A stretch of 64,000 nt of DNA, from assembly GCA_964106915.2 (NCBI GenBank), contig OZ066919.1; one strand, given 5' to 3'. Under the pieces are notes generated by a model, which worked only from the letters and a program-made list of their open reading frames with translations, was not told the DNA's origin and searched no databases. Within the stretch, counting starts at the first letter, position 1. Every line of letters starts with the position of its first letter. Below, in pieces: positions 1 to 64,000 of this stretch. The stretch is from Podarcis gaigeae. Taxonomy: Eukaryota. Made by a program: the position numbers and the translations under genes.

Positions 1-744
1 TTTGCAAGGTCTGCATCCATTTATGCTCCTCAATTGTTCTTTGTTGGACTATCCATTTTAAGTAGTCAATTCCTTTTAAAGAGTTTACCCCAGCACTACC
101 ATTGTCTTCTCAGGCAACCTGAAGTTCACTTGGATTTTTTGGTGGTGTTATTAAACTTGACTTCTGGCTTTAAACTAGGAATGAGGAACCTCTAGCTCTC
201 CAGTTCTTTTCTTTTTGAAAACAATTCCCTCCATACTTGAACAATCTGGTTGGAACATACATGTGTTGGAGTTGTATCTTCTGAACACCTTGTTTTTATG
301 GTTGTAAGTTGTTACAGATTATTTTTAATGGTTTTTTTTAAAATCTGTAACCTGTCCTGGGACCTGAAGCTGAAGGTGGATAAAAATAATAAAACGAAAA
401 ATGAAAACTAAGATTGGAAGATCTGCCCCCTGCCCTAAGTCCAACACACCACCCACCAGCAACAGGTTAAGTCATCGAAGTCACCAAGAAGTAAAGTGGC
501 AGAATACTCTACCTTGGAAATTATCTGGTATTATCTACCTGTACATCTTCAGATGTTGCTATTTGGAGATGCGGATGTCCTTGGGCAACATGGTCTCAGC
601 AGGCCTCTGTCTCTGAATGGACACCCTTCTTCTCACTACTGTTGTCTCTCTTGGCTTGCTCACTCTGAGAGGGCAGCTGAACAGTTGGCAGTAGCACAGA
701 GGATGGGCAGCCAGGCCAGAATGCTTCAGGGAATGGCAGTAGGC

Positions 745-877
745 TAAGGGAACCAGATTTTTTTCAGTGAATCCAGGGACACTTTTCAACTTCCTATTAA
801 ATAGATGGATTTTGTCAGGGGACTGATTCGTAAATATGGGGACTGTCCCCGGGAAACGGGGACATCTGGTAACCTTG
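745..877. mobile_element. hAT (Blackjack-like) MITE
   Basis: Termini taagggaaccaga...tctggtaaccttg are imperfect TIRs; internal gggac motifs; exact 8-bp TSD cagtaggc at 737-744 and 878-885. Confidence 0.75.
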
Positions 878-1750
878 CAGTAGGCTCCTTCTTGGGATGT
901 GGACCTCCACAGTTCCCCAGTGATGTCAAACTCTGGCACCACACTTCCCTTCAGAAAAAATACATTAGCATGGTCTGTATTGTTGGCACTCGCTTTAGAT
1001 TATTAAGGCAAGGTTTAATGAGCTGGCCTTTGCAACCTATTTGCACAGTGGAGGTTTTTTCCTTTCCCTGCACAGGAAAAGAAAACTTTGTTAGGACATC
1101 ACAGGTCCTGAAGATGAATGAGCAGCAAGCATGATATTTGATTCCCACACAGACACTTCTTTTGATGCTGCTAATTCTCTGAATAAAAAGTGATCTTGTT
1201 CTCCCCTCATCTCATTTAGTAGCCTGCTCATCTAACTAGAAAGAGGAAGAGAAGGATTCCTTAGCACTCCAGAAGCCTGAGAACTTTTCTTCTTCACTCA
1301 AGTCTGGCAACTTGTTGAGCGGGTCAGCATTTTTTTTGTGGGTGTCACAGTTTTCCGAAATGTCAGAAGTAACTGCTCAGCTTATGGGCTAATTTCAGCA
1401 GCTTCTCAATTCGCTTTGAGTTGATGGATGATTTCAATAGCATGGCGTTAGCTAAGTACTTTGTGGAGTTCAGAACTAATTCTAAGAAAACATTTTAAGA
1501 TAGATTTCCATATCATTGCCAGTTCCCTAGCTTCACTCCCAGACATGCAGTTGCCTATGAGCTTATAACTTGTGCATGTGGTTATCATTTTTTTGTTGAA
1601 TCATAACCCAAACTGCAGTAAACAAGGGCAGTTGAAAAAGGCAAGTAAAAATATGATTCCTGGTCTTCAAAATTATTAGAGAGAAGGGGGTGAAAATTAA
1701 AGGGGAGATAGGTGGAAACCTTTAAAAATAGAATTCATATAAATTACATT

Positions 1751-1860
1751 GCAGGGCTGGTGTCCTCCAGATGCAATGGACTACAACTCCCATCAGCCTC
1801 AGCAAGCATGCTCATTGGTCAGGGATGATAGGAATTGTAGTCAGGTACCACATTGGCTGC
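1751..1860. mobile_element. degenerate palindromic hAT-type MITE (ctacaactcccatc family)
   Basis: ctccagatg...gactacaactcccatc...gggatgataggaattgtagtc inverted arms; same family as 4310 and 53879. Confidence 0.55.
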
Positions 1861-3070
1861 TCTTATATTGGCAATATAACTGTGCAAGGAAACGTGTTTT
1901 CTCACGTTATTTTTATGACCTAGCAAAGGAAAAGGATAGCCCCAATAGTAAAAAAAATCACAATCTTGTTTCTGTGCTACTTTGAGCATCTTCTCAATTC
2001 TCAGTGAATAGTGAATTTCTCCATTGACTCTATTTTTATGTAGCTGTTTGGTTCTTCTTTCATTACGGTGAAAACACAGTGGAAGGTAAGATGTGTCACA
2101 CATTAAATCCTGGACACGTAGCCCCTGTAAACTGGCTGACTTTGTCAAAGCTCTGCAAACCATATATAGCCTCCTCCGGACTCTTCAGAGGAAGACACCA
2201 GTAAAGCCAATAATATTGGGTGATACCCAGTGCTGCTCATACTCAGAGTAGACTCGGTTGGATATCACCCACCAACTCAAAAAAGCGAATAAGGATTAGT
2301 TACAAAATGACAGTAATGCTATTCAGTCTTGATTCAGCAAAGGTGATTTGTTTGTGTGCATATCTTATGCAAAATGATGTTATGCAAGGTCATCAGTAAT
2401 CAGAGTTGTGTGTAAACGGCCTCTTGGAATTCTCCACCTGATTTTTGGGCAGAGGAATTACAAGTGGCAGCAGCAACAATTGTGTTGGCAGTCTGGCCAC
2501 AGTTTTGACCAGGTTGGCCACTGCTCAGTGGTCCTACCCAATGGTATCACTTTATCACCCTTCTCACTGGGCTCCTGGGGTCCCTTTTTAGCATGGGGTG
2601 GGGTGTGTGGAACCACTTTTGAATGGGAGTTGGCACTGGCCGACAACTATTTTAATTTACCAACAATGCAGTCCCAGGGCCCATAGATCTAGTCAATCTT
2701 GTTCAAAAGTGGCACTGCTCCCCCATCCATTGCTAAAGTCCCAGCTAGGAGGTCAGTAAGTGTTTGCTGCTGCTGCTGCTGCTGCTGCTGTCATCATGGT
2801 GGCAACAGAACAAAGCATGACCATAGGGGAATAAGGAGAGAGTGTTTGGTGTGCTTATTGTTGGAGGTGGGGGCGGTCAGGACAGGAGCTCTTTTCCCTA
2901 AGGCTAACTGTAGCACCACATGTGTGTATGTTGGTTTTTATTGGAAACACAGCTGGGAAGGCATAAATCTCCTAGCACCCTGTGCTTCTGCTGAAAACCA
3001 CCCCTCGCAAGACTAGAATTACATAAATTCATCCCCTGACACAGCGGAAATCTAGGCAATCATAATAATA

Positions 3071-3312
3071 CAGTGGTACCTTGGGTTACAGACGCTTCAG
3101 GTTACATATGCTTCAGGTTACAGACTCTGCTAACCCAGAAATAGTACCTCGGGTTAAGAACTTTGCTTCAGGATGAGAACAGAAATCATGCTCCAGCGGC
3201 ACGGCAGCAGCGGGAGGCCCCGTTAGCTAAAGTGGTACCTCAGGTTAAGAACAGTTTCAGGTTAAGAACGGACCTCCAGAACGAATTAAGTTCTTAACCC
3301 GAGGTACCACTG
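3071..3312 (+). mobile_element. Tc1/mariner-superfamily (Tigger/pogo-like) MITE
   Basis: TIRs cagtggtacct...aggtaccactg flanked by TA on both sides; near-identical copies at 41308 and 59375. Confidence 0.85.
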
Positions 3313-4309
3313 TATGTTGTTTCAGGGTTATGTATGGAAAACAGCAATGGACCTAGACAAAACTCAGGGAATTGCATTTACTCCGTGTTGATTGCCCTTC
3401 CCCACCCACTTCCTGGCCACATCTTAACTAAAGGAAATGCCTGATAGTATTTTTTCCTTTATGCGCAAAATCACATTTTTTCTGCTTCCTTGTTTTAGTT
3501 TCTTCAGGTTATAATTGGCAGCATGGTAGGACAAATGTCACTCGACATCAATTAATCCAAAACAAGGATCTAGCAAAGGTGATTTACCTATTAGAAATAT
3601 TCAACCATAGGGCAAAATGCAGAGAAGCCAAGTCCGTCTCTGCCCAGCAAAACACTGAACGCACCCAGGACCAATTCTGTTCTGTAGTTATTCTGTAAAC
3701 GTGTTAACAGATAATGTCACATATAGGTGTGTGGCAGTAAGTATGAATTACTAGTTGATTAAAAACATGTGTGCCGAATCTCTCTCTCAAATGGGCCTAG
3801 TATACTAGTAGAGACTTGTGCATTTTCTGGATGTGATAATCGCTGATTCTAAAGGCTACTGTCTATTTTGATTGAGTAAGTGTGCTTTTCAAATGCTGTG
3901 AAAATAAAATAAAAGTCTATGCAAAAGTTGGTTTCTCTTGCTTCATCTCAACAACCATTACTTGGGTTTTTGATCTGTTGCTCCTCACCAGTTTGGACAC
4001 TATGAATTCTAGGCACTGATAGAAAACTCAGGTTGCATGAGTTAGGACACTTGGCTGGCAAAGCAGCAATACAATTAAAGCATCAAATTGCATGGAACAT
4101 GTAAAGTCTATCACAGCAAGCAAGTCTCTAGAATCGCAGTGACTCCAAGCCAACCAGAGGCAACCAAAGAAATGTGCAGGTAATAACACTAAACTGCTGG
4201 AGGTCAGTTAAATTGCTCTAGCAAACGGTGCTTCCTTCTCAAGCCACTGATAGAGAACATGAGCAACTAACAAGCATTGGATAGGATAAGAACATTAGTT
4301 GTCCTACAT

Positions 4310-4438
4310 TAGGGTTTCCCAAACTTGGGTCTCCAGCTATTGTTGGGCTACAACTCCCATCATCCCTACGTACCAGGACCAATTGACAGGGATGATGGGA
4401 GTTGTAGTCTAAAAACAGCTGGAGACTCAAGTTTGGGA
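4310..4438. mobile_element. palindromic hAT-type MITE running into an assembly gap
   Basis: tcccaaacttgggtctccagct...agctggagactcaagtttggga near-perfect inverted repeat. Confidence 0.7.
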
Positions 4439-4932
4439 NNNNNNNNNNNNNNNNNNNNNNNNNNNNNNNNNNNNNNNNNNNNNNNNNNNNNNNNNNNNNN
4501 NNNNNNNNNNNNNNNNNNNNNNNNNNNNNNNNNNNNNNNNNNNNNNNNNNNNNNNNNNNNNNNNNNNNNNNNNNNNNNNNNNNNNNNNNNNNNNNNNNNN
4601 NNNNNNNNNNNNNNNNNNNNNNNNNNNNNNNNNNNNNNNNNNNNNNNNNNNNNNNNNNNNNNNNNNNNNNNNNNNNNNNNNNNNNNNNNNNNNNNNNNNN
4701 NNNNNNNNNNNNNNNNNNNNNNNNNNNNNNNNNNNNNNNNNNNNNNNNNNNNNNNNNNNNNNNNNNNNNNNNNNNNNNNNNNNNNNNNNNNNNNNNNNNN
4801 NNNNNNNNNNNNNNNNNNNNNNNNNNNNNNNNNNNNNNNNNNNNNNNNNNNNNNNNNNNNNNNNNNNNNNNNNNNNNNNNNNNNNNNNNNNNNNNNNNNN
4901 NNNNNNNNNNNNNNNNNNNNNNNNNNNNNNNN
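4439..4932. other. assembly gap (N run)
   Basis: Ns in sequence. Confidence 1.
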
Positions 4933-5508
4933 TCTCTCTGAGCAGTTTATGCACAGCCCCCAGGCTCCTATACTTTCCCTATCTCTCCTCCATAAAGGCT
5001 TTGACGATGATATCAGAACTGGCACTTTCATTTTTAATCAATCATAGTTTTAACATTACATCCAATTAATAAACTGCGAGTAATCTGCATCACAGTTTAT
5101 TGATGCAAACAGTCTGAATGATTTGAAGTAGGTTTGCCCATAGTTAGGCTCATCACAGCTCGTTTAGGTTTGGACATCCTGCTAAACTATGTTTCGCTAA
5201 AAAGTGAAAGTTTCTGATCTCCTTGCAGCCATGGTAGAGAAGGAAAGGGAAGAGGGAAGAGCATGAGTCCAAGGTTTGTTCATGGGATGATAAGCCATAG
5301 CACACATTGAAGGGGGCCTACAGTGGACCACCAGGAAAATGATTTGTAGTATTCCATTGCATGTGCCTATTTTTTACAAAACAAAACAAAACTGATGATT
5401 TTATTTGCTAGTAAGAAAAGTAGCTTAGCAAATATCAGGTAGCCTGAGTTGTGTGATTGCCCTCCAGACAGACAGGATTGTACTCTATGATTTGATCCTG
5501 GTCTGCAA

Positions 5509-5901
5509 AAAGAAAAAAAGGGGGGGGGGGTAAATGACTCCTGCATGGTTAAGTCTAGTCAATGGCAATTATGGGGTTGCAGCACTCATGTCGCTTCAGG
5601 CCGAGGGAGCCGGTGTTTATCCACAGACAGGTTTTCCAGATCATGTGGTCAGCATGACTAAACCACTTCTGGTGCAACGGGACACCATGACGGAAGTCAG
5701 AGTGCATGGAAATGTCATTTACCTTCCCACCACAGTGGTACCTTTTTATTTACTTGCTCTAGTGTGCTTTCAAACTGCTAGGTTGGCAGAAGCTGGGAAA
5801 GAGCAATGGGAGCTCATTCCGTCGTGGGGATTCTACCTTCCGATCGGCAAGCCCAAGAGGCTCAATGGTTTAGACCACAGCAGCACCTGTTCCCTCCATG
5901 C
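5509..5901 (-). mobile_element. Sauria SINE (Squam1)
   Basis: Reverse complement of the Sauria SINE body (gcttcaggccgagggagccgg, aaactgctaggttggcag, tRNA-like head near 5890); flanked by a 27-bp direct repeat at 5482-5508 and 5902-5928. Confidence 0.85.
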
Positions 5902-6139
5902 ACTCTATGATTTGGTCCTGGTCTGCAATAGTGGTCTAGAGGACAGGCTCAAACCATAGTTTGCCAGTTCAGATGTGATGGAAACAATGGTTTGAACTTA
6001 GGAGGAAGTGACTTATTAGAACTGAGCAGGCAATGAAAGAAGGGAGGCAAGGAAGGGGGTGGGAGATGTGAGCCTAGAGCACATTTTCAGTCTGCCAGAC
6101 CTTGGATGTGGTGTGGAGGTCAGGAACGGTACATCTTTT

Positions 6140-6272
6140 AGACTTTTAGAAGACATCTGAAGGCAGCCCTGTTTAGCTTTTAATGTTTGATGCATTACTG
6201 TATTTTAAAATTTTGTTGGAAGCCGCCCAGAGTGGTTGGAGAGGCCCGGCCAGGTGGGGGGGGGTTAATAAA

Positions 6273-6320
<48 letters not shown>

Positions 6321-6338
6321 CATTATTATTATTATTAT
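6140..6338 (+). mobile_element. L2 LINE 3' end with (ATT)n tail
   Basis: agacatctgaaggcagccctgtttag...gaagccgcccagagtgg...(att)n, matching the longer L2 at 17953. Confidence 0.75.
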
Positions 6339-7124
6339 CTGGGTTCAAACTGCCAATTAGTGCTGCTCTTCAAATTAATTTCCTTTCAAATGAATAAAGG
6401 ACACAAGAAGTTCTTGGGATTTTTAATTTTTTAAAAAACCAAATGCCCAGACAGGCATTTAATGGAAACTTGCAGCAGAAGGCTCCTTTGTGGAGCAGCT
6501 GAACATACATATTACAGGGATTCTTGCGGCAGAGCAACTGGCAGCCAATGCAATACTTCCTTGTTGCTTCTGCCCTGCTCGAAAAACTGATACCCTTGTC
6601 TGTGCAATGATATTAATCAGATATGAATAGCGAAGGCATTTCATTTGCTATTGATCTACTCCTAATCAGAAATCAAAGTGAACCTTATCCCGTGACAAAG
6701 TGTAATTATCTATTTTGTTAATTACTATAATTATCTTCCCCACATTTATTTTGACAGCAGTGTCAGCAGCAGAAAACTATTTCCTCAAATTGCTTCATGC
6801 CAATTATGAATTACAAATTCATACAATTTTGACAAATGATTTTCGTACTCCATCTTTGCACAGGCTTGGGGGGGGGGGGAACACCCTCTTTGAAACAGTC
6901 ATCAAAATGTTTTTGTCCCTGGAAAATATGTGTTAGGAAAGGTCCTATTAAAATGGTTACATATACTGTGTATTAACAGGCCGGGTCGGGACGGAACGGG
7001 GGAATCCACATAAACTAAATATAAATTATCTCATGCTGAATATAAGCAAGTAGGAAGGATAAGGGAGGGGAGGTATTTAGGTAAGCTTTTAATATTTGAT
7101 GATTTATTGTATTTTAATATTGAC

Positions 7125-7346
7125 ATCTTTCCGCAGGGCCTGCAAGACAGAGCTGTTCCACCAGGCCTTTGGCCAAGGCACAGTCTGACAGTTGGTAATC
7201 CTCATAGAACTCTAGCCCAATGGTTGCTATTAATTTGATTTTGAATTGATTTTAGAATGAATTGATTTTAGAATGCTGTGTTACTTTTATTGTTGTTAGC
7301 CGCTCTGAGCCCGGCTTCGGCTGGGGAGGGCGGGATATAAATAATA

Positions 7347-7381
<35 letters not shown>

Positions 7382-7500
7382 ATTATTATTATTAATTATT
7401 ATTTTGCTGGACGCTACCCAGAGTGGCTGGGGAAACCCAGCCAGATGGGTGGGGTATAAATAATAATAATCATTATCATCATCATCATCGTCATCGTCAT
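7125..7500 (+). mobile_element. two adjacent L2-type 3' tails
   Basis: ttccgcagggcctgcaagacagagctgttcc...gttagccgctctgagccc...(att)n, followed by cccagagtggctggggaaacccagccagatggg...(atc)n. Confidence 0.65.
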
Positions 7501-7667
7501 CCACTGGTTATCCCCAACCTGCATATCTTTTCATGCTGTACTTCTAAGCATCTTGTAAGATGGCAGCATTGTTTTGCAGGAGATAAAACAGAAGTACTTT
7601 GGGGACGTCCTGGTCTTTACCTTTTGAAATATGGTAACCCTAGCTCAAAGTATGGCTAAATCTGAAT

Positions 7668-8179
7668 TAGGGATGGGGAGAAACTTAGTTTAGTTCACAT
7701 TTAAAGGCAAACTTATCTAATTTGCACTTTCTGAAACAGGATGCACAGTGAAACATAGCTATCCTTAGAAATTCACACTTTCTCAAATTTTGCAAGCAGC
7801 AGCAACAACCAATGGTTTTATTATTTATGACCCGCCCACTCTGGGCAGCTTCCAACACATAAAAAACACCAAAAACATTTGTGTACAATGTGTACAAAAA
7901 TGAACAAACCAGAGTAAAATGTGCAATAAAATGCATGTAGCAAAAATAACACACCAAAATGCATTAGGGAACATTGCTTTGCAAAAAGATATGCACTAGG
8001 CACATTAGTTATATTAGGCAAATCTGCATGCGATTTTGGGAGAAGTTCACTCTAAAATCCTGATGAATTTTCATGAGGACTTAATAATAATAACTGCAGA
8101 CTAATGTGATGAGCTGAACTTCATATTGGAAAAATGAGAAACAAAGAGAAAGTAAAATTAACCAATTCACCAACCCCTA
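7668..8179. mobile_element. hAT-type non-autonomous element (TAGGGATG family) with a short nested L2 tail
   Basis: Termini tagggatggg...caaccccta; degenerate 8-bp TSD atctgaat/gactgaat; related copies at 12178, 14811, 21354 and 25642. Confidence 0.65.
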
Positions 8180-8305
8180 GACTGAATCCAACTTGTTTAC
8201 TTTGAAGTAAGTGCTATTGGATTTCTCCTCCGCCCAAGGAAGCAACTAGGGATTGCAGCCTTACAGCTCCAGCAAGTTTATAGTGTGTTGGTACATTGTG
8301 TATCT

Positions 8306-8546
8306 CCTGCCAACCTAGCAGTTCGAAAGCATGTCAAAGTGCAAGTAGATAAATAGGTACCACTCTGGCGGGAAGGTAAACGATGTTTCCGTGCGTTGCT
8401 CTGATTCGCCAGAAGTGGCTTAGTCATGCTGGCCATATGATCCGGAAGCTGTACCCCGGCTCCCTCGGCCAGTAATGAGCAAGATGAGCGCTGCAACCCC
8501 AGAGTCACCCACAACTGGACCTAATGGTCAGGGGTCCCTTTACCTT
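8306..8546 (+). mobile_element. Sauria SINE, 5'-truncated
   Basis: cctgccaacctagcagttcgaaagc...ggggtccctttaccttt; exact 14-bp TSD tacattgtgtatct at 8292-8305 and 8547-8560. Confidence 0.9.
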
Positions 8547-9351
8547 TACATTGTGTATCTTTCTGTATATTTTGAAACAATTAGACACTTCTTCCTCTGC
8601 TTCAGAAGGTCTCAGAATCATGCGCCTACTCATGTCAGTCTCTTGCCTCAATATTCATATCACCAAGAAGAGACAACTTGTGTGAAACTGCTTCATGTAG
8701 ACAAATAGGCCCATGGAGAAGATGTCCAGGGTTATGAGTTTCATCTGCTGTTTTATATCTGTGGGTTTTTTTGTGGCCTCGATTTGCATCCTGCTCCTTA
8801 TTGCTTTTCATGAAGAGCATGAAAAGGCAGGGATGGGTGGTGGTGGGAGAAGCAACAAAGTGAAATGTTAATCCTCAACTAGCAACTGTGTACATGCCAC
8901 CTAAGCACATCCGGTATCAATCTTTAGCTCTCCTATTTCACTGGAATCACTCAATAACTAATGCTCCAATTCAAATGGAAACTCAATCTTCAGAACATGG
9001 AAGGAAGCAAAGATCACAGCTGTCCTTCCTCCGTGTTGGGTGAAACAGAGAAAGCATCATGTACTGTCGGCATGAAAATGTGACACGGTGACTTTACATT
9101 TTCACTGGACAAACTGGGGAAAAACTGGTGCCAGGATTAGTAGATTACATGTTTGTTTTTATCATAAAGACAGCATTCTTGTTTTGACGTTCATTTAAAC
9201 TTTAATTGAATTGTCACAGTCAGTAAATTTTTTGCATTTCATTTCCCTCTGATCTTAATGCTTTTATATAACCTTTATCTAATAAATAGCCTTTTATATT
9301 ATCTGAATCAGGGACTTTTGAGATATCAGATATCACCCCATTCTCCAGTTC

Positions 9352-9597
9352 TTTTATGTACTAAGCTTGGATCCTAGAACAATAGGCAAGTAGGATCCTA
9401 GAATGCAACAACTGATTGGCCTGCAGGAAAAGACCAATCAGGCTCCAGGAGGGAAGCAGAATCAGCCAATCAGATGGAACTCATTGTGTAAATAATGTAT
9501 ATAAAAGCCTGAGGTTTTTTGGGGGGGCAATTCAATCACTGTTTTACAAGCTGCAATAAAGAGCATGAACTCACTACAGGACTCCGAGTATATTTCA
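9352..9597 (+). mobile_element. solo LTR (LTR retrotransposon, probably Gypsy-type)
   Basis: Exact 5-bp TSD agttc (9347-9351, 9598-9602); ends in CA with short imperfect terminal inverted repeats; CCAAT boxes, then tatataaaa (~9499), then aataaa (9555), in U3-R-U5 order. Confidence 0.75.
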
Positions 9598-9621
9598 AGT
9601 TCTCTTCTCTAAACAGCTCTA

Positions 9622-9975
9622 AAGTAAAGGTAAAGAGACCCCTGACCATTAGGTCCAGTTGTGGATGACTCTGGGGTTGCGCACTCATCTCACTTTACTG
9701 GCCGAGGGAGCCGGTGTACAGCTTCCGGGCCATGTGGTCAGCATGACCAAGCCATTTCTGGTGAACCAGAGCAGCACATGGAAATGCCATTTACCTTCCC
9801 ACCGTTGCGGTACCTATTTATCTACTTGCACTTTGAGGTGCTTTCAAACTGCTAGGTTGGCACGAGCATGGACCAAGCAACAGGAGCTCACCCCGTCGTG
9901 GGGATTCGAACCGCCAACCTTCTGATTGGCAAGTCCTAGGCTCTGAGGTTTAACCCACAGTGCCACCCGTGTCCC
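9622..9975 (-). mobile_element. Sauria SINE, full length
   Basis: (aggtaa) tail at left, tRNA-like head at right; 13-bp TSD ctaaacagctcta at 9609-9621 and 9978-9990. Confidence 0.92.
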
Positions 9976-10399
9976 AGCTAAACAGCTCTACACACACGTT
10001 TATGAATGTGCACATGCCTCCTGACAATTTAGGATAACACTATGCATCTGATGAAAAGGACACTAGTCCACAAAAATCTTATGGCATTATACTTTTTCCC
10101 AGTCTCACAGGTCTCACAAGGCTCTGTTACTTTCAATTCAGTCTCTCTGGACTTGTCTCTAGTATATTAATGGAGACGTCCGGGAGACTGCACCAGCAAT
10201 GACCAAAATCTCCAGGGTATATTATCAACATTTTAGAAATCTTGGTTCTGCAAATCCTTGGTGCACCTGCTGTATCTCCTCAGTGTCTCCTCCTTCACCA
10301 CCAAAATGGAGCAAGAATGATGACGCTGGACCCAATCTTTGTATCAAATTTGCTGTCCCAAGGTATGGTGATGACCTTATGCTTAGGCAGTGCTAAAGG

Positions 10400-10640
10400 G
10401 GGATAGGCAACTTTCTTGGAAGAAAAGTTGACAAATGGCTAGTAACTACGATGGCTAGAGGCAACCTCCAGGTTAAAGAGAAGGATGGGAGTGAATTATA
10501 GTTGCTGGAGAGCAACAGTAGGAGAGTGCTGTTGCCTTGATATCCTGCTTATGGTCTTCCCATAGGAATCTGGGAATGAGGGGCAGAAAATGATGATGGA
10601 TGTGATAAGCCTCTGTTCTGATTCAGTGTAGTGTCTCATG
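10400..10640 (+). mobile_element. old CR1 LINE 3' end
   Basis: Degenerate match to the squamate CR1 3' UTR (aatggctagt...gttgctggga...cctgcttatggtcttcccatagg...tctgattcag). Confidence 0.5.
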
Positions 10641-10830
10641 TGTTAGAGATCAAGGTTGAAACCCCAGCTCAGCAATGAACCCCGCTGGGTGACCTTGCGT
10701 CCGTCACTCACTCTCAACCTGACCTACCTCACAGGACTGTTGTGAGAGTAAAATGGGGAGCAGGTGAACTACATACGCTACCTTGAGCTCCCTTTTAGGA
10801 AAGGTGGGATATAAACGTGAATTATTTTTT
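10640..10830 (+). mobile_element. MIR-like/CORE SINE
   Basis: ctgggtgaccttg...ctctcaacctgacctacctcacaggactgttgtgag...accttgagctcc...ggtgggatataaa. Confidence 0.6.
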
Positions 10831-10911
10831 AAAAAACTATGTTGTTAAGCATATGAATCCGTGCCGTTGTTTTAGCTCTTGTGGCACAAGAGAAGTCTCC
10901 GTAGTTTAATT

Positions 10912-11150
10912 ATCCACTGTGTGAAGAATGAATTTTTTGTAACCGTCCTGCATCATTCAGCTTCATTGGACAATCCCTGGCTGCCATATTATGAGCAAGG
11001 TAGAAAATCTTTTCCCTATCCGCCACGCATAATTTTATAGACCTCCGTCATGTTTTTCTGCCAACCCCCATTTACTCAACTTTTTTTTTTTCTAAACTAA
11101 AAAGCCTCTGCTGCAACCTTTCCTCATAGGGGAGTTGTCTACATCCAAGT
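10912..11150 (-). mobile_element. old CR1 LINE ORF2 fragment
   Basis: ccactgtgtgaagaa...ttcagcttcattgga...ataattttatagacctc...aacctttcctcatagggg is the reverse complement of CR1 ORF2 C-terminal sequence. Confidence 0.55.
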
Positions 11151-11579
11151 ATGTCCAACTTAATGAAGCATTGGATTGATCTGTCAGCGACAAAGTGGCG
11201 AAGGCTGCTTCATTCCTGGTGAGTTTTTATACAAAAGATGCATTTATTTCAAATGCTTTCTCCTGCCTCTTCTGAGGCTTTAGGCTAGTTTTAGAAAGAA
11301 AAAAACACACCAAGAGAGGACTCTGAATATATTACTAACATATAATGAAAGCAGTCATTTAAAAAACTCTATAAATTAATGGGATTGCAACACCATCAAA
11401 ATTAGCAGTAAGCAACAGCCACTTTCATATCAATGGCTTGCTTAAAAACTGGACTTTAAAGGACCATGATAATGATGATGATTGCCCTTTGCCGTCATAT
11501 CTCAGGTGTCAGATGCCAGGGGAAAGAGGTGCATTTTCAGTTTTTGTTGAAAGATGTATAGTGAAGAAACTCCCCCTCC

Positions 11580-11727
11580 ATTTTATCCTCACAGCAGCCC
11601 AATTTAGGTTTGATTGAGAGGTCATGACTGGGCTCAATGTTACCCAGTGAGCTTAATGGCAGAGAAGAGATTTGAACCCGAGTCTCCCTGGTCCTAGTCC
11701 AACACTCTAACCACTAAACCACCCTAG
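11580..11727 (-). mobile_element. MIR-like/CORE SINE
   Basis: tcctcacagcagccc...tacccagtgagcttaatggcagag...gatttgaacccgagtctccctggtcctagtccaacactctaaccact (tRNA B-box/A-box on the minus strand). Confidence 0.65.
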
Positions 11728-12177
11728 CAATCCATAAGCAACTCTCCAGATCTGTTTTGTGGGAAAGACTTCAGGGCTGTCAAGTGCTCTTCACACTAAG
11801 CATGGTTTGCCATGATCAGATGTAATACTTGCCCATGGTTAACACAAACCAAGCCTCACAAATTCACTTCAGGTCCTTAACAATGGTTTAGCTAGTCAGA
11901 TGTATTGGTTGCCTGAACCATGGTTAAGGGGAAATCACCTTTAAAGGCTGGTTTGCATGACACACAAAACCAAACTTCAGCTTAATGAATAAATACAAAT
12001 GTGTTGACTCCTGGGGAGGAGCTTGCAGTTTCTTCACTCCTGCCTTACCCTTCTGATGGCTGTGCTATGCTAAGCTAAACCAAGATTTGGTTTAATATGC
12101 CATTTTACCAGGGACTTGTGGTTAAGCCCTCTCCTCACTATAGCTTGTGGATAGTGAGGAGGAGGCTTGGCTAAGAG

Positions 12178-12575
12178 TAGGAATGGGGGAGAAATTCAGT
12201 TCAGTTCGCAATCGCAAACAAACTTACCTAATCAACACTTTCCCAAAGCAATACGCAAACCGCAACACAACCATCCTTCAACAGCCGCACTTCTCTGAAT
12301 CTTGCAATGTAAGCCTCCAGCCAAATAATGTGTATAAAAATGTCTACACTCAGGTAAATTGTGCACAAAAACTTGCATATTAGTGAAAATAGTGTTATAT
12401 TATGGGGAAATGCTTTGCAAAAATGTGTACGTGAGGGGAAATTCACAATGTTGATGAATTTTCATGGGGACTTTTAAAGAAAATCACAAACTGAGGAGAA
12501 AATGTGGAGAAGCGAACTTCATTTGGGAAAATGGGAAATTGTAAGAAACCAAAATGGACAGACTTTCCCATCCTG
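12178..12575. mobile_element. hAT-type non-autonomous element (TAGGGATG family)
   Basis: taggaatgggggagaaattcagttcagttc...ttcccatcctg; homologous to 7668. Confidence 0.6.
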
Positions 12576-12706
12576 TTCAGATGGCTGAGCCAAAACCTTG
12601 GTTTAGCTTTGCTTGACGCAGCAGCAAAAGCGACTCGTGTGTGCTCTTGCTAAGCCGAGGTTTGGTGTGTGGTGGTTTGTAAACCAGCTTAATGAAACAA
12701 TTTTGG

Positions 12707-12708
<2 letters not shown>

Positions 12709-12761
<53 letters not shown>

Positions 12762-12774
12762 TGTGTCTGTGTGT
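12709..12774. repeat. (CT)n(GT)n compound microsatellite
   Basis: Direct reading; other microsatellites at 13086-13140, 20951-20988, 23112-23181, 36555-36595, 43280-43325, 61890-61934, 62776-62809, 62897-62940 and 63565-63630. Confidence 0.95.
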
Positions 12775-13084
12775 GACACCTTCCTTCACCTGACTTTCTT
12801 AATCACCCCATTTCCTTGTGGTTTCTTTATTGGTTTCAATAAATAAAGCGACATTCTCCTGATATGCGTGAAAGAGCTTTTTATTCTCTTTACCACTCTG
12901 CAATTTGTACTTTTGCAGTTCACCATCACCATAGGGCCCATTTTCAAACTATCATTTTTAAAGGTCACTTGTTTTGTTCCAAATGCAGTTGAGCCTGACC
13001 ATGATTTAACGACACCTGAACAAGCAGCATTAAAATTACCCTCTGTGTGTGATCATAAATAATTATCAAGCAGGGGAGGGAAAC

Positions 13085-13143
<59 letters not shown>

Positions 13144-14243
13144 AAGCAAACAACATTTCTTTGCAAGAAACCAACACGAAGGATATTAGTTAAAATGTTA
13201 AAGTATATAAACCAATTATGCAAAATCCTTTCATATTGCCTTGCTTCATTTCAAACATGGCACAGGCTATTTTGTCTGTGAACTCGAGTGGAACAAAAAG
13301 CTACAGAATGCAATTTGTGTCAGGAGCAGGACTACAGAAGGACAACTAATTCTAATTAGTACAAATTCCCCACAGGCCAGAAGGAGGCCCTAGTGCAGGA
13401 ACCAACTGCCTAATGCACTTTCTATCTTCCAACAGGTGGGCAGAGGTCTCCCAAAGGTTGCCATGGTGATAGCTAATGGTAGACCTTTTGCTGGACACCA
13501 GTAATTAATTGAGTGCATGGCCAGCCTTTGAATGTGATATCTTTTAATATACTTCTGAAGTAAAAAAAGATTGGCTCTTCTAATTGGTTAAAATTAAAAC
13601 AGCAGAAGGGTTTGCCAAGAACTACAGTAATGTAATGCAAGTCTCCCCTCAAACCCTCAAACTCAAATTCTTTGCATATCTACAATAAGAGTGGTATTGT
13701 TGACAGAGGGTAAGAGAATCACCCGGGATAAAAGTGTCCTCCATCAGATAACACCAATATTTTATAGAGCAAGTTTCGGATGCAAACACATTTATGCAAC
13801 TTATTAATATTCATCATGGGATATATGCTAGAAATATGGCTTTTAAAAATAGTTATAAGTTGCGAGGAAAACATATATTTGGATTTGTAAATGAGAGCGG
13901 TGGGGAGAATGATGTAGAGAAGACACAGGGGGAGGGTTGGATGGATAAAGTCTACATTGGAGCAAAGCCCACATTTTTAACTATTTGTTTTAAGCAAAGG
14001 TAAATGGTCTCTAATTCCTCAACATTCATCTTGAAGTCTTGCGCCTTAAATTGCTGAGCCTGGATTCTCCAGTGTCTGTTCCCATTTATGGAAACAATTC
14101 TGGTTATTGATTTTTTTTTTAAAATATTATCATGAAAGCCTATTTTTCAAAAACAGGGGTGAACAGAGAAGCTCTACACTTAAAGTGCTGGATACTGCTG
14201 CTAAGAAAGGGCTCTGTATCCAATGTGTGTTCAGTGAGAGAGG

Positions 14244-14494
14244 AGAAGAAGAAGAAGAAGAGTTTGGATTTGATATCCCACTTTATCACTACCCAAAGGA
14301 GTCTCAAAGCGGCTAACATTCTCCTTTCCCTTCCTCCCCCACAACAAACACTCTGTGAGGTGAGTGGGGCTGAGAGACTTCAGAGAAGTGTGACTACCCC
14401 AAGGTCACCCAGCAGCTGCATGTGGAGGAGCGGAGACGCGAACCCGGTTCCCCAGATAACGAGTCTATCGCTCTTAACCACTACACCACACTGG
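14244..14494 (-). mobile_element. tRNA-derived SINE (Squam3-like) with (TTC)n tail
   Basis: Minus strand begins ccagtgtggtgtagtggttaagagcg (A box)...gaaccgggttcgcg (B box); near-identical copy at 21874. Confidence 0.8.
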
Positions 14495-14810
14495 AGGGGG
14501 AAAGCCCACAACTAGATAACACAAAAAAGAGGCAGACACACCTCAGCATCCTCGAAAAATTTCACCAATGGCAACGAACCAAGGACTGTGCCAATAGGAT
14601 GACCACCTGCCACACCCACAGAGGAAGCCGATTAAATTACAATGGGGACAGAGTGCAAGAATAATCAACACAGAGACACATACAAAAACCATGCAGCCCC
14701 ACTCCAGCATCCCAGGAACACAACCAGCCCAGCCCTTGTTACTGCCAGACACCACTCAGGGTATTGTTTTATGAGCATGGGAGACAGGAAGAAGACACAC
14801 AGCACGGCAC

Positions 14811-15230
14811 TAGAGATGAGGAAAAATTGGATTTTGGTTGCAACGACCAAATTCCCCCCTCTCAAATCAACGTGCCCACCTAAAAAACCAACACCACCTA
14901 TCCTTTGAAATTTGCACATCTTTGAATTTTGCTATGTGGTTCTCCTACCAAACCATATGTATAACTGTGCATACATTGGAGAGAAGATGCATATATTTGT
15001 GAAAATAACATGTATAGAAATGCATTTTATCAGGGAAGCTTGCTTGACAAAAATGAGCATCCTCGTTACAACCACATACAAAGACGAGGAGAAATTCGAA
15101 CTAGAATGCTGATGAATTTTCACATTTTTTAAAAAAAATGCCCGTTGCTGCAGAAATGTGGAGAATGGATTTAAGATTGGAAGGATAAGAAACTGAAAGA
15201 GAGAGAAATAACAGATTTGTCCATCCTCTC
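14811..15230. mobile_element. hAT-type non-autonomous element (TAGGGATG family), diverged
   Basis: tagagatgaggaaaaattgg...atttgtccatcctct; shared internal motifs such as gctgatgaattttc. Confidence 0.55.
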
Positions 15231-16554
15231 AAGAGTAGCCACACAGCTCTCTGGGCAAGACTCCTACAACAAACACAAGGGTCCACCCACAGAAAGAAGA
15301 TGCTCTTGCCAAATATTCAAGAGGAGGTTAAAAAGAACAGGCACATGAAATCCTAAAGGCCAATGTGACTCCAGTACAGGATTGTGCCTTAAGGCGATGG
15401 TGATTTTCCTCCCCTCTGCTCAAGGAAAGTGCTCTTTTAAAAGGTTTTCAAATAACACAGGAGTAAAATTATACTCTTATAGGGATTAGGATTAATTTGA
15501 TAGGAGTTGCTTTTCTGAAGGTTTATTGCCAGGGAACGGTTTTGCTGTTCACACTGCTGGAACACAAATTAGTTACCAAAGGTGACTTATTAGAGGCTTC
15601 AGATAGTGGGGGGATGAATACTTGAGCCTGAGTGTTTACTTCTCTGGCTTCATAACAGTGACATTTATGGAGAACAGAAAATAAAATTGAGATAACACAC
15701 ACTGCTACTTAAACTGGTCCTGAATGTTTTAATGTATTGCAAAATAAATAAATAAATAAATAAATAAATAAGTAAATAAATAAATAAATGTTAAAGTTCT
15801 TACAGTTTGGTTTACATATACACACCAGTTCACACACAAGGACCCTGCTGACACTGGCCATATGGCAGCCATTTTGCTTCCTCTTGTTTGTCTTCTCTTT
15901 TGAGATGAGCAAAGAGCACAGAAAACATTGGGCCTAGAAAGTTTACACCCAATATCTTCAGTTTAAAGCCCACCTCCCACAACTTTATTTATTGTTGTAC
16001 ATTTCTTTCTAAAAACATAACCCAAATTCCCTAGTTAATTTATACCAAAAGCAGAAATGAGAATACTTTTTAAAACAAAAAGTATCATACCATGCCCATC
16101 TTAAACTAATCATATTATTTCTTTCACCCTTATTATATGTACAGAACATTTTAACTGAAATCACCCCAGAGGGGTGGGCCAGTTTACTCTCTTGTCACAA
16201 GGATGATTTTATTAATCAAATGCCTTCAATGCTACCTCATAGCATTTTCCACTACTATTGTTTGGTCTGTACCAGAGGCTTCTTTTAATAACACATTTGC
16301 ATAAACTGATCTGAAAGATCGCCATGTGATGACATTACTCTAGGGCTGGCCTGTTATCTCAAAAAAGCCTGAGGTGCTGGTCCGAAAGAGATCAAACTCA
16401 AGAATTAACTAGTCTTTATAAAACAGAAATAGTTATACAAGCAGTAAAACAAATGATTATCATTCCTTTTTGGCAGTAGACTACGCCAAGGCAGAGAAAA
16501 ACAGAGCTTTCAAACACTGACAATCTGGTATATTGAAGTATGACCATTCTTTTT

Positions 16555-16758
16555 NNNNNNNNNNNNNNNNNNNNNNNNNNNNNNNNNNNNNNNNNNNNNN
16601 NNNNNNNNNNNNNNNNNNNNNNNNNNNNNNNNNNNNNNNNNNNNNNNNNNNNNNNNNNNNNNNNNNNNNNNNNNNNNNNNNNNNNNNNNNNNNNNNNNNN
16701 NNNNNNNNNNNNNNNNNNNNNNNNNNNNNNNNNNNNNNNNNNNNNNNNNNNNNNNNNN
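16555..16758. other. assembly gap (N run)
   Basis: Ns in sequence. Confidence 1.
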
Positions 16759-17609
16759 AAAACTCAGAAAAGTCTCAGTTTCCCTTGTGAAATTAAAGGG
16801 GGGATATTTTTAACTGTTGCCATGTGAAATGACTGTGGCTTCACTAAAAAAATGTGTGCCTTTCAGTTTATGTGTTCATGTCTGAAATAATAGGTCAGCA
16901 GATAGCAACGTACAATAAAATATTGAAGAATTTTCCCATTTCCCCCAACTGGACATTTTTTCTTCTTATAATGCATATAAGAAGCTTGTTCACATGTTAC
17001 ACTGAACACATGGACAAACTGTCTCTACACATGTATATATGTACAACTGTTTGTGTGTCTATAATTGTTGATTTGTACAGTTCAGCTACTGCACATGCAG
17101 GTAAACAGACTGCATGCTTTTTGGATTTTACATGAAAATAACTGTACAAGTGTTAATTGTGTACACAGGTATGCAAATTGCACACTCACTGAACGTAACT
17201 TGGGAACACCCCTAAGCTCTGTTCAGGGTTTCCAACCCATTGTGTGATCAGGGAGAAAAGGTCAAGCATGCTAACTCCACCCCATATCACTGCCCACATC
17301 ATCCTCCACAACTGGGAGGGCTAACTTCTGAAGTGGGGAGATTTTTCTACCTGTGGGCTCCCTTCTACAGATGTTTGCCTCCAACTTGTGGAGGATGAAG
17401 AAGATGACTGGGCAGATGGAGCTGGTCTACTCCTCCTTACTCACATTCTTCAAACAGCCCTTTGCCATACAATGCCTAAGACAGGGGCCACTAACTACTC
17501 GTGCCTCCATTGTATCACTATAATGAAATGGTAAGAGAAATGTCAGCATGGTGTGTCAAGTGAAGAGTTCGCTATCTTTAGTTTAAGGCAGCACTGATGG
17601 TCACCTGAT

Positions 17610-17762
17610 GGGGCAAGAACCGTAGCTCGGGGTAGAGCACATGCTTTGTATACAGAATGCTCCAGGTTTGATCCCTTGGATCTCCAGTTAGAAAGATGAG
17701 GTAGCACGTGGTGTGGAACATCTCTGTCCAAGGTCCTGAAGAACTGCTTCCAGGAAGAGTTG
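17610..17762 (+). mobile_element. old tRNA-derived SINE, 5' part (resumes at ~18410-18460 after an insertion)
   Basis: tagctcggggtagagcacatgctttg...caggtttgatccc tRNA(Ala)-like head; the body continues as gatgggtactg...gtttgacttggtgtaaagg...cctatg after the inserted block. Confidence 0.6.
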
Positions 17763-17952
17763 TTCTTCTTCTTCTTCTTCTTCTTCTTCTTCTTCTTCTT
17801 CTTCTTCTTCTTCTTCTTCTTCTTCTTCTTCTGTGATCCCTCGTAGCCAAATAATATTGTCTTCTATGAATATGGTCTTGACTGTGTGTCCGTAAGTGAC
17901 TGTGGGGGCCAATTCTGGATCTGAAAATCCTTCCACAGTGGGGACATAGGTT
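17763..17952 (-). mobile_element. RTE-clade LINE 3' end (non-BovB) with (GAA)n tail
   Basis: Minus strand encodes NLCPHCGRIFRSRIGPHSHLRTH (C-x2-C-x12-H-x3-H zinc finger of RTE C-termini), then a short 3' region and ~23 GAA repeats. Confidence 0.75.
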
Positions 17953-18373
17953 GACTGAGAGATCTACATTGGCTCCCAGTACGTTTCCGAGCACAATTCA
18001 AAGTGTTGGTGCTGACCTTTAAAGCCCTAAACAGTCTCGGTCCTGTATACCTGAAGGAGCGTCTCCATCCCCATTGTTCGGTCCGGACACTGAGATCCAG
18101 CACTGAGGGCCTTCTGGCGGTTCCCTCATTGCGAGAAGTGAGGTTACAGGGAACCAGACAGAGGGCCTTCTCGGTAGTGGCACCTGCCCTGTGGAATGCC
18201 CTCCCTTCAGATGTGAAGGAGATAAGCAGCTATCCTATTTTTAAAAGACATCTGAAGGCAGCCCTGTTTAGGGAAGTTTTTAATATTTAATGCTGTATTG
18301 TTTTTAACATTTTATTGGAAGCCACCCAGAGTGCCTGGGGAAACTCAGCCAGATGGGTGGGATATAAATAAAA

Positions 18374-18409
<36 letters not shown>
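17953..18409 (+). mobile_element. L2 LINE 3' end (ORF2 C-terminus plus 3' UTR)
   Basis: Encodes LHWLPVRFRAQFKVLVLTFKALNSLGPVYLKERL...RAFSVVAPALWNALP, the typical L2 ORF2 tail; (ATT)n end. Confidence 0.88.
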
Positions 18410-19389
18410 GATGGGTACTGTTAATAGTTTGACTTGGTGTAAAGGAACCCCCTATGCTGTTCCTCAAGCTAGCATGCTCAATGGAATTTGAAAGGTTATC
18501 ACAGGTATTTCTCAGTGAGTATCGACAGCTCCTCCTCCTGAGCTAGGATATGCTACACATGCTCAGGTGGGGGCTAGAGAAGCAGTCCCACGTTATAAAT
18601 AAACCAGTAAAAGAAAAAGCAAGAGTTTTGCAAATATCTTAGGGTGGAATAGTGTTGTGGGATTCCAAGGGGATGCTTTTTGCTTTTGTGGGAAAGTGAT
18701 GTTGCCTTACTGACCAGCACAATCTGATTGCGAAGGTAGATATTTGTAGACAGACAGATGTCACCCAAAATGCCACTCAACTCCAGTGCTGTTGCAAAGG
18801 AAAATCCACATAAGGACTGACTCTCAAACTCTCTACTACATGGAGAAGTGGGGAACCGTGCTCACAGGAAACAGTCCTCTTCAACGAAACATTGTGCGCA
18901 CTCCCTCATGATGTTTCTATGTGCTATGGGTTGATTTAGAATCATGACCACCCCGTCCTAAAAAGTAGATTTATAACCCTTACGCGGTGTCTGAGATAAG
19001 ACTGAAAACAGAATAGCAGAAATATTGAAGCATTGGATCATAATTGGCAAATAAAAAGAACACAAAGTCCTTTACATTTCTTTGACTCTCTTGTTGTCCG
19101 AGGGCATCTATCAAATTATTTCAAGGGCAGATTCAGGGTGGGATATCACCGAGAGACACCAAAAGAGGATGTACACTTTTCTTGAAGCAGCCTCTGTTTG
19201 TGCTTCCTGTGTAATTTCTGAAAAGGGAACTGGTGTGTAACTTCTCAATGGGAGAGAAACTTAAGCTCTGGGTGCCTTGTGGGGAAGAGGCATACATTTC
19301 CTCCCTCAAACATTAATCAGGAAGTGCATATTGTGGATGTATGCCTCTTTCCCACACTTCTGTTGCAGCTATTTATGGTACTTGCAATA

Positions 19390-20669
19390 CCGTATTTTTC
19401 GCCCCATAGGACGCACTTTTTCCCCTCCAAAAATGAAGGGGAAATGTGTGTGCGTCCTATGGGGCGAATGCAGGCTTTCGCTGAAGCCTGGAGAGCAAGA
19501 GGCATCGGTGCGCACCGACCCCTCTCGCTCTCCAGGCTTCAGGAAGCTGTCCGCAAGCCTTGCGCGCCCGGCAGGAGCTCCCGCCGAGCGCGCAAGGCTT
19601 GGGGCGGCAGCCTGTTGCCCGAAGCATAGGGAGCCCTCCGGAGGGCTCCCCGTGCTTCGGGCGAGTGTTTGCAAGCCTTGCGCGCCCGGCAGGAGCTCCC
19701 GCCAGGCGCGCGAGGCTTGGGGCGGCAGCCTGTTGCCCGAAGCACAGGGAGCCCTCCGGAGGGCTCCCCGTGCTTCGGGCGAGTGTCTGCAAGCCTTGCG
19801 CGCCCGGCAGGAGCTCCCGCCAGGCGCGCGAGGCTTGGGGCGGCAGCCTGTTGCCCGTAGCACGCGGAGCCCTCCGGAGGGTGCCCCGTGCTTCGGGCGA
19901 GTGTCTGCAACCCTGCGCGCCCGGCAGGAGCTCCCGCCGGCCGCGCAAGGCTTGGGGCGGCAGCCTGTTGCCCGAAGCACAGGGAGCCCTCCGGAGGGCT
20001 CCCCGTGCTTCGGGCGAGTGTCTGCAAGCCTTGCGCGCCCGGCAGGAGCTCCCGCCAGGCGCGCGAGGCTTGGGGCGGCAGCCTGTTGCCCGTAGCACGC
20101 GGAGCCCTCCGGAGGGTGCCCCGTGCTTCGGGCGAGTGTCTGCAACCCTGCGCGCCCGGCAGGAGCTCCCGCCGGCCGCGCAAGGCTTGGGGCGGCAGCC
20201 TGTTGCCCGAAGCACAGGGAGCCCTCCGGAGGGCTCCCCGTGCTTCGGGCGAGTGTCTGCAAGCCTTGCGCGCCCGGCAGGAGCTCCCGCCAGGCGCGCG
20301 AGGCTTGGGGCGGCAGCCTGTTGCCCGTAGCACGCGGAGCCCTCCGGAGGGTGCCCCGTGCTTCGGGCGAGTGTCTGCAACCCTGCGCGCCCGGCAGGAG
20401 CTCCCGCCGGCCGCGCAAGGCTTGAGGCGGCAGCCTGTTGCCCGAAGCACAGGGAGCCCTCCGGAGGGCTCCCCGTGCTTCGGGCGAGTGTCTGCAAGCC
20501 TTGCACACCCGGCAGGAGGGCTCCCCGTGCTTTGGGCGAGTGTCTGCAAGCCTTGCGCGCCCGGCAGCCGCGGCTGGAGGTGGGAAATAATTTTTTTTTA
20601 TTCATTCCCCACCCCAAAAAACGAGGTGCGTCCTATGGGCCGGTGCGTCCTATAGGACGAAAAATACGG
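19390..20669. mobile_element. Tc2/pogo-like (CCGTA-terminus) MITE containing a tandem array
   Basis: 27-bp TIRs ccgtatttttcgccccataggacgcac / gtgcgtcctataggacgaaaaatacgg (2 mismatches), TA on both sides, subterminal gtgcgtcctat repeats. Confidence 0.85.
19555..20567. repeat. GC-rich tandem satellite of 117-118-bp double-palindrome units with a 235-bp higher-order repeat
   Basis: Unit starts at 19555, 19673, 19791, 19909, 20026, 20144, 20261, 20379, 20496 (internally deleted) and 20548 (partial). Confidence 0.97.
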
Positions 20670-20945
20670 TATATAAAACTACTCTCAAGACAGTGACTTT
20701 TCTTTTTGTCGAAGAATGGGGAAAGTTTCAGGATGGCAATATTGATGGCTATCTGCCAACCAATGTCAGTGTCATTGTTTCCTTAAAGAGAGATGAGAAC
20801 TAGGTTAATAACATGCAAATAAACATGCAAATTACACTTGACCCTTTGCCTTACAACATGACCATACTATGTGTGTTAGTACTATAAGGCTGTTCTGGCC
20901 ACAAATGTTCTGGCCATAATATGCCACAGAAAGAAGAAAAGAAGA

Positions 20946-20992
<47 letters not shown>

Positions 20993-21012
20993 TTCATATA
21001 TATATATGAATG

Positions 21013-21262
21013 ATTTATTGATTTTTCAAAAATAACAAAAATTAAAAAACAAAACAATTCAAAAACACACACAAATCAAAACAAATTGACTTCCCTCTAG
21101 TTCCTTCCTTGGTTCCATTATTTATCAATATACTGCATGTCCATTGTTCAGTTTGAAACCTTATTTAAATTACTTATTATCCATTCATAACAAAATTACA
21201 AGTAGTTTTAAAACCCTGCTAATGTATTAACCTGTGTACAAGGCTTCTGTATATATGCATAA
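21013..21262 (-). mobile_element. possible L1/Tx1-type LINE 3' UTR
   Basis: tttattg (minus-strand AATAAA) next to a (TA)n run, an A-rich tract and gacttccc; resembles squamate L1 3' ends. Confidence 0.4.
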
Positions 21263-21353
21263 GACTGGTCAAAATAGACTGGGGTCATTCAAAGGATCTA
21301 GAGTGTAATGATGAATTCAGTTTGCAAGTGTGATCTGATCACACAGCTCAGTC

Positions 21354-21692
21354 TAGGGAAGGGGAAGAAATTTGTTCAATTTGCATTTTATTTGAACCTG
21401 CCGAAGTCACACTTCCTGAGCCAACATGTAAACTAAAACACAGCCGTCCTTTGAAATTCAACACTTCTCTGAATTTTGCAGAGCGCAGATTGCCAACAAA
21501 AAGGAAAGAACATAAGATACAAAAATGCAAAAATTGCTGTGTGCAAAAATGCGTACGAGAAGAAATGCAGGCCAAAAGGCATCCTAATTTTTGTACAGAT
21601 TTCTCTTTTCAAGAGAATGTTGCAAATTTGTCTGGAGATTGGAAATATGAGAAATGGAGAGAGAAACCAACGTTGACAGTCATTCATTCCTA
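21354..21692. mobile_element. hAT-type non-autonomous element (TAGGGATG family)
   Basis: tagggaagggg...cattccta; degenerate 8-bp TSD gctcagtc/gctcagct. Confidence 0.6.
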
Positions 21693-21873
21693 GCTCAGCT
21701 CCGAACGTGAAAACAGGTTTGAGAGGTTTTCACAAGCACAGATGTGCACACCTTGCGGCCCTTGATTCATGCACATACCGTTCCCCTTTCTGCTACAAAG
21801 TATTCAAAAGTATTCTGCTGAAAGGCGGGACACGTATAGAATGCAGACGACCATTATGGCATTGTGATCTGCT

Positions 21874-22122
21874 AGAAGAAGAAGAGTTTGGATTTGATAT
21901 CCTACTTTATCACTACCTGAAGGAGTCTCAAAGCAGCTAACATTCTCCTTTCCCTTCCTCCCCCACAACAAACACTCTGTGAGGTGAGTGGGGCTGAAAG
22001 ACTTCAAAGAAGTGTGACTGGCCCAAGGTCACCCAGCAGCTGCATGTGGAGGAGCAGGGAATTGAACCCGGTTCACCAGATTACGAGTCTACCTCTCTTA
22101 ACCACTACACCACACTGGCTCT
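21874..22122 (-). mobile_element. tRNA-derived SINE (Squam3-like)
   Basis: Near-identical to 14244-14494. Confidence 0.8.
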
Positions 22123-22293
22123 TTAGGTCCTCGTCAGCTTATTTTTGTAGCTGGAGACAGGTAGAGAGGGCATGTTGGATCTTGGTAGGCTGCCATATGC
22201 AATGTCAGGGCTGGACCCATCTTGTTGACTCCCCCATAGGGCAAGCCTGCCCTAGCAGCTTATAACCTGCACTTGCGCAGCTTCATCCCACTA

Positions 22294-22545
22294 CAGTCAT
22301 ACCTCGGGTTGAAAGTGCTGCGAGATGAGCGTGTTCGAGTTGCACTCCGTGGCAACCCGGAAGTAACGGAGCATGTTACTTCCAGCTTTTGCCACTTGCG
22401 CATGCGCATACGCTCAAAATGACGTCACACGCATGCTCAGAAGCGCCAAAACGTGACCCGCGCATGCGCAGACATGGGTTACATTTGCTTTTAGATGCCA
22501 CCGGGGCTCCAGAACTTATCCCGTTCGCATCTAGAGGTACCACTG
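22294..22545. mobile_element. Tigger/pogo-like MITE (second subfamily)
   Basis: cagtcatacctcggg...ctagaggtaccactg TIRs, TA flanks, CpG-rich interior. Confidence 0.75.
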
Positions 22546-23107
22546 TACTTGATACATTCTGAATCCTAATACTAAAAATGTAAGGCATAAGATAACATCC
22601 GACAAAAGCAAGACATTTGTATGACAGAAAGACGGCATGCCACAAGTTAGACATCAACCAAGTCTGGCTTGGAAATTGTCCATTTTGTCCCGTTAGAATG
22701 CTTCGATCTTGCATGGGCTTAAACAGCCCTGAGCAGTTGATGTGCGAGACCAAGACACGAGAGCATCTAGCGGAGAGCATAATGAGATGTTTGATAACAT
22801 CTACCCAGATGGCAGAAGCATTTGGGCCGTATAACATGCTACAGGGGAAGGCAGAATTCTCTGCGCATTCGCCCATCAGCCAGTTTGATCTTTGTCAGGG
22901 GAAGCCGTTGCTGACCTTTAACAGGGTGCTGAGTCTGTGTTGCATTTCCCACATTTTTTAAATTAAAAAAACACTTAAAAATAACTAGTTAATATGGGTA
23001 ATGTTTGCATTTTATATAAAGGAAGGTATTCGTAAAGCCAGTGTGTGCCAGTTTCTATGTACTGAAAATTCTAGTGCTACAAAATATTCACAGTATTAAT
23101 GTGGTGC

Positions 23108-23180
<73 letters not shown>

Positions 23181-24124
23181 ACGTGCCAAAAAAAGAAACT
23201 CAAAGAAATTTGGCTAGGGAAAGAAAAACAGAGCTTCATTGCAATGGGATAGGGGGATGATAATCAGCTACTCTCAGTTCCAAAAGGCATCTTACAGCCA
23301 CAGGACTGCTTTTGCTGTAAGCTGGGTGTAGAGAATTTGTACTGGAGAGAATTTCACATGGATCTGTAGAGGCAATCATGACACACTGCTCTTCAAACTC
23401 AAATGGCCTCCAGTTAAGGGGTTGCTTAACAATCTCATTTGTCTACATTTGCATCAAGTCCTCAATAAATTCAGATGGCAACAGGCTTCCAGGCTCCTTA
23501 TGTTATTTGGATAATAGGGTTTTTCCTTTTCGTGTAACTGTAATAGCGGAACTGTAATGTCAAATCTTTGTCATATTTCGAGAAATGCATATAAGATTTC
23601 TTTTCGGAGGCAGCGATATCGTCTCCCTGCTGAATGCACTCATTGCTACAATGAAGAAAGCTACAGAGCTGACTTCTGTTTTTGGATACACCATTAAACC
23701 AGCAATGCTGTACTAGCACAGGGGCTGTATCATTTGGCCTGTTGTTGTTGCTTCCAATATTTAGTTTAACGTGGGCTGTTTGTTTCTAAATGAAAGAAGT
23801 ATAACATTTAACAGCAGAGGGAGACTGGAGCTGTTGCAAATCTTTTGATCTGCAGTGATTACACTGTTGAAAAATTCTTTCATATACCTCATTTTCAAAA
23901 TAGGGAAGGTGTATGAAACAGCAGGAGTTGTTTCCCTCTTTTTTTAAAAAAATACATGCCATCAATCATTTCTACATAATGCACAAAACAAACTCTTCAG
24001 CTCAGATAAGATGTGTCACTTTAAACTTATGTTTGGAGGCACTTGTATCAGTGTGATCAATCACTTAATAGCCTGTGCAAGTTACATTTTTACTTTAGTC
24101 TTTAAACTCTCTTCACTCCACTTC

Positions 24125-24468
24125 TAAAACTATTGTTTTAATCTAAAGTAAGGACCATAGATCAATATTTGCAGGGTATTACCAGACTTATATTGCCAAA
24201 AGTCAGAAGGCTTCTTCAAAATTATTATTATTATTAAAACAACTATTGTAATGTAACGTTCAAATGTAGATCAATATTTTAATTCATTCCCAAATAAATA
24301 CAGCAAAAAGTCAGGATAATTCTTTAAAATTATTATTATTATCATTATTATTATTATTAAAACAATTTTGCTTTTAATCTAAGGTTGGGATGTAGATCAA
24401 TTAATTCATATCCAAACAAATCTGGTAAAAGTCAAAAGAATTTGTTGTTGTTGTTAATTATTAAAATA
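24125..24468. repeat. diverged AT-rich tandem repeat, about 3 units of 110-130 bp
   Basis: Recurring tagatcaat (24158, 24267, 24393), aaaagtca and (att)n-aaaacaa modules. Confidence 0.6.
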
Positions 24469-24775
24469 GACATGCCAGCCTGCTGCTCTGATAGGGGAAG
24501 AGGTCAGTTGAGAAGTAAATGATCTTGCATTGCATGGCTGGGTACAAAAGATGCACTGAAAATGAAAGAGAAGGAATGGGGCAATGGTAGACAATGGGCA
24601 GCCCAGGACCTCTCAAGGAAGATTTGTTCCTCTTCAATGAAATGCAAACTTTTCATGTAAAACAACCCATCATTTGATTTATCATTAGCAGATGGTATGG
24701 GGGCAGGGGGTGGAGAGAAACCAACACAATCATAAACTGGAGATGGCATTTTATTACTGAACATCCAGAATAAAT

Positions 24776-24938
24776 TCAAGTTACAGATAGGTAGCACCTT
24801 AAAGACCAACTAAGTTAGTTCTTGGTATGAGCTTTCGTGTGCATGAAGAAGTGTGCATGCACATGAAAGCTCATACCAAGAACTAACTTAGTTGGTCTTT
24901 AAGGTGCTACTGGAAGGAAATTTTTTTATTTTGTTTTG
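24776..24938. mobile_element. Penelope-like element pLTR fragment, inverted-duplicated
   Basis: Palindrome 24791-24910 with arms identical to the 50333 element; 13-bp direct repeat atccagaataaat at 24763-24775 and 24939-24951. Confidence 0.8.
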
Positions 24939-25641
24939 ATCCAGAATAAATGACCAGATAAAGGGCCTATTCATCTACTGGCTAAGTCACTTTCTGAATG
25001 TCTATGCACTCACATCTCCTGTGGATGACTCCAGGATTTTGGAGTCAAGATCTACCTACCTCCTGCACAGAGCCCGAAAGACACCATCACACCTGGTACT
25101 GATCTCTGGCCTTCACCCAGCTCAGGCTGTTCTTCAGCAATAGCCATTAAAGTGGCAATTCCAACCATGTCAACTCTGAAGTAAGTCCTATTGAATTTAG
25201 TGGGACATTCTCCCAGGTATGTGGGCTTAGGACTGCAGCATTAGTTAGGTGGACGACTACAAAAAGGACTGCCCTTTGGAGGCCTTTTTGGACTGGTTGT
25301 TTATGAGATGTTTTGGCTTGTTTATTAAAAATATATTTTGATGTTTACAGTGCTATTTTTTATTATTTCGTTTGGCCTCTTTTATCTTTTATTTCCCTTA
25401 GATTGTGACTCCCTTGGGAACAGAACTATAAACATATTATTATTATTTTGGTGGGGGAACTGTTGAAAGCTACTCTATGCCCACTGGAGAGAGTAGGATA
25501 TCAATCAATGTAATAAATGAATAAAGCACACAACAGCAGAAAAGGTAACTTTGGTGGTATCCCTATATCACAGGAAGATAATTGTGTGGACTGCTCAGGT
25601 GGAGCTTTTCCAGTGTCTCTTATTATTCTAGTGATGCCAGG

Positions 25642-25890
25642 TAGAGATGTGGTAGAAATTCAGCTCAGTTCACATTTGAAGGCAAATCTACCTAATCCAC
25701 ACTTTCCAAAACAATACATGAGCCAACACATAATTCACCCTTCAAAAATGGCACTTATCTGAATGTCACAATGCAGTTCTCTAGCCAAGTAATGGGCACA
25801 GAAATGCAAATACCTAGGGTGAAATGTGGACAATTGAACTTAAGTTTGGGAAAAATGAAAAATCCAGAGAAACCCAAACTGACTGATTTG
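25642..25890. mobile_element. hAT-type TAGGGATG-family element, internally deleted
   Basis: tagagatgtggtagaaattcagctcagttcacatttgaaggc, homologous to 7668. Confidence 0.5.
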
Positions 25891-25914
25891 CATGATTTGC
25901 AGGTGGCAGAAGTC

Positions 25915-26035
25915 TTGGCCCTATAAACCTGAAGGAGCATCTCCATCATTCAGCCCAGACACTGAGGTCCAGCTCTGAAGGTCTTCTGGCAGTTCCCTCA
26001 CTGTGAGACGTGAAGCTACAGGGAACCAGACAGAA
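25915..26035 (+). mobile_element. L2 ORF2 fragment
   Basis: acctgaaggagcatctcc...cactgaggtccagctctgaagg...cagggaaccagacaga matches 18050-18160. Confidence 0.7.
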
Positions 26036-27922
26036 CGATAATGGTGTTTGCATTATCTGCAGTTGAGGACCATCCCTGTCACATGAAGTGACCACCTTGA
26101 GGAGGTATCACAAGGGGATGAATGAAGATAGCAGCCAGTGCCTCAATGGTGCTACATTGGCTGTAGCAGCGGAAGGATTCGGCTATATATCTGGCAACAA
26201 GATGACTTAGGCGGCCCTCTCACTTATTAGGGATAAAATGCCACAATACCTGCAGGGCTACAAGCCACCACATCTGTCTCTTTAGTTACCTTGGCTCAAA
26301 AGACAGGGCTGCCAGTTCCTCAAAGTTCAAAACCCCTTCCTTTGCTCTTCTGCCAACAAACTAGCACTTGTGGCTTGAAGTGTGCAGTAGCTTCAGTTCG
26401 GAGTTGACTTTATTGCTTTGGTTCACCTGGGATTTACACACCTCATAGATCTGGTTATAGTTTAATGTTTCAATAACCCACAGACGGAGGGAGAAGTTAG
26501 ATAAATATCCAATTTATCCCATCACAGGCCATAACTACTGGATCTCATACGGTTTTCACCTTAGACCATAAATAAGGTTCACCTGAAATGCACCCCCAGT
26601 TTATAAACCACGACCCAAATTTTCAGTTCGCATTATCTTTGCTGTTAACTTGCAAAAAAGTAAACATTTGAAACAGTAATGCCTAAAAAAAGAGAGGCTG
26701 CTTTAAGAGTATCCCTTTCTCTCCCTTGTGAATGAGGGAGAGAAGATTTTGGCTACATTAACTACAAAGTGCCACCCACGAACTGAGAGCTTAGTGCAAA
26801 ATGAATGGAAGGTCAAACTTTAGTAGTGCCATTAATCTGTATTGCCACATACCCAGATTTGGGCGGGGAGGGATATGAGAAATGTAAACACAATTTCCAG
26901 GCTGCATTAGATAGCAGAAGATATGCATAGTCTAAGGAGATAACCTTTCATGAACATTGGGAAGTTTGACTTTATGTCACAAATGTGTTTTTGTTTGTTT
27001 GTGTGTGTACTCTTTATTATGGAGTGCTTTTTATCTAGCATTTTCTCAATTTTTATTTTGGAAATGTGACTTCTGATAAAAATAGGAGCAATGAGGGGGA
27101 GAAATATCCCAAAGGATAATGCTATTTTTCATCTTTAATGTGCTTCTGACCTTACTTCCTTCTCTACTTATCCTTTCTCCAGTTATTGGGGGATCATTAT
27201 TCTTTTTGCAGGTGCCCCCTTGGCCTCCATTTTCTTGACTTTTTGTTTGCTTGCATTTTCTCATGCAATAATTCATCTCTACTTCCTTTCCATCTTCCAA
27301 GTCCTGCTTTCACTTTCTTCCTTAGTCTTTCTCTTATCCCTCTACCCGCTCCGCCATTCATGTCTTCCTCCCTTTTGTTTTCATGTCTTTTTAAACCACT
27401 TTCTCTTCCACCAGTTCTTTTTATGTTAACATCTCCCTTCTTGCTTCCTTCTTTCTGCTCCTATCTCTTTTTTCATTTTCTTACCTCTATAGGCCAATCA
27501 TTTATGAGATGGGGGGAAAAACTCACCACAATGCTGACAGCCTGTTATGAGGCACAGACAGATCATTCTCTTTCTGCTCTCTGTCAATTTTGCATGATTT
27601 CATTCATTAGTCCATTACATCTCATTTCTGCATTAACCATGAACATTTGTATTTATATATGTATGTTACCACAAAACACATTTATAGATGTATTTTATCC
27701 CAAATACACATTTTTAAAAATGCATTATGGTATTTTCTCTGAGCCAAGAAGAGTACTGCAAAATTCAGAGTAAATTGACACCTGAAGGTTAATTACTTTC
27801 TGATCTATACAAGTCCAGGAGATGCAAATCAGGTTAGTTTTCTTTAGAATTTACAGTTATCGAAATCCTTAGATATCCATACTTGTTACTACTTCCCAAC
27901 CAACATCTCACTGGCCACAGAA

Positions 27923-28800
27923 GGGTCATTGCATATCAAGTGATCCAACTTTTTTATTTCACGTCATCCAATTTTCTCAATATTTTGTACACTTGTTGAA
28001 TGATCAAAACTAAGTTTAAATCTAAAATTTTAATTATTTATCTCATCCTGTTTGTGAGTTATGAGGGTTTGAAATTTTAAAAAATCGACAATTTTGGCCT
28101 TGCCAGACTGCACAAAAACGTCAAAAGCTCAGTCCAGAATTGAGATATGTCTAAACTAAAACACTAATCTAAAAAACTAAAAAACTAAACTAAAAACACT
28201 AAACTCTTCTGAACTTCATGGGCTTTAATATGATATACCACATGATGGACTTACTTTAAATTTTAAATTTAAGTTACAAAATTGATTTTTTTTTTTAAAA
28301 AAAGTGATTAAAACAATTAACATGATTACATTTTTCCAAAAAAATGTATTGAGATCCCGTGATGAAATTTTGCAGATAGCTCTTAGAAATATTAAACAAT
28401 CAACAATTTTTTTGGAAAAAATGTAATTAATTGTTTTAATTAATCACTTTTTAAATATTTCTAAGAGCTACCTGCAAAATTTGATCTTGGGATCTCAATG
28501 GGATCACATTTAAAAAAAAATTTTGGGTTCTATTTTGGATAAATGGGTCTTCTTAGAGTAAAATATAACAGAATAAACAAGACTTATATCAGTTACTTTA
28601 GACAATATCAATTATTTCAGGCATTTCTTTAGAAAGGTATTCAATTAAAAGTTATCTGAAAAGCTAGCCAGACTTTTCTTTTAAAAATGTGTTCTGAAGC
28701 CAAGTGATAGCCTGATATTGCATGATAGCATTGACGCTTTGAAAGAATTAATGTTAGTTCTTCATTTTAAAAAGTTGGATCACTTGATATAGAATGGCCC
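27923..28800. mobile_element. non-autonomous DNA transposon with GGG..CCC termini and 4-bp TSD (Sola2-like?)
   Basis: ~31-bp TIRs gggtcattgcatatcaagtgatccaactttt / aaaagttggatcacttgatatagaatggccc; agaa on both flanks (27919-27922, 28801-28804). Confidence 0.75.
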
Positions 28801-29016
28801 AGAAGCAGATTTAAAAACAAAAGCACTCTCCAGACTGTCAATAAGGAAACCTTAGGGCACCATATAGCTTCTGAGAGCACAGAATAGTTAAAGGATCTGT
28901 TGAGCATTAAGAGTAGGCTACACGGTTTGTATATATTGACTGACTTCTCTGGATCTCTTAATCTTAATCTAGAAGTAAGTTAGCTCTTACTTCTAGCTTC
29001 ATTATTGCAAAATAGG

Positions 29017-29129
29017 TTATTATTTATTATTATTATTTATTGAATTTATATACCGCCCTATACCCGGAGCTCTCTGGGCGGTTCACAGAACAAAATCAAA
29101 ATATAAAACTACAAAATATATCATCAAAA
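29017..29129 (-). mobile_element. L2-type 3' tail, interrupted by the mariner (resumes ~29875-29897)
   Basis: tttatataccgccctatacccggagctctctgggcggttcacag followed by an A-rich tract that continues after the mariner. Confidence 0.6.
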
Positions 29130-29131
29130 TA

Positions 29132-29872
29132 CAAAGTGTGGCCGGAAAGTTTGGTGAATGGTCACAAAAATCGGACAGCGAGAAATATTCAAACATACAA
29201 TTAGCATCAGAAAGCCACAATATGCTCTAACTTGAAAGACAGTGTATGAGTGGTTCAAGCGTTTCTGATAATAATAATAATAGTAATAATTTATTTTTTA
29301 TACTCTGCTCATCTGGCTGGGCTTCCCCAGCCACTCTGGGCGGCTCTCAACAAAATATTAAAATACAGTAATGTATCAAACATTAAAAGCTTCCCTAAAC
29401 AGCAAACCATCGAAGATGACTCTCGGTCTGGCTGACTGTCCAAGAGCAGAACGGCAGCAAATGTCGACAGAGTTCGTGAGTTATTGATGCTGGATCAGTG
29501 TTTGTCCGTCTGAATGATGGTGGAAGAATTGCATATTCCATGTGAAATCATTACTGAGGTGACTGAGTTGTCCCACCCTCAATATTCTCCCGCTCAGGCC
29601 CCACCGGATTTCTTTCTTTTTCCAAAACTGAAATCTGCAATGAAAGGGCACAGATTTCCCAACATTTCACACATCCAAGCTGCTGTGATGAGGGAACAGA
29701 AAGCAGTGTGAAAAGAAGACTTCTCCAGAAGTTTCCAACACTTCTACGGATTTGTCAGTGGTGCATTGTATCAGAGGCGGCCTGCTTTGAAGGCCTGTAA
29801 GGTATGTATGTTCGAATATTTCTCACTGTCCAATTTCTGTAACCGTTCACCGAACTTTCCAGTCACACCTTG
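29132..29872 (+). mobile_element. internally deleted mariner transposon (transposase pseudogene)
   Basis: 68-bp TIRs (29132-29199 / 29805-29872), TA flanks; relic peptides VYEWFKRF, IEDDSRSG and HPQYSPAQAPPDFFLFPKLK (degenerate YSPDLAP-D motif). Confidence 0.9.
29268..29402 (-). mobile_element. L2 3' tail nested inside the mariner
   Basis: (aat)n...catctggctgggcttccccagccactctgggcggct...cttccctaaacag splits the transposase between WFKRF and IEDD. Confidence 0.8.
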
Positions 29873-30224
29873 TAAAAACAACAACCCAATAACCCCTCAT
29901 GGCTACAACGACCCATGCTTGATATTCAGACTGGGGCACACGTAGGAGGCCCCATTGCTAATGAAGAAAAACAAAGAACCATGAAACGAAAGCTATCTTG
30001 GGCCAGATATCCCAAGCACACTTACCTAGAAGGAAGCTTCCATTGAACCAGGTTGAATGTTATATAAAATGGCTGTCAGAATTTGGTTATAAATCTAGGG
30101 GCGACAGCTCATAGGACCTCACAATGATGCACAGGTGTTATGGCACATGGAATGGATTTGACGGAATGGATGGATGATGATAGGAAAATGAGTCTCTTCA
30201 CTCCAGCGCAAAACAGTGCATACA

Positions 30225-30326
30225 TCAGACAGGACTGATTCCAAGCTTAACCTGGAGATACCAAAGATTGGATTTGGGAACTTCTGCATGCAGAGCATGT
30301 GCTCTCCCTCTCAGCGATGACCCTTT
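30225..30326 (-). mobile_element. old tRNA-derived SINE head (same family as 17610)
   Basis: cctggagatacc...ggaacttctgcatgcagagcatgtgctct. Confidence 0.5.
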
Positions 30327-31510
30327 GCCACCACCTATTTTGAAAAGGGTAGGCGAAACAGCCTTTATGCAGCACCGTACGTTTTCCCCACCACAGTATG
30401 AGAACAAACAGGCGCGTAGCATGTATGACATGGCGTGATCAAATGCTAGAAATATCAAATTATTTTGCGCTCTTTTCCATGATTAGTGGCATTATGCTGT
30501 TATGCAAATAATCTGTTATTTATAGAGAGATGCATTATGCAGTTATGCAAATTGCCTATAAATAATTAATATTTCTCATCATTATTTGTGGGGAAATATC
30601 CCCCTAAAGCATGTAATATCAGGTATTTAATATATTGTGCCCCCTTCCCTGCGTTCTTCTGCATAACACAGTGTTGCGGCCAATGGTTTCCAAGTTACAG
30701 TCCGACATCTACACCTCTGTCTGCAATACACTGTGAACACTATGAATTAATATTGTGATTTGGTCTTATCTGTGGCTACAGGTGTTGCTACAGAACATGA
30801 ATGGTGTATAGTCATAGCCCTTATCCCATACAAGTCCATTAACCAAACATATGCCTTGATGGCGACGTTTGAAAAACCACATATTCTTGACTGAGATTTG
30901 GACTCCATCCTTGAAAAAATGTGTTCAGTCTTGTTAAAATTCAGTTGGCTTCCTTTGAAATTCCTCAGTTTCCTTAGCAGTTCCTCTCATCCTCCTGATG
31001 CAAATTTTGGGTGGCTTCATTAACCAAGGGTAGCATCCTTACCATTATCTATTGCAGGCAATGAGCTACTAGAGCCCTCTAGATGTTGTTGGATTCCAGC
31101 TCCAAGCAGTAACGCCCATGATTAAGGATTATGGAAGTTTTAGACAAATGGCATTTGGAGAGCCACAAGCTCCCCATGACCCCTGAACTAGCGGGTTGGT
31201 TAAAAGAAGTGGATTTGATACTTTTTCTTCATGTGATCCCATTAATGTCTTAATGAGACCTGGTCAGTATATGAAGACAGACCATATTCAATTCTCTTAT
31301 CATGGTGGCACTGTTTTCTTCTTTGTTATGAAGAACAAGAAAATACAATTGGATTTTTTTTAAAAAAAGATATTTTATAACAGTGGCAACAGAAGAAAAA
31401 CAAAATATCCAGGTTCACTGTACTGGCTAACTTTAATCAGGTAGCTAACTTTTTTACATAAAAAAGATTGACCCGTATACGTTTATATACCCTAAGCATA
31501 CATAACTAGG

Positions 31511-31873
31511 TAAAAAGGTAAAGGACTCCTGGATGGTTAAGTCCAGTCAAACCTGACTATGCGGTGTGGCGCTCATCTCGTATCAGGCCAACTGTTTGTC
31601 CACAGACAGCTTTCCGGGTCATGTGGCCAGCATGACTAAAGCCACTTCTGGCGCAAATGGGACACCATGACGAGTGCCAGAGCGCATGGAAATGCCGTTT
31701 TACCTTCCCACCACAGTAGTACCTATTTATCTACTTGCACTGGTGTGCTTTGGAACTGCCAAGTTGGCAGGAGCTGGGACAGAGCAATGGGAGCTCACCC
31801 CATCACATGGATTCAAACTGCTGACCTTCTGATTGGCAAGCCCAAGAGTCTCAGTGGATTAGACTACAGCACC
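31511..31873 (-). mobile_element. Sauria SINE
   Basis: Sauria body in reverse; 11-bp TSD acataactagg at 31500-31510 and 31874-31884. Confidence 0.88.
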
Positions 31874-33148
31874 ACATAACTAGGGCAATGGTGGCCAGTA
31901 AGTGGTAGAGGGCAGCCGGCTAGCACTATGGAAATATGCAGCTGTTGACCAGTAGCTCCCAGCGCAGGCTGATGACATCATTAGTTTGTGCCCATGCTGC
32001 TATTAGTCAGCAGCCCAGCTCCTGCATGGTGTTGACCCATTTGCCAGCTTCCTGCACTCCTGTTCTGTAACAACCACCGATAAAGATGTGTAGCTCCTCC
32101 AGATGGAAACCATTCACTTTCACTTCTGTTTCTTTCACTGCTATATTCACGTGCCTAAAAGTATGGACTACAGTTCTTGTCTCCCCCATGATCACCACAA
32201 AAAAATTGTCCTAGCAAACCACCTGCCAGCCATCATTGGGTTCTTCAGACTTGTCTACTATGGCATGCCAGGCTGCCGGATGACCTCCCTGAACAAATGT
32301 TCATTCTCCCTGTTCATTCTTCTCTAATTTTCTCCCCTTAGTAGCAAAGTTCTTCAGAATACAGAACTCTCTAGCTTCATTTTTATTTTTACAAAAAGTA
32401 CCCTAGCCTAATTTCAGATCCTGATTTCCCAGTACAAACTTAAGCAACAAATATATAATTATTCTCATAAATAACTCAGGACTATACAGTATATTTCAAA
32501 CAAGTTTCCCCACAAGGCACAAGTGCCCTATATTAAATTCTTTTTAAGTGTAAGTTGATTAAGGTAAAAATTAGTTGTTATTACCTTATGGACATTTTAG
32601 AATTTTGCAGCATTTCAAAGCCAGTTCTATCAGGAGTAGATTTGTTGCCGCCCACAGGTATAATCATCAGGAAAATTAATAATCATGTTCAGAGTGGTTA
32701 TAAATCATTGTGGTTTAGGCAATTAATATGGGGAGGAAAAGATGAAAGATCTATAAGTGTTATTATTGTGTAAAGTATACATTGTGAACCCTCAGCTCCG
32801 ACACAGACTAATTGCAAATTCCAGCTTTCTGATGTTGAATGCGTTACAGTACAGGACCATCAAAGAGAAGGAAGGGATTCGAAATAAATAATATTGATAC
32901 ATGCCAGTAGCTACTAGGAGTGTATGGAATATTCACGGATTAGCTTGCCTGTGAGATATATTGGTTTGAGATTCAATTTTTGGTGTATATTAGGTGTATA
33001 TTTTAAAATGTAATGTTTGAGGAGTCCTTAAGTGATGCTAAGAAAGCCAGGACACACAACTTGTTAATGTAGGAGATAAAGAAATGGTCAGTCAGTACAT
33101 AATCAAAGATGTGCTCCAACTGATCAAAGTTTTTCATTCAAACTATAG

Positions 33149-33620
33149 CATAACCTCTAACATTTCTCTCATGAAAATAGGGATGTCCTGAGGCTCTTGA
33201 GAGTCCCATGGACTACAAGTAGATCAAACCTATCCATTCTGAAGGAAACCAGCCCTGAGTGCTCACTGGAAGGACAGATCATGAAGCTGAGGCTCCAGTA
33301 CTTTGGCCACCTCATGAGAAGAGAAGACTCCCTGGAAAAGACCCTGATGTTGGGAAAGATGGAGGGCACAGGGAGAAGGGGACAACAGAGGACGAGATGG
33401 CTGGACAGCTACCAGCATGAGTCTGACCAAACTGCAGGAGGCAGTGGAAGACAGGAGTGCCTGGTGTGCTCTGGTCCATGGGGTCACGAAAAGTCGGACA
33501 CGACTAAACGACTAAACAACAACAAAGGAAAGCGGGACATTCTGGGATCAAATCAGAAACTGGGATGGCTTCTGTAAATCTGGGACTGTCCCTGGAAAAT
33601 AGGGGCACTTGAAGGGTATG
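33149..33620 (+). mobile_element. CATAC-terminus TIR element (short form) with nested BovB
   Basis: cataacctctaacatt...cacttgaagggtatg; 6-bp flanks ctatag/ccatag. Confidence 0.7.
33194..33525 (+). mobile_element. BovB (RTE) LINE 3' fragment
   Basis: Encodes LRVPWTTSRSNLSILKETSPECSLEGQIMKLRLQYFGHLMRREDSLEKTLMLGK; ends gtcggacacgactaaacgactaaacaacaac. Confidence 0.92.
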
Positions 33621-35227
33621 CCATAGCTGTGAGTAGACCTGTTATGTCTTAGGGCCTAGCAGCTATACCATATGGGGGAGATATATAGCCACTGATCACA
33701 CATGCCTCTCTAATAACATTTAGTTAAACAAGGCATTTACAGCACCATCAAAAGTCCCATGGACTCCAGTTGAGCCTAGTCCCAAGAAACTGTGTACAGA
33801 ATTGCAACCTTAGTTAAACAAGGTAAGAAGAAGAATCACATAGGTTTCTTATCTGCTTCATTACATAGCTGTCTGCTGAAAGAGGACTTGCACCTGCATG
33901 TGAGACTGAGATAATATATTTATGGAATTTATTTGTTCCAAGGTAAGCTTCTGGCAGTTGCATTCTAAGTGGATGGTACCAAAGAAGCATATACATTTTC
34001 ACACAGAGACACACACTATTGAGCTCTGGTTTTACTTGTGGGTTTCCCATAGCTTCTATGGGATGCTAGACTTCAAATCCCTTGCTCCAGGAGGACCGCT
34101 CTTCTGTTCCTCAGATACTCCCCACATTTAGAAACGTTTTCCTCTTGTTTTTTGCAGGTATCGTTTAAATTCTAACCCAAGTTATTTCATGCCCTCTTTT
34201 TTTGCTTTAGCAGTTTAGATACTTAGCCAAACAATCAAATAGACAGCTGTACTTCAGCTTTGGGGCAAATCCCAGCCTTCATGAACAGGCTGCTATATAG
34301 AAATTATAGCAACTGATACACACTGTTGAAACGAAGATAAAGTACTTAATACATTCAAATAATGGCACGCCCCATGTACTTTAGGCTTCCAACTATTGTT
34401 TCAGTCTATCAGGTGAATTGCATTTCAGGCTTCAGAAATGATTTATATGGCCTGCTAAACTTTCAGATGTATTACGTCCAAGCAGAATTATGAAGCCAAA
34501 CACGGAAATCAAATGCAAATTTAATTCCATGCTGAAACACCAAGTCAAAGTGTGTTGGGGGCAGGGGGGAGACACTAGCCAATTAGGTCAAAATAGTCAC
34601 TAAAACCAGGAATAACTTTTCTACAGTGATAATATGAACCATTTTAGATTAACGTAGCAAGAAGCAAAATAAAACAAACGGTGCTTGTTTTACATTTGGA
34701 TGTTGACAAATGAGAAGAACACATTAAATAGGCGAGACATTTCAGCCACTCAGGCCTGATAACTTTTAGTGATTCTAACTAAACATGGACCACTAACTTT
34801 CATCTTATGCTTATTTAACATATACACTTGCAGCTTTATGCATACCACTGAAAAATGATTTTTTAAATTTAAAAATGATGCAAAAATGGCAGGCACAGGG
34901 GGATAAAAAGAGAGGAAAATGGGACTAAATGACCACCTCTGGATCGGAACCATAGCCAAGCACTTCTTCTGGCTACTGGTCAACCCCAGTGGCCCTGATA
35001 CCATTTGCTGCAGCACCCAGTGAAGGAAAGGAAGACTGAGAGCTGCATTCAGTAATTAAGTGGTTTTGTTACAGTTTCGTTATGGTTTTCTAGGGGGTGT
35101 TTTGGCTCTATGCACTTTTGTTTAGATGCTATGCACTTTTGTTTAGATGTGCGATAGCCCTGTATAAGATGTGAGTTATGTGTATTGGGAAGTGTTGAGA
35201 AAATGACTGAATAATGGTGCTCTCCGG

Positions 35228-35405
35228 AGGTACCAACTTGAATAAAATATTGGGAGGAGGCAGGTAAGCCCCGCCCTGTGTAATCGATCACATGACATGG
35301 TGCACACCCATCATTTGAATGGCAATGCCCATCAACATTTTGGGGGCCCCAGCCCCTACCAAATATTTTATTTGACCCCTTGGCCCCTAAGAGTTGGCTG
35401 CTATG
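35228..35405. mobile_element. unclassified short repeat/MITE (second copy ~53470-53645)
   Basis: Shared ggcaggtaagcccc...atcacatgac...tttgaatggcaatgcccat...caaatattttatt...agttggct. Confidence 0.55.
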
Positions 35406-36547
35406 GTGCTCTCTTCTAACATGAATGGTGAGACATTAGTGTGGGGTGCATAAGAGGCCATCTGGAAGACATGTATCTCAAGGTGTGCAATTTGTGTCAA
35501 GAGGGTTTTGTGTTCTTTTGGACAGTCTGCCAAAAAATGAGAATGGAATTATCATTGAGTGTCATTGAAACTAACTTAGAATGGACTTAGGCTGGTTTAT
35601 CCATGCCTTGTGCACACCATAGCTATGTCTGCGTTATCAGTCTTGCTTTCTCTATCAAGAGAGCTTTGATTAAAAAAAAAATCTAATCATGGGATGGTTG
35701 AGCGCAACCTCTTGAATCTAATCCACATATCTATCTCCATAGTTCTCCCAAGATATGGAGAATAAAGCTAACTTGGACAATGGGTTAGGACAGTATCAAA
35801 AGGAGATGAAAAATCAGTCCCCTCCCCCAGCCTTTCTGATTCACTAAACAAACAGTAAAACAGGCCGGTCTTGATTCCCTTCCTTTTCTCTTTCTTTCTT
35901 TTAAAGATTCACCTGATCCATCTGGGTGGTTAAATTAAATGATCTTTTCCACAAAGGTCAAAAGTTAAGTGTCTTGGTTTCACGAGCCTTTGCCTGTAAT
36001 GGGATGATAATCCAATTCTTTGACATGAAGAACGAATTCTCATCCTGTAGTTATTAAATATGCAGGAAGCATGCGTCTGAAGATAAATATATAGAAGTAA
36101 TGAGAAGTAGAGCTGCGATAGAACACCAAGATAATGCTGGAAACACCCGTGAAACAGAAAGGCAGAGCAAAGGGGGGGGGGAATGGCAAAGGAATACATT
36201 ACAAATGCAGATGCTCTTAATGTCGAGACTCTTGTACCCCACAATAAACCATAAGATGTGATGGTTCTAGTTTGGACGAGAGATCTCGTACCAGCCTCAT
36301 TTCCACCTCTGTTATATTCAGCTGATCACATGTTTTATGTGCAGTAATGCACTCATCAACATGAACAGAGCCAAAGAGTAAATCCTGATAAGACCAATGT
36401 GGCTAATGTACCACTCGGCCTGAACAGGGCCTGCAAACAAAGCTGCAAAAGTTACCACCTCACAAACATTTTTTTTACTAGTCCTGCTGCTCACACATGT
36501 ATAGGCTAATCATTTGTGATACACTGTGGGCCTGAAAAGCAAAAAAA

Positions 36548-36598
<51 letters not shown>

Positions 36599-36604
36599 TA
36601 AATG

Positions 36605-37469
36605 CATACCATCCAACATTTATACGATGAAAATAGGGACATCCTATTCCATAACAACCTTGCCAACAAAGGTCCATATAGTAAAAGCTATGGTTTTCCC
36701 AGTAGTGATGTATGGAAGTGAGAGCTGGACCATAAAGAAGGCTGATCGCCGAAGAATGGATGCTTTTGAATTATGGTGCTGGAGGAGACTCTTGAGAGTT
36801 CCATGGACTGCAAGAAGATCAAACCTATCCATTCTGAAGGAAATCAGCCCTGAGTGCTCACTGGAAGGACAGATCATGAAGCTGAGGCTCCAATATTTTG
36901 GCCACCTCATGAAAAGAGAAGACTCCCCGGAAAAGTCCCTGATGTTGGGAAAGATGGAGGGCACAAGGAGAAGGGGACGACAGAGGACGAGATGGTTGGA
37001 TAGTGTTCTCGAAGCTACCAGCATGAGTTTGACCAAACTGCGGGAGGCAGTGGAAGACAGAAGTGCCTGGCCTGCTCTGGTCCATGGGGTCATGAAGGGT
37101 CGGACACGACTAAACGACTAAACAACAACAACATTTCATAACAACGACAACAACAATGTTATTATTTATACCCCACCCAACAGACAGGGTTGCCCCGGCC
37201 ACTCTAGGCAGCTTCCAAGGTATATAGAAACATAACAAAACATTACACATTAAAAAAAACTTCACCATACAGGGCTGCCTTCAGTTGTATGGTTACTTAT
37301 CCTCTTGGTTTGGGGGTCACATAACTCTATACCCTCTAACATTTCTCTGAGGAAAAATGGGATTGTCCTAAGGAAAAGCAAGACATTCTGGGATCAAATC
37401 AGAAACTTGGGCAGCTTCTGTAAATATGGGACCGCCTCTGGAAAACACTTGGGACACTTGGAGAGTCTG
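36605..37469 (+). mobile_element. CATAC-terminus composite TIR element (long form) with nested BovB
   Basis: cataccatccaacatt...cacttggagagtctg; flanks taaatg/caaacg; contains an antisense L2 tail and a second left-end copy at ~37328. Confidence 0.7.
36659..37132 (+). mobile_element. BovB (RTE) LINE 3' fragment
   Basis: Encodes LPTKVHIVKAMVFPVVMYGSESWTIKKADRRRMDAFELWCWRRLLRVPWTARRSN; (CAA)n tail; 13-bp TSD attccataacaac at 36646-36658 and 37133-37145. Confidence 0.95.
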
Positions 37470-38859
37470 CAAACGCTCTTCTAGTTTTTGCTTCCCTGAC
37501 TCAGCACACAGACACATATTTTGCTTGTTGCAAATTTCCAGGCATACATTTATAGCACATTACTTCTCCAAAGAATCGTGAGAGCCCTAAGGGTGCTGGG
37601 AATTGCAGCACACCCTTTTAACATTCTGTTGGATTATTGGATAAACGTCACCTTTGCTAACAAGCGTTTTCTGTTTATAGTTGTGGAAATGATCATCATA
37701 TGCATATATTCTCACAGGCCTAAGGAATTGTGGCTCTCATTCGCCACATTAGCAAAAGTGTTCTGGAACCGTACTGCCCCTGACTGTGGAATGTTTTTGC
37801 CTCATTCCGCAGACACTCAGAACATGAAGCCTGCTGCCTCCCAACAGACATCTGCATTGCAATTCAGAGCAAGCCAAGACACATGTAGGATGGAATGTGG
37901 GTGGGTGGGAATTTCGCATTTGATCGGGGAAGGAGATTTGCAGCAGACGTCGGGCATTTATCTGTGTTCGTGATAAGCTATACAACAGTACGGGGAAAAC
38001 ACCGGCCTTCGTACACTTTCACAATCTGCGCTTTATGAATTGGGTGTTTCAGGGAAGGAACGTACCAGAATGCTTTAGAACTAGGACACCTGTCATGAGG
38101 ACCCATATCTGAGACAATACCCATAAACCGATGGGCACCTTTTCTCCTCCCCAGAAACATATCTGAAAAGCAGGTAAAGATTGCACCAGGCTTGGAACAT
38201 CTACACATTTGTGCATTGACAGTTTGGTAGGAGCATCACGACCCTTGCTCGACACTATCTGTTTTTAATGAAGGACCAAGTCTTCCACCTCTTTAGGGCC
38301 GATTCAGGCCAACTGAAGTGAGTTCACTAGTCTTAATCATAGTGGGAAAGTTTCGAAATAAGGTGGCAATGGGAGGGAGAATTGAAGGCGGTCAAACTGC
38401 CTCACCCAGCACCCTGAAGGGCTTGTGTGAGCAGGGCAGAAGGAATAGTTTACAGGACTGGCCTAATTTTCTCCAGGACTGGTTAGGGAGGTGGCTGTGA
38501 ATGCTATTGATCTTTCATGCCTTCACCTACACCCCTCGCCCCACTGAAACACCCGCTGTCTCCCCTGGAATCCCTGTTTCTAAACCCCATTGGTGGGCAA
38601 GAAATGTAGAAGTTTGTTTGGTGGTGGGGAAGAAGCTTCTCACCTCAGATCTCCCTCTCCAAGGTCAGTCTGCTTTCTCGCCTTGGAGACGACGATCAGG
38701 GGCTTCCTATGCCATTGAGAGTCCCTTAAATGCACCACAGCATTGCAAGGCCTGGTTATTGTATTTGAACCATTCCTCTTTCGTTTGGCCTCATTTCCCT
38801 GTCTAGCTATGTTTTAAAGAAATATATTACCCAAGCCATTGTGTATTGCAAAGCCAATA

Positions 38860-39023
38860 CTGTATTTATGCAAATCTAATGCGCCATTGAATCTAATGCA
38901 CACCTCAATTTTCACAACCTTGAAACCAAAGTATTTGTTGGCGCCATCAAATCTAATGTGCACCCTAATTTTCACAACGCAATTTGGCCCAAAAAGGTGT
39001 GTGTTACATTCGAGTAAATATGG
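38860..39023. mobile_element. old Tc2-like (CCGTA-terminus) MITE
   Basis: ta|ctgtatttatgc...gagtaaatatgg|ta with internal aatctaatg repeats. Confidence 0.55.
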
Positions 39024-39089
39024 TAGTATTGGCCAAAAATAGCAGCAAGTTTGTTATTATATTTTTAAACGGTTCTCCCCTCATATTTT

Positions 39090-39122
<33 letters not shown>

Positions 39123-41252
39123 TACTGCCCTTCATCTGAGGATTGCAGGGCGGTTTACAATATAAAAACACAAAAATACATGTCAGTGTAGCTAACAAAA
39201 ACAATACCTTCCTCCAGTATAATATTGCTATAATGTCTAGGATTTTTCTGTGGAATTTTTATTCCCCAACCCATAGTTGCTTCTCCACTTTCTGTCAGAT
39301 GTTAACTCTGGCCATATAGGGTTTATTCCACCCCCGCCCCCATTTTGAGATTGGCCCACAGGCTCACATAATCCTTTAATTCAGATTCATGTTTGGATGT
39401 ATTTCTCTTCCATTAACGAGAAAGCATATTTAGATAATTTCAGCTGAAGTCACTTCTTTGTGCATCCATCTTCCTCATCAATATATTCCCAGTGTATTCT
39501 CTGTCGCATGGCGTTTTAATTAGTTTTATGAGATGTTGTGCATTCAGCAAAAACAAAAAAGAAAAAAGGAGAGAAAAAAAGCCCAAAATATGACAAATGT
39601 GATTAAATGTTTCACTTTTGAGAACATCAGCTTAGGTAAGCTTTTACACAATAACGCATTAATAACCCTTTGCATGTGATATAAAACAATTTTCTGTGAT
39701 TGATTAAGAGAGTTGTGATGTTAACAGCAATAACAATAGATGAATACTTTACTCATTGTGGAGGCAGATAGAACATGTGAGATGCACATAAAATTAGAGT
39801 AGCATCAGCAAAGAAGGCAAAGTGGAACTGAAACATTTTTGCACTTATTTGAGTCTATTATTTGAGTGCAAGGTTTATCAGTTCGGTAATAGTTTATCAA
39901 TATTTCACTTAATATTTTAGTTAAGCAAAAAACGATGGAAGGTAAGGATGGACTGGTCTTTATTCAATAAATTCAATAAATGTGTAATCTTAATGCTCCC
40001 AGGAGCTTTCCCAGGAGCCATGGATGGTACAACCTCCTTCACCTATCCATGGAGATCCTTCACTGCCTAGCGGTGGACAGCTTCACTGTTGTGGCTTCCA
40101 CATTGCTCTGTGGGTGGTAAGGGCAAAAAGGGCATGTTCTATGGACAAATCCCTGGAATGGGATGGCCTATGCCATCTCTGGAACTGGCAGTAATTTTCT
40201 CTACTGTTTAAACCAATGGGAGGAGAAATGGGAAAAAGGGTGGAACACTCAAAAGCCATTGCCACCATTCTCTGATGTCAACAGGATCTCCCCCAGCCTT
40301 CATACAATTGTTCTGTTTGCCATTTTAATGAAGTGAAGAGGAGCAGAAGGAAGGACCGCCAGGCTGGGCTACAATTTAGCCCCACATGTGGGAACCAGCT
40401 GAACTGGCGCGGATTAGCCAGCTGCACCTGCCCCAGGAGAAGGACCGCCCAAAACCTACTAGCCTAGCCAATCACAGGTAGGTGGTCAGCCAAACCCCTG
40501 GCTGCTTGCCAGATCACTGCAGAGGTTGTGGTCTGGCCGCAAAACCACCCACCATTCACCATGAGCAGACTTCACAGAGGGTATTACAGATCTTTTGGAT
40601 GTTCCATTGCACAGAAGAAATATGGGTGTTTTTGACAGAGAGCTGTGGGGCAGTCAATCCCAGGCTGTTCCATCAGGTTCCTAGCAGCCTGCATATCTGG
40701 CCTGGCCATGTCACTGAAATTCAGCATTACCTAGTACTGAAATCCAACATTTCAAATCCAACTGAAATCCTACTTTGGAATACCAATTTATCCAGCTCCT
40801 AAAGCAATCCCTTCCCTCTCTGTTCTTCTATGGTTTGGATCCTAATCTGAGACTTCCCTTTCCATCCTTTCCTCCCTGGTTCCTGCAAGAAAAATGTAGT
40901 TTTTCCAGGGTGCCTGAGCCCTTGATATGGATGTCAAACACCCTAAAAACTACATGTCCCAGGTGTCTTTGTGCATGAAATGCTGCTGACAAGATCAAAC
41001 CAGGTAATGATGTCCCCAACGTGCCACCTGGTTTTGGTAGTTTGAGGCTGCTGGCTATGTGTCATCACGGGCCCTAAATCAACGGATAGGATTTGCGAAT
41101 GACTGAAAAGGGCTAGGTAGAAGTGGGTTTAGACTGAACTAACATATGGTGATGGAGGCATGATAGCAACATATCCTAAGGCAGCTTTCCGAGCCTGATG
41201 CCTTTAATAGGTCACCTCATGAATGCCAAACATTGCCCTGAAACCTTCACAG

Positions 41253-41789
41253 TACAGCCTCCAACATTCTTTGGATGAAAATAAGGACGTCCCATACCAT
41301 AACAATACAGTGGTATCTCAGGTTACAGATGCTTCAGGTTACAGACGCTTCAGGTTACAGACTCCGCTAACCCAGAAATAGTACCTCGGGTTAAGAACAG
41401 AAATCGTGCAGCGGCCGCACAGCGGCAGTGGAAGGCCCCATTAGCTAAAGTGGTACCTCAGGTTAAGAACAGTTTCAGGTTAAGAACGGACCTCCAGAAC
41501 GAATTAAGTTTTTAACCTGAGGTACCACTGTAATTTGACTATTTATACCCCACACATTTTACTGGGTTGCCCCAGCCACTCTGGGCAGCTTCCAATATAT
41601 ATAAAAACATAATAAAACATTAAGCATTTAAAAAACTTCCCTATACTGGATTGCTCAGTGAATAACTCCATACCCTCCAACATTTCTCCAATGAAAATAG
41701 GGATGTCTTAAGGAAAAGCAGGACAGAAACCAGGATGGCTTATCTAAATCAGGGACGTCCCTGGAAAATAGGGACACTTGGAGAGTCTG
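41253..41789 (+). mobile_element. CATAC-terminus composite TIR element (long form) with nested Tigger-like MITE
   Basis: tacagcctccaacatt...cacttggagagtctg; flanks tcacag/ttacag. Confidence 0.7.
41308..41530 (+). mobile_element. Tigger/pogo-like MITE
   Basis: Same family as 3071; TA flanks. Confidence 0.85.
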
Positions 41790-41951
41790 TTACAGCAGAA
41801 GCAATGAACAACCTTTTTGATTTCTTTCCTGTTTGCTTTCTTTGTCAGCAAAGAGCTAAATCTTAGGTCACAATCATTTCTATTTACGTGTTCCCATTCT
41901 CTGCCTACCATTTTTGTTCTGACCTCCAGTCACGGGGTTTTACTACACACA

Positions 41952-42039
41952 TTCTTTAAGAATAAAGACAATTAAAACAACAAACCCAAACGCCTGAACG
42001 AAACGTATTAAGTGTTTTGGTTGTGCCGAGCTAAAGGCT
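41952..42039. repeat. 88-bp locally duplicated element, copy 1
   Basis: Ungapped 76/88 identity to 44479-44566. Confidence 0.9.
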
Positions 42040-42732
42040 TTGTTTGCGATTATTCGGTGCCCTTCTTGATTCATCTCCAGCCGCATCACGCCAGAAACTA
42101 ACAAAATAATACTTGCAATAGTTAGATCAAATATACAAGTAAAAATGGGGAAAGAGCGAAGGGTAATGCAGAAATGCAAGATCCATTAAACTATGCAAGT
42201 ATGCATGAACTGTAAAAAGTGGATCCCGTACATATCAGCTATAGCCTTTAGCTGTTAGCAGGTGTGAGTCAGTCAGTTGTACAATTCATTTGTCTACCTA
42301 ATTGCACTGAAGATAGGCTTTTAGTTTGCCTATAACACTGCTAATGAGTAGGTTTTCAGTTCGATCTAACTAATTAATTCTTGTTAACTTCCTTTGCCTT
42401 GCTGTTCTTTTAATTTAACCAGAGACAGCCCCATAGTTGCTACTTGCGTTGAGGCTCCACCAGATTACTCTATTCATTAAGGGCTGTAATTGTTGGCCAT
42501 ACCCATTCCAAATGGTCATTACAACCTCTGGCTTGCATATTGAATAACAGCAATTTCCTGACTCCAACAGACTCTTATGTGAGGGAGGGGAAAATGCTAA
42601 TAAAGAAAGAATAAATGATTCCCTGCTTCATTCAGTGGTGTGTAGATTTCTTTTACAGAAGAAATTGCACCGAGGTGGTAAAACGGGTTTCTCGCAGGCC
42701 CCCTGCCACCACCCCGAGTGAAAACAATAAGA

Positions 42733-42880
42733 NNNNNNNNNNNNNNNNNNNNNNNNNNNNNNNNNNNNNNNNNNNNNNNNNNNNNNNNNNNNNNNNNNNN
42801 NNNNNNNNNNNNNNNNNNNNNNNNNNNNNNNNNNNNNNNNNNNNNNNNNNNNNNNNNNNNNNNNNNNNNNNNNNNNNNNN
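42733..42880. other. assembly gap (N run)
   Basis: Ns in sequence. Confidence 1.
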
Positions 42881-43273
42881 AGGCCTAGAAAGAAAATAAA
42901 AAACCAGGGTGTTTTAATAAAAAGAACCTGTGAGTGCAATACTTTGTGGGGTAAAAGCTTGTGTGTGGGCAAAAAAGGGGGGAGGGAGGAAAGAAAAGAA
43001 AAGTTCGTGTGCAACTTTTTTGTCCTCTGAATAACAAGCCCTTTTCCCCCCATTTAAGCTTTAGGTTCTATTTAACCAGCAATAAGCACAAGTTCATACA
43101 GGGTTCACTCATGTACCAAGTGTTTACTGAAGGAGGCACAATAGTTTAAATAAAGTGGTGGTTTTAAATATTTTACCCATTGCTTTAAACAAATTGCCAG
43201 CCCTTAACGTCTGTGCTCATTTGAAAACCACCATGGTTGCCTCTGCTTGTGATGGATCTCCTTTCCCTGAGCT

Positions 43274-43328
<55 letters not shown>

Positions 43329-43849
43329 TGCTTAGCTTAAGTCAAACACAGCTCAGATCATTTTAGTAGTTCTCAATGGACTGTAGAGCCAAGGTGGCCT
43401 TTTGGATAGTATACCAAGCTTGAAATTGGGCAGATGTAGCCTGAAACTGCTCCTGAACCACAGTGATATGGGAAATCCTGACCAGTTTCCCTCTGCAAGC
43501 TTGACTTCAGTAGTGGAAGGCACGATGAGACTCAACTGACCTCCCCCCACCGGTTGAGTCCCCGCTGCTGACGCAACAGACAGGAGGAGAGGTAAAGTGG
43601 TGGTGAGGTTGGCACAGTGTAAACATGCCCACAAGAATGCCAAATTGCATTTGCTGACATGTTTGCACCATGCCACCCTTACCACCATCTTAATCCTTCC
43701 CCTTTCCATCCTGGGAGGCAGCAGTGACTCAACAGGATAGAATTTTAGAAAGCCCTCCCTCCATCGGAAGGAGGTCAGGCGAACAGTGTACTCTCCCATT
43801 GAAATGTCTGCCGCCACCCAAACTCCTGCATAGGGTTATTGGACTCATC

Positions 43850-44224
43850 CTCTCATGTACATTTCCGAGCACAGTTCAAAGTGTCGGTGCTGACCTTTAA
43901 AGTTCTAAATGGCTTCAGTCCTGTATACCTGAAGGAGCGTCCTCCACCCCCATCATTCTGCCTGGACACCGAGGGCCTTCTGGTGGTTCCCACACTGCGA
44001 GAAGTGAAGCTACTGGGAACCAGGTGGAGGGCCTTCTCAGTAGTGGTGCCCACCCTGTGGAACGCCCTCCCGTCAGATGTCAAGGAGACGAGTCTTCTAG
44101 GGGACATCTGAAGCCAGCCCTGTATAGGGAAGCTTTTAAAGGTTCAATGTTTTACTATATTTTTATATATTCTGGAGGCCGCCCAGAGTGGTTGGGGCAA
44201 CCCAGTCAGATGGGTGGGGTACAA

Positions 44225-44255
<31 letters not shown>
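43850..44255 (+). mobile_element. L2 LINE 3' end
   Basis: HFRAQFKVSVLTFKVLNGFSPVYLKER...RAFSVVVPTLWNALP, followed by the 3' UTR and (ATT)n. Confidence 0.85.
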
Positions 44256-44478
44256 GCATATTTAGTCTTAACAATTCACTGGGGAAATCCAGGGCAGCAA
44301 ACTTAAACTGTAGGGGAAGCGATGAGTTCAGCATCACTGAATTCACTCTCCGACCCTGCTGTGCCTACTGGTTCATTGCTGACCTAGGTGGTGATGATAC
44401 AGGTACAACTGCACCTATTGGCAAAATTGAAACTGTTTCTTCCAGTTGACTCACACAGGCCTTGCTGGTGCTCAGGCC

Positions 44479-44566
44479 TTCTTTAAGAACAAAGGCAATT
44501 AAAACAACAAACCTGAAAGCCTGGATGAAATGGACCTAGTGTTTTGGTTGTGCCGAGCTAAAGGCT
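44479..44566. repeat. 88-bp locally duplicated element, copy 2
   Basis: See 41952-42039. Confidence 0.9.
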
Positions 44567-47326
44567 GCGTGATTTGAACGCAAAAGAAAGATCAGCTGAA
44601 AGGACATTACATTTTCTCTCTCCTCACTCCAGGCGATGTTTTGATGTTTCCTTTCTTCTTCTTTGGTCCTTTGCAATGACAACTCCAAGATGAAAAGTTG
44701 CTCTACCTAGTGGCATTGCGTGGGGAGGACCAGAGGGGCGATGGCCCTGGGCACATTTTTTGGGGGGAGTACATGTTGCTCCTCACCACCCTGCAAGCTG
44801 CATACCGCTGTGCCCCTGCCTGCCTGCAGCCCTTGGCGGGTGCAACAAACATGCACCCAAGGAGTGTGATCACATTGCCTTGTCAGCTCTGTGCCCATTG
44901 GTGATGCTGCAGGGCTGTGTGAGCAGGACACAATAGGCATACATGCTTCCTGTTCAGGTACCAACCATGCACGCTACGCTGCTGGCCTTTGTCAGGAGTT
45001 CAGCCTACACTCGAGTAGGTCCCTGGCAGAGACACACGCCTGACTGGCATGTTCCCTCCCTCCTGGTCATTCATTCGGGAGCTTCAAAAGCTTTCTTCAG
45101 CCCAAACATCACAGCGACCGATGCCAACAGACACCGGCACACTTAGGGATCCGCAGAGTCTTCGCAGTTGCGTGACAGACCTCAGCAACTCAGCATTTTG
45201 GCTAATCTACTTTATTTACATATAAACACACATGGAGCACTGCAACATGGCTCCCTCCCTCTCTCTAGCATCAGACAGCAAAGAGGAAAAGAACAAAGGA
45301 CAATAGTCCCATTTCATGGAACACAGTACACAAACATCCTGTCTCCGTCACTTTCCACTCTGTGGAGTCAAAACACACACCGTCATGTGATAGACAACAT
45401 TCCTATAACTGCAATCATGGAGCAGGAATTCTAACATCCTCCCCCAATTCATGATCTGGGTTGCAGTCATCAGTGTACCTGCAACAACCTCAAAGGAAAC
45501 ATTTTCATCATCGCAAAGGGGAATTCCCACATGAAGCAGAGCCTTTCTAGAAGATCTTAATAAGCAGGCTGGCTTCCATTCCCACAATGGAGCTAGATAG
45601 AACCTATTTGGGGTTCTGTGGCCCCAGTATCCATAAAACCACCATGGTATTAATCTTTGGCCATTCAGCTATGAAAGAACTTGCTAAGTAGCAGCACAAG
45701 GCTAACCATGTCTAGTCAAAAGAAACTCCTTTTGAATTCTGCAAGGTAAGTGGGGTTAGGACTGCACTCCAAGACACTTTGGAGGCTTAGTACTGATCGC
45801 CAAGCCCATTGTAAGAAAAACTCATCTATAAAAGCCGGGACCGGTAGGGTTTATCAGCTCAATTCAGCAAAAGGCACCCACGTATGGAAGCACACTTCTG
45901 TAAGCATAGCCAGGACCAGCTATCTCCATTCACATCTTGCTGCTTAAGTGGGACACACCAAATGGACCAGATGCTTCTTTTGATGCAGATGGGGAGGCTC
46001 AGCTCACCAGTTAGTTTTGGGAAGGAGGGGTGGCAGAATTAACTATGCCAGCTGGGAACCCAATCTGGGGCTTCTTGGGTGAAGGGAGGAGCTTTGGATC
46101 TAGTGGATCTCAGACTACCTCCACCTTGCCCATTTCAGGGACTACAGCCAGCAGTCGATTCACCCTGCAGAGGCATATCTGGGTCTCTAGGGCAGAGATG
46201 TCCCCCTGCTGGTGGATCTCCTCTTAGCTGGTAGCAGGGTACTTCTACCCCAGTTTAAGCCCCTCCAAGCAACAGATCTGTGGATGGGTTCAGTTCATTC
46301 AACTGAATGGGGCTTATTTCCAAGTACAGGGGTCCAGGCTGCACAACTATTTAAATGTAAGTATACCAGCTCAAGCAGTTTTCTGTATCCAGGTTGTCTA
46401 CCTACAGTAGCATCTGAGCGTACTGTTTTCCTCCTCTGCCTTCACTACACACGTACTATTTTAAGAGAAAACAAACATTAAAAATCAACCTTAAGTGGAG
46501 ATCTAGTTTGGCTGAGGAACGTAAGAAGAATTGTGAAGAGGAGCTGTAGGAAGACAAAGAACGGACAGATTCCTTAGGGCTTTTCTTTTCTTCTCTTGAC
46601 TGACTAAAGTGCAACATGTTAGAGTGTCTCTCATGTATCAAAAGCGACATTTGAGTGCTTTTCTTATTCAAAATAGTACCAGCTCCCTCAGCATCAAATG
46701 CAGTGCAGTCCTTTCAAATGAAGGCATCAAGGTAGACAGGTAAGTTGGGGTGTTCTGACACATATTCTCCTTAAGATGTGAAGAGTGTCTTTAAACCTTC
46801 TTGCTTGAGGATGTGATTAGGGGAGACTATTTGGAATTATGTGTAAGTGGTATGCAAAAAGCTATGCTACTCTCTAGTCCAGCTTCCAGCTACAGGATTG
46901 CATTACTGACAGTGATATCTTGCAACGTGCGATGATACTTGAGCGGATTTCTTTTTTATAAACCATCCAAGGAAAAGATAAAAATGTAGCACTTAATTTT
47001 CCATTTTCCATTGGCAAAATTGGGTGATTATGACCAAATTAACACAAATATTTATATTGCACCAATAGACTATATATATATATATTGTTATCACAGAGGA
47101 TTGGTCAGTAAGTATAGAACATATTTACCTGCATAACCTCTGGTGCAGCTGGTATGTCTAACAATTCGTTAAAAAATTGGAGTTCTCAAATAACTCTTGT
47201 CATATGTAGATTTTTAATTCCTCTGCTTAGAATTATATGTATAAGAATTACTCCATTTTGCAGACAGGGAAACTAAAGCCTTGGGATTGAGAAAGAGTTG
47301 TAAAGCTATATATAAGATGGCTTGAG

Positions 47327-47358
<32 letters not shown>

Positions 47359-48309
47359 CATTTTAGATCCCCCAATTTCATCCTTAAACCCCAAAGATGT
47401 CTCTCTATGACTTTCAAATACCCACCTTTCCAACAGGAAGTACTGGCTTGCAAAAAAGCTTTGATTTTCAAAAGACCTTTGGGTGGAAAATGTGGAAATA
47501 AAATAAATAAACCACAAATAAAAAACTAGGTGTAGTGAGTTGCCTTTTACAGCAAGTACTTGTATTTTCATTACTTCAGTCTTACATCACTGAAATATCA
47601 CCCACAAACAGGTTGTCACCTTTTTATTCTGGCAGTGTTCCTAGGCTTTTAGTAGCTACATGACAATTAAGAATTTAGCAGGATGCAACTTTTACTGGTA
47701 TGGAAATCCAGCGAGAGGCAAACATCTAACAGGTGCAGATGTCCTATCATTCAGTTGCTAATGTACAGAAGCCCTGTAAAGATAAAGGTAGCAAACCTAT
47801 TAGGAAAAATAAATCAGAACTATGATTTCATCTTATGAATTGGTGATGGCACTGCTGAGTACATAACAGAAACCTGTATGTGTCTAACTAACAAGCAAGC
47901 AAATAAACAAACCTTCCAAAAAGCAGAGTGTATTTCTCAGAAATCTCAGTCAATTTTTTAAAATATAAAGCATCCACTACTTCATAGTATACAATAGAAA
48001 ACAGTACTTATTCATAAGTGCAAGAGTCTGGCCATGGGGTATACAATCTGGAAGACTTGAGTAATCCCTTTGTGAATATTCCTAGTCAAACTCGCAAATC
48101 TATCATTGGATTCAACTGGGGTAGAGTAACAGCCTCCGCTTTTCAGATATTTTTGGGGAACTCTGCTCTCATGTGAAAACACTCAGATAACAGTTGGTAT
48201 ACACCCCCCTCCCCAATTCGCATAATGCACAATTCTATCTTGGCACAGACGTCATGAAGATTTAAAGATCAGCAGTAAGCAATTTGTATACGCATATTAG
48301 ATGAAAATT

Positions 48310-48650
48310 AAAACCTCAGCGCCTAGGGCTTGCCGATCGCATGGTCGGCGGTTTGAATCCCCGTGGCGGGGTGAGCTCCCGTCTTTCGGTCCCAGCTCCT
48401 GCCCACCTAGCAGTTCGAAAGCACCCCTAAGTGCAAGTAGATAAATAGGTACTGCTTTATAGCGGGAAGGTAAACAGCATTTCCGTGTGTTGCGCTGGTG
48501 CTGGCTTGCCAGAGCAGCTTCGTTACGCTGGCCACGTGACCCGGAAGTGTCTCCAGACAGCGCTGGCCCCCGGCCTCTTAAGTGAGATGGGCGCACAACC
48601 CTAGAGTCGGACACGACTGGCCTGCAAGGGCAGGGGTACCTTTACCTTTA
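48310..48650 (+). mobile_element. Sauria SINE (slightly 5'-truncated, CpG-rich, young)
   Basis: gcctagggcttgccgatcgcatggtcggcggtttgaatccc...ggggtacctttaccttta. Confidence 0.9.
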
Positions 48651-49239
48651 AGCAGTATAACAAAAAAAAGTTTCAAGAAATGTTTAGTATAAAACAGAGA
48701 GAATGGTTAAAAATGCTTCTGTATGTATTGTTTTCTCTTGAAGTAGCTATTCATTTACCAGTAATATCCAGAAGGCCAAGGTCACATAAAATTTTGTACT
48801 TTTTGTGTAGGTCAGTGCATTGAAAAGTTATTGCATAATCTATATGCACACTAACCTCTGTGAGAAAGGTTCCTGCATGCAAAATATATTTAAAACCTTC
48901 TTTTTAAAATAGTTGCTCTGCATTTGGTATCTTGTTTCCATATGCCAAAATGAATTTAAGACCAGTTTAAATGGACCTTTTTACCCACTCCCCAATCTAA
49001 TAGCATTATGATAGAAAAAAAGATATTTTAGCCATGAATTACCATGTGCACCTAATTATGATGAATCAGAGTAATCTAACAGCACATGACAATAATTTAT
49101 GAATTGGCAAATATCCCTTAAAACGTGGAATCAAGATAATTTTATCCCATATTTACCTCTGCCAACTCAAATGATAGTGGGGGGGGGGAAATATAAGGGG
49201 GTGTGGCGTTTGTATAGAGCCCCTGGTCGTTTCATGGAC

Positions 49240-49688
49240 TATTGACCTGTACACCACTGCTTTATTCTTCCGTTGCCAGCAACCAGGTTTCCTCTGGTGA
49301 AATACTGAGGCTCAGTCAGGTTGTGAAGTCAACAACGAAGATTAAAGTTTATTGAAGAACAAACAAGTTTTAAATATGTTTAGAATGGTTTCTCAAATGC
49401 ACGCCCTTAGTTACATGAGACACTGTCGCACTCTTCTCTCTCAGTTCTATCCATGTCTCTCACTCTGTCACAACCGCTATATTCATCTTTTACTTGCTCT
49501 GTCAGACCCTGACTCTCCTATATCCCAATAGTAAAACCCCTGGGCTGAGCCTCCAAACCAGGTTGGCTTCGCCTCTGAGCTTTCTCATTGGTCAATCTAC
49601 AGTAACCATTTCCATCCCTCTGTACAAACAGAATCACAAGGAATGGGCAAATGCTACAGGGGGCAATCCAAGCCCTTGGTAGTCAACA
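49240..49688 (-). mobile_element. possible solo LTR
   Basis: Ends tattgac.../...gtcaaca; on the minus strand CCAAT (49587), a TATA-like box (49518) and AATAAA (49348, 49261) occur in LTR order; no TSD found. Confidence 0.3.
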
Positions 49689-49814
49689 GCAGTATTGAAT
49701 GGAGCAGAATTGTCATCACTGCATCCAAATCTTTAGCCTTTTTCTGTGTTGTAACTTAAATGAATTTGACATTCACTGAATTGCAGAAAATATAGCAGAT
49801 GCTATTGATACCAC

Positions 49815-50315
49815 CCCCTTCATGGATCACTGCCTTGCCGTGGCGAAGGGGCTTGAATAACCCAGAGAAGCTATGAGCTATGCCGTGCAGGGCTACCCAA
49901 GACGGACAGGTCATAGTGGAGAGTTTTGACCAAACGTGATCCACCTGGAGCAGGAACCGGCAAGCCACTCCAGTATCCCTGCCAAGAAAACTCCAAGGAC
50001 AAAGACAACAGGCATATAAAAGTTATGACGCTGGAAGATGAGCCCCTCAGGTCGGAAGGCATCTAACATGCTACTGAGGAAGAGAGGAGGACAAGTACAA
50101 GTAGATTCAGAGCTGATGAAGCGGCTGGGCCAAAGCTGAAAGGACGCTCAGTTGCGGATATGCCTGGAAGCGAAAGGAAAGTCCAATGCTGTAAAGAACC
50201 TGGAATGTAAGAACCATGAACCTTGGTAAGTTGGATGTGGTCAAAAATGGTGCTGGAGGAGACTCTTGAGAGTCCCATGGACTGCAAGAAGATCAAACGT
50301 ATCCATTCTTAAGGA
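49815..50315 (+). mobile_element. BovB LINE: 5' UTR/ORF start fused to a 3' ORF segment (internal deletion)
   Basis: cactgccttgccgtggcgaaggggcttg RTE 5' end; TWNVRTMNLGKLDVVK (APE start) joined at ~50247 to WCWRRLLRVPWTARRSN. Confidence 0.85.
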
Positions 50316-50332
50316 TAACATCATTATATAGT

Positions 50333-50432
50333 CAAAACAAAAAAAATTCCTTCCAGTAGCACCTTAAAGACCAACTAAGTTAGTTCTTGGTATGAGCTTT
50401 CGTGTGCATGCACACTTCTTCAGATACACACT
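50333..50432 (-). mobile_element. Penelope-like element pLTR fragment
   Basis: Exact 12-bp TSD tcattatatagt (50321-50332, 50433-50444); contains a hammerhead motif; identical to the arms at 24791. Confidence 0.8.
50390..50427 (-). ncRNA. minimal type I hammerhead ribozyme (PLE-associated)
   Basis: Minus strand reads GUAU-CUGAAGA-A-GUGUGC-AU-GCACAC-GAAA-GC-UC-AUAC: stem I GUAU/AUAC, CUGANGA core, stem II, GAAA, palindromic AGCU stem III, UC cleavage site. Confidence 0.75.
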
Positions 50433-53400
50433 TCATTATATAGTTTATTTATTGGTGGTTAGTTGTATTCATGTTTCCTGTGGCTGTTCTATTCATATTT
50501 AAGAGATACAATATGGTCTAGTTTTCCAACCTTTAGATCTTTTATGCAAACAGAAACAGGAAAAAGTTAGCTCAATATCAAAATAAAAAAGCACAAATTA
50601 ATAAATTGATAACTATATTGCAATTCAACTCAGTCGAAAGCTTTTAGCTTTACAGAATTAACCCCTCCCCCAAATTCATTCACTTTTTATGACCAGATAT
50701 TTTGATCTCTGTGGATTTAGGTCTCAGTTATCACAACCAATAACTATATTTTTTGTTAGCTATCTTCAAATCTCAGTCAACCTCTCATATGATCCTTCTC
50801 TCCTGTATTGAAAAAACATTGCCCTAAATTAAACCATCCTTGTAAAAAAAATAGTGATGCCATTTGTACTCTGTCAATGCAGGAATTTTTTTAAATCGCT
50901 GAACTTCATTCGCATGAAAAAGGCTTTCTTATTTCAGCAGGCATCTTAAGGCAGTTTTATGATGAATTATTGCTTTTTATTATTTGTATGGCTAATTTTT
51001 AATTTTTGTATTTTTATGTCAAATACTTGGAAAGGTTAATGATTACGTGTTATACAAATGCCACAAATAAATAAATGCCAAATAAGAAATCATCTACCCA
51101 GCTCCAGATATTTCGTTAATAATAATTAGAGGGGGGGAGGGAGATAGTTATGGTGGATTAATTGGAAAATGCATAAAGTAAGTAATTGGTATCTGAAAGG
51201 GTGCACATATTTGTTCAGAATGATTGAGAAAAATGGAGCTGACTGTCGTCCCCCCCAAGTGTCCATATCTAGACTATCCTGGAACATTAAGGCCAACATC
51301 TTCATTATATTGAGTAAATTACACTTACAAATGCTTGTTGTTGACTGAATCTTGCCCAAAATGTTTCATATTATTTTTGAAAAGTCATTTCTTACCTCCT
51401 GACATTAAGCTTCTATTAAAAAAACACACAACAGCAACAGAATCTTCTAAAATTTTGAATTTCTGAATTACAAATGTCATAACCCAGGAACAGATACAAG
51501 CATGGTTAATTTCCACTGAAGTCATTATGATATATGCTTTTTGTTAAGCTCTGAGGCCCAAAAGATTTCAACAGGACTTAAAATACCCTAGTATTTTCTC
51601 TCTGAATTATGCTTATGATCACAATGACTATTTCTTCAGAAATTTCACTTAGCTTTCAAGGATGTTACTACTGTAACAGCAAATGAATGTGCCAAAATAA
51701 AAGCCAACAGATTTTTTTTAAAAAGAATGCTATGAATCAATAAGAATTTTCCATCAGTAATTACATCTGGGGTTGGGGAGGTGATGCTTGCCCCCCCTTT
51801 TAATCACATCAAAGCCACCACCAATTGTTTTTCCAAATTTTGCTGCTAAAGAGTTTATATTCATACCATCACACTTTCATAATAACTGATAATATTGATG
51901 GAGGTGGGGAAGGACACACAGGAATTTGCAAATTTGTAAGTCATGAGTCTCAGTTTCTTTGAGCCTAGTGCTGAACTCTCATTTTTCTACCTGTAATTCT
52001 CCCTCCCCCACTGCTGTTTTATTTATTTTAACTAATAGGGTTGTTTAACAAACTATTGCTTGCTGTTAAGTCAGGTTGCCTGATTTGCACTTTATGCCAA
52101 GCCAAGATTAGATGAAACTGAAAGTAAACTTGACACTTGGATCAGGATTATCCAAACCATGGTTTAGTGTTGCATGTGAACCAGCCCATTGTCCGGAGAA
52201 CCATGAAGGCCACAACATGTGCCCTGTCCCGTTTTGAACTTGCGTTTCCTGAACAACAGGGATGTGGCAGAGGAAACCACTTTTGAAATTAAAACAAATT
52301 TGCAAAGTAGTTTATGGCCTGGGAGGGGTCTGCTATAAAATGAGGGGTAAAATCTAAATCCCACTCGATGCAAGCAAAGCCTAGAAGCACCTAAAGTAAC
52401 TCTCTGGATTATGGCCAGAAAATGACATAAAAGCTTGATTGTAAAAGAACATTTTTTAAAAAGCTCTACTTTGGATTTCACCACTTTGAGGTTGCTGGAT
52501 TGCTAGCGCTGTAACATTCTACTCTTTCGAAATGTTATATATTGTGTTGTAATTAGTGTTCCCTTTGTCTGGAGGTTGGGGCACGGCCAACACCTCATCA
52601 GGTTCATCCAACCCAAGGGTGAGGAAGTTTATTTAATCTTTGGCAAACAAAGAGCCCATCTTTACCTCTTGTAAACTCTCATGCCTCCCCCCCCCATTTG
52701 TTACAAACACTTATCTGATCCAACCTGCTGCCTTGGTCAGAAAAAAAAGGATCAAAATAATAACTGAAGATTCCTTTTGCCCCGGCTGCATCTGCTATAC
52801 TACTTAAAAATCACAAATGAAGCCTCACATACTTCTCTGATCCCAGCTTGTGCCCAGGGTGATTGCAATCTCTACAGCATGCAAGCATCAAAAATGACTG
52901 AGGCTGCTCCTCATATAATAGATTACTTTCAAATGAGACTCTCTAATCCTGCTGTACATACAGAAAAGATTAAAGAAACTGACTTTTGGGGGATGGCGGT
53001 GGGTGGGTGGGTGGGCAGGAGTGAAGAAATATATATGCCTGGGTGAGGGAATTTGGAAAATTCTTCAAGAAAAAATAAAATGGAATCCATTTGTGTTGTC
53101 AAGATAATGTGCATATGTATGGTAAACTGCTTTATACAGAGTCTGGCCCTTGCTCCATCTAGATCAGTATAGTCTACTCGGACCGGCAGCAGCCCTCCAG
53201 GGCTTCTAGTAGGTGCTCGACCACTGGCCTTTCCCTTCTGGATTATCTTCCGCTAGTCACAGCAAGCCAGGCGACACGTACAGGTCTGTTTCTTCAGGCC
53301 TCGAGCCGAGTTGACAGAGAACAGCGACTTATTTGTGAGCATTGCAAAAATCAGCAAAATCGCACTTCCCGTTTCCTGAGTGTAACAATGGCATCCAACC

Positions 53401-53878
53401 AGAGGAAGAAGCAGTAAAAAAGAGGTACCTGAAGCATGAAAGGACCTCATACATGAAATGGAATTCTAATTAGCTAAAATACTGGGGAGGGCAGGTAAGC
53501 CCCACCTTGCATAATCAATCACATGACGTGGTGTACACACACCGTTTGAATGGCAATGCCCATTAAAAAAATTTATAGGGGGGACTGGCCTCCTCAAATA
53601 TTTTATTGGGGGGCAGAGGGACCTTGATCCTTTGAAGTTGGCTCAGATGTGGAGACTCATGCCCATAGGTGCATAGGTCTCCTTCGTACCTGCAGCTAAT
53701 GAGGCCACGGCTAGAAGATGTGTTGTCGTTTGAAGACCTGGCTACCAGACATGACCCCACTCTAGTCCTCACATTTTCTGGAAACGGGTGACGGGCAGAG
53801 GTTGTTCAAATGCCTTTTAAAATGTGTAGGCTGCAACAAAGCCAGCTGTGTCTCCTTGCTACATGTATCTACATAGTA

Positions 53879-54006
53879 CAGGCCTAGGCAAACTCGGCCC
53901 TCCAGATGTTTTGAGACTACAATTCCCATCATCCCTGACCACTGGTCCTGTTAGCTAGGGATGATGGGAGTTGTAGTCCCAAAACATCCGGAGGGCCGAG
54001 TTTGTG
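53879..54006. mobile_element. palindromic hAT-type MITE
   Basis: aaactcggccctccagatgttttg...caaaacatccggagggccgagttt; exact 8-bp TSD acatagta (53871-53878, 54007-54014); right TIR clipped. Confidence 0.85.
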
Positions 54007-57000
54007 ACATAGTACATGCGTTGTAATTATTATTACTATTACAATTTTTTCCCCAAATGTTGCCTTCTATTACATTAAAGCAAAAGTAGCCAACATGGTA
54101 CCCTCCAGATGTGCTTGGACTGCAGCTCACATGGCTGGTGGGAGGTGTATTCCAACATCTGGAGGCCTCGCCCTGCATCAGAGCACATATTGTGGGCCAA
54201 CTGCTTTTGGGTTATGCACAAAGAGGCTCTTATGATTTGCATACATATTATATGCGCTCATGAGACCATTACCGTACCTTCCATTTTTGTATTATGCAGA
54301 TTAATGGAAAAAGGATTCCGTAGTTTTGAAAGAGGACCCATGAACTATATTCGGTTTGCAGAGGCAAGCCTGTTCTCTTAGGGACGATGTGATTTACGCT
54401 ACTGTAAAACAAGAGTAACTGACAACAGACAGGAAGCCTGTTCCCAAATAGAAGGCTCTTTCATGCTGAATTATAACATTATTATTATTATTTTTTAAAA
54501 AAATCCAGCATTAATTTAGAATGGGAAGTGGAGAAAACAGCCAGCTACCCCCTCAGCTGGCTCATGTACAGTAATTTCATCTTTTTCTCTTAATTTCCTT
54601 ACAGCAATGATTCAGTTAGAACAAACAGTGGAAGCGAAATGTAACAGAATTATATGGCTTGAAGTGTTTATAATTTTCTCACTCCTCTATTAGCAGGCTA
54701 ACTCAAATAAGATGAGGCAAAGCCTGCTCTGAATGGCATAACAAATACAATGAATAACTCAAGACATTTCCTCAGTACATTTATTTGTTTTTTTTAAAAA
54801 GTGTTGTCGTTCCCCAACATGTAACTGAGTGACCTGGTTTGTGTCCCTTTACAATGACTCTGAAGGAGTTAAGGAAGAGGTTATTTACACAACACCGCCC
54901 TGTTAATCAGAAAGTGAAGTGTATTCTTTCCTTCAGCAAGGAAGCAAAAGGTGCTTTGAACTAATAGCTTTGATGTGGTTCATCTAACGAAGTCAATAAT
55001 CTGGACAGGGGAAGTATCAGGAGCCAACTCTACCGCCTTCAGTTGCCATTGCGACCAAAATAAAGAAGAGATGTTTTCTGTCTTTAGGAGCATGGCTGTG
55101 TTTCCTTTATCAGATTTAAGTAGCTACTTAGCTCACAAATCTGGAACAAATATGGTGTCGAACACACCGGTGCTTGTCTTTCTAAGGACATCTTTCATGA
55201 GCTATATAGATTTGAAACATCGGGAAAGCACAGTTCTCAACATACACACTGAGCGAAGCAAATGGATGGTGCCAATTTTGGTCTCAGTTCCGATTAATCA
55301 CCACTGAAGAACAACCAAACTGCAAAGAGTCCACAACATCTTTTAAAAAATCTGGGGATGCGATGGGTTGGGAGGATGCACCCCCCAACCTAAGAGGCAC
55401 CCCTAAAAGTATCATGGAAACAATGTCCACCACGAAGGCTTCTTCTCTCCTTACCCCACTCCAAACCCAGGAGTAAATGGTGGCAGAAATTCTTTTTTTA
55501 GGAAAGGAAGTCTGCAAAGGCACTTGTCATAAATACTTCAGTCTTCTCTAACCGCAGGAAATGGGGTTTTAAGATGTAACTGGCCCATGTTCATCATCAG
55601 AGCTTCTATGTTTCCCTGCACTGGGGGAGCAACTCTGTAAAGCTATTACTATATAATTTGAACATATGTATTTTGGGGGCCTCAGAGACAAATGATTCAT
55701 TTCATGAAAAGCTTATTAAACTTACACAGCCTTTCAAACACACACACAAAAAAACCCAGAAAGCTCTCCTAATGATAAAAGTGTTAATGGCTGCCAATTA
55801 ACCACCGGGCTAAGTTCAAGGTGCTGGTATTGGTGGATGAATCTTGGGACCTGTTATATATCCAACTGATCACTAAAGCTATGCCAAAAAGAGAAAGGAC
55901 TCCTTGTAGATACCGTCTCATCAGGAGGTCTGCTCCGTACAATATAGGAATTGGTCTCATAGTGTGGCAGCACCTCCCTCCCATTACATATCAGAGAAGC
56001 ACTTTATCTTTTTGGTGCCTATCGGAGACCTTACGTTTCCATCAGGCCTCTCATTGTTTAATGAGAAATTACTCATAAATGAAATGAATGGATAAAAAAG
56101 AGAGTTGGCATTGCTGTATCAGAAATAACTAACACGAACAGTACCCCACCTCCAAAGTTGCTGAACATCTCCCTCTATCGTGGGAGGATATTTGTCCCTG
56201 CTCTTTGTAAAAAAAAAAAATTACACTGATTTCATTTTGCTGGAAATCACTGGGGCACAGCAATGAGGAAACAGCTAAAGTTCAGCCAGCAAATTCATGA
56301 TGAGACTTTTTAAGCAGAAATACGTTCAGTCACAATAAAGAGTATGCCTCTGAGCATATGCAAACTGCTTTCTCCTCACCACTGAGCAACTGCAGCCTCG
56401 TCCCCTTCTCAGAATTAGAATGGAGAAATGGGATTTACAGCAGATCTCCATAATAAGAATTAAAGCCGTAACACCTCTCCCTTTTTTGAGATTAATTGGT
56501 TTCCCTCCACACACAAGACAATCCATTCCTCATTCCTTCCCAGCCGGCAATTCACAAAAGCATTTTACACCCACAGCCCCAACTCTTACCACAAATGTTC
56601 TCGTTCTTCTGGCTTTTATTTATTAATTAAATTTATAACCTGCCTTTCCTCACAATGGAAGGCAGAGATAAAACCATGAGCAAATCCTAAAAAACAATTC
56701 TAATAAAGATGCAGACTTATCTGTTCTCTAGGGTTGAATCCTGGTATATAGGATGAAAATGAGTATCCCAGAGCATGTGTGGGGTGCTGTTCCTTTACCA
56801 TTGGACAACTTCTTGCCTTCCTCCACAAACAGAATTCAGGGACAAGGCTGCCCCTGAGCAATTTGCCTGGTCAGAACAGCTCTTCTCTCCCAAGAAATCC
56901 ATTGCTAGTTCTCTCTCATTCCAATTTCCAAATATTTATCACTTTATTTTATTTTATTAAAACCCTTCCAGTGCAACAGCACTTTACATTCACGGTGATG

Positions 57001-58208
57001 CATTCCCCTGCCATAAATTAAGGAAGGAGACGAAAGCCAGAAAATACCTCCGTCGCCCAAACTCCTTTTGCTGTTTTCTCCCACTCTTTTCCCTCCCTAT
57101 AATTCCTTTGCAACCCTTGGGAAAGCAGCGAGCGATAGCCAATAATAAAAACATCCAATTTGCATTTAACAGTGAGGGATTTGTGGTGGGTTGGTGGAGG
57201 AGTTCGGCAGAATAAAAACCGGCATGTGCATTTTAAAAAAACGATCCACTTTATTGTGCTTACCTATTTGCTCAGTTAGAGTGGCATGGTCAACAATCTT
57301 GGTGGCACCAAGATTGGTATGGAGATACAGAGCTTAAATATACCAATCTGAGAAACAATTTGCTTGTTATGTGCTTTCTGGGCTTTAGTTTCAGCAGCCA
57401 TAATTTATCTGCCGTGGAAACAAATGCCTCATAATGCAGAAAGAGTTACACATTTTAACCCCCTCTCCTCCACACTTGAGTATGGATATCTGCCTCAGCA
57501 TTTCATCTGGTACAAGGCCTCAGTGTAATGGCAGGCAACAGAGACCAATTCGGTACTGCCTTTCAGGGTCTTCAAGCATTTCCAGATGCTTCATCCTTTG
57601 TTGGGTGATGAGCCAACAGAAGCCTTGGATGAATTCATTTAATTCTCAAATGTCCCTGTTCCATAAAACCCTGCACCACCACCACCAGCAGCAGCATTGT
57701 GTCTTAGGCCCTCCTAGCCACTGCAAACCTGTGGCTCCTTCGAAACCAATCAGGCTCACAGCTCTCTGTAAGATACCACTTCACTTCACCTTCCTTTAAA
57801 GAAACAGAAGGCTTGATGGCCTCATTTTCACTGAGCTTCATCTGCAAGTGTCCTTCTCTTAGAGGGCTTGTGTCACTCATTTCAAAGTCCAGGGGTTGAG
57901 AGGTATAATGAGGAAGGGCTCGGAGACACTTTCGGCGGTCATCCTGTATGCTCCGAGGTCAAGTGTTTTCTTACACTCCTAGCATTTACCAAAAGTAAGT
58001 TGGAGCCGTGAGAGAGACAGCTGGGAATCTAACGGCCTTGTGAGTCCTGGTGGATAAATCTTGCCTTTGATCATATGCACTGACCTTGGTTGCAACAATA
58101 GTCAAGAACTCCCTAGCACCGGACGGAGCTGAGAATCTGTTGCTCCGAGCTTCCTGTTTTCATTCAGATGTGTACAAATTACCTCAACATGCCCTCCTCC
58201 CTCCCCAC

Positions 58209-58516
58209 NNNNNNNNNNNNNNNNNNNNNNNNNNNNNNNNNNNNNNNNNNNNNNNNNNNNNNNNNNNNNNNNNNNNNNNNNNNNNNNNNNNNNNNNNNNN
58301 NNNNNNNNNNNNNNNNNNNNNNNNNNNNNNNNNNNNNNNNNNNNNNNNNNNNNNNNNNNNNNNNNNNNNNNNNNNNNNNNNNNNNNNNNNNNNNNNNNNN
58401 NNNNNNNNNNNNNNNNNNNNNNNNNNNNNNNNNNNNNNNNNNNNNNNNNNNNNNNNNNNNNNNNNNNNNNNNNNNNNNNNNNNNNNNNNNNNNNNNNNNN
58501 NNNNNNNNNNNNNNNN
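58209..58516. other. assembly gap (N run)
   Basis: Ns in sequence. Confidence 1.
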
Positions 58517-59374
58517 AAGTTAACTGGTGCCAGCCTCACTCAGGGCTGCCTAATTGCAATTTAGCCTAGACAATTCCTCCCATTTTTGCCCTCCAGTAAT
58601 GGAACAACAGATCTCGGCCAGGTAAAGATTTTAAGGTGGAAGGGGGGAAAAACACAAGGCTGAGCGATGCACAAAAAACAACTGGACTCTTTCTTCTTCT
58701 TCTTTTTTTGAGACAGAGAAAATGCATGAGTTTAGAGCAACTTTCTCTTGACTGTGGTTTTTGTGTGACTGCTGGTAAGGCTCCTAGGAACAACAACAGC
58801 CTCATAATTTAAATTGGTCTTTGCTCCCCGTAGAGATTTCTTCAGTTATGCAATACAAAACATAAACACTCAGTATTATAAAGGGAAACTTCCTATGATA
58901 TTTAATTCATCAGTCTGGTAATGTTTCAAAATTGTTGCATTTTCTTTTTTAAGTTCAATTGTTTTATGGTTCAAGCAGGCTGTTTGTTGTTGTTGTTGTT
59001 GTTATCCTACTTAGCTTTGAAATAGCAATACTGTGATTTTCTCTATGAACATGTATTCTTAAGGATATTTCTCCCCCAGTGACCACCCTTCCACAGTAAG
59101 AGAACACACAATCTCATTTCTAGCATATATTAAGCCACAAGCTACCTTAAAATGCAAGTTCAGGCAGACAATCCACAGATAATTTGGTTCCCGATAAATT
59201 ATCTCATCCCAGTGCTTAGAATCTACATCAGTGGATTATCTCTTAATTTTTCCAGTAACAGCGGAAGATGATAGTCTAAAATTAAGACATTGAAGCTTTG
59301 AGTTTCAATAGTAGAAGGTGAGCCTCTCAAACAATGAAACTGTATATTTAAAAACTGGAACATAAGATCAGATA

Positions 59375-59608
59375 CAGTGGTACCTCAGGTCAAGAACTTA
59401 ATTCGTTCCGGAGGTCTGTTCTTAACCTGAAACTGTTCTTAAGATGAGGTACCACTTTAGCTAATGGGGCCTCCCGCTGCCGCTGGAGCACAATTTCTGT
59501 TTTCATCCTGAAGCAAAGTTCTTAACCCGAGGTACTATTTCTGGGTTAGCGGAGTCTGTAACTTGAAGCGTCTGTAACCTGAAGCATATGTAACCCGAGG
59601 TACCACTG
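59375..59608 (-). mobile_element. Tigger/pogo-like MITE
   Basis: Reverse-oriented copy of the 3071 family; TA flanks. Confidence 0.85.
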
Positions 59609-61349
59609 TACTTTCTTTAAGCATCTCCTTCCATGCTCCCTCTGCTTCATGTAGGGATGGCTGGCTTAGCCTTCCAATCCACGACAATTTCACAGATATT
59701 CATTCCTAAATCCATTCTGTCCCATTTTCTAAAGCAGAAAAGTATATCACAAAATTCAGACAAATGCAAAATCCAAACGATAAATATTTCTTCACATATT
59801 GACACCTTCAGTCTGCATGAAGTCCAGATGCTACAGCATGGTCATTTCAAGAGGGGCTTGTACCCTATAGCAGTGGAGTCCTGGAGTCCAAGGCATCTTT
59901 CTTAGCCAGCCTTCAGCCAGCCTGCCCAAGATGGATCTCCATCTTTGTCCCCCCCACTTCTACCCAGCATATCTTGCTCAAGACTCTTTCCTGCCACCTC
60001 ACAGCCAGTTACCCTGCCCAGGTCTAAGATTCCTCTTAGAAGGCCCATCAACATCTTTTGCCATGCTATCACCTCTATCCCAGGTGAGGTCCTGGTTTGG
60101 AAAGTAAGCTTAGCCTCCATTGGCCAGTGGCCAGCCTCCAGTGGCATGCAATCTTCCCTTCAATACTCCAAACAATCGAAATCCCACCATTTACCAATTT
60201 CTAGCCCCCCCCAAAAAAACTATAACAATATGTTCAGTGAGTTATAGGCAATGTCTCTTCCCTTACATTGCCTGAAGGTTGGGAAAGCTGCTTCAGCACT
60301 TCAGCTTTTAAATGCTGCGAGTTTGTTTTGGGTACAAGTATTAATTAAAAATTAAAAATTAATTTCATACTGGAACTTGGTCTGCAGCTTTAGCTGGTTT
60401 TGCCAGATGGCATTATTTATTGCTCCAAAAATGTCAAAAACAGCATCTTCTTTGCTATTTGAAAATACGTTCATTGTGAAATTTCAGATTACATAACTAA
60501 CATATTTCTAAACTAGCAAGGAAGATTTGTTATTTTGCTTTTCAGTAAGAATCAAAACATGCACATGATGATATGATAACAGATTCTACAAATTAGGCCT
60601 CCACCCACAACAATTGGTGGGATTTTAACAACTATAATAGATTTATATTAAAGGATGTTTACATGAAAATTATGTAAGGAGGCAAAGAAAGAGACCCGTA
60701 TAATGGTATGAGCTCGTATTCTTCCCTGTTATATCTCCATCTCTTTTAATGCACCTACATAAGTAGGTAAACCAATAGGTTATCACTGGCTATGATGATT
60801 TTCTTACAATGTGTGAGGCTATGAAATATGTTTTAAAACTCCCTCAATAGGTTTTACCATAATTGGATCAATGTGTGCACTTAAAACTTCCCTTTCCATA
60901 ACTAGGCCCATAACTGGTGTTCAGGGAAATTTAAAACTATATATATTTTAAAAGTAGATTGAAACATACACACACACACACCCCCCACTTATAAGGACCA
61001 AGTGTCAAAGAATGGAGAAGTAAAGAGCAAGTTTTGTTTCACGTTGGCTGAACACTGTGCTTACCAGAAGGTCTTAGGCAAGCCATTCCCTCTGAGCCTC
61101 AGCCCTGCTCCTATTTGCATCATTTACCTTATAGCACTTGTGGACAACTTGCAGTACTCTGCCTAATTTCATGTGACCCTTGGCTTTATGGATGGTAGGG
61201 GAGAGAGAAAGAGATCCTTGTTCTGCTATTCTATTTGATCCTTCTTCCACTACACATCCTTTTCTTCCTACTGTTTTTAGTCTGTGGGTCAACTTTTGAT
61301 GACATAAGCAAATCAGAAGCTGAACTGAGGTCAGGGACTGATACCCAAA

Positions 61350-61698
61350 CAGACCCTCCAAGTGTCCCTATTTTCCAGGGACATCCCTGATTTAGAGAAG
61401 CCGTCCTGGTTTCTGATTTGATCCTGGAATGCCCCACTTTTCTTTAGGATGTCCCTGTTTTCATTGGAGAAATGCTGGAGGGTAAGGAGTTATCTGATCC
61501 CTGAGCCATGTGAAGGCCATCCTGTATAGGGAAGGTTTTTTTTTAAAAAAGTTTAATGTTTTATAATGTTTTAATATATGTTGGAAGCTGCCCAGAGTGG
61601 CTGGGACAACCCAGTAGGATGTGTGGGGTATAAATAGTAAAATTATCGTTATGAAATGGGACACCCCAATTTTCTTCAGAGAAATGTTGGAGGGTATG
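61350..61698 (-). mobile_element. CATAC-terminus composite TIR element (long form)
   Basis: cagaccctccaag...aatgttggagggtatg; flanks cccaaa/ccccaa; internal L2 tail. Confidence 0.72.
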
Positions 61699-62365
61699 CC
61701 CCAATAACTGAATAAGTTATTGGTCAGAGAACTGTACTACAGTGATAGGTATTCTATAGCCTAATAGGTTGTTGTTGTTGTTGTTTTATACCCCACCCAT
61801 CTGACTGGGTTAATCCAGTGCTGAAGGAAGTGATCAATCATTTCTTGCTGCCTAAGAGACAGAATAGGAACCAGAGGGAGGGAAGGAAAGAAGGAAGGAA
61901 GGAAGGAAGGAAGGAAGGAAGGAAGGAAGGAAGGAAAACTGTGAATGTTACAGAGGCAAAAAAGAAAAAGACAAAAGTAAAATGCAGTTAGAAATGGGTA
62001 AACAAAGGGTGCCTTGCAAACTGCCTTGCAAACATCCTTGTAAAAACTTTACAATGATGACACACTCTGTAAATCTATATTTTATTCTGGGATGTGAATT
62101 CTGGACAAGAGAAATGTTATAGCTGCCAACTGGTGGCCAGACTCTGCAGTCAACTTCCTCTCTCTTTTAATATGTCTCATCTGGAGAGTGGGCTTTTTGA
62201 CCTGAACACGTGACTTATGTGTTGCTATGGCCAAGATATGAACTGGAATGATGGTGATGGTGTTGATCTGTAGGCAGAAGTTTCTGTCTGTGTTGGATGA
62301 CTGAGAGTGAGACTTGCCTGATTTGAGGTCCAGCTACTAGGGGCTGTGCGCTGGTTAAATTAGCT

Positions 62366-62714
62366 CATACCCTCCAACATTACTCCAATGAAAATAGAGA
62401 CGCCCCATTCCATAACGATATTTCTACTCTTTATAACCAAAACATGTGACTGGGTTTCCTCAGCCATTCTGAGCAGCTTCCAACATAAATAAAAACATAA
62501 TAAAACATTAAACATTTTTTTTTAAAAAAAATCCCTATACAGGATTGTCTTCAGACAGCTTGGGAGTTGGATAACTCCATACCCTCCAACATTTCTCCAA
62601 TGAAAATAGGGACATCCTAAGGAAAAGCTGGACATTCTGGGATCAAATCAGAAACTGGGACAGCTTGTCTAAATCAGGGTCGTCCCTGGAAAACAGGGAT
62701 ACTTAGAGGGTCTG
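62366..62714 (+). mobile_element. CATAC-terminus composite TIR element (long form)
   Basis: cataccctccaacatt...acttagagggtctg; exact 6-bp TSD ttagct (62360-62365, 62715-62720). Confidence 0.78.
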
Positions 62715-62771
62715 TTAGCTGCTGGTAACTATCTGCGTAACTTATTAAGACAGCAAGTTGTTTTTTATTCT

Positions 62772-62812
<41 letters not shown>

Positions 62813-62894
62813 CAAGAGTTTGTCTCCTATGTACTCATGCAACCATTTCAGCATGCATGACAACCAAAAGTCAGCTATCGAGGCCTGCTGTTAA

Positions 62895-62943
<49 letters not shown>

Positions 62944-63561
62944 GTTGCTGAGTGGCTTGGCTACTCCGACTGCCAAACATATTAAACAGTTTTTCAAAAT
63001 GAAATAACTGTTCCTATATCCCGAACCAAAATATACTCGCCCCCCTCCCCAGCCTAAGTTAGTCAAACCAATTGTTTTTCATTATGGGTTACTTGCCTGC
63101 CAATTTTTGCTCTAAGGAACTAAGAGATCTTTGACATATAGCAATTAGGATGGCAAAAGCAATCTAGTTAGGTAAAATTTATGCCTCTGCAAATGAAAAA
63201 TATAAAAAAATAAACAAAAGCTCCCAACAATAATGGGACCACTGCAATTTAAGACATCATTAGAGGGGTTCCTAAAGAAACACCAGGGGAAAGGGTGCTT
63301 ACGAAGAAGAAACAAGGAAATAATAGAGTGAAGTAACTGAATGGTCCAGCCTGATGCCTTGGTTCTGTGAGTGTAATGCTGTTCACAGCCTCTTGTGCTC
63401 TCCAGATCTGTTCTAAGGGTTTAGTGGCTCTCCAGAACAGTGTGAGATGTGACATGAGAGATGTGATGTAGGGCGAAGGGAGAACCCAGAAAAATCACTT
63501 CCCCGCCTTGCACAAGTATTAGATGGGTGCAAGCCCCATCTATGAATGGAATGCCCATTGG

Positions 63562-63618
<57 letters not shown>

Positions 63619-64000
63619 TACACACACACACCGTATATATTTTATCCCACCCTTTATCGAGGACCTCAGGGAACACAGTCAAAACAACCATAGTTAAAAC
63701 AGTATCTTTCTCAGTAAAACACTACACTCCATTCAGTCATCCATGGTCCATAGTATGGACCAGCTTTCCCCAAAATACTCGGTGCACCTCAGAAAGCTTG
63801 ATCATTTTCTTCTTGAAACTTGGTCCCCATTTTTCACTTATATCAACAGTGCCATGTCATGGCTGCCATAACTGTGAACCCTGCATGTGGGGAGCTAGCA
63901 GACATTCCTGTAGTTATAGCTGTGCTTCTACCTGTTGCTGTGGCCATGCAAATGGCTAGCATCTCCCTGTGTCACCACCAGCTTCATTTCACACCCAACT

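What the first reader, a model, noticed from the sequence alone, without database searches (positions are those of the whole stretch)
19390..20669. MITE whose interior has become a double-hairpin, higher-order GC-rich satellite
Seen: intact 27-bp CCGTA-type TIRs with TA flanks enclose a ~60-bp hairpin (19481-19542) followed by 8 full 117-118-bp units. Each unit consists of two near-perfect ~46-bp palindromes, centred on GAGCTC and TCCGGA. Units 3-8 alternate two variants, giving an essentially identical 235-bp dimer repeated three times (19791-20495). The ninth unit is deleted from hairpin 1 to hairpin 2 at a GGAG microhomology. CpGs are barely decayed, so the array is a ~1.1-kb CpG-dense island in AT-rich surroundings. 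Established: MITEs can seed satellites. Inference: this captures a recent transposon-to-satellite transition, including higher-order structure, inside a unit that could still be mobilised. It could carry CpG islands or cruciform DNA, or yield hairpin dsRNA and endo-siRNAs. In the first two units most stem mismatches are A.C on plus, i.e. G.U on minus, but transition bias alone could explain this.
Basis: partly seen in the sequence, partly recalled or inferred. Interest (0 to 1): 0.8.

Follow-up and report, generated by a model that had tools for sequence, protein, structure and literature searches.

The report
Satellite-carrying mobile element in wall lizard
This is a small cut-and-paste transposon that entered this site recently in one wall-lizard lineage, carrying a GC-rich tandem repeat of hairpin-forming units; the structure is real, but transposons of this kind are already known from frogs, clams and insects.

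Summary
At 19390-20669 lies a 1,280-bp non-coding element with 27-bp terminal inverted repeats (25/27) and TA on both sides. Inside are eight 117/118-bp units, each made of two near-perfect palindromes. Units 3-8 form a 235-bp dimer repeated three times with 0-1 differences. Two end units were cut down by microhomology deletions. CpG o/e is 0.83, against 0.28-0.48 in the flanks.

Contigs of public runs add three facts:
- Three related organisms carry the exact empty site with a single TA. An independent sample of the window's own organism carries both junctions without a difference. The element therefore inserted as one piece, recently.
- Hundreds of contigs with unlike flanks end exactly at the TA, so this is a mobile family.
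- The 118-bp unit is multi-copy and tandem at other loci, also in the species that lack this insertion.

The array is therefore inherited cargo of a tandem-repeat-bearing MITE sub-family, not a satellite born at this locus. Only the 235-bp higher-order repeat looks local.

The closest known case is miDNA4 of Xenopus, so this is a new member of a known kind. The number of units could not be confirmed, because only short-read contigs were available. I found no evidence of expression or function.

The parts
19388..19389 (.). TA target-site duplication, left copy
   Evidence: The empty-site contigs in X4, X8 and X15 join 19387 to 20670 with 2 shared bases (table 5).
19390..19416 (+). 5' terminal inverted repeat, 27 bp, starting CCGTA
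   Evidence: exact match here, a match with 2 mismatches on the minus strand at 20643-20669, and 0 expected by chance. Many contigs with unlike flanks end at 19387/19388 (table 7).
19398..19468 (+). 5' sub-terminal hairpin: the inner part of the TIR (motif CCCATAGGACGCAC, 19403-19416) repeated in inverted orientation at 19450-19463. It lies in the very abundant 5' module, 19390 to about 19560.
   Evidence: four motif copies in the element, 0.04 expected; fold. table 2: summed depth of 2.7-5.2 x 10^5 against 11.8 in the single-copy flank in X3.
19474..19547 (+). Stand-alone hairpin H0 (near-perfect stem 19481-19542), not similar in sequence to the unit palindromes
   Evidence: It is shared with the abundant family; depth falls only after about 19560-19578 (tables 2 and 3).
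19548..20488 (+). Array of eight full 117/118-bp units, each being palindrome H1 (centre GAGCTC), a linker, then palindrome H2 (centre TCCGGA)
19784..20488 (+). Higher-order repeat: a 235-bp dimer x 3 with 0-1 differences. Variant A has a good H1 and a degraded H2; variant B has a degraded H1 and a good H2.
   Evidence: The variant A base T at 19858 is A in essentially all laid contigs of three organisms (table 3).
20489..20540 (+). Unit 9, 52 bp: a 66-bp internal deletion from the H1 left arm to the H2 right arm across a shared GGAG, plus three CpG-decay substitutions
20541..20567 (+). Unit 10, first 27 nt only. It is joined at a shared GGCAG (unit positions 23 and 59) to the family's 3' junction sequence.
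   Evidence: Another copy in X4 shows the undeleted junction, linker followed by GCGGCTGG (table 5c).
20568..20642 (+). 3' module: an A/T-rich tail, with a second, direct copy of the sub-terminal motif at 20626-20639 (minus strand)
   Evidence: Depth of about 6 x 10^4 in X3 from about 20590 onward.
20643..20669 (-). 3' terminal inverted repeat
   Evidence: Contigs with unlike flanks end at 20671 (table 7).
20670..20671 (.). TA target-site duplication, right copy

Best explanation
The element is one copy of a tandem-repeat-bearing sub-family of a very abundant TA-targeting (Tc1/mariner-pogo-type) non-autonomous DNA transposon of wall lizards.

Shown:
- It was cut and pasted as a single 1,280-bp piece into a TA. 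This happened after organism A separated from organisms B, E and G, whose flanks differ from A's by 1.3-2.5%. It is present in two samples of A.
- The element encodes nothing.
- It carries four copies of a 14-nt motif at and just inside its ends.
- The 118-bp unit is multi-copy and tandem at other loci, also in species that lack this insertion.

Inferred:
- The four motif copies are the transposase-binding sites, and a transposase supplied in trans moved the element.
- The GC-rich array of 118-bp double-palindrome units was already in the source element when it inserted.
- Array length then changes locally. The palindromes stall or mislead replication, which gives unequal exchange or slippage (the 3 x 235-bp dimer) and microhomology deletions between palindrome arms (units 9 and 10).
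- The central units are homogenised while the edge units drift and lose CpGs.
- The high CpG content reflects youth, not a demonstrated function.
For: - TIRs and TA flanks.
- Exact empty site: contigs of X4 (organism B) and X8 (organism E) have 255 nt on the shorter side of the joint, and X15 (organism G) has 28 nt. All skip 1,282 bases with 2 shared bases (table 5).
- X3, a different sample and study of organism A, has contigs running flank-into-TIR on both sides with 0 differences (records 9 and 15).
- In each DNA run, about 130-145 contigs with unlike AT-rich flanks end at 19387/19388 and 44-73 at 20671-20674 (table 7). These are many independent insertions next to TA.
- Array bins have summed depth in the hundreds to 10^4, against 10.7-68 for single copy, in X3, X4 and X8. 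The laid pieces are 90-95% alike (tables 2 and 8).
- Tandem junctions at other loci: X3 record 13, and back-joints in X4 and X8 (tables 5c and 8).
- Earlier first-stage notes report the same 118-bp two-hairpin units inside transposons elsewhere in this genome (unchecked leads).
- No Pfam domain in any in-element ORF.
- Four motif copies against 0.04 expected.
- Microhomology deletions at the array's 3' edge.
- Known precedent: Tc1/mariner MITE miDNA4 with a variable internal satellite in Xenopus (PMC12628747, PMC9659126), and palindromes proposed as hot spots of array-length change in DTC84 (PMC3879986).
Against: - No autonomous partner or transposase was seen, so the superfamily rests on the TA duplication alone.
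- The copy number of the array-bearing form is not measured. The tool warns that summed contig depth is not a copy number.
- No laid contig of the independent sample X3 shows the variant A base at 19858. The interior of the array, its eight units and its higher-order repeat are therefore confirmed by the assembly alone.
- Whether the dimer amplification happened before or after insertion is unknown.
- The role of the palindromes in slippage is inferred, not shown.
Confidence: 0.78

Rival explanations
1. One reading: the satellite arose here. An ordinary MITE's interior was tandemised at this locus, so the site is a snapshot of a transposon-to-satellite transition.
For: The 235-bp dimer is nearly identical in three copies. 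It is built on a variant (T at 19858 and its neighbours) seen in no other laid contig (table 3). At least the last amplification step is therefore local or specific to the source copy.
Against: The 118-bp unit is multi-copy and tandem in organisms B and E, which have the empty site here, and at another locus in A. Units 1, 2, A and B differ by 5-9%, more than the 1.3-2.5% flank divergence between the organisms. Unit diversity is therefore probably older than the insertion, though CpG-rich DNA mutates faster.
Confidence: 0.1
2. Assembly artefact: the array is real, but its length and the perfect three-fold dimer were produced by mis-assembly or consensus polishing of a shorter or different array.
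For: No read or contig spans the array, and no laid contig of X3 carries the variant A base. The three dimers are suspiciously identical. The window has gaps or masked runs elsewhere.
Against: A 1.1-kb array is easily spanned by the long reads of current lizard assemblies. Both junctions are confirmed in an independent sample. The edge units are diverged and the centre homogeneous, as in real arrays. The tool states that Logan contigs drop rare variants.
Confidence: 0.1
3. Functional cargo: the array acts as a dispersed CpG island or regulatory module, or is transcribed into hairpin RNA that feeds siRNA or piRNA silencing of the family.
For: CpG o/e of 0.83 at 74% GC, the only such stretch in 64 kb. 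Very stable hairpins on both strands. The minus-strand RNA fold is about 5% more stable.
Against: No holder is on record as RNA. The possibly-RNA run X15 shows the element ends but zero depth across the array. Stem changes in variants A and B are clustered and break pairs without compensation. Rfam gives only sub-threshold generic hairpin matches. The A.C bias is about three CpG-to-CpA events copied with the units.
Confidence: 0.07
4. Not one element: two separate MITE copies or fragments happen to flank a resident genomic satellite.
For: The 5' module is about 5-8 times deeper than the 3' module in contig depth, and the two ends share only the 27-bp TIR and the motif.
Against: The empty site in three organisms removes exactly TIR-to-TIR plus one TA, with nothing left behind. 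The whole 1,280 bp therefore arrived in one event.
Confidence: 0.01

Closest known systems
miDNA4, a Tc1/mariner MITE of Xenopus tropicalis carrying an internal satellite (Scalvenzi and Pollet 2014, as described in PMC12628747 and PMC9659126)
   Same: A vertebrate, TA-type non-autonomous DNA transposon. Its interior holds a satellite monomer present as one to many tandem copies. Microhomologies are invoked for internal deletions and expansions, and the array is spread by transposition.
   Different: No sequence relationship was tested. Here the unit is GC-rich (74%) and made of two 46-48-bp palindromes, and this copy has a 235-bp higher-order repeat. miDNA4's repeat is described as flanked by AT-rich direct repeats. 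Satellite arrays free of TIRs have not been shown here.
DTC84 / pearl-type tandem-repeat-containing MITEs of bivalves (PMC3879986)
   Same: The same modular build: flanking cassette with inverted repeats, then a core array of variable number. Diagnostic unit variants occur in a fixed order. A palindrome in each repeat is proposed as the hot spot for changes in array length.
   Different: DTC84 has up to five core repeats, an AA putative duplication, a microsatellite segment and only short inverted repeats. Here there is a TA duplication, 27-bp TIRs with sub-terminal motif copies, eight or more units and no microsatellite.
Xstir / Xmix MITE-derived tandem repeats of Xenopus laevis (Hikosaka and Kawahara 2004, as described in PMC12628747)
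   Same: A MITE, a tandem array and composite forms coexist, and stem-loop formation is invoked for tandemisation.
   Different: In Xstir the repeat unit derives from the MITE itself. Here the unit has no detectable similarity to the end modules or to hairpin H0.
Emigrant MITE / pogo-like Lemi1 of Arabidopsis (PMC1636448)
   Same: TA-type MITE with TIRs plus sub-terminal repeated motifs that the transposase binds. This is the model for the four motif copies here.
   Different: A plant element without an internal satellite. Binding here is inferred only.

Membership tests
Tc1/mariner (incl. pogo/Tc2) superfamily, non-autonomous member | Duplication of a TA target on insertion | tested here: met
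   TA on both sides. The empty site with a single TA is present in three related organisms (table 5).
Tc1/mariner (incl. pogo/Tc2) superfamily, non-autonomous member | Terminal inverted repeats | tested here: met
   27 bp, 25/27 identical, 0 expected by chance.
Tc1/mariner (incl. pogo/Tc2) superfamily, non-autonomous member | Termini shared with an autonomous element encoding a DD(E/D) transposase | not testable with these tools
   There is no transposase ORF in the window and no access to the rest of the genome, Dfam or Repbase. The resemblance of the first 13 bases to pogo-type termini is from memory only, a lead.
MITE | Non-coding | tested here: met
   The in-element ORFs are by-products of the GC-rich repeat and have no Pfam family.
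MITE | High copy number with precise common ends | tested here: met
   Hundreds of contigs with unlike flanks end exactly at the TA in each of three organisms. End-module depth is 10^3-10^4 times single copy; depth is only indicative.
MITE | Small size (usually under about 800 bp) | tested here: not met
   This copy is 1,280 bp. Without the array (19548 to about 20567) it would be about 260 bp. It is better called a tandem-repeat-containing MITE or non-autonomous transposon.
Tandem-repeat-containing MITE (miDNA4 / DTC84 kind) | Internal tandem array bounded by the element's end modules and moved with them | tested here: met
   Array at 19548-20567 inside the TIRs. The whole piece is absent at the empty site.
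Tandem-repeat-containing MITE (miDNA4 / DTC84 kind) | Unit number varies among copies of the family | tested here: inconclusive
   Contigs of other copies join units to the 3' module at various points and bridge unit-unit junctions (tables 5, 5c and 8). Short contigs cannot count units per copy.
Satellite DNA in the strict sense | Long arrays outside transposon boundaries | not tested
   One 1,836-nt contig of X4 has a unit at its end followed by unlike sequence (record 22), but nothing shows long free arrays.
hAT transposon (label used in earlier notes for 118-bp-unit carriers) | 8-bp target-site duplication | tested here: not met
   Only 2 bases are shared at the empty-site joint. The flanks are ...CAATA and TATAT..., with no 8-bp repeat.

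The most novel reading that the evidence does not exclude
The double-palindrome units could be more than passive cargo. One possibility is an amplification engine: cruciform or hairpin-driven slippage would let a still-active lizard MITE scatter kilobase CpG-dense, cruciform-prone islands through AT-rich DNA, seeding new unmethylated islands or fragile sites. Another is that they are Dicer or piRNA substrates that regulate the very abundant parent family. Unit abundance relative to single copy appears to differ between the three organisms (A > E > B, indicative only). That would fit ongoing, lineage-specific dynamics.
Probability: 0.1. Interest if true: 0.7.

Novelty: new member of a known kind. 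Interest (0 to 1): 0.35.

Why it matters
It is a clean vertebrate example, outside Xenopus, of a DNA transposon that carries and spreads a tandem repeat. The example has three parts: a dated insertion (present in one wall-lizard lineage, exact empty site in three relatives), intact ends, and a freshly homogenised higher-order repeat.

It suggests that a TA-type transposase was active recently in wall lizards. It also offers a presence/absence marker, and a tractable locus for studying how palindromic units change array length.

It does not open a new category. MITEs with internal satellites, and their role in seeding satellite DNA, are established (PMC12628747, PMC9659126, PMC3879986).

Tried and rejected
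- Other copies in the window: blastn of the four modules against the 64 kb found none.
- Exact scans of metagenome contigs and genome contigs for the H2 core and for the TIR found 0 hits. They give no sign of bacterial origin or contamination, but those collections hold no lizard DNA, so they say little.
- Rfam: nothing at gathering scores. The permissive scan gave only sub-threshold matches to many unrelated miRNA-precursor models, which reflects hairpin shape and not homology. No tRNA-like part was found, so there is no sign of a SINE origin.
- Common origin of H0, H1 and H2: local alignments were no better than shuffles.
- Strand-specific G.U wobble as a sign of a transcribed strand: rejected. 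The A.C mismatches are the same three CpG-to-CpA sites copied across units, and the minus-strand fold is only about 5% more stable.
- Two-MITEs-around-a-satellite reading: rejected by the exact empty site.
- The scan's own findings by sequence and by relatives were blank.
- Literature: no paper on this lacertid element was found. A 12-mer of the TIR matched only unrelated C. elegans primers.
- Gene context: the ten longest ORFs outside the element have no Pfam family above cut-off.

Full report
**What is in the sequence**

The stretch 19390-20669 is bounded by 27-bp inverted repeats that start with CCGTA and match at 25 of 27 positions. A search allowing 3 mismatches finds only these two sites in the 64 kb, and none in 100 shuffles. 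TA lies directly outside both ends.

From left to right the element contains:
- A 5' module in which the inner part of the TIR (14-nt motif CCCATAGGACGCAC) recurs in inverted orientation 33 nt further in. This forms a hairpin at 19398-19468.
- A second, unrelated hairpin, H0, at about 19474-19547.
- Eight full units of 117/118 bp (19548-20488).
- Two truncated units (20489-20540 and 20541-20567).
- An A/T-rich tail with another copy of the 14-nt motif directly beside the 3' TIR.

These parts are supported. The motif occurs four times in the element, against 0.04 expected.

**The array**

Tandem Repeats Finder reports period 118 (8.3 copies, 92% matches) and period 235 (4.1 copies, 97%). Units 3, 5 and 7 are identical. 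Units 4 and 6 are identical, and unit 8 differs from them by one base. The three 235-bp dimers therefore differ at 0-1 positions, while units 1 and 2 differ from all others by 5-9%.

Each unit carries a palindrome centred on GAGCTC (24-nt arms) and one centred on TCCGGA (23-nt arms). As single-stranded DNA the dimer folds with z = -9.4 and the left end with z = -12.4. H0, H1 and H2 are not similar to each other in sequence.
- Variant A (units 3, 5, 7) keeps a good H1 but has four mismatches in H2.
- Variant B (units 4, 6, 8) has a 1-bp deletion and four to five mismatches in H1 but keeps a good H2.
- The changes are clustered, with five substitutions within 26 bp in A. They include transversions and are not compensatory.

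Unit 9 is a 66-bp deletion between the H1 left arm and the H2 right arm across a shared GGAG. It also has three CpG-decay changes. Unit 10 stops after 27 nt at a GGCAG that recurs at unit position 59. Another copy of the family, seen in run X4, shows the undeleted junction (table 5c).

GC is 0.74 and CpG o/e 0.83, against CpG o/e 0.28 and 0.48 in the flanks. It is the only CpG-island-like stretch in the window.

**Evidence from related genomes**

The sequencing-run index lists holders in several coded organisms. Earlier follow-up notes on this genome call it a wall lizard. I laid the Logan contigs of four runs on 18900-21150.

1. Empty site. One contig each in X4 (organism B) and X8 (organism E) runs through both flanks and skips 19388-20669. 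That is 1,282 bases, or element plus one TA, with 2 shared bases at the joint and 255 nt on the shorter side. X15 (organism G) shows the same joint with a 28-nt side. Nothing is left behind at the joint, so these are unoccupied ancestral sites and not excision products.
2. Presence in A. X3 is organism A from a different sample and study than the best holder. It has contigs running from flank into TIR on both sides with no difference (records 9 and 15).
3. Timing. The flanks of B, E and G differ from the window by 10/758, 13/758 and 5/198 bases. The insertion is therefore younger than about 1.3% neutral divergence, unless lineage sorting is involved.
4. Mobile family. In each DNA run about 130-145 contigs end at 19387/19388 and 44-73 at 20671-20674. 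Their onward sequences agree with each other at only 0.35-0.41 and are AT-rich. These are many independent insertions next to TA.
5. Abundance. Summed contig depth is enormous over the 5' module and H0 (2.7-5.2 x 10^5 in X3, against 11.8 in the flank). It is about 6 x 10^4 over the 3' module, and in the hundreds to 1.5 x 10^4 over most array bins. The pattern is similar in X4 and X8. The tool warns that this is not a copy number, so I use it only for ranking: end modules far above array, array far above single copy.
6. Sub-family. Loose ends with mutually consistent sequence at 19476 and 19559 show that most family members continue with a different interior. The array-bearing form is therefore a sub-family.
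7. Units elsewhere. Array-type contigs are 90-95% alike to this copy and occur in B and E, which lack this insertion. X3 record 13 bridges a unit-to-unit junction of another copy. X4 and X8 show back-joints from the end of a unit to its start with other linker letters. The unit is therefore tandem at other loci too.
8. Private variant. At 19858 the window's T (variant A) is A in essentially all laid contigs of three organisms, so variant A is private to this copy or its source.

**Interpretation**

The element is a non-autonomous, TA-duplicating cut-and-paste transposon that inserted as one piece in the lineage of organism A. It encodes nothing, so it must have been moved in trans. The four motif copies at and inside the ends are the likely transposase-binding sites. 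This follows the pattern shown experimentally for the pogo-like Lemi1 protein on the Emigrant MITE (PMC1636448), and here it is an inference.

The array is family cargo that predates this insertion. What is local, or at least specific to the source copy, is the last amplification of a 235-bp dimer.

I take the palindromes to drive length change by slippage, unequal exchange and microhomology deletion between arms. The two truncated units are direct traces of such deletions. The same role was proposed for the palindrome in the DTC84 core repeat (PMC3879986). The array is homogeneous at its centre and diverged, CpG-decayed at its edges, which is the usual signature of exchange within arrays.

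**On the strand-bias remark**

The A.C mismatches in the stems are CpG-to-CpA changes at the same three sites, inherited by all units that carry them. They amount to about three events and carry no statistical weight. The minus-strand RNA fold is only about 5% more stable than the plus-strand fold.

**Comparison with known systems**

MITEs with internal tandem arrays are well described:
- miDNA4, a Tc1/mariner MITE with a variable internal satellite in Xenopus tropicalis.
- Xstir/Xmix in X. laevis.
- DTC84 and the pearl group in bivalves.
- DINE-1 and Tetris in Drosophila.

These are reviewed in PMC12628747, PMC9659126 and PMC3879986. The present element fits that kind. What stands out here is the GC-rich double-palindrome unit, the higher-order repeat and the dated, species-specific insertion.

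I found no paper on this element in lacertids. The Anolis DNA-transposon survey mentions Tc2-related non-autonomous families but no internal satellites (PMC3014272). The squamate SINE-satellite study concerns other repeats (PMC10702118). Dfam and Repbase could not be consulted.

**Limits**

- Only short-read contigs were available, so the number of units and the three-fold dimer rest on the assembly alone. No laid contig of the independent sample X3 carries the variant A base. The tool states that contigs drop rare variants, so this is neither support nor refutation.
- Superfamily assignment rests on the TA duplication. No transposase was seen.
- No holder is on record as RNA. The possibly-RNA run X15 covers the element ends but not the array. 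This does not prove silence.
- The N runs in the window were left alone.

**Verdict**

The element is a real, recently mobile transposon with a satellite-like interior, but the satellite was not born here. It is a new member of a known kind and of moderate interest.

Noticed in passing
window:19390-19560: The 5' module plus hairpin H0 belongs to an extremely abundant family. Summed contig depth is 10^4-fold above single copy in three organisms, and about 5-8 times above this element's own 3' module. Most members continue after 19476 or 19559 with a different, mutually consistent interior. The parent MITE family is therefore far larger than the array-bearing sub-family.
   Followed up: partly
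window:19584-20571 (array), runs X3, X4, X8: Array depth relative to single-copy depth appears to differ between organisms: up to about 1,300x in A, about 760x in E and about 130x in B. This hints at lineage-specific expansion of the unit. Depth is only indicative.
   Followed up: no
window:20951-21007: A (TA)n microsatellite of about 28 copies. Contigs of all runs break there (depth near 0 and 'reads seem cut there').
   Followed up: no
window:21028-21150: Another repeated element starts here. Depth is 400-7,600 against 10-70 in the flank, and it begins with a degenerate 16-bp A-rich repeat. It was not identified.
   Followed up: no
window:4439-4932, 16555-16758, 42733-42880, 58209-58516: Four runs of N (148-494 bases). 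The long two-strand ORFs listed at 4325-5047 and 58086-58569 are artefacts of these runs.
   Followed up: no
window:19394-19475: The 5' hairpin gives the best, though far sub-threshold, Rfam match: mir-651, 34.8 bits against a gathering score of 106, E = 5.7e-05. This is taken as generic hairpin shape. MITE ends are a known source of miRNA-like hairpins (own knowledge), so it could be looked at in small-RNA data.
   Followed up: no

What the first reader, a model, noticed from the sequence alone, without database searches (positions are those of the whole stretch)
50333..50432. 100-bp Penelope-type retro-insertion that is essentially a hammerhead ribozyme, with a perfect 12-bp TSD
Seen: the minus strand has all hammerhead core nucleotides (CUGAAGA, GAAA, UC), a 4-bp stem I, a 6-bp stem II and a palindromic AGCU in place of stem III. 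The insert is bounded by an exact tcattatatagt duplication. Established: Penelope-like elements carry minimal type I hammerheads in their pLTRs, and these are thought to cleave as dimers via the palindromic stem III. Inference: a recent insertion, given its identity to the 24791 copy. If a host transcript runs on the minus strand, it would contain a potential self-cleavage site.
Basis: partly seen in the sequence, partly recalled or inferred. Interest (0 to 1): 0.7.

Follow-up and report, generated by a model that had tools for sequence, protein, structure and literature searches.

The report
Hammerhead-bearing stub of Penelope-like retrotransposon
This 100-base insert is one of more than ten thousand short copies left by an active Penelope-like jumping gene, a known kind of repeat carrying a minimal hammerhead motif; where such copies begin suggests they are likely copied from the capped start of the uncut RNA rather than from a ribozyme-cut piece.

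Summary
Confirmed: 50333-50432 (minus strand) is a 100-bp insert between exact 12-bp repeats with a minimal type I hammerhead motif. The parent exists: a Neptune-type Penelope-like element (PLE) with 910-952-aa RT + GIY-YIG frames, whose start codon lies 4 nt beyond the insert's 3' end. The genome holds 9,021 perfect copies of the motif and 16,209 of a 3' pLTR word, so this copy is ordinary. Corrections: stem II is 5 bp (a 14-nt palindrome), five repeat bases are also element sequence, Rfam finds no hammerhead, and no host gene was found. Added: the 5' end is not random. 34 of 100 sampled copies begin within six bases about 30 nt below a TATA-like box; 2,041 of 3,131 copies that leave the template at one base carry an extra G (cap-like); 1 of 100 begins at the ribozyme cut. 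3' ends use the two known internal start sites, one per arm in 25 of 26 inverted pairs. Likely a leader-only cDNA of uncut RNA. Cleavage and the transcription start are untested. The scan noted similar fixed ends before in other genomes. New member of a known kind; interest 0.3.

The parts
50333..50432 (-). Solo pLTR insert of a Neptune-type PLE: from the family's dominant 5' boundary to the first of its two 3' ends
   Evidence: 94/97 and 96/98 identical to the two pLTRs of parent copy L166; match 50429-50329/50328
50433..50444 (.). Target-site duplication, copy at the element's 5' side
   Evidence: exact 12-mer; family mode 12-13 bp
50321..50332 (.). Target-site duplication, copy at the element's 3' side; 50332-50328 also match the element's next five bases (microhomology)
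50430..50432 (-). Three extra 5' bases not in register with the parent; likely slippage or re-priming at the end of the template
   Evidence: parent match starts at 50429; short re-primed duplications at the same point in L007, L015, L018, L020; cause inferred
50390..50427 (-). Minimal type I hammerhead motif: stem I 4 bp, CUGAAGA, extra A, stem II 5 bp, GAAA, AGCU in place of stem III; predicted cut after C 50394
   Evidence: sequence; 9,021 exact genomic copies; compensatory pairs against an older family; activity untested
50402..50415 (.). 14-nt perfect palindrome forming stem II; predicted to pair between copies
50333..50389 (-). Rest of the pLTR, ending in a U-rich tract 4 nt before the parent's start codon
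24763..24951 (.). Second insertion of the same family: 13-bp TSD (24763-24775, 24939-24951), inverted arm 24776-24845 that ends in the tail after an internal deletion, forward arm 24844-24938 that ends at the pLTR end and has core G12 changed

Best explanation
The insert is a solo pLTR of an abundant Neptune-type Penelope-like element, likely made when the element's RT-endonuclease primed on a staggered cut in the target and copied only the 100-nt leader of the uncut, probably capped RNA, from the first internal start site to the RNA's 5' end. Shown: family membership, parent ORF, TSD, two fixed 3' ends, a sharp 5' boundary, no pile-up at the ribozyme cut. From the literature on the related Anolis element (PMC11167929): reverse transcription starts inside the RNA at two adjacent sites, both target strands are cut and extended, and uncut RNA is the main template. 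Inferred: the 5' boundary is the transcription start, the extra G comes from the cap, and the 5-nt match at the 3' junction helped priming. The hammerhead is a passenger here; alone it is predicted to be inactive, and the copy lacks the upstream TATA region, so it is likely a dead end.
For: Parent: open frames of 952, 915 and 910 aa with RVT_1 and GIY-YIG (above cut-off in 2 of 3) and a Cys-rich linker. 5' ends of the first 100 anchored copies on contig C1: 34 at +1..+6 (+1 = A of an initiator-like TTCAGT about 30 nt below TATATAG); 0.10 ends per base at +1..+5 against about 0.006 at +26..+53 and 0.002-0.003 at -16..-100; 1 of 100 at the cut-product start +38. Genome-wide: of 10,979 exact matches starting at +4, only 3,250 continue 10 nt upstream, while 9,021 continue 12 nt downstream. 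Of 3,131 with a non-template base before +4, 2,041 (65%) have G against about 29% expected; of 30 such loci the G was not explained by the neighbouring sequence in 19, explained in 5, unresolved in 6. 3' ends: 52 without and 48 with the 35-nt tail; 25 of 26 head-to-head pairs have one arm of each, none has two tails. Tandem copies join ORF-start pieces of varying length to this same 5' point. TSD found for 63 of 100 copies, 39 of them 12-13 bp. Tail-class TSDs overlap the element by 1-4 nt in 16 of 27.
Against: No RNA evidence for the start site: only assembled contigs could be laid, which cannot show RNA ends. This copy begins at +2 with three extra bases and has no extra G. The 5' peak is spread (+2: 11, +3: 5, +4: 11 of 100) with a shoulder at +6..+21. 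Non-templated G and T are also seen at R2 junctions (PMC13000458, one passage), so G need not come from a cap. The one PLE promoter mapped by experiment, in Drosophila virilis, is TATA-less and internal (PMC2377424). The sample is the first 4.9 Mb of one contig and counts both arms of inverted pairs. The mechanism tested in vitro is from the Poseidon clade, not Neptune. The empty site was not seen as a joined form.
Confidence: 0.72

Rival explanations
1. Ordinary 5' truncation of the 3' pLTR of a read-through transcript, with the RT stalling or falling off just past the hammerhead structure; no RNA 5' end is involved.
For: PLE copies are described as heavily 5'-truncated (PMC8557442, passages). 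About 30% of copies do run upstream past the boundary. End rates already rise at +6..+25.
Against: The peak lies beyond the structure, not at its 3' foot; 28.5% of copies (3,131 of 10,979) leave the template at one base, with a twofold G excess; template jumps use the same point.
Confidence: 0.13
2. The insert is what remains after recombination between the two direct pLTRs of a longer or tandem insertion, as with solo LTRs.
For: Direct tandems with the same outer ends exist (L004, L011, L053), and recombination would keep the TSD. Recombination was proposed for some solo pLTRs in rotifers (PMC3846280, passage).
Against: Short arms of the same length occur in head-to-head units that cannot arise this way; 100-bp repeats are poor substrates (own knowledge). 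It changes only the route for this copy, not the fixed 5' end.
Confidence: 0.07
3. A non-autonomous retrozyme monomer: a small RNA cut and circularised by the hammerhead and spread on its own.
For: Tandems with 185-189-nt spacing and intact cores exist; animal retrozymes are proposed to derive from pLTRs and leave monomers (10.64898/2026.07.22.740005).
Against: Unit length varies from copy to copy because the ORF piece varies; junctions are at the 5' boundary, not at the cut site; 1 of 100 ends at the cut; the forced dimer fold of tandem L035 is 24.6 kcal/mol above the minimum.
Confidence: 0.05
4. The 5' boundary is a splice acceptor (TTTCAG just upstream) and copies derive from spliced RNA with a tiny first exon.
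For: A pyrimidine run and CAG precede +3; the Drosophila Penelope intron ends at the start of helix I (PMC4209133).
Against: +3 is the weaker position (5 of 100); the +4 class with G cannot come from that acceptor; upstream bases are not shared among copies.
Confidence: 0.03

Closest known systems
Minimal type I hammerheads in pLTRs of metazoan PLEs (Cervera and de la Pena 2014, PMC4209133)
   Same: Short helix I, unpaired base between 9 and 10.1, G10.1-C11.1 pair, palindrome in place of helix III, mostly dispersed single motifs tied to truncated PLEs; reported in turtle and snakes
   Different: Stem II here is 5 bp (7-8 bp in the Schistosoma families) and its arm is a full 14-nt palindrome; copies are very homogeneous; activity of this family untested
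PAc, Poseidon element of Anolis carolinensis (Frangieh et al. 2024, PMC11167929)
   Same: Two 3' ends separated by a 30-40-nt tail, the tail coding for the start of the ORF, AT-rich targets (TSDs 64% A+T), uncut RNA as template
   Different: Neptune-type linker here; the ORF starts 65 nt after the cut site rather than at stem II, so the whole hammerhead is in the 5' leader; the paper (parts read) does not map genomic 5' ends
Neptune-clade EN+ PLEs with tail and inverted 5' copy (Arkhipova et al. 2013, PMC3846280; Craig et al. 2021, PMC8557442)
   Same: RT, Cys-rich linker, C-terminal GIY-YIG; partial tandems; inverted copies; tail at one end only; TATA and initiator-like motifs noted in rotifer pLTRs; solo pLTRs
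   Different: Those papers (passages read) call short copies 5'-truncated, explain solo pLTRs by recombination or deletion and head-to-head palindromes by self-priming on an antisense template; here the ends fit copying to an RNA 5' end from both start sites
Non-LTR retrozymes of animals (10.64898/2026.07.22.740005)
   Same: pLTR-derived, type I hammerhead, found as monomers and short tandems in reptiles
   Different: No fixed unit length and no junction at the cut site here

Membership tests
EN+ Penelope-like element, Neptune clade | Single ORF with RT and C-terminal GIY-YIG endonuclease linked to this pLTR | tested here: met
   L163-L165: RVT_1 E about 1e-11; GIY-YIG above cut-off in 2 of 3; pLTR 94-98% identical to the insert
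EN+ Penelope-like element, Neptune clade | CX2-5CxxC Zn-finger-like linker before GIY-YIG (shared by Neptune and Nematis) | tested here: met
   CNKPRCQLC seen in all three frames; definition from PMC8557442 passages
EN+ Penelope-like element, Neptune clade | RT phylogeny placing it in Neptune rather than Nematis | not tested
   no reference PLE proteins were at hand; Neptune is assumed from the linker and from its being one of the two clades found in vertebrates (10.64898/2026.07.22.740005)
EN+ Penelope-like element, Neptune clade | pLTRs from partial tandems, inverted 5' copies, optional 30-40-bp tail, TSD | tested here: met
Minimal type I hammerhead (PLE min-HHR) | Core CUGANGA, GAAA, UH in the right order with helices I and II | tested here: met
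Minimal type I hammerhead (PLE min-HHR) | Unpaired base at 9/10.1, G10.1-C11.1, palindromic 15.2-16.2 region | tested here: met
   A 50416; G-C closing pair; AGCU
Minimal type I hammerhead (PLE min-HHR) | Compensatory changes in helices with a fixed core | tested here: inconclusive
   An older family keeps the core and changes both sides of pairs in stems I and II; 3 of 9 pairs, covariation score 0.289, 15 of 500 shuffles as high, on only 5 sequences, one of them cut short by my range
Minimal type I hammerhead (PLE min-HHR) | Self-cleavage as a dimer or with protein help | not testable with these tools
   folding predicts stem I probability 0.00 in the monomer
Rfam Hammerhead_1 and related models | Score against the covariance model | tested here: not met
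   no hammerhead family listed at E<=1 or E<=10; likely because helix III is missing (inference)
Non-LTR retrozyme | Tandem units of fixed length, each with a hammerhead | tested here: not met
   this copy is single; family tandems vary in unit length
Non-LTR retrozyme | Circular RNA joined at the cleavage site | not testable with these tools
   only contigs available

The most novel reading that the evidence does not exclude
Most short PLE copies in this genome are not truncations but strong-stop-like cDNAs: the RT starts at one of two internal sites in the 5' leader and runs to the capped RNA end, where it stops, re-primes or jumps to another template (building partial tandems), while the two target strands each use a different start site. 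Thousands of genomic copies then record the transcription start at base resolution and show that the hammerhead, lying wholly within this leader, is not cut in templates; its job would be to destroy or regulate the RNA rather than to make the template.
Probability: 0.55. Interest if true: 0.5.

Novelty: new member of a known kind. Interest (0 to 1): 0.3.

Why it matters
The single insert does not matter: it is one of more than ten thousand. The family does offer a large natural record of how PLEs insert, which is still poorly understood: fixed 5' ends with a G excess, no ends at the ribozyme cut, and one start site per arm give direct predictions for the published in vitro PLE system (cap dependence, two-strand priming, template jumps). 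It also gives a simple genomic test of whether these minimal hammerheads cut host RNA: with about 9,000 perfect copies, sense-strand depletion in introns of intact against mutated cores can be counted once a gene annotation is at hand.

Tried and rejected
Rfam scan: no hammerhead hit; the miRNA hits in the window are inverted repeats. Folding: the insert folds no better than shuffles (z 0.46); the hammerhead-competent monomer is -14.2 against -18.8 kcal/mol, so folding gives no support for activity. A fixed 189-nt retrozyme unit was suspected from L004 and L031-L035 and rejected because junctions vary. The pile of 10 ends at -188 is an artefact of a small duplication in the reference copy and the pile at 14 is a subfamily difference; both were counted as copies that run upstream. 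One copy ending at +54 fell outside the bins, so at-risk numbers there are one too high. Expression: no RNA holder listed; one run guessed to be RNA was laid, but contigs show neither strand nor ends. Empty site: no joined form was listed in either laying, so absence in three relatives rests on contigs whose match stops at the insert's edge. Host gene: 14 + 150 open frames gave no credible Pfam hit (two low-complexity matches and one weak one); 150 of the frames under 120 aa were taken from 251 of at least 62 aa, and masked stretches were not examined. Papers: 'Penelope' + 'strong stop' gave 0; 'Penelope-like' + 'twin priming' gave 3, seen as listings only and not about PLE mechanism by their abstracts; 'solo pLTR' gave only PMC3846280. 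Supplements of PMC11167929 held no matching text and its Fig. S2 (coverage) could not be seen; one of the supplement files of PMC4209133 was not searchable; either may already show the 5' boundary.

Full report
Observation. The insert (50333-50432, minus strand) and its exact 12-bp flanking repeat are as described. All hammerhead core bases are present, with the predicted cut after C 50394. Stem I is 4 bp; stem II is 5 bp with a 4-nt loop and its arm is a perfect 14-nt palindrome; one unpaired A precedes it. Rfam lists no hammerhead family here. The window has 1,154 masked bases in four runs, none near the insert.

Family and parent. The window lies in a 1.51-Gb genome; 20 of 40 scored hits are identical over all 100 bases. 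Exact pattern counts: 16,209 for a 3' pLTR word, 10,979 for the 5' part of the motif, 9,021 for the whole 38-nt motif, all with 0 in reversed controls. Following the sequence 3' of the insert led to an ORF that starts 4 nt after it. A protein search gave 150 scored matches of 1,164 candidates; three fetched copies have frames of 952, 915 and 910 aa with RVT_1, a Cys-rich linker and GIY-YIG. L166 has the pLTR on both sides of the ORF region, 94/97 and 96/98 identical to the insert. The linker marks Neptune or Nematis (PMC8557442, passages); no tree was built. That the host is a squamate reptile is my recollection from its repeat types, not a call result.

3' end and TSD. Copies end either at the U-rich pLTR end or about 35 nt further, the known tail: 52 and 48 of the first 100 anchored copies. 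This insert is of the short class. A repeat of at least 9 bp was found for 63 of 100 copies, 22 of 12 bp and 17 of 13 bp (both arms of inverted units counted). Here the first five repeat bases equal the element's next five; in tail-class copies the TSD overlaps the element by 1-4 nt in 16 of 27, so short matches at priming are usual. In 25 of 26 head-to-head pairs one arm ends at each site and none has two tails; the 24763-24951 unit follows this rule. A tail at one end only is already described (PMC3846280, PMC8557442, passages), and PMC11167929 (parts 1-2 of 4 read, plus passages) shows that the tail lies between two RT start sites and that both target strands are cut and extended.

5' end. 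In the parent the insert is preceded by an initiator-like TTCAGT and, about 30 nt up, TATATAG or TATATATAAG. Numbering the initiator A as +1, this insert matches from +2 with three extra bases. Among the first 100 copies anchored on the 3' pLTR, 34 begin at +1..+6; the rate is 0.10 per base at +1..+5, about 0.006 at +26..+53 and 0.002-0.003 at -16..-100; one begins at +38, the start of the ribozyme's 3' product. An overlapping sample anchored on the motif gave 53 of 100 ending within 4 nt upstream of +4. Genome-wide only 3,250 of 10,979 continue 10 nt upstream, while 9,021 continue 12 nt downstream. Of 3,131 copies with a non-template base before +4, 2,041 have G (65% against 29% expected from window composition); in 30 examined the G was unexplained by neighbours in 19, explained in 5, unresolved in 6. 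Tandems join ORF-start pieces of varied length to this same point. I read this as the capped RNA end; that RTs can add a C opposite a cap is my own knowledge, and non-templated G and T also occur at R2 junctions (PMC13000458, one passage). Against a TATA reading, the mapped Drosophila Penelope promoter is internal and TATA-less (PMC2377424, passages).

The ribozyme. An older family (about a dozen of 96 hits) keeps the core and AGCU while changing both sides of pairs in stems I and II (five sequences, weak statistics). So the motif is kept at family level. Activity of this copy is doubtful: stem I has predicted probability 0.00, the core pairs instead with a downstream segment, and in dimers the stem II palindromes pair with each other; the forced AGCU dimer of natural tandem L035 is -48.1 against -72.7 kcal/mol. 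PMC4209133 (parts 1-2 of 4 read) found no monomer and low dimer cleavage; PMC11167929 found cleavage only with the element's protein, no need for it in insertion and no RNA reads ending at the site; the 2026 preprint (parts 1-3 of 5 read) found 1 of 9 frog dimers active.

Age and context. Contigs of a second sample of the same organism and of organism B start at 50406, inside the insert, and run into the right flank, so they carry the junction; contigs of organisms C, D and E match only from 50433-50434 and go on for about 100 other letters. The insert is thus young but not private; the empty site itself was not displayed. The left neighbour (about 49815-50315) is another high-copy repeat shared with relatives. 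No host exon was found.

Mechanism and verdict. Most likely the element's protein cut the target with a 12-nt stagger, annealed a few bases of the target to the RNA at the first internal start site, and copied 100 nt to the RNA's 5' end, slipping by a few bases there before the second strand was joined. Steps shown are the anatomy and the end statistics; the cap, the start site and priming by annealing are inferred. It is a new member of a known kind. The fixed 5' end was not found in print by my searches, which cover open-access papers only, but the scan's own unchecked notes report the same in other genomes; I had reached the reading before that look-up (note). Interest 0.3.

Noticed in passing
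window 50361-50372 (minus strand); alignment A1: A downstream box is nearly invariant between this family and the older one while its neighbours diverge, and in the predicted minimum-energy fold it pairs with stem I's 5' strand and the CUGAAGA core; it may be a conserved off-switch for the ribozyme. Only two old copies compared.
   Followed up: partly
window 50402-50415: The stem II palindrome is specific to the young family (older copies have non-palindromic loops) and many inverted units turn round at or near it (5 of 100 ends at +16, 4 at +21).
   Followed up: partly
L031-L035, L004, L011: Dimers and trimers of pLTR plus ORF start with 182-189-nt spacing and up to three intact cores; natural substrates for a dimer cleavage test and likely what a retrozyme pipeline would call retrozymes.
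   Followed up: partly
window 49815-50315; 33161-33577; 36510-37121: Fragments of another high-copy retroelement, recalled as RTE-BovB type; the insert lies 5 bases from the end of one.
   Followed up: no
window 19500-20600: GC-rich tandem array with a 117-118-bp unit and long open frames on both strands.
   Followed up: no
window 4330-4425, 53905-53988, 19394-19475: Short inverted-repeat elements that score against miRNA models below their thresholds; likely MITE-type repeats.
   Followed up: no
window 50406-50800, runs X4 against X5, X6, X8: The relative that shares the insert differs from the window at more flank positions (5 plus 1 gap in 396) than the three that seem to lack it (2 plus 2 gaps in about 367), which hints at incomplete sorting or gene flow.
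   Followed up: no
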